The notes: generated from the letters alone by a model not told the origin. A stretch of DNA of 39,097 nucleotides from a virus (IMGVR_UViG_2609460219_000010:1-39097), one strand, 5' to 3'. Counted from the first letter of the stretch, positions 1 to 39,097 are shown. A program made the numbers and translations.

Positions 1-435
1 TTATTCTAAAGGTATTGCAGGCCACTCAATATCCGGTGCAGTGCTGATATCTGTTGCCGTCACAGCGTCGATATAATCCAGTACAACGTTAAGTCGGGTA
101 GTTTCTTCTTGCGTCAGTTTGCGTCCGGCCTGCAGCTTTAACTGAATCACGCTGATATTGACCATTGCTGCGTTTATCAGCGACTGTTTTTTCTGTTCAG
201 CGTCAGCTACCAGTTCATCATGAGAACGTTCCGGAGGGAGCGGCGCAGTAAATACCCCGTCTGAATACGCCCAGCCGATTCCGGGATGCTCACTGATATC
301 TGAAATATCAATGAGCTGCTGATTATCCGGCACCGTGAATTCAGCCTCGCCATCCCAGACAATGACATTCACAACCATCCCATTTTCAATAACTGCATAT
401 GACGTATTCATTATGCAAACTCCTCGATAATACAA
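1..435 (-). CDS. tail fiber assembly protein (Tfa-type chaperone)
   Basis: ORF stops at window positions 1-3 on minus strand; C-terminus ...TSTAPDIEWPAIP resembles conserved Tfa C-termini; immediately downstream of tail fibre gene; true start may be the internal Met near 411. Confidence 0.6.
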   Translation of the reverse strand: MYYRGVCIMNTSYAVIENGMVVNVIVWDGEAEFTVPDNQQLIDISDISEHPGIGWAYSDGVFTAPLPPERSHDELVADAEQKKQSLINAAMVNISVIQLKLQAGRKLTQEETTRLNVVLDYIDAVTATDISTAPDIEWPAIPLE

Positions 436-1496
436 ATCCCTGCAGCACCTTTCCCGCCCGTCATACTGGTTCCGCTATAACCGGCATCGTATGCACCACC
501 GCCACCTGAACCATATGCCTTGCCGCTAACACCACCGCCAGCGCCTGCGCGTCCACCGCCACCCCAGTACGATGTTCCGCCTTCACCGCTAACGCCGATA
601 TTTCCGGACTGACCGTCGCCTCCACATCCACCAATGATGTTTATATCGCCAGTACTCGGCACACCTCCGTTACCACCGTTTGTGTTTGTGACTCCTGACT
701 TTCCGCCGCCTGCGCCACCAGGAGCAATTAACGATGCGAATAAGCTATTACCGCCATTGATGCCGTAAGTCGCACTAACACCACCGGCCCCACCTGCGCC
801 GATAGTGACTGGATAACTATTCTGTGTCGGGGTCATTATTGAAATTATTGTTCCACCGGCCCCACCGCCAGCACCGAAAAACGTTTCATTATTGGATATA
901 GCCTTGCAGCCGCCCCCTCCGCCACCGCCGCCCGTTATTGTGACCCTGATCCGTTTTGTTCCTGGCGTCGGGGTGTACGTACCTGATGACGTGAAAACCC
1001 GGGTATTCACCAAGCGTCCCACGTATCCGTTTGTAGCTCCCAAACCAAGATAATGAATAACCTCCTGTTTGCTTGTTTTAGCCAGAATATCCCGTCCAAC
1101 ATTAGTCANGGTTGTCAGGCTGGCTGTATCATTCCCCGTAAAATACGGTAGTTTGTCTGCCGCAGTGGCAAGGCCTGCCAGTGCAGTGAGCGTGGCGTCA
1201 AGCGCCTGGAAATCCTTCCCCAAAGCCGCTTCCATTTTGGAGATAAACCCGTTCAGGTCACCATCATCAAGCACATCCAGCCCACTTTTATTAGCTGTGT
1301 ACTGTGCAAGCGCTGCCGTAATAAAGCTGGCCTGCCGAATAACCTTATTGACTTGCGCACTGGATGCTTTCCCTGCTGTAAATCCGGATAAAAGCGCAGG
1401 CAACGCTTCCCATTCCTCCTGCGACATAACATTGGCATTCCGATCAGTTGCAAACGCTTTAAAGTCATTTTTCGCCATCAGAGTAATACTCCCCAT
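411..1496 (-). CDS. tail fiber protein with glycine-rich C-terminal region
   Basis: 361 aa; long Gly-rich tracts in C-terminal two-thirds; position between baseplate genes and Tfa chaperone. Confidence 0.6.
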   Translation of the reverse strand: MGSITLMAKNDFKAFATDRNANVMSQEEWEALPALLSGFTAGKASSAQVNKVIRQASFITAALAQYTANKSGLDVLDDGDLNGFISKMEAALGKDFQALDATLTALAGLATAADKLPYFTGNDTASLTTXTNVGRDILAKTSKQEVIHYLGLGATNGYVGRLVNTRVFTSSGTYTPTPGTKRIRVTITGGGGGGGGCKAISNNETFFGAGGGAGGTIISIMTPTQNSYPVTIGAGGAGGVSATYGINGGNSLFASLIAPGGAGGGKSGVTNTNGGNGGVPSTGDINIIGGCGGDGQSGNIGVSGEGGTSYWGGGGRAGAGGGVSGKAYGSGGGGAYDAGYSGTSMTGGKGAAGICIIEEFA

Positions 1497-2158
1497 GCCC
1501 CTACATCAAAACCACTGATGAATTCGTTATCCATATCAAAACCAAAAAATTTTGAACCTTCCGATGGAGTTTCCACCGAAGGTGTTTCAATGCCACCCGC
1601 CCAAACCCCGGCGGCTTTTACTGTGAGATATCCCTGTTTAATTGCAGCAATTAACTCACGCGATACATCTGAAATATCAGTATCAGGAAGGAGCCAGACC
1701 GATATCGTCATGTCCTGGTTATCGACTATCTGCATTCGCAGTCCGGATCCTGCTGTCGCCGCGTCAAGAATTGCTGGAAGCGAATCATTCCGTCCGTCCC
1801 AGTTATTAATCGCAATCTTCGCTTTAAGGATGACACGATAAGTTTCATCGCTGAGGTACATGTATCCGGAATCAGGATCGTATGGCCCCTGNCATACACC
1901 CTGATCATATCCAAGCCCGTCGGTATCCCAGCTGAAATAGACACCTGAGATAGGCTGGCTGACAACACGGCTACGTCCGATCCACAATCCAAGAATGTCA
2001 AGTTGCACACCAACCGCAGAGTCAATATCAAATGCAGTAATCAGNCCTCTGGTGGCAGCCGCAACATCAATAAGCGGCCGGGTCATCAGATCAACATGTG
2101 CAAGAAATTTAGGTTTGGTGGCGTGGTAGTTCGTGATCAGTTCGGTGTATTTGCTCAT
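1478..2158 (-). CDS. tail/baseplate-associated protein (between baseplate J and fibre)
   Basis: 226 aa ORF overlapping neighbours by a few nt; synteny with contractile-tail baseplate modules. Confidence 0.45.
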   Translation of the reverse strand: MSKYTELITNYHATKPKFLAHVDLMTRPLIDVAAATRXLITAFDIDSAVGVQLDILGLWIGRSRVVSQPISGVYFSWDTDGLGYDQGVXQGPYDPDSGYMYLSDETYRVILKAKIAINNWDGRNDSLPAILDAATAGSGLRMQIVDNQDMTISVWLLPDTDISDVSRELIAAIKQGYLTVKAAGVWAGGIETPSVETPSEGSKFFGFDMDNEFISGFDVGAWGVLL

Positions 2159-3354
2159 GACTCCACCGTTATAACGATATTTTCCGGTGTACAGGACGCA
2201 GATTCGTTGTATCTGATATCAATGTTTGATGACGACAAAGCCCCCGGGGATTTCCCAATCGTCAGTTCCTGAATATCGTAATAGCGTGCATTCCCGCCAC
2301 TCACCACGCCAAGATTCGCCGGTGAGTAAATGCGACTTAAAAGGACCGAATCACCAATCATCAGACTATTGATATAGTCGGAAATAGCCTGCTGGATCTG
2401 CTGCCCTATCTGTGAGGTATAACCCGTAAAAACTTTTAATTTAATCCGGGCATAAACAGGTACATCACTGGAACGCGAGAATTTGATTACATGGGGATTG
2501 CCGTATTTATCCGGAACCGTAACGGATGTTGTACCGTGAGTGGCTGTCCCCTGGCCTTTATTCCCTCTAATAGCCTGAGCAATATCCGTCACATCACCGC
2601 CATCCACAATTACAGCAACAGAGTGTGGCGGTAACCCGTTACCGTCCTCCGAACCAGTATCGTTTTCATAGAGTTTGTGGCGGGTTACACCGGTTACATT
2701 AGAAACAGCACCATCCAGTGCTTCAAATGGGGTTATTGATGGCAACGCAACACTTTGCGACTGGCGGATACGTAACTCAGCATCAGTTTCTGCCGGAGAG
2801 CCAACAGTAGCCGCAGCAGGATTAGTTACCGAAACCCAGCCACGGGTTGGCGTATTAATTTCAGTGATAGTTCCAGCCAGCGCCGCCACTGCACCACTGA
2901 CGGAACATGTTGCGGTCGCCATCACTGTACCATCCACGCCGACCACCACTGAAGCAGGCAAACGCCATATCACATTATTACTGTCTTTCACGCTGCCATT
3001 AATGATGGTTGTTCCGGCAGTTCCTGTAAGAAGCAAATCAACCGTAGAGTTCGTCGCGCCTTTACGTGAAATACCATTTATTTTCACGTTACTGGTCAGT
3101 GCAGCCCCATAGCCGGTTGCCGGTGAAAAACAGTTGTAGACAGTTATCGCCATATTATTGGCATCATGAATCGCCAGCGCCGTCAGAGCCACCATCTGGC
3201 CGTCTTTGCTGTCCGGTTCGAGGTAGGCATCACTGCCATAAATCTGCTGAAAATAGCTAATCAGGGTGCTGAGTATCGTCTGATAATCAGGCGCACTGAT
3301 CCCCTCCGCGGTTACCTTTGCAGATAAACCGAGAGAATCAAGGTTCAGAGCCAT
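2155..3354 (-). CDS. baseplate J-like protein
   Basis: 399 aa; size and position typical of baseplate J (wedge) proteins; translationally coupled to flanking genes. Confidence 0.55.
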   Translation of the reverse strand: MALNLDSLGLSAKVTAEGISAPDYQTILSTLISYFQQIYGSDAYLEPDSKDGQMVALTALAIHDANNMAITVYNCFSPATGYGAALTSNVKINGISRKGATNSTVDLLLTGTAGTTIINGSVKDSNNVIWRLPASVVVGVDGTVMATATCSVSGAVAALAGTITEINTPTRGWVSVTNPAAATVGSPAETDAELRIRQSQSVALPSITPFEALDGAVSNVTGVTRHKLYENDTGSEDGNGLPPHSVAVIVDGGDVTDIAQAIRGNKGQGTATHGTTSVTVPDKYGNPHVIKFSRSSDVPVYARIKLKVFTGYTSQIGQQIQQAISDYINSLMIGDSVLLSRIYSPANLGVVSGGNARYYDIQELTIGKSPGALSSSNIDIRYNESASCTPENIVITVES

Positions 3355-3707
3355 TACGCCTCCGATGTAACAGTCGTTATTCCATAAAGAGTGTCGATTT
3401 CAGCGGAAAACATGACACGTCGGGTCGTGGTATCCACCGTCGTATTGAAAGAGAGGATTGATTTAACGCCCTGCGTTTCGAGGATGCGCTTACGGATCGC
3501 CAGGTTGTAGGTTTCCGGCTTCTGCTTACCGAGTACGGACTGGATCCACGGAGTCCCTTCGGTGGTGTCGAGAAACCATTGCCCATACCACAATTCGAAT
3601 CGCGTTTTTACCGCCTGCGCCACGGCCTCCGGTGAGTTAATCAGCCAGGTGTCATCACCGCTGCCAAAGGTGTAATCGCCATCGGCGTCTTCACGTCTGT
3701 ATCGCAT
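3354..3707 (-). CDS. small baseplate protein
   Basis: 117 aa ORF coupled between spike-like and J-like genes. Confidence 0.4.
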   Translation of the reverse strand: MRYRREDADGDYTFGSGDDTWLINSPEAVAQAVKTRFELWYGQWFLDTTEGTPWIQSVLGKQKPETYNLAIRKRILETQGVKSILSFNTTVDTTTRRVMFSAEIDTLYGITTVTSEA

Positions 3708-4459
3708 CAGTTTACCCCATCGGTATTGCTTCCACCGCGCTGAACACCGCCATGAGTGTGCGTATCATCGATTGGCTTGCCGTTAGCCTTCACGCTACCC
3801 AAAAACTCAACAGCACCAGTGATTTTTGAAGCTACACCAGAAACAACAGACCCCACCATGCCCCCCATCCAGGTTAACAGGCCATGAATGGTTACTTTCT
3901 CAGAAAAATCAGCCAGAGGGGCAACCACATCAAGGCCCCCCGGAGCGACAATTTTAATTTTCCTGGTATCAGGATTAAGCTCAAAATAGGTGCTGCCGTC
4001 GTCACTACGCAACTGTGTAGCACTGGTATTAATACCGCTAATCTTCCTTGCCTGCGACTGGGGACCGACAATACAAAACGCATCCGATAAATCATGCATT
4101 CTGTCATCAACAGGCTCCTGTATCCCGCCGTTCTGCCACCAGAAATCAATACAACGATCGGCAAAAATCATCAAACATTCATCACCGGCTTTAACTGGGA
4201 ACGTTAGCGTGCATCCTCCGCCGCGCGGGAATACCACTGGCACATCCACCAGCAATGGGTAATTTTGGGTAATGCGGTTGCCGTCATTATCCTTTTCAAC
4301 CGAACGGATAGCAGGCTGCACAACTGCCGTCATCGCATCAGGATCGAATGACTGAATAACGCCAGGCAAGGCGACACGGATCTGGTTCTTTGTTGTTTCC
4401 CGTTCAGATTTAAATGTTTCGGCAAGGTCGCCGCTGCGGGTCTGGTCAGATACTGCCAT
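3707..4459 (-). CDS. baseplate assembly protein V-like (spike)
   Basis: 250 aa; position upstream of small baseplate protein and J; Gly-rich C-terminus. Confidence 0.45.
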   Translation of the reverse strand: MAVSDQTRSGDLAETFKSERETTKNQIRVALPGVIQSFDPDAMTAVVQPAIRSVEKDNDGNRITQNYPLLVDVPVVFPRGGGCTLTFPVKAGDECLMIFADRCIDFWWQNGGIQEPVDDRMHDLSDAFCIVGPQSQARKISGINTSATQLRSDDGSTYFELNPDTRKIKIVAPGGLDVVAPLADFSEKVTIHGLLTWMGGMVGSVVSGVASKITGAVEFLGSVKANGKPIDDTHTHGGVQRGGSNTDGVN

Positions 4460-4478
4460 TTAGTAGGCTCCAGAAAGC

Positions 4479-4510
4479 AAAAAACCCGCCAAGTGGCGGG
4501 TTTGAATTTT
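4479..4510 (-). terminator. intrinsic terminator closing the moron cassette
   Basis: Hairpin CCCGCC-AAGT-GGCGGG (4485-4500) followed on the minus strand by a T6 run (plus-strand A6 at 4479-4484); lies between cassette stop (4524) and the next baseplate gene start (4459). Confidence 0.5.
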
Positions 4511-4523
4511 GAGAAATTTCAGC

Positions 4524-4952
4524 TTATGCAGTTAACGAGTCATCACCAATCTTCAGTAATTGATTAACGATTGCATCGACCTCTTCCGCATCCAGAATTA
4601 CACTTCTCGCGGTAATCCGGTTGATTTTCCGCTCAAGCTTGTAATCAGAATTAACACGTTGGGCATGCGTCATTTTCAGTTTAACGCCGATTTTCTTTAC
4701 TGCGTTAACATCAACATCGTTAAGTGCAGCTGCCTCACCACTACAAAAGGCCGTATAGACTCGCATGTGAACTCCACCTTTTAGTTTTTCACCATCTTGT
4801 GTAGCGGTCGGTACCAGATTGTTGGTGATCCGTAAGGCGGAATGGTACATACCATAGTATGCTCGGCTAATAGCATTTCTCGTCCACATCTCACCGTTTA
4901 GAGCCAGGGAATGCTTAGCCAATTCAAGAAAACAGGTATGCTCAACCGACAT
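4524..4952 (-). CDS. hypothetical protein, candidate HEPN-like (R-x6-H motif) moron gene
   Basis: 142 aa; AT-rich relative to flanking tail genes; motif SRAYYGMYH fits Rx4-6H; start overlaps upstream gene stop (coupled). Confidence 0.55.
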   Translation of the reverse strand: MSVEHTCFLELAKHSLALNGEMWTRNAISRAYYGMYHSALRITNNLVPTATQDGEKLKGGVHMRVYTAFCSGEAAALNDVDVNAVKKIGVKLKMTHAQRVNSDYKLERKINRITARSVILDAEEVDAIVNQLLKIGDDSLTA

Positions 4953-5683
4953 TAGAGTTCCCCGGCTTCAAAGCATCCGACGCATTCTGAATCCGCAAGC
5001 CCCGCAATAATAATCTCATCAGCCAAGGCATTATTCATCTGCGAAAGAAGCACTGGATCGTCTGTTTTGACTTCAACGAACAGCGTATCAAGTTCTGACA
5101 TTACATAAAAAGCATGAGCGCCAGCAAGACGAGCGCGGTACTTTTCTGCAACGTTCATCATGAGCCGCCCAATAGTTTTTAGCTCCTGAGCATGATCTTT
5201 TTGGGTATGCAGATAATTGAGCGTGTCATACCATTTGCCCATATCTTCAGGGCGCGGTACTTCCATTGCAGTTAGCATCGGCATCACCTTTTCAAGCAAA
5301 TCGATATCAACCCAGTATGCAGAAATTGTAGCAACCTCAGCCAATATCGTTGGATTAAGTGAATCAGATGCTTTCTGAATCATCACATACTGGCGAGCAT
5401 GCAAACCTAAGTTACGCAGCGCAATCGTATAGTTACAAAAAGAAACTGGATCGTTAGGCGCTATTCTCAACCCCCGCTCACAGAGTGAACATCCTTCATC
5501 TATTTCACCAAGAACAAGCTTAGCTAAGCCTTCAATTGATAGCCCCTGATAACGTTCAGGTAGTTTCTTCGCTTCACGAATGATTCGATGGATTTCAAAC
5601 TCACTCAGAAGGTTTTCACCCTTAGTTAATGAAGGAGTCAGAAGATCTAACAGTTCTCCTGATTTTGGCTGCGCTAAACTCAT
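4952..5683 (-). CDS. hypothetical protein, partner of the 142-aa gene
   Basis: 243 aa ORF, AT-rich, no recognisable phage structural features; 226-bp AT-rich upstream region with possible sigma70-like promoter and AGGA RBS. Confidence 0.55.
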   Translation of the reverse strand: MSLAQPKSGELLDLLTPSLTKGENLLSEFEIHRIIREAKKLPERYQGLSIEGLAKLVLGEIDEGCSLCERGLRIAPNDPVSFCNYTIALRNLGLHARQYVMIQKASDSLNPTILAEVATISAYWVDIDLLEKVMPMLTAMEVPRPEDMGKWYDTLNYLHTQKDHAQELKTIGRLMMNVAEKYRARLAGAHAFYVMSELDTLFVEVKTDDPVLLSQMNNALADEIIIAGLADSECVGCFEAGEL

Positions 5684-5909
5684 GTTTTAGTTATTCCTGG
5701 CTTTAATGAAGTAGCATATCGATGGCAATCCACCATCAAAAAGTCAGTGCAGTGTAATCGCTCGTCTCAAAAAACAACAGTTTTTAGAGCACATTTTGTT
5801 GTTTTTCAGGCGTTACGAATTTCAGGTTACCTTCACCCAGCCACTTTTTTACAAGGGAAAGATCCGATGATTTTCGGCGCATCCATGCTGTTCTGCAGAA
5901 GCTGGACAT

Positions 5910-6173
5910 TCAGGAATCGCGTTTCGGTACCAGGGCGACGAATGTATTCAAAGCCGTAGTTGTTACCGTCTTTGGCAGGCATAAGCCCATGTCTACTTTC
6001 AAACCATTGGTACCCAGTTTGGTGATTTTTTGAGAGGTAACTCTTTCACCGTTGATAGTCGATAACTCGCCCTGGTTTGCAACCATAGTGTAGCCACCGC
6101 ATTTAACCGTGAAGCCATCCGCCCACGCGCTGCACGCAGAAAAGACAGCTAACAGAAAAATAATACCCCTCAT
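5910..6173 (-). CDS. small secreted protein or lipoprotein (signal peptide)
   Basis: N-terminus MRGIIFLLAVFSACSAWA is a signal-peptide-like hydrophobic segment; start 3 nt after the stop of the upstream tail gene; C-terminal extent uncertain. Confidence 0.4.
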   Translation of the reverse strand: MRGIIFLLAVFSACSAWADGFTVKCGGYTMVANQGELSTINGERVTSQKITKLGTNGLKVDMGLCLPKTVTTTALNTFVALVPKRDS

Positions 6174-6176
6174 TGC

Positions 6177-7238
6177 TCATCCCCTTTGCAAAGCCGATCG
6201 CGTATACAGATCCGCCGCGCCACGCGCTTCGCACATCATATCCATGTACCACGCCTGGCCCCTTGTGTCGCCAGTGTACATAATCCCGCGCACAATATAA
6301 ACACCATCCGTTGCGATGCTGGCAGGCTGCGATGTGGTGCCGCTTAGCGTGATATTTCCGTCCGTGTTCTGGTCGGTGATCTGCCCGCCGACCATCGCGA
6401 TATCGTTGTTCGACAGCGCGGTGCGGAATACTGAAGCCTGATCCAGCTGAATGAGCCCGTTAACCCGGATGTTCGGGTTAATCAGCGCGCGGACGTTTAC
6501 GCCGTTGCCGATAGTCTGCTGTGGCATACCGATAAGNCCCGTGGCACTGTTGAGCACAATCGCGTCGTGAACATATTCGTTATTCGCCACCATCTGGCGC
6601 TGACCATCCACGAACTGCCATGTTGCGCCACATTGTCCGGCCACGTTATCCATAAGATGACGTGTCATGCCGAATAGCACCCGGCCCCGGGGGAAAACGG
6701 TAGCAGGCATTTCAGGCGTCAGACCTTCAGTCGCGCCTTTGGCCTCGAAGTCTTTCATCAGCGCGCGATTCACGTCTGCGACCGTATAACCGGCCGCCAG
6801 CGTCTGCGAAGTTATGCTGGTGGCAAAAGCCAGATCCGTATCGGCTGCCTGAATCAGAACGTAAGAATCAATGGGGCTGTCTTTTCCTGTTACCGAGTAA
6901 CGAATTTCGCCGCTGAAAATCATCCCATAGTTGCGGCCATCACTCTGGCCCACATCCGCCGCGTCGACTTCCCGCACGGTCCCGACGTCGCTGGCCGATA
7001 CCTCCGGCGCGATACCGTCGTAACCCGCAATCAGACGCACTTTCGAAAACTCCTGCCCGGTGATTCGGTTCACAGTATCTGCCGAGAGGTTATAAATTTT
7101 GATAGTCCCTATCCGGGACGCACTGCTGATGTTGAACCAGTCGATCGTAAAGGTGACTTTAAAATCACTTAGCTCAATTCCCTGACCGTTCCCGTCCACA
7201 AGCTGCAGCTCGAAATGTCTCATCCAGTTCTGTGACAT
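6177..7238 (-). CDS. baseplate hub/tail protein
   Basis: 353 aa ORF downstream of tape measure in tail module. Confidence 0.45.
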   Translation of the reverse strand: MSQNWMRHFELQLVDGNGQGIELSDFKVTFTIDWFNISSASRIGTIKIYNLSADTVNRITGQEFSKVRLIAGYDGIAPEVSASDVGTVREVDAADVGQSDGRNYGMIFSGEIRYSVTGKDSPIDSYVLIQAADTDLAFATSITSQTLAAGYTVADVNRALMKDFEAKGATEGLTPEMPATVFPRGRVLFGMTRHLMDNVAGQCGATWQFVDGQRQMVANNEYVHDAIVLNSATXLIGMPQQTIGNGVNVRALINPNIRVNGLIQLDQASVFRTALSNNDIAMVGGQITDQNTDGNITLSGTTSQPASIATDGVYIVRGIMYTGDTRGQAWYMDMMCEARGAADLYTRSALQRG

Positions 7239-7240
7239 GC

Positions 7241-7543
7241 TTACTCCGTTGATACCAGTAAATGACTGCGACCGCCCAGGTCAGTTTTCGTGGGATAATC
7301 CTGTGTGTTGTCATCGCAGACCACCAACAGCTTAAAACCAAGCCCCATACAGGCGTACTGCGCCAGCAGATCAGCACCAGTGACGAGAGGAATACCGGAG
7401 ATTACCGGCTCCTCTCTGTCGTTCTGCAGGTCCATAATCCAGTACAGATCGCGCCATATGATGCTAATCCGCCAGGTGGCACCACCCAGGACGATGCTGA
7501 ACTGCTGGTTGTCCGCTGTCAGCGGAATTTCCTGAATTATCAT
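7241..7543 (-). CDS. tail protein (small)
   Basis: 100 aa ORF coupled within tail module. Confidence 0.3.
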   Translation of the reverse strand: MIIQEIPLTADNQQFSIVLGGATWRISIIWRDLYWIMDLQNDREEPVISGIPLVTGADLLAQYACMGLGFKLLVVCDDNTQDYPTKTDLGGRSHLLVSTE

Positions 7544-8130
7544 TAGCCGCCCCCCAGTAATGACGCCACGTTACCCGTGATGCTTTTCAGCAGTGAAGTA
7601 TCTGGAGGCTTTGTGGTTTTGTTGCCGCTGTTCTGTACCGCCGACGTGCTGGCCCCTTCCTTCATGTTAGTTTTATCCGCGACGGTAATCTGCTGTGTCC
7701 GGGAGATAAGGACCTCCCTCAGGGTGAGGACGGCGGACAGGACGTTTTCGGTTGTCTTGTCCGTCGTCACTTCCAGCGCCCGGATCAACATGTTGCTGTA
7801 CAGTCGTTTACCGGTTACCACATCGAAGGGGATACGGCTTTCCTGCAGATCCAGTAGCTCCTGATACGTCTGCTGAGGACTCAGGCCGAGCAGGCTGGTA
7901 GCCGTCAGATTACTGGCAAAATCCAGCAATGCGCCGCCACCGGCGAAACCAACCTCCATCACCACTTCTGACGGTTTTTTATAGGCATGATCAGCGACAG
8001 CGGCCCCGACCTCTACCGGATGCTCTGTTATTTCAAGCATATCTGTATGCTTCTCTGAAATAACAACACTGGGAACAATCATTCCTATTTTTCTGCTCTG
8101 CTGATGAAAAAGTGTAGAGATAATATCCAC
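7543..8130 (-). CDS. tail protein following tape measure
   Basis: 195 aa ORF, start overlaps tape-measure stop. Confidence 0.35.
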   Translation of the reverse strand: MDIISTLFHQQSRKIGMIVPSVVISEKHTDMLEITEHPVEVGAAVADHAYKKPSEVVMEVGFAGGGALLDFASNLTATSLLGLSPQQTYQELLDLQESRIPFDVVTGKRLYSNMLIRALEVTTDKTTENVLSAVLTLREVLISRTQQITVADKTNMKEGASTSAVQNSGNKTTKPPDTSLLKSITGNVASLLGGG

Positions 8131-10139
8131 TAACCCACCCTCACCTGATTACTTCGCATGACCTGAGCATTTGCAGACTGTTGCCGACGTGCAACCTCAT
8201 TACCGACAGCGTGCGGATCTCCGCCACCGTAAATGTGGTAGGTATTTTGCTGGTTAACCTCTGTCACTTTGCCACTAATTCCTGCCACGGCAGCCTTATT
8301 AATCAGCTCCCGAGAATAGATATTTCTTCCATTTTCATGCTGGATAATGCTGCTCATCAATGCTGACATGGTTTGCGGATCGCTCATATTCAGGGCAGCC
8401 CTGGGATCCACTCCCAGTCGTTGCGATACAGCCCTGATATACGCAGTTGTGTTGTTATTATCAGACGCAGGTGCCCAGGTAGAGATAATTTTCTCCACAC
8501 TGTTTATTCCCCGTCCGGCGTACAGCATTAACTGACGAGCAAGAGCCCGTAATCCATCAAAAGCAGTTTCAAATCTGGCAAATCGCCCGCCCGGGCGTTC
8601 AAGAGAAGCCCCTGCCTGACCAGCAAAATTAAGGTTTCCCGGATTGTTATTCCGTTCTCCTCGTTTCGTAGCCTGTGCATATTGTTCCGGCTCATCATCC
8701 CCAAACCAGCCGCGTACCGTCCGGCCCACGCTGCGGGGATCGAATCCCCAGTGCTCTTTAATCCAGTCGGCAGTACTGTTAGCGCTGTCTGTAACCATCG
8801 GCATCGCTGACGGATTTTCGCTGNCCTGATTAAGTATCTGTTTGCCGATGCTGACGGCATCAGCCCAGCGGCCATCTTTGATAGCGTTGAGCAGGTCGGC
8901 GATCATGTTCAGTATTTTGCTGAATTCGCCCATCTGGTCGATGAAGTTGCTGAAATCCCACTTCAGGGACCATGATTTGGGGTCAATATTGAGCAGTTTC
9001 GCCAGCGCTTTCACCAGGTCGTTAACGGTCGTTTTAAGGTCACGAACCATCTTCAGCGCGGCATCAACCTCCGGTTTCCACTTGCCCCAGTCAATCAGGC
9101 TGTCGCCGCCTTCCTTCCAGGTCTGATAGTCCTCCCACAGGAGGGCAATCCCCGCCGCCAGCGCGGTAATGAGGCCAATCGGCGACATCCAGAACGTACT
9201 GTTCAGAATGCGCAACGCAATCGTCAGTGCGCCAAACAGCGAGATCAACTCCCGCGTTTGCTTATCCAGCGATTGCCACCAGGTGATGAGGCCTGATGTT
9301 CCTTCAATCAGTCTGAAGAACAGCCGCCCGATAATATCCCCGAGCGCCAGAATGCCTTTTATGGCTTTCGTCAGGGTCTGCTCGATACGCGGGAAGTTGT
9401 CCAGAATATGGCGGCGCAGGGTGTCCAGCGAACCCGCAAGCCCCCCCGCAAGATTAGAGCCGATTTTGTCACGGGCCATGCCTGCCATCGCGCTAAACTC
9501 ACGCAGGGAGGTCATAAATTTGTTGGAGCTTCTGGCCGCCTCGTCAGCATTGAAGCCGATAGCTTTCGCCATTGCGCTGTACTGCCCGGAGAAACCACCC
9601 ACACCCCGGCGCATAGCCATCANGGTATTTTCGTCAATGCCCAGCATCTGCGCATACTGGTTAGCCCGGTAATACGGCATGCCGCTGAGCTTCTGGCCTA
9701 CACCTGTAAAAATAGCGGCCATGTCACGCATGTTACCGCTGGCATCCCGTGTCTGTACCCCCAGGCGATTCAGAAATCCCTCTGCACCGGGATTGTTACG
9801 AATAAACCGGGAGAGGCTTTCCAGAGAAGATCGCGCAGCGTCCACGCTGCCGCCAACCTGCGAAACCGCATAGCCAATAGACTGAATTCCCTGGACTGTC
9901 GCGCCGGTGCGCTGTGACGCCCAGTAAAGATTATCCAGACCAGAGGCGATCTTAGCCGTGAAGGCCACCACGGACAGCGCAGCTCCTTCAACAGCCAGCC
10001 CCATTTTGATGACATTTGCAGTTGTACCGGCGAGGACAGAACCGAACTTTTTCGCTCCTGCATCATCCACACTGAAGCCAAGCGAGACGAGGAAATCTTT
10101 AATAGTTTCAGCGTTCATTATCCTCTCTCCATTTCTCAA
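8130..10139 (-). CDS. tail tape measure protein
   Basis: 669 aa, largest tail ORF, follows chaperone/frameshift pair downstream of sheath and tube; alternative start at 10118. Confidence 0.65.
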   Translation of the reverse strand: MRNGERIMNAETIKDFLVSLGFSVDDAGAKKFGSVLAGTTANVIKMGLAVEGAALSVVAFTAKIASGLDNLYWASQRTGATVQGIQSIGYAVSQVGGSVDAARSSLESLSRFIRNNPGAEGFLNRLGVQTRDASGNMRDMAAIFTGVGQKLSGMPYYRANQYAQMLGIDENTXMAMRRGVGGFSGQYSAMAKAIGFNADEAARSSNKFMTSLREFSAMAGMARDKIGSNLAGGLAGSLDTLRRHILDNFPRIEQTLTKAIKGILALGDIIGRLFFRLIEGTSGLITWWQSLDKQTRELISLFGALTIALRILNSTFWMSPIGLITALAAGIALLWEDYQTWKEGGDSLIDWGKWKPEVDAALKMVRDLKTTVNDLVKALAKLLNIDPKSWSLKWDFSNFIDQMGEFSKILNMIADLLNAIKDGRWADAVSIGKQILNQXSENPSAMPMVTDSANSTADWIKEHWGFDPRSVGRTVRGWFGDDEPEQYAQATKRGERNNNPGNLNFAGQAGASLERPGGRFARFETAFDGLRALARQLMLYAGRGINSVEKIISTWAPASDNNNTTAYIRAVSQRLGVDPRAALNMSDPQTMSALMSSIIQHENGRNIYSRELINKAAVAGISGKVTEVNQQNTYHIYGGGDPHAVGNEVARRQQSANAQVMRSNQVRVG

Positions 10140-10350
10140 TGCGCCGCTGGTTATCCGCTTTTACCGCCAGATGGTCATTCAAGAGAGCAATGTCGTACAA
10201 ATCGACAGAGCCATCTTTAAGTGCTGTATAAGGAATTAACCCGGCGTCAACCGGATTGAGAAGGTAGGACAGCCCGTCCGGCAGGCTGTTAAACGTCAGC
10301 CCTGTTGCAGGCTCTGCGTCGTGCTGGTAAGGGGTGTAGGCAAAAAATTT
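10108..10350 (-). other. -1 programmed frameshift extension of tail assembly chaperone
   Basis: In-frame heptamer A_AAT_TTT (plus coords 10344-10350, minus strand) 19 codons before stop; -1 frame stays open ~80 codons with no Met (FAYTPYQHDAEP...EKWREDNER) ending at a TGA (10108-10110) overlapping the tape-measure start. Confidence 0.5.
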
Positions 10351-10748
10351 CCCAGCGAATCGGCGACCACCCGCGCCACCAGATGAAGCATGACCAGCAG
10401 GTCAATATCATCAAACATCAGTTCGCCCCGGGTAAATACCGGCACCCATCCGTCCATATGACGCCGCGACACCACCGCAAGACAGGGATGAATAATCGCA
10501 TCGGTGTCATCTTCGGTCAGGGAAGACAGTTCCTCAGCGATACGCGGGAGCATGGTTTCAAACACCGGTTTTAACTGCTCGAATTTCACGGTGTCGATTT
10601 TGCCGTCAGCAGGCAAACGGGAGCGAATGCTCCCGAAATCTGACATCATTCCCGCCAGTACCGGCAGAAGTTTGCGGGTCACTTTCAGCTGGTCAAAAAC
10701 GCTGAGTTTTGCCACGCGATATTTCACGCCTTTGATTTCTAATTCCAT
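10296..10748 (-). CDS. tail assembly chaperone
   Basis: 150 aa ORF between tube and tape measure; contains in-frame slippery heptamer near its 3' end. Confidence 0.55.
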   Translation of the reverse strand: MELEIKGVKYRVAKLSVFDQLKVTRKLLPVLAGMMSDFGSIRSRLPADGKIDTVKFEQLKPVFETMLPRIAEELSSLTEDDTDAIIHPCLAVVSRRHMDGWVPVFTRGELMFDDIDLLVMLHLVARVVADSLGNFLPTPLTSTTQSLQQG

Positions 10749-10751
10749 GTA

Positions 10752-11192
10752 TTAAAACTCCCCGAGAACCTGGTCAATCTTGCCGCAGTCAAACACCCAC
10801 GGCATCGTATTACCGGTTTTAGCGTTGGCGTTATCCGGTTGTTTCTGGAACGCAACACTGCGTGCTGTGATGATGTCGCCGCTGACCTTGTTGCGGATCA
10901 CGATAACGTTATTCCCCCATGTGGCAGAAGACTGGCTCTGTGCGTTATACGCCAGCGACAATTTTTTATTTGTCGGTGATGTCTTCAGAAGGTTAACGGT
11001 AATCGTCCCGCTTTTATCTGCATGGAGGCTGTGCATCACTTCACCATCAGCACCGATGGTCATGGTGTTTTTAGGACCGCCCATCGCAACCACAATCCCC
11101 TCTTCAGAACTTGCCGAACCGTACCCGAGATCAATCGAACCTGTCGGCCCGGTCAGCGTCGCAGTGACATCCATAAAAGAATAGGTAGACAT
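10752..11192 (-). CDS. tail tube protein
   Basis: 146 aa ORF directly downstream of sheath-sized gene, upstream of chaperone. Confidence 0.55.
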   Translation of the reverse strand: MSTYSFMDVTATLTGPTGSIDLGYGSASSEEGIVVAMGGPKNTMTIGADGEVMHSLHADKSGTITVNLLKTSPTNKKLSLAYNAQSQSSATWGNNVIVIRNKVSGDIITARSVAFQKQPDNANAKTGNTMPWVFDCGKIDQVLGEF

Positions 11193-11202
11193 TCACTTCC
11201 CC

Positions 11203-12348
11203 TTAGCGAACAACGTTAATCTGTACGTCAGCGTAATGAACCGCGCCTGCAAGTTTTATTGCAGCCTGAATCACCGGAGCCTTACGGGCTTCACGTTCTG
11301 ATTGTGCCTGTTCATCCAGCGGCTGGGCGTATACGTAATAACCTTTGGGCAGCGTGTCACCTGATGACAACTGGCCAAGGTCGCCACCGTTCCATACGCC
11401 CGGAGCAATCAGTCCATTCTGAACGGCCTGATCCAGTGATTTTTCAACATTTGATAACAGTCGGGTAATACCGGCTTCAGTCTGGGGAACCTTCGTGGTG
11501 CTGGTATAAAGCAGGTTATAGAGGTTGGTCTGCACATAATTCTGTAACCAGTCCAGGCCGTGGCGTTCATCAAAGAAATCGCCGTTAGCCATCACTCCCT
11601 GCTGGATGATAGCTGTATCATTCTGGTAGTACACGAACACATTGCAGTTTTTTGCATCAAGTGCCGATGCCTGGCTGACTGTCAGTGTTTCATACCCGAC
11701 ACCCGGCTCCTGCTTAAACTTGAGCGTAATCGCGGTATTACTGCCATTGAAATTAACCGTGAATGCCCGGCCAAATGCAGATAACGCAGCGTATTTATTA
11801 CCCGATGAATACTGAATAAAACTGCGTGAATATCCGGCGGTTTTCAGTTCTGATGCCAAATCATCTCTGGATGCAGTCTGCAGGCATTTCTCATCGCTTG
11901 TCGTAATCGCCAGAATACGGCTTACAGAAGAGGATTCGATCGCCGCAGCCACTTTCAGCCAGTCTGCATCCGGAATATCTGCATCGTCTGCAATCCCCAG
12001 CCCATACCATGAAGTATAATCAAGCATGGCATTCACAGCCTGCTCCAGCGTCTCAGGCGTGGCCTGTTCGCTGTCTCCCTTCGTTTTCACCCAACGACCA
12101 ACAAAAACCTCCTGAGGTTTCGGTGATTGTGAGAAAAACACCTGCGCAGCCTTATATTCTGGTGATTCCACGCCAAAATCTTTTCCAATATCTTCCGCGG
12201 CAGAATAACGGCGAATGCGCTCACTTACCGGAATGATTGTGGACGGGCCGAGAATGAGTAATGCACCAAAATTTCGCCCTGATGCTGCACGCGGCGACAT
12301 GATCACATCAACATTAACAACGTTTGATACAGGCAAGCCCTGTTCCAT
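11203..12348 (-). CDS. tail sheath protein
   Basis: 381 aa ORF at sheath position of sheath-tube-chaperone-tape measure order. Confidence 0.6.
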
Positions 12349-12351
12349 AGC

Positions 12352-12918
12352 TTAATCTCCGAAAAAGATTACTGGTGCTTCCACCAGCGATTTAATACCG
12401 TACTCGCGCACAACCTTCCGGCGCAGACGCACCGTCATATCGTAGCGGCGGACCCATTGCTGATTAATAAGTTCAGGGAAGGGAATCAGACCTGTGTAAT
12501 CGCCAAGAGACAGCCCCAGCGCATTCAGTGCTGCGTTGTTCTGCGGTACAGATATACCGTCACGAAACCGGGACGCATACACCATCCCCGCCGGACCATA
12601 AAACGAAGCCATACACTCAATCGTTTCATGCCGCCAGAGCTGAGAGCCATCATCGGTCTGTCTGGTGAATGCCGGACTGTCATCATCTGACCATCCGATA
12701 ACCCCAAACGCACACCAGTTCGTTTCAGCCGGTAGCAGTGGCGGCTGCTCTTTCTGCCAGCGCGGGCGAACCATCCCGGCAGACAGGCCAGAAACGTTAC
12801 GCATCCACTGGCTTAACAGCCTGTCGAGCGCTTCGTCATAATCCGGATCGCCACTGGTTGGTATTAACCATCCGCGCTCTGTACTGGTGTTATTGCTCAA
12901 CCGGAGTTCCCCCATCAA
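12352..12918 (-). CDS. virion morphogenesis protein (head-tail joining region)
   Basis: 188 aa ORF in the block between capsid and sheath. Confidence 0.3.
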   Translation of the reverse strand: MMGELRLSNNTSTERGWLIPTSGDPDYDEALDRLLSQWMRNVSGLSAGMVRPRWQKEQPPLLPAETNWCAFGVIGWSDDDSPAFTRQTDDGSQLWRHETIECMASFYGPAGMVYASRFRDGISVPQNNAALNALGLSLGDYTGLIPFPELINQQWVRRYDMTVRLRRKVVREYGIKSLVEAPVIFFGD

Positions 12919-13279
12919 ACGGCATCAACTCACAATGCGCCTGAACGAATCCGGCCCCATAAGCTGTATACGGGTCGACGAAGGTCACACGATAATCACG
13001 GCCCTGATACGTCACGATATCGGCATCACGGCCAGTCTGTCCCTGCGTCAGTCGCTCAGTCGTCACAATCAGAATTGCACCGCTGATTACCTGCCCTGCC
13101 TGCATACGGCGGTTTTCCAGAGAGCGATCAACAGTTACGACTCCGGCAAACTGCTTTTTAACTTCACTGTCGCTGCCGATCCCGTCCTCATCAACCGTTT
13201 GCACTCGGCGTGTTACCCACAAATTGAAGTCGCAAAAATCGGGGTCAAAAAGCACATCTGTTACATCAAGAGTCGGCAT
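12890..13279 (-). CDS. virion morphogenesis protein
   Basis: 129 aa ORF, overlapping neighbours, head-tail connector block. Confidence 0.3.
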   Translation of the reverse strand: MPTLDVTDVLFDPDFCDFNLWVTRRVQTVDEDGIGSDSEVKKQFAGVVTVDRSLENRRMQAGQVISGAILIVTTERLTQGQTGRDADIVTYQGRDYRVTFVDPYTAYGAGFVQAHCELMPFDGGTPVEQ

Positions 13280-13820
13280 CTTTATCCCTCACTACATGGG
13301 TAATAGCTCTGCGATATTGCCCGGTGTCAATTAATGGTTTCGCCAGATCGGTTCCGGGAGATTCGCCAGCAACACGTCGGGCAAGTTCCAGTGTTGCCCC
13401 CTTGCGCCCCCGACGAGCCCGGGCTTCAACAGTGCTGTCAGCAAGCGGCGTAAAGCCGGTAATAGTCATGTAACGCCTGACGCCATTAGCGGCCAGCGTT
13501 CCGGCACGGTTGAGTGCGCGTTCTGCTCCCGCAGCATTACCATCAAGAGCAGCCTGCGCCGCGGTTTTGAGCTGCGGCACCGTCTGTTCTTCTGCCGATT
13601 TAACGCCGGGGACCAGGTGAGGTCGTGGCGGGATGTTCTGCTCTGGTGAGCCGTATTCGTTGAGGTAACCGATGCCCGCATTACCAAACGGAACATCATC
13701 CCGCTCGCTGTCTTCCGAAGGGATGCCGACCAGCACATCTTTTTTGGTTAACGACCTGAGCGCATCCAGAATGGCCTTAGCGTTATCCACCCTCGTTGTT
13801 ACACCGCTTTTGAAACTCAT
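13266..13820 (-). CDS. virion morphogenesis protein
   Basis: 184 aa ORF, head-tail connector block. Confidence 0.3.
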
Positions 13821-14224
13821 AGCTGGCGACCGCCTGCACCGAACATCGTGATCAACTGATAAAATTCAGCGCCATATCGGGTGTTATTCCAGAAACCTGC
13901 ATCAGGATTCAGCGTCGCGCTGGTGTCATAGCTGACGCTTACCTTGTCAACGGACTTTGAGGACTGAACACCATTGGTTGAACCGCCCGGACCACCAGCC
14001 AGCATCGCTCTGCTGTCTGCCGCCCAGAGCGTCATGTAGTGCGCAACGAACAATCCGGCAAAGTACGGAAACAACTTTTTGCCGGTGACGTTTTCACTCA
14101 GCAGTTCATCGGCCAGATTCAGACGAAACTGGATTTGCGCTTCGGGATATTTGGCAGGGTCAGCAAACTGCGGGAAGTCGCGGCGAAAATCACTTACCGC
14201 TGGCAGACTTTGATTCTTTGGCAT
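13817..14224 (-). CDS. virion morphogenesis protein
   Basis: 135 aa ORF, head-tail connector block. Confidence 0.3.
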
Positions 14225-14411
14225 TTTTTACCTCGTTACGCGCGTCTGTGGCTTTGCCAACGGATACTTCCGCGTGCGCACGAGTGAACCAGTGCGTGGC
14301 AACGTCTTCCTCCACAGCATGACGGCCTTTAACAAACTCGCGCCGTGAACCGTCGGGAAGCGTGAGCACAAACGGGGTATGTACGTGTATTACTGCATTA
14401 TTTTTTGCCAT
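14190..14411 (-). CDS. small virion-associated protein
   Basis: 73 aa ORF directly downstream of capsid gene. Confidence 0.25.
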
Positions 14412-14452
14412 CGGGTCATCCTTAATGGCCCCGCCAGGGGGCCATGTGGCTG

Positions 14453-15394
14453 TTAAATGCCATCAACGTACGAAAGGGTTTCTTTGTACACTGGCTCAAC
14501 CGCACCCAGCTTGCCGTAGTAAGTGACGATCTGATACAGACCGCGATACTGCACCGGCACGCTCTGAAGCGGAACCAGCGGGTAGCGGACGTATTTTTTA
14601 TCGTTGGTGTACGCAACCATGCGATCCTTTTTCCCCACACCACGGCCTTTCAGCCATTTAACCGCGCGGATATTCAGCGGAACACCGTTCTGGTGATAGC
14701 TGATGGTGTTGGTCTGAAGATACGTCAACAGGGACTGGTTACCCGCAGATGAAACGATGATGCTGGACAACAGAGCAAACTGCTCAGGCGGGATCAGCAA
14801 ATCACGCGGAACCACAGAGTAACCGGAAGCGGCCCACGCATCAGACAGCACCTGGTTAATGCTTGCGCGGATTTCGTCCGGTGTTGAGGTTGCCCACGTT
14901 TTAGCAGCGTTGTTGACAGGCACGCCGTCCAGGGTAACAAGGCCTTTCAGGTTTAATGCGGAATCGCCAACATACACCTGTTCATCGTTATCCATCTGCC
15001 ATTTCAGTTGCATCCCGTCATACTTCTGCGTATCGATCGGGCGTCCGACCTGCTGAGCAGCCTGCAATTCTATGACCGTCCAGCCAAGTTCCATCCCCCA
15101 CAGGTTCAGCGGGTTACCGGATTTGCCGATATCCACGTTTACGCCAGCAATAGCGGTTGAGTCTTTGCCTACCCAGTTTTTGCCATTCGGATTTGCACCA
15201 GTACCCGCAGCGGCGAAGCTGGTATTCGTCCAGCTGGAAATGTCATCTGCGATAGAGACATCTTCACGCAACTGAATATCGCGGGTCCAGGTGTACCCCA
15301 CCAGTGGCAGGTTCAGCGTCTGGTCGAGTCGCTCCAGCTCCCCGATGAGAAAGGCACCAGAGCTGTCAACGGTTGCCTGATCAAAAGTAATCAT
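14453..15394 (-). CDS. major capsid protein
   Basis: 313 aa ORF downstream of protease/scaffold and decoration-like genes. Confidence 0.55.
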   Translation of the reverse strand: MITFDQATVDSSGAFLIGELERLDQTLNLPLVGYTWTRDIQLREDVSIADDISSWTNTSFAAAGTGANPNGKNWVGKDSTAIAGVNVDIGKSGNPLNLWGMELGWTVIELQAAQQVGRPIDTQKYDGMQLKWQMDNDEQVYVGDSALNLKGLVTLDGVPVNNAAKTWATSTPDEIRASINQVLSDAWAASGYSVVPRDLLIPPEQFALLSSIIVSSAGNQSLLTYLQTNTISYHQNGVPLNIRAVKWLKGRGVGKKDRMVAYTNDKKYVRYPLVPLQSVPVQYRGLYQIVTYYGKLGAVEPVYKETLSYVDGI

Positions 15395-15405
15395 TCGTCT
15401 GTTCC

Positions 15406-15912
15406 TTAAATCTTCCAGGAAATTTCTGCATTGCCGTCAGCATCACCGGCACCTGTGAATTCAGCGTTGGTCAGCACCACGTTTTTGCCACTGACTGACG
15501 TGGACATGAATCCACCCAGCGGCACTTTGATAGATTCATCAGTGGAGACGACAACGTATACCGGGTCGCCTTTTTTGATGGTGCTGGCATCAAAATCAGA
15601 ACCGAGGTTAACGGTCACGTAGCCACGCTTCATGGCGTCGCCCGGGAAGTTCTTGCCACTCCCCACCTGGCGAACCATGTCCGGCTGCGACGTGGTCGGA
15701 TAAGGGCGCACGTAGATCCCCTTCACCTTGTCTGCGGTATCACCATCTGTCAGCGGCACGAAAAAACCGTCATCATCGTATTTACCAGCCAGGCCATAGG
15801 CAGCAAAGGCGTTATCGGATTTAAGGACCACCGGTTCGACGGTTAAGTCCTGCGGGCGAGAGACAGCCCCGGCAATGCCAACAGGCATCCGGTACAGAAA
15901 TACATTATTCAT
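15406..15912 (-). CDS. capsid accessory/decoration-like protein
   Basis: 168 aa ORF between scaffold/protease and capsid. Confidence 0.35.
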   Translation of the reverse strand: MNNVFLYRMPVGIAGAVSRPQDLTVEPVVLKSDNAFAAYGLAGKYDDDGFFVPLTDGDTADKVKGIYVRPYPTTSQPDMVRQVGSGKNFPGDAMKRGYVTVNLGSDFDASTIKKGDPVYVVVSTDESIKVPLGGFMSTSVSGKNVVLTNAEFTGAGDADGNAEISWKI

Positions 15913-15915
15913 TTT

Positions 15916-17136
15916 TTACCCTTTACGGTTTGCCCAGAATTCAGCGTTTTGTTTGTTCAGGGAAGCGATACTGGTCATGCCCATGTTTGGGCGCTGTGCA
16001 TCGCCGGTGGTGGCGCGGGTGTTTCGCCCNTTGGCAGTCTCAGACACGGCATTAAACGCCATGTCGACCGATTGTTTCGGCAATTTGCGGATATCCGCAT
16101 CACCGACGATCTGGCGAACCAGCGTTTTGTCAGCAGAAGCCAGAACCTCACGTTTGAACGCGGTCGGTTTCATCTTACGGCTCAGATCGATACCCGGAAC
16201 GATAACTTCGGCACGCCAGGCTGAGTCACCAGTAATCGTGGTTTCCTCTTCATCGTCCTCGCCGTCACCGGTCGGATTATCGTCAGACTTATTGTCGTTA
16301 TCGCCCGTCGCATTTCCTTCCAGCTTAGCCATCANGGCTTTCAGTAATGTTTTGAGGTCATCATCACTGTCGCCCGTTGGACCTCCGCCCATCTCTGGTG
16401 CTTTGTCCGGTAGCGGTTGCTGCGGGGACAGGTTGATGTTGAGATTAACGCCCTGCGGCAAATCCCCCTCATCTCCTGTAACCGATGCGGGAGCCGACTC
16501 CACCAGTTCGTTCATGGTGTCAGCGTCACCCGTTTTGATGGCCGTGCGCATGCGGGTCCACCAGCTTTTCTTTTGATTTGCCATTGTGTCTCTGTCTCCA
16601 ATTGCACAACGATTTCCGGCTCTGCCTTTAGGGACAAGAGCCACATGGTTTCCGGTAATATCAACCTGCTCAGCCTTACCCGGCTCAGTCTGCTTATATT
16701 CCGCGTCATAGCCACACGACACTTCGCGCAGGCCATCTTCGATCAGCTGAATGGCGTTTTCGTCTTTGACGATAAGGTCAGCCAGCATCAAATCAGACTG
16801 CACACCCGTCCCGCGCCGGACATTCTGAAGATGCCCGACCGCGAGCTCTTTCCAGTTCTCTGGATTCACCAGCCGCACATCCCCGTTTTCATCCTCGGGA
16901 TGCAACACCGTGATACTCATTCCTTCGAATGAGGCAAGCGTGGCCGGATGGAATACCTGCTCAGGAGAACGCGTGACGACTATTTCACCGAACTTATCGG
17001 GTTTCAGTTTTGGCAGGTCATCAGCACCATAGAGCTGCTTACCTGTTCGTCCTATCGGCACGTCTTTGCACAGCAACGAGCCGTCAGCCAGCTGATAGCG
17101 GGTTTCCCCCAGCCGGGTATTGAAAAAATATTTCAT
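15916..17136 (-). CDS. prohead protease / scaffolding protein
   Basis: 406 aa with highly acidic low-complexity middle region (DDDL..., GDGEDDEEE) typical of scaffold; position between head-morphogenesis gene and capsid. Confidence 0.4.
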
Positions 17137-17150
17137 GTGTTACCTGCGAT

Positions 17151-17924
17151 TCAGGCGGGGTAAGAATGGGAGGTGGGAAAAACAATTTCTTTATAACAGC
17201 GACAATTCGGGAACTCGCCAGCGTGACCTGTCATGCAGTCAAGCGTTGGAGGTTTGCCCCATTCGACAAATTTACCTTCCATTTCCCGATGAGAATGCCT
17301 GACATCACCATCTTCGGCTGTACGCCAGATATAACCATTCGAACCAATTGCCAGCGCACGCGCCTGATCCAGCGCGCCGGTTGCACGTCCAAGTTCAGTA
17401 CGGGCAATCAGGTCAGCTCTGGACTTTGCTATATCACCCGATGCAGCTATTTCTTTAGCAAAATGTTCCGCTCTCCCACCGGTCACAACAGCTTCAATCG
17501 CCCGATTCTGGATGTCGTACACCCTGTCAGCCGCCTCGAGGGGGAGCGATTTGATGTACTTAATCTGCTCGGCAACGATGGATTTCATCACCTGGCCTAC
17601 CGGGGCGCGGTCAACCATGTTGCGCAGCTCTGCACTGATGTTCCGGCTGTGCTGACGCCACTGCTTTTCATTCTGGCGCGCAATGTCGGCGGTAAAGTTC
17701 TCAGCAACCTTCGTCGCCCANGGGGTGATGATTTCGCTGTAGCGCTCCAGCGCATCCATGATTTCGGTGACGCTATCGTTTGAACCATCGTAGCGCCCAT
17801 TTACGATATCCCCGACCGCCCGCGCTATCTGCCGTAGGCTCGTTCGATATCGGATCTCCGCCTGGCGACTCTGGCGGGTTGTCGCCAAGTTCGCCGATGC
17901 CTGGCGGCGCTTCGTCTTCGGCAT
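17151..17924 (-). CDS. head morphogenesis protein (minor head protein)
   Basis: 257 aa ORF immediately downstream of portal; N-terminus overlaps portal ORF so true start probably internal. Confidence 0.5.
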   Translation of the reverse strand: MPKTKRRQASANLATTRQSRQAEIRYRTSLRQIARAVGDIVNGRYDGSNDSVTEIMDALERYSEIITXWATKVAENFTADIARQNEKQWRQHSRNISAELRNMVDRAPVGQVMKSIVAEQIKYIKSLPLEAADRVYDIQNRAIEAVVTGGRAEHFAKEIAASGDIAKSRADLIARTELGRATGALDQARALAIGSNGYIWRTAEDGDVRHSHREMEGKFVEWGKPPTLDCMTGHAGEFPNCRCYKEIVFPTSHSYPA

Positions 17925-19242
17925 TCTCTATGTCCTCGTCGGTAATGGATGCCCCGATGCCGGTGACGTCAGAGTTTTCGCGCAGGTCGGTCATTGCCGC
18001 CTTACGCGTCATCAATCCGTCGCCCAGCGCGGTGCTGATCGCGTTGGTGGTGTTTACGGCCACCGTTGAGCGGTCAACGTCAGACATTTGCCATAGCGGG
18101 TTAAACTCAAACGTGAAATCGTCCGGCAGTGGCTTACCGAGTTCCGAGCGGTGCATAATGTCCAGTATCCGGCGCATCGGCAGCCGTAAGCGGCGCTCCT
18201 GCAATGAGCTCACCCGGTCGTAATAGTTGGCAAGATCTGCATCACCGGTTGAAAATCCTTTCGGGGACTGTCCGAACAACCGCACCAGTGGAATACCAAC
18301 AGCGCCACTAATCTGTTCTGCAAACTGTGATAGGATGTCATCCAGACCACTGAAGCTGTACTGATGCGTTTCAAACTTATCCCGCGAGTCCATGAGCGTC
18401 ATGCCTTCATTGCTCTGGAACTGTCGAATCAGGTCGATATTCTTCAGCAACGCTTCATACGCAGGACCACCAAGTGCGATAAGCTCGCGTAGCTTCTCCA
18501 CGCTGTAGGTACGCAAATGCGCTTTGTAGACCAGCTGCGCCGCGCCGACAGTGGCGCTGTCGAACGCAGTAAGACGATCCCAGATACGCTCCACAACGGA
18601 CATGCCCCATTCGTTCTCGGTCATTTTCTGCTGGAAAGGTAGCGTGACGCCGTCGAATCGAATCAGGCGACTGTGATGGATACGCCAGGAAGGGATACCT
18701 GTCGCGGTGGTCACCACATCGTAAAACTCAGGTTTACCCAGGTCCGGCCCCATATCTTTAATGCGGCGGGTCAGTACCGGGTCAATCATCCAGCGGTCGA
18801 GCGGGAGAATCCCCTTAAACTTGCCCTTACCGATGGTTTCGGGTCGCAGCGGGGTCATTGGTGCCTGCCCCTCAATCATGATGAAACCCACCGCGCCGCC
18901 GTAGAGGCGCGACCATTTCAGCACGTCATTCAGCGCATCCCAGATTTGCAACTCATCCAGTTGTGATTCGAGAATGCCACGATCTTTTGCATCAATTTCC
19001 GAAGTGATGCGAATGCCTTTGCGGGTCATATCATCCGGGATAGCATCGACTGCTTCGCCGATGATCCAGGATGAACGATAGGACCATTCCACCAGCATGC
19101 GGTTACGACTGGTGAAATTAGCCCGGTAGGTGGATGCTGAGTGCTGGTTAGGTGTCTGCATCCCTACGCGGGCGACAAAGTTCTCATAGCCATCAGCGGT
19201 GGCCTGTGCCGTTCGCTGAGAGGCTTGCTTGTTTCGTGCCAT
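17773..19242 (-). CDS. portal protein
   Basis: 489 aa ORF directly downstream of terminase large subunit. Confidence 0.6.
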   Translation of the reverse strand: MARNKQASQRTAQATADGYENFVARVGMQTPNQHSASTYRANFTSRNRMLVEWSYRSSWIIGEAVDAIPDDMTRKGIRITSEIDAKDRGILESQLDELQIWDALNDVLKWSRLYGGAVGFIMIEGQAPMTPLRPETIGKGKFKGILPLDRWMIDPVLTRRIKDMGPDLGKPEFYDVVTTATGIPSWRIHHSRLIRFDGVTLPFQQKMTENEWGMSVVERIWDRLTAFDSATVGAAQLVYKAHLRTYSVEKLRELIALGGPAYEALLKNIDLIRQFQSNEGMTLMDSRDKFETHQYSFSGLDDILSQFAEQISGAVGIPLVRLFGQSPKGFSTGDADLANYYDRVSSLQERRLRLPMRRILDIMHRSELGKPLPDDFTFEFNPLWQMSDVDRSTVAVNTTNAISTALGDGLMTRKAAMTDLRENSDVTGIGASITDEDIENAEDEAPPGIGELGDNPPESPGGDPISNEPTADSAGGRGYRKWALRWFKR

Positions 19243-20864
19243 CAGGCCTGTCTCCCTAGCAGCTCCCAGATGTTCAGGGCTGAATTCATTGGGGCATAGT
19301 TGATCATCACCGAGTCGGCAAGGTTTGGCGACCGGGTTCCATCAGGCTGTTTATCAATAACGATTTTTCCCACACTATTAATGGAATAGGTCGGCTGCGA
19401 AAGCTCGATGATGAGTTTATCTTTGAGTGCCATGCTACTGCTGATTGAGATGATTTCGTCCGGGTTGTAAGCCATACCTTCAACCACGGCGCGCCAGGTA
19501 TTCTGAAAAAGTTTACGTAACCGCCACCAGCTCTGGGCTTTGGCGTTAGCGAAGAAGTCCTTGTTAAGACGTGCGGCTTGCCCGTTGTCCCCGCGAACAG
19601 CTTCATCATCCGGATCAAATACCGCGCCACTACCTCGAAACGGTGTGGCGAGTATTGACGGTCGGCGCGCAGCGTTACGCAGTTCGTTGATAGCGCGTGC
19701 ATCGCCGCGAACGCCAGCGCCCAGCCCGTCCTCGTCAAAGCGAAACTCTTCGAGGTTGTCCTGTTCGCAAAAGCCGAAAACCTTCTCGACGGACTGATAA
19801 ATGTCGCTGCCCACACCGGACCATTCCCGCACATTCTCCAGGAGGAAGCCATGACGGGTGGAAAAGGCATTTTTGTCCCTGCCTTCGTCGGCGACATCCA
19901 TCGCGCCAAGTCGTTTGCCTGTTGGCTGGATCCCCAGTTTGATATGCGCATCAACGGCAGCCTGTACCCATTCGGATGGAATCAGAACGCCTTCCGCTGA
20001 TGCGCTGTAGTTCAGATCAAGTTCCTGTGCCACCACCACCGGATTATCGATTTTCTCGCATTCCCTGCGATACCACTCTTCATCCTTGCGAGGATCATCC
20101 CGCCAGTGGAATGTGAATACCGGTATCTTCCCGCCATGACGCTTCTGAGCGAACGGGTTCGCCATGCCATTAACTGAACTCAGGTCAATACGGCAACGCG
20201 TCGTTTGTGACAACGCCGCATCAATCAGCAGAGGACGCTGAAGGAATGCAGCCTCATCAACCAGATAAAGCGTGGTACGGTCACCACGACCAATATTATC
20301 GCCAGCCTCGCCTTTGATAACGGCACCAGTTTCAGGAAACTCAACACGCATATATGGCGCGTGCTTCTTCTCGCTCCACGAACCGCGAAACTCTACAGGT
20401 AGTGTTTCCACGAACTTGCGCGCCTTCCAGAACAATGCTTTCGGGTCACCGGTGCTGTCGACGTATTCCTCTTTACGGGAGCCGAAACCGATAACCATTT
20501 CTTTGTTGAAGAGACAAAGCGAGCAGGCCAGTCCGATCGCGGTCCAACTGAGCCCCATTTCACGGGATTTTTCGGTAATACCATTCTCCCGATTGCCCCA
20601 GCGTTCCATAATCCAGTGGATCCACTCCTCCTGCTTAGGGAAGAGTAAAAACGGAATGGTCACCGGCAGGCCATAATCAATATTACGCGGGTCCGTTGTC
20701 ATGCCCCAGTCGATGATGAACTGAGCCGGATTGGTTCGGTAAAACTGTTTTAGTGCAGGCAATATTTCAGGATTCTGGCGAATGCGCTGTAAGCGTTCCA
20801 TCCGCCATTCAAAAACCATCTGGTAATCAGGATGTTTAAAATCGAAGGGGAATGGTAACGGCAT
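19242..20864 (-). CDS. terminase large subunit
   Basis: 540 aa; follows small subunit; size and order canonical. Confidence 0.7.
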
Positions 20865-20866
20865 AC

Positions 20867-21418
20867 TTAGNCCATCATTTTTCTATACGCCTCTGCAGCC
20901 TGCTCCGGCGTTAAGTTGGTAATTTCTGTTCTGACTGGTCCTCCATCAGCGCCAGTCACTTCATTTTTGACGTTGTCTTTAAACGCCTGAACAGAAACAT
21001 GCTTACCAAGAAGTTCGAGGTTTTTAACCTTATCAGGCCATTTGATTTTCTTCAGGAGTGCGGCGCTATCTGCGGATGCCATCTCCACGACATCCATTCC
21101 TGATAACGTTGTGCGCCATACCTTAGGCCAGTCTTTAATGGGTTTTAGCTCACCGTTTTGCAGGAGAATGTCAAGCACATCCATCTGGTCGATTTCAATA
21201 AGGCGATTAAGTACATATTCTGCATTAATACCAACAAGATCATTGCGTTGCGCTTTCAGTTCGGCGATTCTTAACTTGATGTCAGGTTTTGACAGGTTTT
21301 CGGATGCGGTACGGTTAGCTGTCTTTGCGCTGTACCCCGCCCGAATAGCCGCTTGCGTGGCGTTTAAATCGATGAGGTACTCGCGACAGAACATTTCTTG
21401 CTTGTCGGTGAGTGCCAT
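20867..21418 (-). CDS. terminase small subunit
   Basis: 183 aa; N-terminus [30 protein letters not shown] resembles small-terminase DNA-binding N-termini; first gene of packaging module. Confidence 0.7.
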
Positions 21419-21438
21419 ATAGTACCCTAGGAGATCAA

Positions 21439-22017
21439 ATGGATAATTTGTCTGAGGAATTAAAGAAGCCCCACAATGGTAGGCTTAGAGCTTACATTGC
21501 TGGATTATTTGATGCAGACAGAAACAAGAGGTGGGTTGACTGTTCCCATGCAATTACGGCCCACAATCAATGGTCGACAATAACACTTCAACATCTAGGT
21601 GCACTAGATTCTCGCCTAGTTAATGATGATGCTGAACTCATCAAGACTGGATATCTAAAAAACCCAATGCACGACTTAAGTGATCATATCACTTCTTCCT
21701 ATCTCTGGGTTTTAGGAATGTATGAACTAGTAAGAACATTAGATCAATTTGCAAAAAATGATGGATCTCCATTGAATCATGTGCGAAATGAGATACAGAT
21801 CTATAAACGTAAGATCAATCGTTTAAGAATTCCATTAGCCAAAATGGAAGCCGCAAGTAGTAACTCTGATGACTCACCAATTGCATATCCAGGATTGAAT
21901 CAAGCTTTAGGCCTTGCATGGCAATTGAATGAGCATGACTGGATCTCTCGGCGTGAATTATCTGATGATGCTCTCACATTATTCGAGCACATAAAACATT
22001 CAATGACTAATACTTAA
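21439..22017 (+). CDS. hypothetical protein, AT-rich moron
   Basis: Opposite strand to all flanking late genes; strongly AT-rich; GGAG RBS before ATG at 21439 (ORF track start 21412); followed by hairpin terminator. Confidence 0.5.
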   Translation: MDNLSEELKKPHNGRLRAYIAGLFDADRNKRWVDCSHAITAHNQWSTITLQHLGALDSRLVNDDAELIKTGYLKNPMHDLSDHITSSYLWVLGMYELVRTLDQFAKNDGSPLNHVRNEIQIYKRKINRLRIPLAKMEAASSNSDDSPIAYPGLNQALGLAWQLNEHDWISRRELSDDALTLFEHIKHSMTNT

Positions 22018-22152
22018 TTAATTCTTCTTTATCTCAGAGAATACCAGGCGGCGTTTCAGTATTGCATATCTTGATTACTGTTTTACTAGACGCCGTCCGA
22101 TGGCTTCTTTATCCGGTTTTTACATGATTATGTTCCTAATGCTATAGCCATT

Positions 22153-22182
22153 AAAAAAGCTACTCGTAGGTAGCTTTGTCTT
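22153..22182. terminator. bidirectional intrinsic terminator between convergent genes
   Basis: AGCTAC-TCGTAG-GTAGCT hairpin (22158-22175) flanked by A6 upstream and T-rich downstream. Confidence 0.4.
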
Positions 22183-22228
22183 AATCTTACTCATATTTAA
22201 GGTGAAATAATAAAACTAAAACGAAATG

Positions 22229-22435
22229 CTATTTACCAATCGTTTCCTGAATAGCATCAGTCAACCGCGGAAGGTATTTTATTGCCTCCTCCAAATCATA
22301 AGACACGTTTTTCGCATCGGTAGGGGCAGATACGGCGGCCTTGATAATTTCAAGAGCTGCTTTGGTAGCCACTAAACGCTGGTGCTCAGAATCAGATACT
22401 CGGTTATCGCCAGATTTAAAATAATTGTCCATCAT
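22229..22435 (-). CDS. hypothetical small protein
   Basis: 68 aa ORF, AT-rich, between KilA-N gene and terminator. Confidence 0.3.
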   Translation of the reverse strand: MMDNYFKSGDNRVSDSEHQRLVATKAALEIIKAAVSAPTDAKNVSYDLEEAIKYLPRLTDAIQETIGK

Positions 22436-22541
22436 AAACCCTCCATTAGATAATCAGAGCCTACAGATTACCCTTCGTCTTCATACGAATAAAGCATTAT
22501 TGCAGCCCTCACTGAAGGGCTGCCCGGATTAACCAGCAGAA

Positions 22542-23072
22542 TCACACCATTCCGGGCAAATACATTTGCACTTCATTTGCCGCTCTCTCACGTGCAACAT
22601 GAAGCAATCTTTTTCGCCCACCAACGCCCCACTTAGCCATTTGGCTTGCGCACTGGCTTATCGCTTTGGTTTCAGTATTGATGATGTGATCGATTCTATT
22701 CAGACGGGACATTGCGCCAACACCGAGACGGACAACCGTTTTGAAAACTTCATAAACTTCGATTTCAAATTCCGGCTTAATCCATGCTGCATATCTGATT
22801 GCCAGAAGTTCAACACCCCACACACCTGGTTCTGCACCACCTTTGATTATTTTAAGTGGCTGAATTTGTTCCAAAGTGCTTTTTTGCACTTTGGCCTCCA
22901 GTGCTTTTATAAAGCGTTTTATCTGCGCGCTACGCAAAAACTGGCTTGGGCGCTGTTGCTCTGTAGCCTCTCCATTTGCAACTGCTGCTGCATGGAGATC
23001 GTTTAAGTTGTAGCGTCCATCCTCATCAACACGAACGGACACACCATTGACAATAACTGTTGGGTACTTCAT
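22542..23072 (-). CDS. KilA-N domain protein
   Basis: N-terminal segment VNGVSVRVDEDGRYNLNDLHAAA matches the KilA-N/APSES-type DG-Y-N--DL signature; located after lysis cassette. Confidence 0.55.
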   Translation of the reverse strand: MKYPTVIVNGVSVRVDEDGRYNLNDLHAAAVANGEATEQQRPSQFLRSAQIKRFIKALEAKVQKSTLEQIQPLKIIKGGAEPGVWGVELLAIRYAAWIKPEFEIEVYEVFKTVVRLGVGAMSRLNRIDHIINTETKAISQCASQMAKWGVGGRKRLLHVARERAANEVQMYLPGMV

Positions 23073-23217
23073 CAGTAATTACCTTTTAGTGATGAACCTT
23101 GTCACACAGGATTCCGGCCCACAGAAAGGTACCGATCACCAAACCGGCATCCTCAAGGGTCATCCTGAAAGGTTCTGTGTTCATAAGTCGCGCGTGTGAA
23201 GCGCGTTTACTGCGGAC

Positions 23218-23242
23218 ATAAAAAAGCCCCGCATCGCGAGGC
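23218..23242 (-). terminator. intrinsic terminator downstream of Rz
   Basis: On minus strand RNA hairpin GCCUCGC-GAU-GCGGGGC (one G-U pair) followed by U6. Confidence 0.35.
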
Positions 23243-23274
23243 TCATTAAATGGACTTTGTGATTTGCAAAAAAA

Positions 23275-23724
23275 TTATTTCAGGCACTGAGTCCTGATGT
23301 ACTCCTGCAGGTAGTTAACCTGCGCGGTTATCCTGTCTATTCCACTTCGGAGACGGTAATAATTGAGTTCAGCATCTGCTGTAAGTCTTGGGCTTTCTCC
23401 ATCGCCCATGCTGCTGGCTCCGGTCGTTGACTTTGCACAGGTGGCGGAGACTTGCAGGCGCTTACGACCAGCAGAAACATCAGCACGGAGACTTTCGATA
23501 GTCGCGTTAGCATCAGCAAGTTCCTTTGTATATCTTGCGTCGAGTTCTGCTACATCACGTTGACGCTTCTGCATATCAGCGATGATGGATGTGGCTTTAT
23601 TGCGCTGCTCTTTGTAGGTCATGGCGTTATCACGGTAATGATTAACAGCCCATGACAGGCAGACGATGATGCAGATAACCAGAGCGGAGATAATCGCGGT
23701 TACTCTACTCATTGTTGCCCCCAC
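23275..23724 (-). CDS. Rz: i-spanin Rz
   Basis: 149 aa, N-terminal TM segment ([16 protein letters not shown]) and coiled-coil-like body; follows endolysin; contains embedded lipoprotein ORF. Confidence 0.75.
23337..23519 (-). CDS. Rz1: o-spanin Rz1 (embedded in Rz, +1 frame)
   Basis: Embedded ORF with lipobox-like LVVSAC followed by Pro-rich segment ([13 protein letters not shown]); exact start uncertain. Confidence 0.65.
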
Positions 23725-23758
23725 AAACAGACTTCACACTCAATCTCACGGCGAGTCA

Positions 23759-24205
23759 TCAGCCTTTCCATTGCTTACCGCCAGCGTATGTCCAGCGCCG
23801 TAGCTGATCACATGCGCCTTTGATATCGCCCTGGTTGATTTTGCGAAGAAGCGTCGATGTTCTGAAATTTCCAGCACCAACGTTGTAAACGAACGAGTAA
23901 AGAGCGCCGCGCGTTGTTTCCGGTATATCGACTTTGATGTACGGGTTAATTTGTCTGGCGACAGTGGCAAGGTCTTTATTCAGGAGGGCTTTGCATTCTG
24001 CTTCGGTATACGTTTTACCGAGCATAATGTCTTTTCCGGTATGCCCGTAACATACAGTCCATACACCAACGATATCTTTATATGGTATGTAGCTGACGCC
24101 TTCCAGACCATCGTTACCACTTGGGCCAGTGATTAACACAGATGCTATAGCAATAGCCCCGCCACCAATAGCCGCAGCAACGGCTTTTCGTAATGATGGA
24201 GGCAT
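23759..24205 (-). CDS. R: SAR endolysin (lysozyme, phage 21 R-like)
   Basis: 148 aa; N-terminal Gly/Ala-rich SAR-like segment [18 protein letters not shown]; matches my recollection of phage 21 R; start overlaps holin stop. Confidence 0.85.
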
Positions 24206-24420
24206 TATTCACCTCTCGCAGCCTTTCTTCTGTCTTCTCTGATTTTGAAGTACAGATTTGTCAGATAGGTGAGAAAGCCCAACACAAGGCTTCCAAGCAC
24301 CCCAATCGCAGCCCACTGTGATGGACTGACCTGATCCAACCACTGCAAAAACCAGTATCCCGCACTACCAGCGGATGTTCCGTAGGCAATGCCAGTTGAG
24401 ATTTTGTCCATTGATTTCAT
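24205..24420 (-). CDS. S: pinholin (phage 21 S-like)
   Basis: 71 aa, two TM segments, dual-start MKSMDK; matches my recollection of S21. Confidence 0.85.
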
Positions 24421-24538
24421 AGCAACGCCTCCGCCAGTAACGGATTGCGTAGTTCTTATATTGGGAAGGGAGAAAAAGAAGACCGCAGCATAACTATCAC
24501 TGATGAATTCAGGACATCCAGTGGCTACGGCTCAGTTA

Positions 24539-24614
24539 TGGTGCTGGTTAACGGACTTGAACCGCTACCCATTCGCTTACAAGGCGACCGCTCTACCATT
24601 GGAGCTAAACCAGC
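24539..24614 (-). tRNA. tRNA-like gene, manual fold gives anticodon UGU (Thr)
   Basis: Minus-strand 76 nt: perfect 7-bp acceptor stem GCTGGTT/AACCAGC, D-arm GCTC/GAGC, T-arm with TTCAAGT loop, 3' CCA encoded; anticodon loop CTTGTAA. Confidence 0.55.
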
Positions 24615-24619
24615 ATATT

Positions 24620-24694
24620 TGGCGGGACAGCGTGGACTCGAACCACGATAAGAAGGTTAACAGCCTTCCGTAATGACCTTTATACGACTGACCC
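24620..24694 (-). tRNA. tRNA-like gene, manual fold gives anticodon GUU (Asn)
   Basis: Minus-strand 75 nt: T-arm CGTGG-TTCGAGT-CCACG, anticodon arm GAAGG-CTGTTAA-CCTTC, CCA encoded; acceptor stem has one T-T mismatch. Confidence 0.5.
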
Positions 24695-24785
24695 AAATAA
24701 AAAAAGCCACCGTTGCAACTTAAGAGTCACTAACGGCAGCTTATGCGAATAGTGTTGCTCATTTGCTCAATAATGTCAACACGTT

Positions 24786-25331
24786 CTATGCTACATGTTT
24801 AATTTTCTCTACACGTTTCCGGTTTTTAAACGCACTATCCAGAACCGGGTAAATCATAAACAACGAGGCATTGAGGATTTCGTCAACTTCCCGTCGACAG
24901 GTTGCGAGCGATGGTTTTTGAATGCGCCCGCCGCCCCGGCATAACATCTTGCGAGGTCTTGCGACGCGATAATAGTAAGATGCAATGGCGTGCTTGGAAG
25001 AGCCGTGGGCGTAGTAGCTGAGGAGGATGCCAAAGGCTTTCTTGTCAATGTACATGACGGAATCGACGACCTGAGAAATCAACATTCCATCATCATCATT
25101 ACACATTGGCCTTGTCATAACTCTTCCCGGCTCTACGCTCTCCATGAACTTAGCTATTACGCTGCTCATGCGCTTTTCCAGACGACCTGAATAAACCCAT
25201 GCGCCCCACAGTTCAAGCCAGCCATTCAGCCACTCGTGCTGTTCTTTGGTGAGGTTTAGTTCTCTTATGCCCATGCGCCTTCTCCCTTGTGATCTGGAAT
25301 GGTTTTTACTGAGAACGTCATGCAGCCTCAC
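24786..25331 (-). CDS. Q: late-gene antiterminator Q-like protein
   Basis: 181 aa ORF in the Q slot between ninG and the lysis cassette; Cys-containing C-terminal region; assignment mainly positional. Confidence 0.55.
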
Positions 25332-25932
25332 TTCTGCTGTTTCGCAGTTTTTTAAGTTTCTGTTGATACTCCGCCTTGATGGCCCTGCACTCTTCGACAG
25401 TCCAGCGATGGCGGTTATGGTTTGATTCGATTTCGTCTACTGCTTCCTGCCCGATGCGGTTAATCAGTTCGACGCGATACGGAACGAGATTTCCGCTTTT
25501 ATGTTGGTTGCATACCACGCATTGCTTGTGAATATTGCGTTCATCAAATCGGAGTTGAGGCGCCGCAGCAGTTGTCCGGTAATGCCCGGCATCCCACTGA
25601 GCAGACGTGAGCGTTCCGCACGAGATACATGGTAAGTCGCGGTCTCTTTCTCTGATGAAGGCGTTTACGGCTTGTTGGGCTTGTTTAATCCAGTAACTGC
25701 GGGGCTTTAAGGCGAGTTTTCGAATCTTAAGTTTATCTTTCTGTTTCTGCTCCTCTCGTCGTCGTTTCTTCTCTGCTGCTTTTTCCGCTTTTTCGCGTTC
25801 TTTGCTTCGTCGCTCGAGTGCTATCTTGGTTCCACACTCTGGAGAGCACCACCACTGATTAGCGAATGCAGGGTGAAACCATTCCCGACATTCATCGTTT
25901 TTACATCGTCTTCGCGCTGGTTTAGCCATCAT
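25318..25932 (-). CDS. ninG: NinG (Rap) recombination protein
   Basis: 204 aa; sequence matches my recollection of lambda NinG (basic [20 protein letters not shown] stretch, Cys clusters). Confidence 0.85.
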
Positions 25933-26134
25933 CTTCTTCCTCGTGCATCGAGCTATTCGAATCGCTCATCAGCTCTGCACAGCAGTACTCACACACGTGA
26001 ACTTCCAGCACATGCAGCTTCTGACCGCAATTAGCGCACGTTAAAGCCCGCTCGACGCTTTCTTGTTCGTAACTTCGATTTGGGTCAATCACCTTGTATT
26101 CCTCGCACGATGTCTTAGCCACCGGATATCCCAC
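25922..26134 (-). CDS. ninF: NinF
   Basis: C-terminal ...[49 protein letters not shown] recalled as lambda NinF; N-terminal extent uncertain. Confidence 0.7.
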
Positions 26135-26271
26135 AGGTGAGCCGTGTAGTTGAAGGTTTTTACGTCAGATTCTTTTGGGATTGGCTTGCGTTTATTTCTG
26201 GAGCGTTTCGTTGGAAGGTATTTGCAGTTTTCGCAGATGATGTCGGTGATGCTTCGTCGCTGTCGTCTCAT
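26089..26271 (-). CDS. ninE: NinE
   Basis: From internal Met: [23 protein letters not shown]...[20 protein letters not shown] recalled as lambda NinE; ORF track version starts upstream at 26361. Confidence 0.7.
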
Positions 26272-26795
26272 TCTGCCCTCCTGACGCCCTGCCCGATCGC
26301 CATCAATGCCGCTTTGGATACGGTAGTAAACATCCGTCGAGGACTGATGAACGGTCGCCAAATCAGCAACATGGAACCTTTGCTGTTTCCCTTCTTCTCC
26401 AGCCCTGTCGATGGTTCGATAAAATTAATCCGTCCATCAGTAATGATGCGAACTTCGTCAATACTCTCCAGAGCCTTGCTGAACCATCCGACAGACATAT
26501 CCTCTGGCACAAGCATCACTATCGTCTGTCGCTGTTGTATGCACTGCTCAGCGGCTTTTTCCACCCACGGCCTGATATTGCTGTACGGTGGGTTATTCCA
26601 GATTGCACCGTGGCTTATCCACTCAGAATTTAGCGCGTCGTCAGCCTCAGTTAGCCAGTGAGCGCACAGAGCGTTTTTGTCGCTCGCTGCTGAATCCAGC
26701 CAGAATCCAAACTCAATATCCAGCGCATCAAAAAGCCAGAGCGGCGTTTGCCAGCAGTCCTTATCGTGTGCTGGCGTATTTGATTTGATAGTCAT
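26268..26795 (-). CDS. phage Dam-type DNA N6-adenine methyltransferase
   Basis: Motifs CWQTP and NPPYS (catalytic NPPY) seen in translation; start taken at MTIKSNT adjacent to ninB stop. Confidence 0.75.
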
Positions 26796-27232
26796 GCAGC
26801 CCGATCTCCCCATCGCGCTTTCCACTCCAGAGCCAGTCGCGCTTCGTCTGACCACTTAACGCCACGCTCTGTACCGAATGCCTGTATAAGCTCTAATAGC
26901 TCCGCAAATTCGCTTACACGCATCCTGCTGGTTGACTGGCCTATTACCACAAAGCCATTCCCGGCAAGGTTAGGAACAACATCCTGCTGCTTTAATGCTG
27001 CGGTAAACACACACTTCCAGCTTTCTGCATCCAGCCAGCGACCATGCCATTCAACCTGACGAGAGACGTCACCAAGGCAAGCCCAAAGCTTTCGATTCTG
27101 GTCTAAGCTGCGGTTGCGTTCCTGAATGGTTACTACGATTGGTTTGGTTGGGTCTGGAAGAATTTGCTGTACCGCGTGAATAGCGTTTTGCTGATGTGCT
27201 GGAGATCGAATTTCAAAGGTTAGTTTTTTCAT
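26792..27232 (-). CDS. ninB: NinB recombination protein
   Basis: MKKLTFEIRSPAHQQNAIHAVQQILPDP... recalled as lambda NinB; start set at MKKLTF. Confidence 0.85.
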   Translation of the reverse strand: MKKLTFEIRSPAHQQNAIHAVQQILPDPTKPIVVTIQERNRSLDQNRKLWACLGDVSRQVEWHGRWLDAESWKCVFTAALKQQDVVPNLAGNGFVVIGQSTSRMRVSEFAELLELIQAFGTERGVKWSDEARLALEWKARWGDRAA

Positions 27233-27305
27233 GACTTCCCTCTCCCCCAAATAAAAAGGCCTGCGATTACCAGCAGGCCTGTTATTAGCTCAGTGATGTA
27301 GATGG

Positions 27306-27596
27306 TCATCTTTTAACTCCATATACCGCCAATACCCGTTTCATCGCGGCACTCTGGCGACACTCCTTAAAAATCAGGTTCGTGCTCATCTTTCCTTCCC
27401 GTTCTTCCCTGGTAGCAAACCGGTAATACACCGTTCGCCAGACCTTACCTTCGATAACCAGAAGACCTGCCCGTGCCATTTTAGCCGCGGCCTGATTTAT
27501 GCTGGTTACTGTTGCGCCTGTTAGCGCGGCAACGTCCGGCGCACAGAAGCTATTATGCGTCCCCAGGTAATGAATAATTGCCTCTTTGCCCGTCAT
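27306..27596 (-). CDS. ren: Ren
   Basis: 96 aa, recalled as lambda Ren; directly downstream of P. Confidence 0.85.
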   Translation of the reverse strand: MTGKEAIIHYLGTHNSFCAPDVAALTGATVTSINQAAAKMARAGLLVIEGKVWRTVYYRFATREEREGKMSTNLIFKECRQSAAMKRVLAVYGVKR

Positions 27597-28294
27597 ACAC
27601 TTGCTCCTTTCAGTCCGAACTTAGCTTTGATTTCTGCGATCTTCGCCAGAGCCTGTGCACGATTTAGAGGTCTACCGCCCATGACAGGAAGTTGTTTTAC
27701 TGGTTCAGGGATCGCCTCACCACGGTTAATTCTCGCAGTCATATGGACAAGCTCATCTGCGGCCTTACGGCGTAATTCCGCATCAGTAAGCGCATTGGCC
27801 CGCATGTTCTGATACAGGTTGGTAACCAGCCAGTAGTGCGCGTTTGATTTCCACGGATAAGACTCCGCATCCGGATACAGGCCTCGCTTCCGGCAATACT
27901 CGTAAACCATATCAACCAGCTCGCTGACGTTTGGCAGTCCGGCGATAACGGATGCTTCTTCCCGGCACCATGCAACAAACTGCCCGGGTGATGGCAGAAA
28001 TGGTCGATTCTGCCGACGGGCTACGCGCATTCCTGCGTTAACCTGTTCCATTGTGGTGATCCCGTTTTCCCGGAAAGCCAGAACCCACTGGCGGCGGATT
28101 TCGTTCAGTTCGTTCTGGTCACGGTTAGCCAGACTCGCCGGGAAAGTTGCCAGTAACTGGCTGAACACACCGTTGATGATCTGCGCTACCTGCTGTACCT
28201 GTGGCTTTTCGTCGTACTGTTCCGGCATGTTGTTGGCGATCCGACGCATCTGCTCACGGTCAAAGTTAACCATCTGTGCGGCGATGTTTTTCAT
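27593..28294 (-). CDS. P: replication protein P (helicase loader)
   Basis: 233 aa, near-identical to my recollection of lambda P across full length. Confidence 0.9.
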   Translation of the reverse strand: MKNIAAQMVNFDREQMRRIANNMPEQYDEKPQVQQVAQIINGVFSQLLATFPASLANRDQNELNEIRRQWVLAFRENGITTMEQVNAGMRVARRQNRPFLPSPGQFVAWCREEASVIAGLPNVSELVDMVYEYCRKRGLYPDAESYPWKSNAHYWLVTNLYQNMRANALTDAELRRKAADELVHMTARINRGEAIPEPVKQLPVMGGRPLNRAQALAKIAEIKAKFGLKGASV

Positions 28295-29310
28295 AGATCC
28301 ACCCCGTAAATCCAGTCAGTGTTTGTCAGGTCGAGTTTTGGTTTTCCGGCTGTCACGCCAGCCTGTTGCTTGTTACGGTTGATTTCGAGCTGGGTCCACT
28401 TGTCGCGGAGTTTGGCCGGACTCAGCACGTTACCGGACCAGAAGTTGTCCTGGCAGGCCCAGCGGAAAAGCACACACATATCGCGGTGGTTACGTCCGTC
28501 ACGTTCACGCATCAGGCGGATATCGTTAGCCCACCCAGCAAAATTCGGTTTTCTGGCTGATGGCGCGATGGTCTTCACCATGTCAAACATCCACTCTGCG
28601 GCGGTCAGGTCTTCTGCTGTCCCCCACTTGCTGCCGCTCTGAATCGCAGCATCCGCTTTCACCACAGGAAGGTCGTTTTCTGGCAGGTCAGAGGATTCGC
28701 CAGAATTCTCGGACGAATAAGGTTTTATATTGTCTTTTGTTAGTTTGTCTTTTGTGTTTACCTGATTCGGGTAAGTGCCTTTACCTGATTTGGGTAAACT
28801 TTTCTTACCTGATTCAGGTAAATTTANCTCTTTCAGGTAAACTTTATTTTTCTTACCTGATTCGGGTAATGTTGACCATTCACTGACCACATTATTAATG
28901 CCTATATTCCGCCCGCTCTGAATAAAAATCCCACGCTTTACCAGAGCACTTTTTGCAGCAGAACACTTGTGCGGCAATATCCCGGTTAATTCGGAAAGTT
29001 GCTCGTTGCTAACCCAATCCAGTTTTTTATTAAAGCCATATGTTTTGCGCATGACAGCCAGAAAGACCAGAAGCTGGTGCTGTGTTAATCCGGCCAGCAT
29101 CACAGCTTCCAGCAACTCATTTGCAATGCGCGTATAACCATCATCGAGATCTGCCACGCGCGGCTCCTTTTGTGCCGCATCCGGCACTGGAAAATTGAAT
29201 ATCTCAGCAGTGTTTGCCATAATTCCTCCCGCAATGAGTGTGTTACGATTTGCACCTGAAAGTCGGTTCTGTTCCCGCAGACCGACTTTCGCCATTTTTG
29301 AACCTGTCAT
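28291..29310 (-). CDS. O: replication initiator O-like protein (hybrid: non-lambda N-terminal domain, lambda-type C-terminal domain)
   Basis: C-terminus ...RWACQDNFWSGNVLSPAKLRDKWTQLEINRNKQQAGVTA.KPKLDLTNTDWIYGVDL recalled as lambda O C-terminus; N-terminal half differs; iterons inside the gene. Confidence 0.8.
   Translation of the reverse strand: MTGSKMAKVGLREQNRLSGANRNTLIAGGIMANTAEIFNFPVPDAAQKEPRVADLDDGYTRIANELLEAVMLAGLTQHQLLVFLAVMRKTYGFNKKLDWVSNEQLSELTGILPHKCSAAKSALVKRGIFIQSGRNIGINNVVSEWSTLPESGKKNKVYLKEXNLPESGKKSLPKSGKGTYPNQVNTKDKLTKDNIKPYSSENSGESSDLPENDLPVVKADAAIQSGSKWGTAEDLTAAEWMFDMVKTIAPSARKPNFAGWANDIRLMRERDGRNHRDMCVLFRWACQDNFWSGNVLSPAKLRDKWTQLEINRNKQQAGVTAGKPKLDLTNTDWIYGVDL
28758..28869. 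repeat. origin iterons (four to five 17-bp repeats TTACCTGATTCGGGTAA) inside O
   Basis: Copies at 28758-28774, 28781-28797, 28805-28821, 28853-28869 plus a degenerate copy around an N near 28827; each internally palindromic; AT-rich tract adjacent. Confidence 0.7.
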
Positions 29311-29852
29311 ATTGCCCCCAGCATGGTGGTGACCATCGCCATCAATGGACCAGCCAGATCTGGGTCCACTCGAAACATCGACACAATGCCTTCACTCATC
29401 TCCTTCAGTTTCTGGTGGCGTGGTGCGTTGAGAATGACCGCCTGCTTTGCCTCACTGAGTTCCTTTTCCATTTCAGCCAGCCGAGCCATGAAGCTATCCT
29501 GCTCAACCAGGTGGCCGCGATATTCCAGCGGTAGTACCGCCAGAATTGCCGGGGTCAGTTCACGCACGTTATTTCGGTATTTTTCAGAATCGAATTTGTT
29601 ATCGAGGAAGCGGAACAGCTTCTGGCGTGCACGACTGACATCATCAGGAAAATCGATGGTGCCGCCGCCCTGTGCTCGATACTCATTCACAATGAGTGCG
29701 GCAACTACATCCTGATTATCTTCAGCAGACCAGGCGCGGACGGCATCACGAATTTTTTCGTGGCCTGGCACCTGTTTTATTTGAGAACGATTTATCACCG
29801 CAGTCGGGCTAAATCCGCTAGTCTGTTGGTATGTAAGTGGTTGCATAATCAT
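29307..29852 (-). CDS. putative CII-like regulator (cII slot)
   Basis: 181 aa ORF between cro and O; assignment positional. Confidence 0.45.
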   Translation of the reverse strand: MIMQPLTYQQTSGFSPTAVINRSQIKQVPGHEKIRDAVRAWSAEDNQDVVAALIVNEYRAQGGGTIDFPDDVSRARQKLFRFLDNKFDSEKYRNNVRELTPAILAVLPLEYRGHLVEQDSFMARLAEMEKELSEAKQAVILNAPRHQKLKEMSEGIVSMFRVDPDLAGPLMAMVTTMLGAI

Positions 29853-29876
29853 CGCCTTATCAGTTAACGCCGCAGA

Positions 29877-30110
29877 TTAGGCGGCAGAATTACTCGCGTT
29901 AAACAATGGTGCGAGGTCGGGACGAATATCTGCTGGCTTAATCTTTCCACCAGTGGCTGAGACAATTTTCATTACATAGCGGGCATCAATTCCGCCACCG
30001 TGTAGCCAACGCCAAACAGTGGGCTGGGCTACACCGCATAGATCTGCCAGTCGTTTTTGACTACCTGTAATACTGATTGCGAGTTGAATGGTTTGATTTG
30101 TCATTATCAA
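29877..30110 (-). CDS. cro: Cro-like repressor (HTH)
   Basis: 77 aa, HTH-like segment SQKRLADLCGVAQPTVWRW; divergent from cI across a 100-bp operator region. Confidence 0.65.
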   Translation of the reverse strand: MIMTNQTIQLAISITGSQKRLADLCGVAQPTVWRWLHGGGIDARYVMKIVSATGGKIKPADIRPDLAPLFNASNSAA

Positions 30111-30136
30111 TTCCTATTGGTATTACAATGAATGGA

Positions 30137-30165
30137 ATAATAGCAATGCGTATTAACCATGGCAA
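30137..30165 (-). promoter_or_regulatory. candidate PR promoter
   Basis: Minus strand -35 TTGCCA, 17-bp spacer, -10 TATTAT, about 27 nt upstream of cro ATG. Confidence 0.4.
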
Positions 30166-30170
30166 TAGCA
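30138..30170. promoter_or_regulatory. candidate OR operator repeats (AATAGCAAT core)
   Basis: Two copies of the AATAGCAAT/CAATAGCA motif overlapping the PR -10 and -35; same motif recurs at candidate OL. Confidence 0.4.
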
Positions 30171-30179
30171 AAACGTGTT

Positions 30180-30207
30180 TTGACCATCAATACGCAAGCG
30201 TATAAAT
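30180..30207 (+). promoter_or_regulatory. candidate PRM promoter (leaderless cI transcript)
   Basis: TTGACC, 15-16 bp spacer, TATAAA/ATAAAT ending about 9 nt before cI ATG at 30216. Confidence 0.35.
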
Positions 30208-30215
30208 TAAAACTT

Positions 30216-30908
30216 ATGAAAAAAGAAACTCTTGCTGATCGCTTAAACCTAGCGATGGAACAATCTGGGATGTCTCAAGGCGCTCTTGCAAAGGCGTCTG
30301 GCGTAGCTCAACCCACAATCTGGAGACTGACAAGCGGCAACGCGCGCGGCTCAACAAAAATTGTTGAAATAGCTAATGCATTGGGTGTTCGAACAGAGTG
30401 GCTCTCATCAGGCATAGGCCCGATGAGAAATGACGGTCAACAATCAGGGAAGCCTACTGTCAACCATTCCAAATACTTCAAGATTGACGTTCTTGATATA
30501 GAAGTGAGTGCCGGGCCGGGAGTCATCAACCGTGAGTTTGTAGAAGTCCTACGCTCGGTTGAGTACTCGTTTGACGATGCTCGTCACATGTTCGATGGCA
30601 GGAAGGCGGAAAATATCCGCATCATTAACGTACGTGGTGACAGCATGTCAGGAACAATCGAACCAGGTGATCTGCTGTTCGTTGATATCACGGTTAAATC
30701 TTTCGACGGTGATGGCATCTATGCGTTTCTGTACGACGACACAGCCCATGTAAAGCGCCTGCAAATGATGAAGGATAAGCTGTTGGTTATCTCTGATAAC
30801 AAGAGCTACTCACCGTGGGANCCGATCGAGAAAGACGAGATGAACCGGGTGTTCATCTTCGGTAAAGTTATTGGGAGCATGCCCCAGACGTACAGGAAAC
30901 ATGGATAA
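30216..30908 (+). CDS. cI: CI-type repressor (HTH + S24 LexA-like autopeptidase)
   Basis: N-terminal HTH (QGALAKASGVAQPTIWRL); C-terminal Ser-Lys dyad motifs GDSM and VKRL; not lambda cI. Start taken at internal Met 30216. Confidence 0.75.
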   Translation: MKKETLADRLNLAMEQSGMSQGALAKASGVAQPTIWRLTSGNARGSTKIVEIANALGVRTEWLSSGIGPMRNDGQQSGKPTVNHSKYFKIDVLDIEVSAGPGVINREFVEVLRSVEYSFDDARHMFDGRKAENIRIINVRGDSMSGTIEPGDLLFVDITVKSFDGDGIYAFLYDDTAHVKRLQMMKDKLLVISDNKSYSPWXPIEKDEMNRVFIFGKVIGSMPQTYRKHG

Positions 30909-30974
30909 TCAGTACTGTGCTGATGAGTCGTTTAGGGGATAGTAAATTTAATTAGAATTAGACGAGAGCGATTT

Positions 30975-31839
30975 ATGGATTGTGACGCTTTACAGGATAT
31001 AAAAATCTCTCTTAGGTATGACGGAAAAGATGCTTTAAATCATGAAATAGATTTGAACTGCCTAGGAGAATCCCTAAAGGGTTTTTCTAAAGTTCTCTCA
31101 ACAGCAGCTTCTTTCTCTGTTACACAAAAATATAGTAAATACATTAATTATCAGGAAGTTAAGGTTTACGCACGCGAAGCAAAAGCTAACTGCTTTACTC
31201 TTGAAGCAGTTCTTAACTTCGCCACTCAGAACCAGTTGTTCTCGGGGATCGCCGCAACTATACTTGGCGCAATACTACAATATATTTTTGCGAGAAATTC
31301 TAACAAGAAAGATGAAATGAAAGCTTTGCAGCAGTCACTTGAAAAGGCCATAGAGGCACTAGGAAACAAGGATGCTGGAACCATTGATAAGTTGATCTCT
31401 TTGATTGACCGAATGGCTGTAGAGCTTCGCCCCTCTGTAAGGCAGGCAGTATCACCTATTGGTAATACTTGCGATCAGATAAGTGTTGCAACAAATGTTG
31501 ACGGCTGCCTTCTAAAAGTTAACGAGAGAGATAAAGCTGAAATTGATAGGCTTGATGATGATGAAGTTCTCGGTCTTCGTGAGTATCGTGCTTTTCTTAC
31601 AGAATTTGATGCACAAAATATGACAGCTAAAATAATTTTAGATGGTGATGACTCNAAAAAAGAGAATCACTGCTGAAATTAGCGATCCAGCTGCAGGAAA
31701 GAAGAATAACCCGTATATTAGAGCTCTTAGTGCATATATATCAACCAAAGGTGATCCATCTGCAGTATTCACTATAACCGCAAAGGCTACTGTTAAAAAA
31801 GGCCAGATAAACAGGTTATTTATTGTAGATGCGAAATGA
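30975..31839 (+). CDS. hypothetical protein in rex position (candidate superinfection-exclusion/defence), frame-disrupted at an A-run
   Basis: AT-rich ORF directly after cI on same strand; predicted single TM segment ([19 protein letters not shown]); frames 30975..31676 and 31642..31839 join if the N at 31655 before AAAAAA is dropped; own terminator follows. Confidence 0.5.
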
Positions 31840-31843
31840 TTTC

Positions 31844-31870
31844 CCCGGCCGTCGTGCCGGGTTTTCTTTT
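31844..31870 (+). terminator. intrinsic terminator after rex-position ORF
   Basis: CCCGGC-CGTCGT-GCCGGG hairpin followed by TTTTCTTTT. Confidence 0.5.
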
Positions 31871-31996
31871 GCCTCCCCTCATCACACACCGTTCAAAAAA
31901 CCACCACAACCCCCGCTTCAGTTATCGCTATGCGATGCAAGTCACAAAATTAATTCCTTTTGCTATCAAACAGTTAATATCAAAATACATCAATCA

Positions 31997-32038
31997 ATAG
32001 CAATAAGTATTGATATCACCAATAGCAATAGCTATTAT
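31997..32038 (+). promoter_or_regulatory. candidate PL promoter with OL operator palindrome
   Basis: TTGATA (32010-32015), 17-bp spacer, TATTAT (32033-32038); palindrome AATAGC-AATA-GCTATT (32020-32035) and second CAATAGCAATA copy upstream. Confidence 0.4.
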
Positions 32039-32111
32039 CACCATGTCGCAACAACACAACGATACGGCAACCACCTGTTTCACCGTTGCGATGACCGCTT
32101 AGATCCGCAGT

Positions 32112-32522
32112 TTGAATTTCAGCAGGCTTCGGGGAGTGCGAGGGGTGAAACGGACGCGTGAACGTCGGTGTGACCAGCTGAAATCAACACAACACTTTAT
32201 ACCTCAGTCGCTTCAACGAGGCGGCTTAGTTATGACAACCGGCGGCCATCCACCGCCTGAATACGCGCAGAAGTCTCTATATGTTCAGCAGCCCAGCTTA
32301 CGGGCAGGAGTTTTTATGGTTCATCAACATTACGGAACGCAGACCGTTAATCGCGGCGCGGTCATGCCAGGAATGCTGGTCAAACACAAAGATGGTACCT
32401 GGACTGCATCAGCTAATTTACGCGGGCGGCTTTATCTGCATCGCGGCATCGAGCGCACTTATACCCGTGATTTGCTCGTAGAAGTTTTTCTCGACGGACG
32501 CGGTAACGGCCTGAATCACTAA
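32112..32522 (+). CDS. hypothetical protein in the N/kil slot (Arg-rich N-terminus if long start is used)
   Basis: 136 aa ORF (alternative start 32232) between candidate PL and gam; N-terminal RLRGVRGVKRTRERR. Confidence 0.35.
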   Translation: MNFSRLRGVRGVKRTRERRCDQLKSTQHFIPQSLQRGGLVMTTGGHPPPEYAQKSLYVQQPSLRAGVFMVHQHYGTQTVNRGAVMPGMLVKHKDGTWTASANLRGRLYLHRGIERTYTRDLLVEVFLDGRGNGLNH

Positions 32523-32598
32523 CCCCCCTTTCCTGTTTTCCTAATCAGCCTGGCATTTCGCGGGCGATATTTTCACAGCCATTTTCAGGAGTTCAGNC

Positions 32599-32895
32599 AT
32601 GAACGCTTATTACATTCAGGATCGTCTTGAGGCTCAGAGCTGGGCGCGTCACTACCAGCAGATCGCCCGTGAAGAGAAAGAGGCAGAACTGGCAGACGAC
32701 ATGGAAAAAGGCCTGCCCCAGCACCTGTTTGAATCGCTATGCATCGATCATTTGCAACGCCACGGGGCCAGCAAAAAAGCTATTACCCGTGCGTTTGATG
32801 ACGATGTTGAGTTTCAGGAGCGCATGGCAGAACACATCCGGTACATGGTTGAAACCATTGCTCACCATCAGGTTGATATTGATTCAGAGGTATAA
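32599..32895 (+). CDS. gam: Gam (RecBCD inhibitor)
   Basis: 98 aa, matches recollection of lambda Gam short form; upstream in-frame sequence resembles long-form N-terminus. Confidence 0.9.
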
Positions 32896-32900
32896 AACGG

Positions 32901-33686
32901 ATGAGTACAGCACTCGCAACGCTGGCAGGGAAGCTGGCTGAACGTGTCGGCATGGATTCTGTCGACCCAGAGGAACTGATCACCACTCTTCGCCAGACGG
33001 CATTTAAAGGTGATGCCAGCGATGCGCAGTTCATCGCATTGTTGATCGTCGCCAACCAGTACGGCCTTAATCCGTGGACGAAAGAAATTTACGCCTTCCC
33101 TGATAAGCAGAACGGCATTGTTCCGGTGGTGGGCGTTGATGGCTGGTCCCGCATCATCAATGAAAACCAGCAGTTTGATGGCATGGACTTTGAGCAGGAC
33201 AATGAATCCTGCACATGCCGGATTTACCGCAAGGACCGTAATCATCCGATCTGCGTTACCGAATGGATGGATGAATGCCGCCGCGAACCATTCAAAACTC
33301 GCGAAGGCAGAGAAATCACGGGGCCGTGGCAGTCGCATCCCAAACGGATGTTACGTCATAAAGCCATGATTCAGTGTGCCCGTCTGGCCTTCGGATTTGC
33401 TGGTATCTATGACAAGGATGAAGCCGAGCGCATTGTCGAAAATACCGCATACACTGCAGAACGTCAGCCGGAACGCGACATCACTCCGGTTAACGATGAA
33501 ACCATGCAGGAGATTAACACTCTGCTGATTGCCCTGGACAAAACATGGGATGACGACTTATTGCCGCTCTGTTCCCAGATATTTCGCCGCGACATTCGCG
33601 CATCGTCAGAACTGACACAGGCCGAAGCAGTGAAAGCTCTTGGATTCCTGAAACAGAAAGCCTCTGAGCAGAAGGTGGCTGCATGA
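32901..33686 (+). CDS. bet: Bet single-strand annealing recombinase
   Basis: 261 aa, near-identical to my recollection of lambda Bet. Confidence 0.95.
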
Positions 33687-34363
33687 CACCGGACATTATC
33701 CTGCAGCGTACCGGGATCGACGTGAGAGCTGTCGAACAGGGGGATGATGCGTGGCACAAATTACGGCTCGGCGTCATCACCGCTTCAGAAGTTCACAACG
33801 TGATAGCAAAGCCCCGCTCAGGAAAGAAGTGGCCTGACATGAAAATGTCCTACTTCCACACCCTGCTGGCTGAGGTTTGCACCGGTGTGGCTCCGGAAGT
33901 TAATGCTAAGGCGCTGGCCTGGGGAAAACAGTACGAGAACGACGCCAGAACCCTGTTTGAATTCACTTCCGGCGTGAATGTTACTGAATCCCCGATCATC
34001 TATCGCGACGAAAGTATGCGCACAGCCTGCTCTCCCGATGGTTTATGCAGTGACTGCAATGGCCTTGAGCTGAAATGCCCGTTTACCTCCAGGGATTTCA
34101 TGAAGTTCCGGCTCGGTGGTTTCGAGGCCATAAAGTCGGCTTACATGGCCCAGGTGCAGTACAGCATGTGGGTGACGCGAAAAGATGCCTGGTACTTTGC
34201 CAACTATGACCCGCGCATGAAGCGTGAAGGCCTGCATTATGTCGTGATTGAGCGGGATGAAAATTACATGGCGAGTTTTGACGAGATGGTGCCGGAGTTC
34301 ATCGAAAAAATGGACGAGGCACTGGCTGAAATTGGTTTTGTATTTGGGGAGCAATGGCGATGA
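33683..34363 (+). CDS. exo: Exo 5'-3' exonuclease
   Basis: 226 aa, near-identical to my recollection of lambda Exo. Confidence 0.95.
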
Positions 34364-34707
34364 CGCATCCTCACGATAATATCCGGGTAGGCGCGATCAC
34401 TTTCGTCTACTCCGTTACAAAGCGAGGCTGGGTATTTCCCGGCCTTTCTGTTATCAGAAATCCACTGAAAGCACAGCGGCTGGCTGAGGAGATAAATAAT
34501 AAACNGGGGGGCTGTATGCACAAAGCATCTCCTGTTGAGTTAAGAACGAGTATCGAGATGGCACATAGCCTCGCTCAAATTGGAGTCAGGTTTGTGCCAA
34601 TACCAGCAGAAACAGACGAAGAATTTCATACGTTAGCCACATCCCTTTCACAAAAGCTGGAAATGATGGTGGCGAAAGCAGAAGCAGATGAGAGAGACCA
34701 GGTATGA
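34354..34707 (+). CDS. small b-region ORFs (lambda orf61/orf63-like), fused in this reading frame across an N
   Basis: C-terminal 63 residues [21 protein letters not shown]... form an independent unit; an N at 34505 before a G-run affects whether the upstream ORF terminates in another frame. Confidence 0.5.
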
Positions 34708-34783
34708 CAACCACTGAATGCATTTTTCTGGCAGCGGGCTTCATATTCTGTGTGCTTATGCTTGCCGACATGGGGCTTGTTTA

Positions 34784-34999
34784 ATGACACCTCAGCAAGA
34801 AAACGCCCTTCGCAGCATTGCCCGTCAGGCTAATTCTGAAATCAAAAAAGCCAGACAGCAGTTTCCGGATAAAAACGTCGATGACATTTGCCGTAGCGTA
34901 CTGAAGAAGCACCGCGAAACGGTAACGCTGATGGGATTCACACCGACTCATTTAAGCCTGGCGATCGGCATGTTAAACGGCGTTTTTAAGGAACGGTGA
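34784..34999 (+). CDS. small b-region protein (lambda orf60a-like)
   Basis: MTPQQENALRSIARQANSEIKKARQQF... ; start taken at internal Met (ORF track 34718). Confidence 0.5.
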   Translation: MTPQQENALRSIARQANSEIKKARQQFPDKNVDDICRSVLKKHRETVTLMGFTPTHLSLAIGMLNGVFKER

Positions 35000-35098
35000 A
35001 CATGAAAAGCAAAATTATCAGGGAGCTACAGGCTCCTTTTTTTATTATTCGCATTTACCCTCAAGCGTATTAACCAACAATTCAGGGATTAATGAAAG

Positions 35099-35320
35099 AT
35101 GGCAGACATCATTGATTCAGCATCAGAAATCGAAGAATTACAGCGCAATACAGCAATAAAAATGCGTCGTCTGAACCACCAGGCTATATCTGCCACTCAT
35201 TGTTGTGAGTGTGGCGATCCCATAGATGAACGAAGACGCCTGGTCGTTCAGGGTTGTCGGACTTGTGCAAGTTGCCAGGAAGATCTGGAGCTTATCAGTA
35301 AACAGAGAGGTTCGAAGTGA
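35099..35320 (+). CDS. TraR/DksA-family C4 zinc-finger protein (lambda orf73-like)
   Basis: 73 aa with CCECG...CRTCASC four-Cys zinc-finger spacing typical of TraR/DksA C-terminal domains. Confidence 0.7.
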   Translation: MADIIDSASEIEELQRNTAIKMRRLNHQAISATHCCECGDPIDERRRLVVQGCRTCASCQEDLELISKQRGSK

Positions 35321-35568
35321 GCGTAATTCACTCTCAGGCACTGCGTGAAGCGGCAGAGCAGGCAATGCATGACAACTGGGGATTTGACGCGGACCTTTTC
35401 CATGAGCTGGTAACACCATCGATTGTGCTGACACTGCTGGATGAACGGGAAAGAAACCAGCAATACATCAAACGCCGCGACCAGGAGAACGAGGATATTG
35501 CGCTAACGGTGGGGAAACTGCGTGTTGAGCTGGAGACAGCAAAAATCAAAACTCAACGAGCAGCGTGA
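35317..35568 (+). CDS. hypothetical protein (b-region)
   Basis: 83 aa ORF, start overlaps upstream stop. Confidence 0.4.
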   Translation: MSVIHSQALREAAEQAMHDNWGFDADLFHELVTPSIVLTLLDERERNQQYIKRRDQENEDIALTVGKLRVELETAKIKTQRAA

Positions 35569-35866
35569 GTAGAAGGTGTTATCTCGGATGGAAGTAAGCG
35601 TATTGCTGAACTGGAGGCCTGGGTTGAATACACAAGAGCTGCATACGTAAGAGCAAAAGACAAGGGAGATTTGATCAGAGTTATTACCAGCCAACCAACG
35701 GGATTTTACGCTTACGTACCATGTAATTAGGAATCCTTGAAGTGGCAGCCTAACTGCGGATACACTGAAATGGCGATTTGGTAACATGTTTCGCACAAGG
35801 GTGTTACTACGCTTAGAGATAATCAGCCATGATTAAACGCTTTGTAAAAAGTAAAAGGAAATTACA

Positions 35867-36481
35867 ATGAAAAAATCAATACTAATTTTAGGGCTTACGT
35901 TAATTGTCTCATCTCAAATACCATCGGCAATGGCNAAAAATGAATCAAAACTATGGGTTGTTGTTGATCGAACGGAAAGACATACCTGCCCTTCAAGTAA
36001 ATGTGGAGTGGCTGGGAAACTATTTTTCAGGGAAGGCGTAGATTTTCTAGAAAAAAAAGGTGAATGGGTTCGTATAACTGAGCCATATTCAGCCTCATGT
36101 GTTGGAGGGGAAAGCGAATATATTAAAGAAGGTAATAAATCCTGCACAAGAAAAAATGGAATCGTTAATGGCAAGTTTTCAGAATGGGTTAAACTTAGTG
36201 ATCTTAGCAGTGAAAGGCCATCAGATCCTGCTGAAAATGCGAGCGGAGATGATACTTTAATCAAAGGATCTGATGACTACCGTATATACAAAAAAGAGTT
36301 TTCTTCGGCAGCTAGGAAGTTAATAAATGAAGGGGTCTGCACGGAAAGCGATTTTAAGGAAATCGGAGGGTGGATGGCATCAAGCAATAAGGGTGAAAAC
36401 ATCTATTTCACATATTGCGGAGGAATGACGTTGTCGAACAGAATATACCTAGATGTTAAAAGTGGAAAGACTTTTAGATAA
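35867..36481 (+). CDS. secreted Cys-containing protein, AT-rich moron
   Basis: N-terminal signal peptide MKKSILILGLTLIVSSQIPSAM; AT-rich; AAGGAA RBS; strong terminator downstream. Confidence 0.55.
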   Translation: MKKSILILGLTLIVSSQIPSAMXKNESKLWVVVDRTERHTCPSSKCGVAGKLFFREGVDFLEKKGEWVRITEPYSASCVGGESEYIKEGNKSCTRKNGIVNGKFSEWVKLSDLSSERPSDPAENASGDDTLIKGSDDYRIYKKEFSSAARKLINEGVCTESDFKEIGGWMASSNKGENIYFTYCGGMTLSNRIYLDVKSGKTFR

Positions 36482-36551
36482 TATGATATTACCAATGACA
36501 GTATTGATTTAATGCCTCCATAGAATTATCTCTAGGAAGTAGGTATAAGAA

Positions 36552-36589
36552 AAGCCCGCACAATGAGCTGCTGCGGGCTTTGTGTTATT
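36552..36589 (+). terminator. intrinsic terminator after secreted-protein gene
   Basis: Perfect 9-bp stem AAGCCCGCA/TGCGGGCTT with 11-nt loop, followed by TGTGTTATT. Confidence 0.5.
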
Positions 36590-37108
36590 CGCCATATTTT
36601 ATGAAGCAAATACGACACTATAGATAATTAAGCGTTGCTGGTTGTCGATTCCTCAATCACTCCTGTGGATGACTCTCTTCTTGTATGTGCCATTGAAGGG
36701 GAATATCGCGTAAAAAGATACCGGAAGTATCCGCGCCGCCATTATTGTCTTTCTCCTGATGCAGGAAAAGCAGAATGATCCTACCCACGTAATATGGACA
36801 CAGGCCTAAGCGAGGTTCTGGTTTTCAAATTGTTCCGGACTGAGGCCGCCACACCAACTGTGCCACGCGTCGCTTCAGGCGTGCGCCTTGCGAGTTTGGT
36901 GAGTACATCGCGTTACTGAGCCGCCAGGATGATGCACGTGTGCGCTGGCGTATAAAATCGATCAGCAGAAAACGTTGCGGTAAGTGCGGCGAGAGAGTTC
37001 CTGTTAATTCATGCCCGTGTAATGGTGACTCACAATGCTGGGTGACCAAAGGCTGGCACGAAACAAAATTAATGATATAAATCTCTGTGACATGTCACGG
37101 AGGCGGCA

Positions 37109-37537
37109 ATGAAATTAGACCAGCAATATCTAAAAGATCTACTTATCGCATTCGAAAAAACTCGTGGCCCTGACACGATGCTTAGTGAACTAGAGGATAA
37201 TGGCTTTAATAGATATGACCAAGATTTTATTTTCCATATGCGATTATTATGTGACTACGAATTAATAGTCAGGGTTGATGGAAAACCTGGATTCGGTCAT
37301 ATAATGTCCAAAGCGTTAGGGGAAGGTGTTGGATATAGTTGGATCGAAGTACCACTGAGGTTGACAGCAAGAGGGCATGATTTTATTGCTGACTTACGTC
37401 AAAAGGATGTCTGGCAAGCTATAAAAACAAACTTTAAGGATGAGGGAATTAGTACACTTATGAGTGTTTCAAAATCACTAGCAAAAGGCTTTGCAAGGAA
37501 AAAGATAAAAGATATTACAGGAATAGATATTGAATAA
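37109..37537 (+). CDS. hypothetical protein, AT-rich moron upstream of xis
   Basis: 142 aa, strongly AT-rich, GGAGG RBS, own hairpin terminator. Confidence 0.55.
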   Translation: MKLDQQYLKDLLIAFEKTRGPDTMLSELEDNGFNRYDQDFIFHMRLLCDYELIVRVDGKPGFGHIMSKALGEGVGYSWIEVPLRLTARGHDFIADLRQKDVWQAIKTNFKDEGISTLMSVSKSLAKGFARKKIKDITGIDIE

Positions 37538-37582
37538 TTCTTAGCATCAAGCAACTACTGCCTTTGGTGGAAATTATATCTG

Positions 37583-37608
37583 AACTCGCTACGGCGAGTT
37601 TTGTTTTA
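37583..37608 (+). terminator. intrinsic terminator
   Basis: AACTCGC-TACG-GCGAGTT hairpin followed by TTGTTTTA. Confidence 0.45.
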
Positions 37609-37620
37609 TGGAGATGATAA

Positions 37621-37788
37621 ATGCACTTCCGAGTCACAGGTGAATGGAATGGAGAGCCATTCAACAGGGTTATCGAAGCAGAGAACATCAACGACTGCTA
37701 TAACCACTGGATGATATGGGCGCAGATAGCGCATGCAGACGTAACCAATATTCGAATTGAAGAACTGAAAGAACACCAAGCCGCCTGA
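37621..37788 (+). CDS. small ORF upstream of xis (55 aa)
   Basis: Below ORF-track cutoff; GGAG RBS; stop lies inside the next terminator hairpin. Confidence 0.35.
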   Translation: MHFRVTGEWNGEPFNRVIEAENINDCYNHWMIWAQIAHADVTNIRIEELKEHQAA

Positions 37789-37800
37789 TGGCGGTTTTTT
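37780..37800 (+). terminator. intrinsic terminator upstream of xis
   Basis: CCGCC-TGAT-GGCGG hairpin followed by T6. Confidence 0.45.
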
Positions 37801-37827
37801 CTTGCGTGTAATTGCGGAGACTTTGCG

Positions 37828-38046
37828 ATGTACTTGACACTTCAGGAGTGGAACGCACGCCAGCGACGCCCAAGAAGCCTTGAAACAGTTCGTCGATGGG
37901 TTCGCGAATGCAGGATATTCCCACCTCCGGTTAAGGATGGAAGAGAGTATCTGTTCCACGAATCAGCGGTAAAGGTTGACTTAAATCGACCAGTAACAGG
38001 TAGCCTTTTGAAGAGGATCAGAAATGGGAAGAAGGCGAAGTCATGA
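37828..38046 (+). CDS. xis: excisionase Xis
   Basis: 72 aa, matches recollection of lambda Xis essentially throughout. Confidence 0.9.
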   Translation: MYLTLQEWNARQRRPRSLETVRRWVRECRIFPPPVKDGREYLFHESAVKVDLNRPVTGSLLKRIRNGKKAKS

Positions 38047-39097
38047 GCGCCGGGATTTACCCCCTAACCTTTATATAAGAAACAATGGATATTACTGCTA
38101 CAGGGACCCAAGGACGGGTAAAGAGTTTGGATTAGGCCGAGACAGGAGGATAGCAATCACTGAAGCAATACAGGCCAATATTGAGTTACTCTCAGACAGC
38201 GGACGCAAATCACTGATAGACAGAATTAAAGGCGGTGACGCAATCACTCTTCATGTGTGGCTTGACCGATATGAAAGAATCCTCACCGAAAGGGGGATCA
38301 GGCCGAAAACTCTACTCGACTACGCCAGCAAAATCANGGCAATCCGAAGAAAATTGCCGGACAAACCGCTCACTGACATATCAACGAAAGAAGTGGCAGC
38401 AATGCTAAACACCTACGTAGCAGAAGGTAAAGCAGCTTCCGCAAAATTAATCAGGTCAACCCTTGTTGACGTTTTTCGTGAAGCAATAGCCGAGGGGCAT
38501 GTGGCAACGAATCCGGTAACAGCAACCCGTACAGCAAAGTCAGAAGTAAGGCGCTCAAGGCTGACAGCTAATGAGTATGTCGAGATTTACCATGCAGCCG
38601 AACCTCTCCCTATCTGGCTAAGGCTGGCGATGGATTTGGCCGTCGTTACAGGGCAGAGAGTCGGCGATTTGTGCAGAATGAAATGGTCAGACATAAACGA
38701 CAACCATCTTCACATTGAACAGAGTAAAACAGGGGCTAAACTCGCCATTCCGCTAACGCTAACGATTGACGCGCTCAATATCTCATTGGCTGATACACTA
38801 CAGAAATGCAGGGAGGCCAGCAGCAGTGAAACTATAATCGCATCAAAGCATCACGATCCTCTTTCCCCGAAAACAGTATCAAAGTATTTTACAAAGGCGA
38901 GAAATGCATCTGGACTCTCATTTGATGGAAACCCGCCAACATTCCATGAACTGCGTAGCCTGTCAGCGAGGCTATACCGGAACCAGATTGGCGATAAATT
39001 TGCTCAACGTCTTCTCGGGCATAAATCAGATTCAATGGCGGCGCGGTATAGGGACAGCCGTGGACGGGAATGGGACAAAATTGAAATCGACAAATGA
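38024..39097 (+). CDS. int: tyrosine integrase (lambda Int family)
   Basis: N-terminal ~55 aa and C-terminal catalytic segment (..HELRSLSARLY.., ..GREWDKIEI) match lambda Int; central core-binding region diverged; overlaps xis as in lambda. Confidence 0.95.
   Translation: MGRRRSHERRDLPPNLYIRNNGYYCYRDPRTGKEFGLGRDRRIAITEAIQANIELLSDSGRKSLIDRIKGGDAITLHVWLDRYERILTERGIRPKTLLDYASKIXAIRRKLPDKPLTDISTKEVAAMLNTYVAEGKAASAKLIRSTLVDVFREAIAEGHVATNPVTATRTAKSEVRRSRLTANEYVEIYHAAEPLPIWLRLAMDLAVVTGQRVGDLCRMKWSDINDNHLHIEQSKTGAKLAIPLTLTIDALNISLADTLQKCREASSSETIIASKHHDPLSPKTVSKYFTKARNASGLSFDGNPPTFHELRSLSARLYRNQIGDKFAQRLLGHKSDSMAARYRDSRGREWDKIEIDK

What the first reader, a model, noticed from the sequence alone, without database searches (positions are those of the whole stretch)
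37109..37608. Second AT-rich moron (142 aa) with own terminator immediately upstream of xis-int
Seen: strongly AT-rich ORF with GGAGG RBS and a hairpin terminator (37583-37608), inserted next to the integration module. No motif recognised. Inference: cargo near the attachment end, a frequent site of accessory gene gain.
Basis: partly seen in the sequence, partly recalled or inferred. Interest (0 to 1): 0.45.

Follow-up and report, generated by a model that had tools for sequence, protein, structure and literature searches.

The report
Orphan winged-helix cargo gene in prophage
The 142-codon AT-rich ORF is a real, conserved gene for a small winged-helix protein of the uncharacterised DUF2513 family, carried as optional cargo in the variable stretch just before the excision and integration genes of a lambda-like prophage; it is ordinary in kind, but relatives of its domain are fused to known anti-phage killing modules, which hints at a role in phage-bacterium conflict.

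Summary
The ORF (37109-37537, +), its GGAGG ribosome site and the hairpin at 37582-37608 are all there, and the ORF is the most AT-rich 429-nt stretch of the window (36% vs 50% GC). It is not motif-less. It is a DUF2513 (PF10711) / PHROG 585 protein, modelled with high confidence as a MarR/PadR-like winged helix plus three C-terminal helices. It sits in the variable end of the exo-xis region, where lambda has ea8.5, and points the same way as the pL early-left operon. orf55 lies between it and xis.

The terminator is not the gene's own: lambda has the same hairpin downstream of ea8.5. The ORF also arrived as the second gene of a pair. Its upstream partner (PHROG 536) is cut here by an IS3 end fragment. 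That partner is broken in 23 of 41 related E. coli loci, while DUF2513 is intact in all 41.

No convincing private promoter was found. Function is untested. Relatives occur as stand-alone units between lysis and terminase genes, as Vibrio integron cassettes, and fused to TIR, PDC-S60 and AbiTi-like defence modules. My best guess is a stand-alone recognition (probably DNA-binding) module used in phage conflict. Interest is modest.

The parts
37109..37537 (+). DUF2513-family winged-helix protein gene (142 aa), intact
   Evidence: ORF. PF10711 at 7.7e-11 and PHROG 585 at 2.2e-34. AlphaFold2 pLDDT 93.6. 100% identical copies in IMG/VR contigs and annotated 'DUF2513 domain-containing protein' in RefSeq.
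37099..37103 (+). Shine-Dalgarno GGAGG, 5 nt before the ATG
   Evidence: Read from the sequence. Conserved as GGAG/GGGG/AGGAG in orthologous loci.
37087..37098 (.). Perfect 12-bp palindrome GTGACATGTCAC. It is a fixture of the 3' end of the upstream PHROG-536 gene, not of DUF2513
   Evidence: Single exact copy in the window. Found at or over the stop codon of the PHROG-536 gene in every context, including where the next gene is unrelated.
37053..37081 (+). Weak candidate promoter: -35 CTGGCA, 17-nt spacer, extended -10 TGaTATAAA. Unproven, and it overlaps the last codons and the stop of the upstream gene
   Evidence: Read by eye; missed by the consensus scan. The stretch is conserved 60-72% where four-fold sites are saturated, but coding constraint of the upstream gene confounds this.
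37582..37608 (+). Intrinsic-terminator-like hairpin plus U-run, shared with lambda (downstream of ea8.5)
   Evidence: dG -11.9, z -3.5; alignment with lambda.
36856..37080 (+). 3' two-thirds of the PHROG-536 gene (112 aa when intact); a pseudogene here and the ancestral upstream partner of DUF2513
   Evidence: tblastn 100% identity over residues 39-112. PHROG 536 at 8e-19 on the 46-aa ORF. Intact in E. coli PK8568 and phage Chlobot.
36776..36865 (-). Terminal fragment of IS3 (right end, C-terminus of orfB on the - strand) that replaces the 5' third of the PHROG-536 gene
   Evidence: Alignment with the intact loci. 94-100% identity to IS3 copies in 3990 of 5426 E. coli genomes.
36635..36778 (+). 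Remnant of an UmuD-like / 'DNA repair protein' gene
   Evidence: Annotated as a pseudogene in RefSeq and as UmuD-like in phage Chlobot.
35867..36582 (+). The other AT-rich cargo gene of the block (204-aa putative lipoprotein, PHROG 8310) with its own strong hairpin at 36551-36582
   Evidence: dG -18.1, z -3.8. 38% GC.
37621..37788 (+). orf55 (lambda backbone gene) between the DUF2513 gene and xis
   Evidence: PHROG 676 at 1.7e-39. 97% identical to lambda.
37778..37797 (+). Second terminator hairpin just before pI/xis (annotated as a terminator in phage 434)

Best explanation
Shown. The ORF is an intact gene under purifying selection for a stand-alone DUF2513-family protein. The protein is a MarR/PadR-like winged helix (residues 1-98, net acidic) followed by three helices, the last one (114-137) basic. 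The gene is optional cargo in the variable distal part of the exo-xis region of a lambda-like prophage, in the place lambda gives to ea8.5. It came in behind a nin-region-type gene (PHROG 536) as a two-gene unit. That partner is broken here by an IS3 scar, and DUF2513 persists without it.

Inferred. The gene lies about 5 kb downstream of pL on the same strand, with terminator hairpins on the way. I could not find a convincing promoter of its own. It is therefore most likely made early, from N-antiterminated pL transcripts after infection or induction, with at most weak expression in the lysogen.

Mechanism I commit to (inferred). The protein is a self-contained recognition module, most probably a dimeric DNA-binding winged helix. 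It uses helix 38-49 and the long wing with the family-invariant R84-L-T-x-x-G-H motif. It acts in phage-phage or phage-host conflict rather than in phage housekeeping. The same domain is the N-terminal module of proteins whose C-termini are TIR, PDC-S60-type or AbiTi-like abortive-infection effectors. Stand-alone copies travel as single-gene cargo in prophage accessory slots and in integron cassettes.
For: Identity and fold:
- PF10711 at 42.7 bits against a cut-off of 29.6; PHROG 585.
- Model pLDDT 93.6, pTM 0.84.
- Family-wide invariants H43, D49, G63, R84-L85-T86, G89, H90 in 132 diverse members.

Selection:
- 65-76% amino-acid identity with saturated four-fold sites.
- Intact in 41 of 41 E. 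coli-type loci, while the upstream gene is broken in 23 of 41 by at least 4 independent lesions.

Accessory status and slot; PMC8614690 for the variable exo-xis block and its early pL transcription.

Orientation with the early-left operon.

Mobility between slots:
- exo-xis, nin/Q-proximal and int-adjacent positions.
- Between lysis and terminase genes, with terminator-promoter-gene-terminator anatomy in L024.
- Vibrio integron cassette flanked by attC-like repeats.

Link to conflict systems, from fusions among 150 representative clusters:
- P0128 with CAP12/Pycsar-type TIR (7.7e-21) and PDC-S35.
- P0196 with PDC-S60 (2e-28).
- P0114, P0197 and P0208 with an AbiTi-like C-terminus (2.6e-4 to 5e-7).
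Against: - No experiment of any kind bears on the function, and a full-text search for DUF2513 found one unrelated paper.
- The protein itself matches no PADLOC model.
- Only about 5% of representative clusters are effector fusions. A domain shared with defence proteins does not make the stand-alone form a defence or counter-defence protein.
- No TIR or AbiTi-like gene sits next to stand-alone copies in the loci fetched, and neighbours of distant members are heterogeneous.
- The winged-helix part is net acidic (charge -4.2) and its 'recognition' helix is rich in aromatic residues. That fits protein or ligand binding as well as DNA binding.
- The only palindrome nearby turned out to belong to the upstream gene, so no operator is identified.
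- Expression from pL is inferred from position only.
Confidence: 0.45

Rival explanations
1. Classical moron: a self-contained unit with its own promoter and terminator, expressed from the repressed prophage, that benefits the lysogen, for example by excluding other phages.
For: - Strong compositional contrast.
- DUF2513 is kept intact in all 41 prophage copies while its neighbour decays, which suggests selection in the prophage state.
- Relatives at 43-50% identity are flanked by terminators and promoter-like sites between lysis and terminase genes.
- There is a weak -35/extended -10 candidate at 37053-37081, and about 60 nt upstream are conserved beyond neutral expectation.
Against: - The hairpin is lambda backbone, not private.
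- No + strand promoter reaches the consensus threshold.
- The candidate -10 lacks the conserved final T and overlaps the stop codon and last codons of the upstream gene, which explains its conservation.
- The gene points with the pL operon like all exo-xis genes.
Confidence: 0.3
2. Developmental modulator like other exo-xis genes: an early transcription factor or RNA-polymerase-associated protein that tunes the lysis-lysogeny decision or induction of its own phage.
For: - It sits in the exo-xis region, whose genes (ea22, orf60a, orf61, orf63, ea8.5) shift lysogenisation and induction (PMC3824215, PMC7093339, PMC8614690).
- It has a winged-helix fold typical of transcription factors.
- PMC8614690 predicts a winged-helix protein (Gp05) in the same region of phage Phi24B.
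Against: - The same gene sits in nin regions, next to late genes and in Vibrio integron cassettes that have no phage around them. Its role is therefore not tied to one phage's regulatory circuit.
- No second copy of any candidate binding site is present in the window.
Confidence: 0.2
3. Counter-defence decoy: a free copy of the sensor domain of host DUF2513-effector proteins, made early in infection, that titrates their trigger or poisons their assembly.
For: - Full-length DUF2513, including the C-terminal helices, is the N-terminal part of TIR and AbiTi-like fusion proteins.
- Its position in early operons is where lambdoid phages keep anti-defence genes (the second point is general knowledge).
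Against: - Fusions are rare and come mostly from other lineages. None was shown to occur in E. coli.
- Integron-cassette and late-region copies are hard to reconcile with a purely phage-serving role.
Confidence: 0.12
4. Partner (antitoxin-like or co-regulator) of the upstream PHROG-536 protein, with the two acting as one module.
For: - The pair recurs in at least four different genomic slots.
- The upstream gene is often lost while the downstream one never is. That is the pattern expected if losing the second gene alone is harmful.
Against: - PHROG 536 is a very common nin-region gene that usually has other downstream neighbours.
- DUF2513 is usually solitary.
- DUF2513 stays intact in clades where the partner has long been a pseudogene.
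Confidence: 0.08

Closest known systems
Pfam DUF2513 (PF10711) / PHROG 585, with the related YjcQ (PF09639) winged-helix family
   Same: It scores above the Pfam gathering threshold over the whole model (residues 2-115) and carries the family signature F-x-F-H ... D ... G ... P-L-R-L-T-x-x-G-H-x-F. RefSeq already names identical copies 'DUF2513 domain-containing protein'.
   Different: Nothing. It is a plain member of a family for which no function has been published in the library searched.
MarR / PadR / HxlR winged-helix transcription regulators
   Different: - No sequence-level relationship: no PDB hit with the profile, and Foldseek E above 0.04 with TM 0.4-0.58.
- The wing is unusually long (residues 56-82).
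- The helix-turn-helix part is acidic.
- No operator was identified and no ligand-sensing partner genes were seen.
Lambda exo-xis accessory genes (ea8.5, orf55, ea22) and their counterparts in 434 and Stx phages
   Same: Same genomic slot, same orientation and same downstream hairpin as lambda ea8.5. It is a small non-essential early gene in a region known to vary between lambdoid phages (PMC8614690).
   Different: No sequence similarity to Ea8.5 or to 434 ORF114. Ea8.5 has a homeodomain/zinc-finger fold (PMC8614690), whereas this is a winged helix.
Morons of lambdoid phages (for example lambda bor and lom)
   Same: Compositionally foreign, optional, and inserted between backbone genes. Relatives of this gene have full terminator-promoter-gene-terminator anatomy downstream of the lysis genes, in the same region as bor.
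   Different: This copy has no demonstrable promoter, its terminator is the backbone's, and it is co-oriented with the early operon.
Single-protein abortive-infection or defence proteins with an N-terminal sensor and a C-terminal effector (TIR proteins such as PDC-S35 or Pycsar TIR effectors, PDC-S60, AbiTi-like)
   Same: Relatives use the DUF2513 domain as the N-terminal module of such proteins.
   Different: The window protein ends after the DUF2513 helices, has no effector domain and matches no PADLOC model.

Membership tests
DUF2513 (PF10711) | Match to the Pfam model above the curated gathering score | tested here: met
   42.7 bits against a cut-off of 29.6, model positions 1-100 of 100. 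PHROG 585 at 2.2e-34.
DUF2513 (PF10711) | Family-wide conserved residues present (H43, D49, G63, R84-L-T86, G89, H90, F92) | tested here: met
   Alignment of 132 diverse members; all are present in the window protein.
Moron (Hendrix-type extra transcription unit) | Extra gene between genes that are adjacent, or differently filled, in related phages, with atypical base composition | tested here: met
   It replaces ea8.5 of lambda. 36.1% GC against 49.6%, in the lowest 0.1% of windows.
Moron (Hendrix-type extra transcription unit) | Its own terminator | tested here: not met
   The hairpin is real, but it is part of the sequence shared with lambda downstream of ea8.5.
Moron (Hendrix-type extra transcription unit) | Its own promoter | tested here: inconclusive
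   No + strand consensus match. There is only a weak by-eye candidate that overlaps the end of the upstream gene.
Moron (Hendrix-type extra transcription unit) | Expression from the repressed prophage | not testable with these tools
   Needs transcript data from a lysogen.
MarR/PadR-type winged-helix DNA-binding regulators | Winged helix-turn-helix fold | tested here: met
MarR/PadR-type winged-helix DNA-binding regulators | Sequence membership in those families | tested here: not met
   No MarR, PadR or HxlR Pfam hit at E up to 1. No PDB sequence or profile hit.
MarR/PadR-type winged-helix DNA-binding regulators | Palindromic operator at its own promoter | tested here: not met
   The only nearby palindrome (37087-37098) belongs to the 3' end of the upstream PHROG-536 gene in all contexts.
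MarR/PadR-type winged-helix DNA-binding regulators | DNA binding and dimerisation | not testable with these tools
   Needs EMSA, SEC-MALS or a multimer model.
Known or candidate anti-phage defence systems (PADLOC-DB v2) | Match to a defence-protein model | tested here: not met
   No hit at E up to 1 for the window protein. Only fused relatives hit, through their C-terminal TIR, PDC-S60 or AbiTi-like parts.
Lambda Ea8.5 family | Sequence similarity to Ea8.5 | tested here: not met
   BLASTP E = 9.
   Pfam, PHROGs and NCBIfam give only DUF2513 / unknown function. Only 3 of 50,697 phage records carry a homologue.

The most novel reading that the evidence does not exclude
Stand-alone DUF2513 proteins are a widespread, unrecognised class of single-gene phage-conflict factors. 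They would act either as a minimal exclusion or defence protein, or as a free 'sensor-domain' decoy that disarms DUF2513-TIR/AbiTi-type abortive-infection proteins. They would spread as plug-in cargo through prophage accessory slots and integron cassettes.
Probability: 0.25. Interest if true: 0.55.

Novelty: new member of a known kind. Interest (0 to 1): 0.3.

Why it matters
As it stands, this is one more uncharacterised accessory gene in the well-known variable end of the lambdoid exo-xis region. It is already annotated in RefSeq as a DUF2513 protein. Three observations make DUF2513 a cheap and reasonable candidate for phage-challenge and counter-defence screens:
- The 140-residue winged helix is the N-terminal module of TIR, PDC-S60 and AbiTi-like effector proteins.
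- It moves as a single-gene unit between at least four prophage slots and into integron cassettes.
- It is kept intact in prophages while its neighbour decays.

If a function were found, it would annotate more than a thousand protein clusters at once (1341 clusters at 50% identity).

Tried and rejected
1. The palindrome GTGACATGTCAC (37087-37098) as the winged helix's own operator, or as an SD-sequestering RNA hairpin. In the E. coli allele the RNA fold does bury the GGAGG (dG -10.8, z -3.0). But the flanks that pair with the SD are not conserved, and there is no covariation. The 12-mer also sits at or over the stop codon of the PHROG-536 gene wherever that gene occurs, including where a terminator or an unrelated gene follows. 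Rejected as a DUF2513-specific element.

2. A private promoter inferred from conservation of the 62 nt upstream. This is confounded, because most of that stretch is the coding 3' end of PHROG 536 or a relic of it. Left as inconclusive.

3. LexA box or CRP site at the palindrome. The conserved core is GACATGTC, not the CTGT/ACAG or TGTGA/TCACA arms. Judged by eye on the sequences and rejected.

5. Sequence and profile searches of PDB found nothing.

6. Rfam and tRNA scans of 35500-39097 found nothing. The odd 90-nt stretch at 36776-36865 is an IS3 end.

7. A search for split versions (a stand-alone DUF2513 next to an AbiTi-like or TIR gene) in all 149 fetched loci found none.

8. Pfam on neighbours of distant members gave no recurrent partner.

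9. Literature searches for DUF2513, PF10711, phrog_585 and the RefSeq accession found nothing relevant.

10. Homology to lambda Ea8.5 or 434 ORF114, for either DUF2513 or PHROG 536: none.

Full report
**1. What is at the coordinates**

The window is a lambda-like prophage. Its + strand carries the early-left operon: gam 32599-32895, bet 32901-33686, exo 33683-34363, then xis 37828-38046 and int 38024-39097. A cI-like repressor lies at 30159-30908 and the replication genes are on the other strand.

- The ORF 37109-37537 (+) encodes 142 aa.
- GGAGG lies at 37099-37103, 5 nt before the ATG.
- The ORF is 36.1% GC (GC3 28%) against 49.6% for the window. Only 0.1% of 429-nt windows are as AT-rich.
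- The hairpin reported at 37583-37608 is real. It has an 8-bp stem (37582-37589 / 37594-37601) followed by UGUUUU, with dG -11.9 kcal/mol and z -3.5.

**2. It is a real gene of a known but uncharacterised family**

- The protein matches Pfam DUF2513 (PF10711; 42.7 bits, cut-off 29.6) over the whole model, and PHROG 585 of unknown function.
- NCBIfam and PADLOC give nothing.
- Identical or near-identical copies are annotated 'DUF2513 domain-containing protein' in RefSeq.
- Orthologues of about 140 aa occur across Enterobacterales.
- A profile search of 1.8 billion representatives finds 1341 clusters, nearly all stand-alone proteins of about 135 aa.
- Between E. coli, Citrobacter, Serratia, Enterobacter and Yersinia copies the proteins are 62-80% identical, while four-fold degenerate sites are saturated at 21-51% identity. 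That shows long-term purifying selection.

**3. Fold**

An AlphaFold2 model built on 31 homologues is confident (pLDDT 93.6, pTM 0.84). Its elements in order are helix 5-16, a short strand, helix 25-30, helix 38-49, a long beta wing (53-85), then helices 87-97, 99-108 and 114-137.

- Foldseek against PDB and against viral models gives nothing better than generic winged helices.
- PDB sequence and profile searches are empty.
- Across 132 diverse family members the near-invariant residues are H43 and D49 (third helix), G63 (wing), R84-L-T86, G89, H90 and F92 (last wing strand and the start of the next helix). This recalls the MarR 'R...LTxxG' arrangement.
- Residues 1-98 are net acidic (-4.2). 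The last helix is basic (+4.8) and moderately amphipathic.

**4. Where it sits, and what is its own**

Similarity to lambda starts at about window 37573. That segment includes the hairpin, orf55 (37621-37788, PHROG 676), a second terminator (37778-37797, at the position annotated as a terminator just before the pI promoter in phage 434) and xis. In lambda the same hairpin follows ea8.5. So the terminator belongs to the backbone junction, and the DUF2513 gene occupies the ea8.5 slot. orf55 lies between it and xis.

The protein resembles neither Ea8.5 nor 434 ORF114. [quoted passage not shown]

- Of 1216 complete E. coli genomes that match the junction, 167 carry the whole DUF2513 segment.
- Only 3 of 50,697 phage records hold a homologue.

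**5. The gene did not arrive alone**

The stretch between the truncated ea22-like gene and the hairpin is a patchwork:
- a 204-aa putative lipoprotein gene (35867-36481, 38% GC) with its own strong hairpin (36551-36582, dG -18.1);
- an UmuD-like remnant (36635-36778);
- a 112-aa gene of PHROG 536;
- DUF2513.

In this window the first third of the PHROG-536 gene is replaced by about 90 nt of an IS3 end at 36776-36865.

The pair PHROG 536 + DUF2513 recurs in several unrelated slots: exo-xis in E. coli, Q-proximal nin regions, and next to other integrases. Where the first gene is absent (Citrobacter and Enterobacter nin regions, the Serratia early-left operon), a 45-75-nt relic of its 3' end is still attached to DUF2513.

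PHROG 536 is itself a very common nin-region gene, found after NinX and before Rem/Q or terminase. It usually has other downstream neighbours.

In 41 E. coli-type loci DUF2513 is intact in all 41. PHROG 536 is broken in 23, by at least four independent lesions:
- the IS3 scar in this window;
- a 218-bp deletion;
- a nonsense codon shared by one clade;
- a frameshift.

With equal per-base risk, four to five hits all missing the larger gene has a probability of roughly 0.02-0.04 (my arithmetic).

**6. Regulation: what I tested and dropped**

A perfect 12-bp palindrome, GTGACATGTCAC (37087-37098), abuts the SD. It is invariant in many lineages whose flanks differ. I first took it for an operator of the winged helix. 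In the E. coli allele the RNA would also bury the SD. However, the palindrome sits at or over the stop codon of PHROG 536 in every context, including where a terminator or an unrelated gene follows. There is no covariation. It belongs to that gene, and its role is open.

The consensus scan finds no + strand promoter in 35600-38100. A weak candidate exists (-35 CTGGCA at 37053-37058, 17 nt, TGaTATAAA at 37073-37081). It lies in a stretch conserved at 60-72%, but that stretch encodes, or once encoded, the C-terminus of PHROG 536.

I therefore infer expression mainly from antiterminated pL transcripts. Lysogen expression remains unproven.

**7. Clues to function from relatives**

(a) Position is promiscuous. 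Besides the early regions, copies at 43-50% identity sit between lysis genes (lysozyme, Rz-like) and terminase genes. In Serratia sp. H1w the scan tool gives terminator, promoter-like site, gene, terminator.

(b) In Vibrio the gene is a single-gene integron cassette. In V. proteolyticus it is flanked by a 7-copy family of attC-like repeats spaced 461-1044 nt apart. Integron cassettes have recently been shown to encode phage defence (bioRxiv 10.1101/2024.07.02.601719). That paper is context only, not evidence for this gene.

(c) About 5% of the top 150 representative clusters are fusions in which DUF2513 is the N-terminal module:
- P0128 with a CAP12/Pycsar-type TIR (Pfam 7.7e-21; PADLOC PDC-S35 and TIR effectors);
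- P0196 with the N-terminal region of PDC-S60 (2e-28);
- P0114, P0197 and P0208 with an AbiTi-like C-terminus ending in a hydrophobic helix (2.6e-4 to 5e-7).

No such effector genes lie beside stand-alone copies in the loci fetched. Neighbours of distant members are heterogeneous.

**8. Interpretation**

Identity, accessory status and anatomy are well supported. For mechanism, I commit to a stand-alone recognition module, probably a dimeric DNA-binding winged helix, acting in phage-phage or phage-host conflict and made early from pL. Overall confidence is 0.45.

The rivals are:
- a true lysogen-expressed moron (0.3);
- a developmental modulator like other exo-xis genes (0.2);
- a counter-defence decoy of DUF2513-effector proteins (0.12);
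- a functional partner of PHROG 536 (0.08).

These overlap. All hinge on experiments listed under next steps.

**9. Verdict**

The 'moron with its own terminator' reading is only partly right. The gene is a member of a known, uncharacterised family in a known variable slot. Interest is modest at 0.3. The fusion and mobility data give a testable lead, but nothing here would surprise a specialist yet.

Noticed in passing
window 36776-36865: About 90 nt of an IS3 right end (the - strand reads the C-terminus of orfB, ...PEQFENQNLA*) replace the first third of the 112-aa PHROG-536 gene. The junction with phage DNA shares the microhomology AACTGTGCC.
   Followed up: yes
window 37087-37098; also L016:2242-2253, L140-L149 around 4335-4350: The perfect palindrome GTGACATGTCAC is a fixture of the 3' end or stop codon of PHROG-536 genes in E. 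coli, Salmonella, Citrobacter and others, whatever gene follows. It is invariant while its flanks vary. Its function is unknown; possibilities are a protein-binding site, an RNA element or a recombination boundary.
   Followed up: partly
L060-L099 (IMG/VR E. coli prophage contigs), 340 nt upstream of the DUF2513 gene: The PHROG-536 gene is inactivated independently several times: a 218-bp deletion in L073/L074, a TGT-to-TGA nonsense codon in the L075-L099 clade, a frameshift in L090, and another lesion in L062. The DUF2513 gene behind it is always intact.
   Followed up: yes
window 35867-36582: The first AT-rich cargo gene: a 204-aa protein with a lipoprotein-like signal peptide and a weak SH3_3 hit (PHROG 8310), followed by a strong terminator hairpin (dG -18.1). 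It travels with the DUF2513 block in E. coli prophages.
   Followed up: partly
window 36635-36778: Remnant of an UmuD-like (S24 peptidase) 'DNA repair protein' gene. RefSeq marks the counterpart in E. coli PK8568 as an incomplete pseudogene.
   Followed up: partly
window 37621-37797: orf55 is bracketed by two terminator-like hairpins (37582-37601 and 37778-37797). Both are shared with lambda. The second is at the position of the terminator annotated before pI in phage 434.
   Followed up: partly
window 30975-31676: A 233-aa ORF lies directly downstream of the cI-like repressor on the same strand, in the position of rexAB in lambda. It is a candidate lysogen-expressed accessory gene and was not examined.
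   Followed up: no
L028:400-4800 (Vibrio proteolyticus); also L021, L026, L036: DUF2513 homologues are single-gene cassettes in chromosomal integron arrays, with 7 attC-like repeats of about 120-130 nt spaced 461-1044 nt apart.
   Followed up: partly
proteins P0128, P0196, P0114, P0197, P0208, P0241, P0159: These are fusions of a full or partial DUF2513 domain to TIR (PDC-S35/Pycsar-like), to a PDC-S60-like domain, or to an AbiTi-like C-terminal domain carrying a conserved 'N-x-x-N-I-G...I-N-S-P-I-Q-Q-G-G-A-H' linker and a hydrophobic tail.
   Followed up: partly
window, 17 positions (for example within 34264-34521, 35867-36481, 38024-39097): The window contains 17 N bases that give X in several translations, including int and the lipoprotein. 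The sequence is therefore draft quality. None falls in the DUF2513 ORF.
   Followed up: yes
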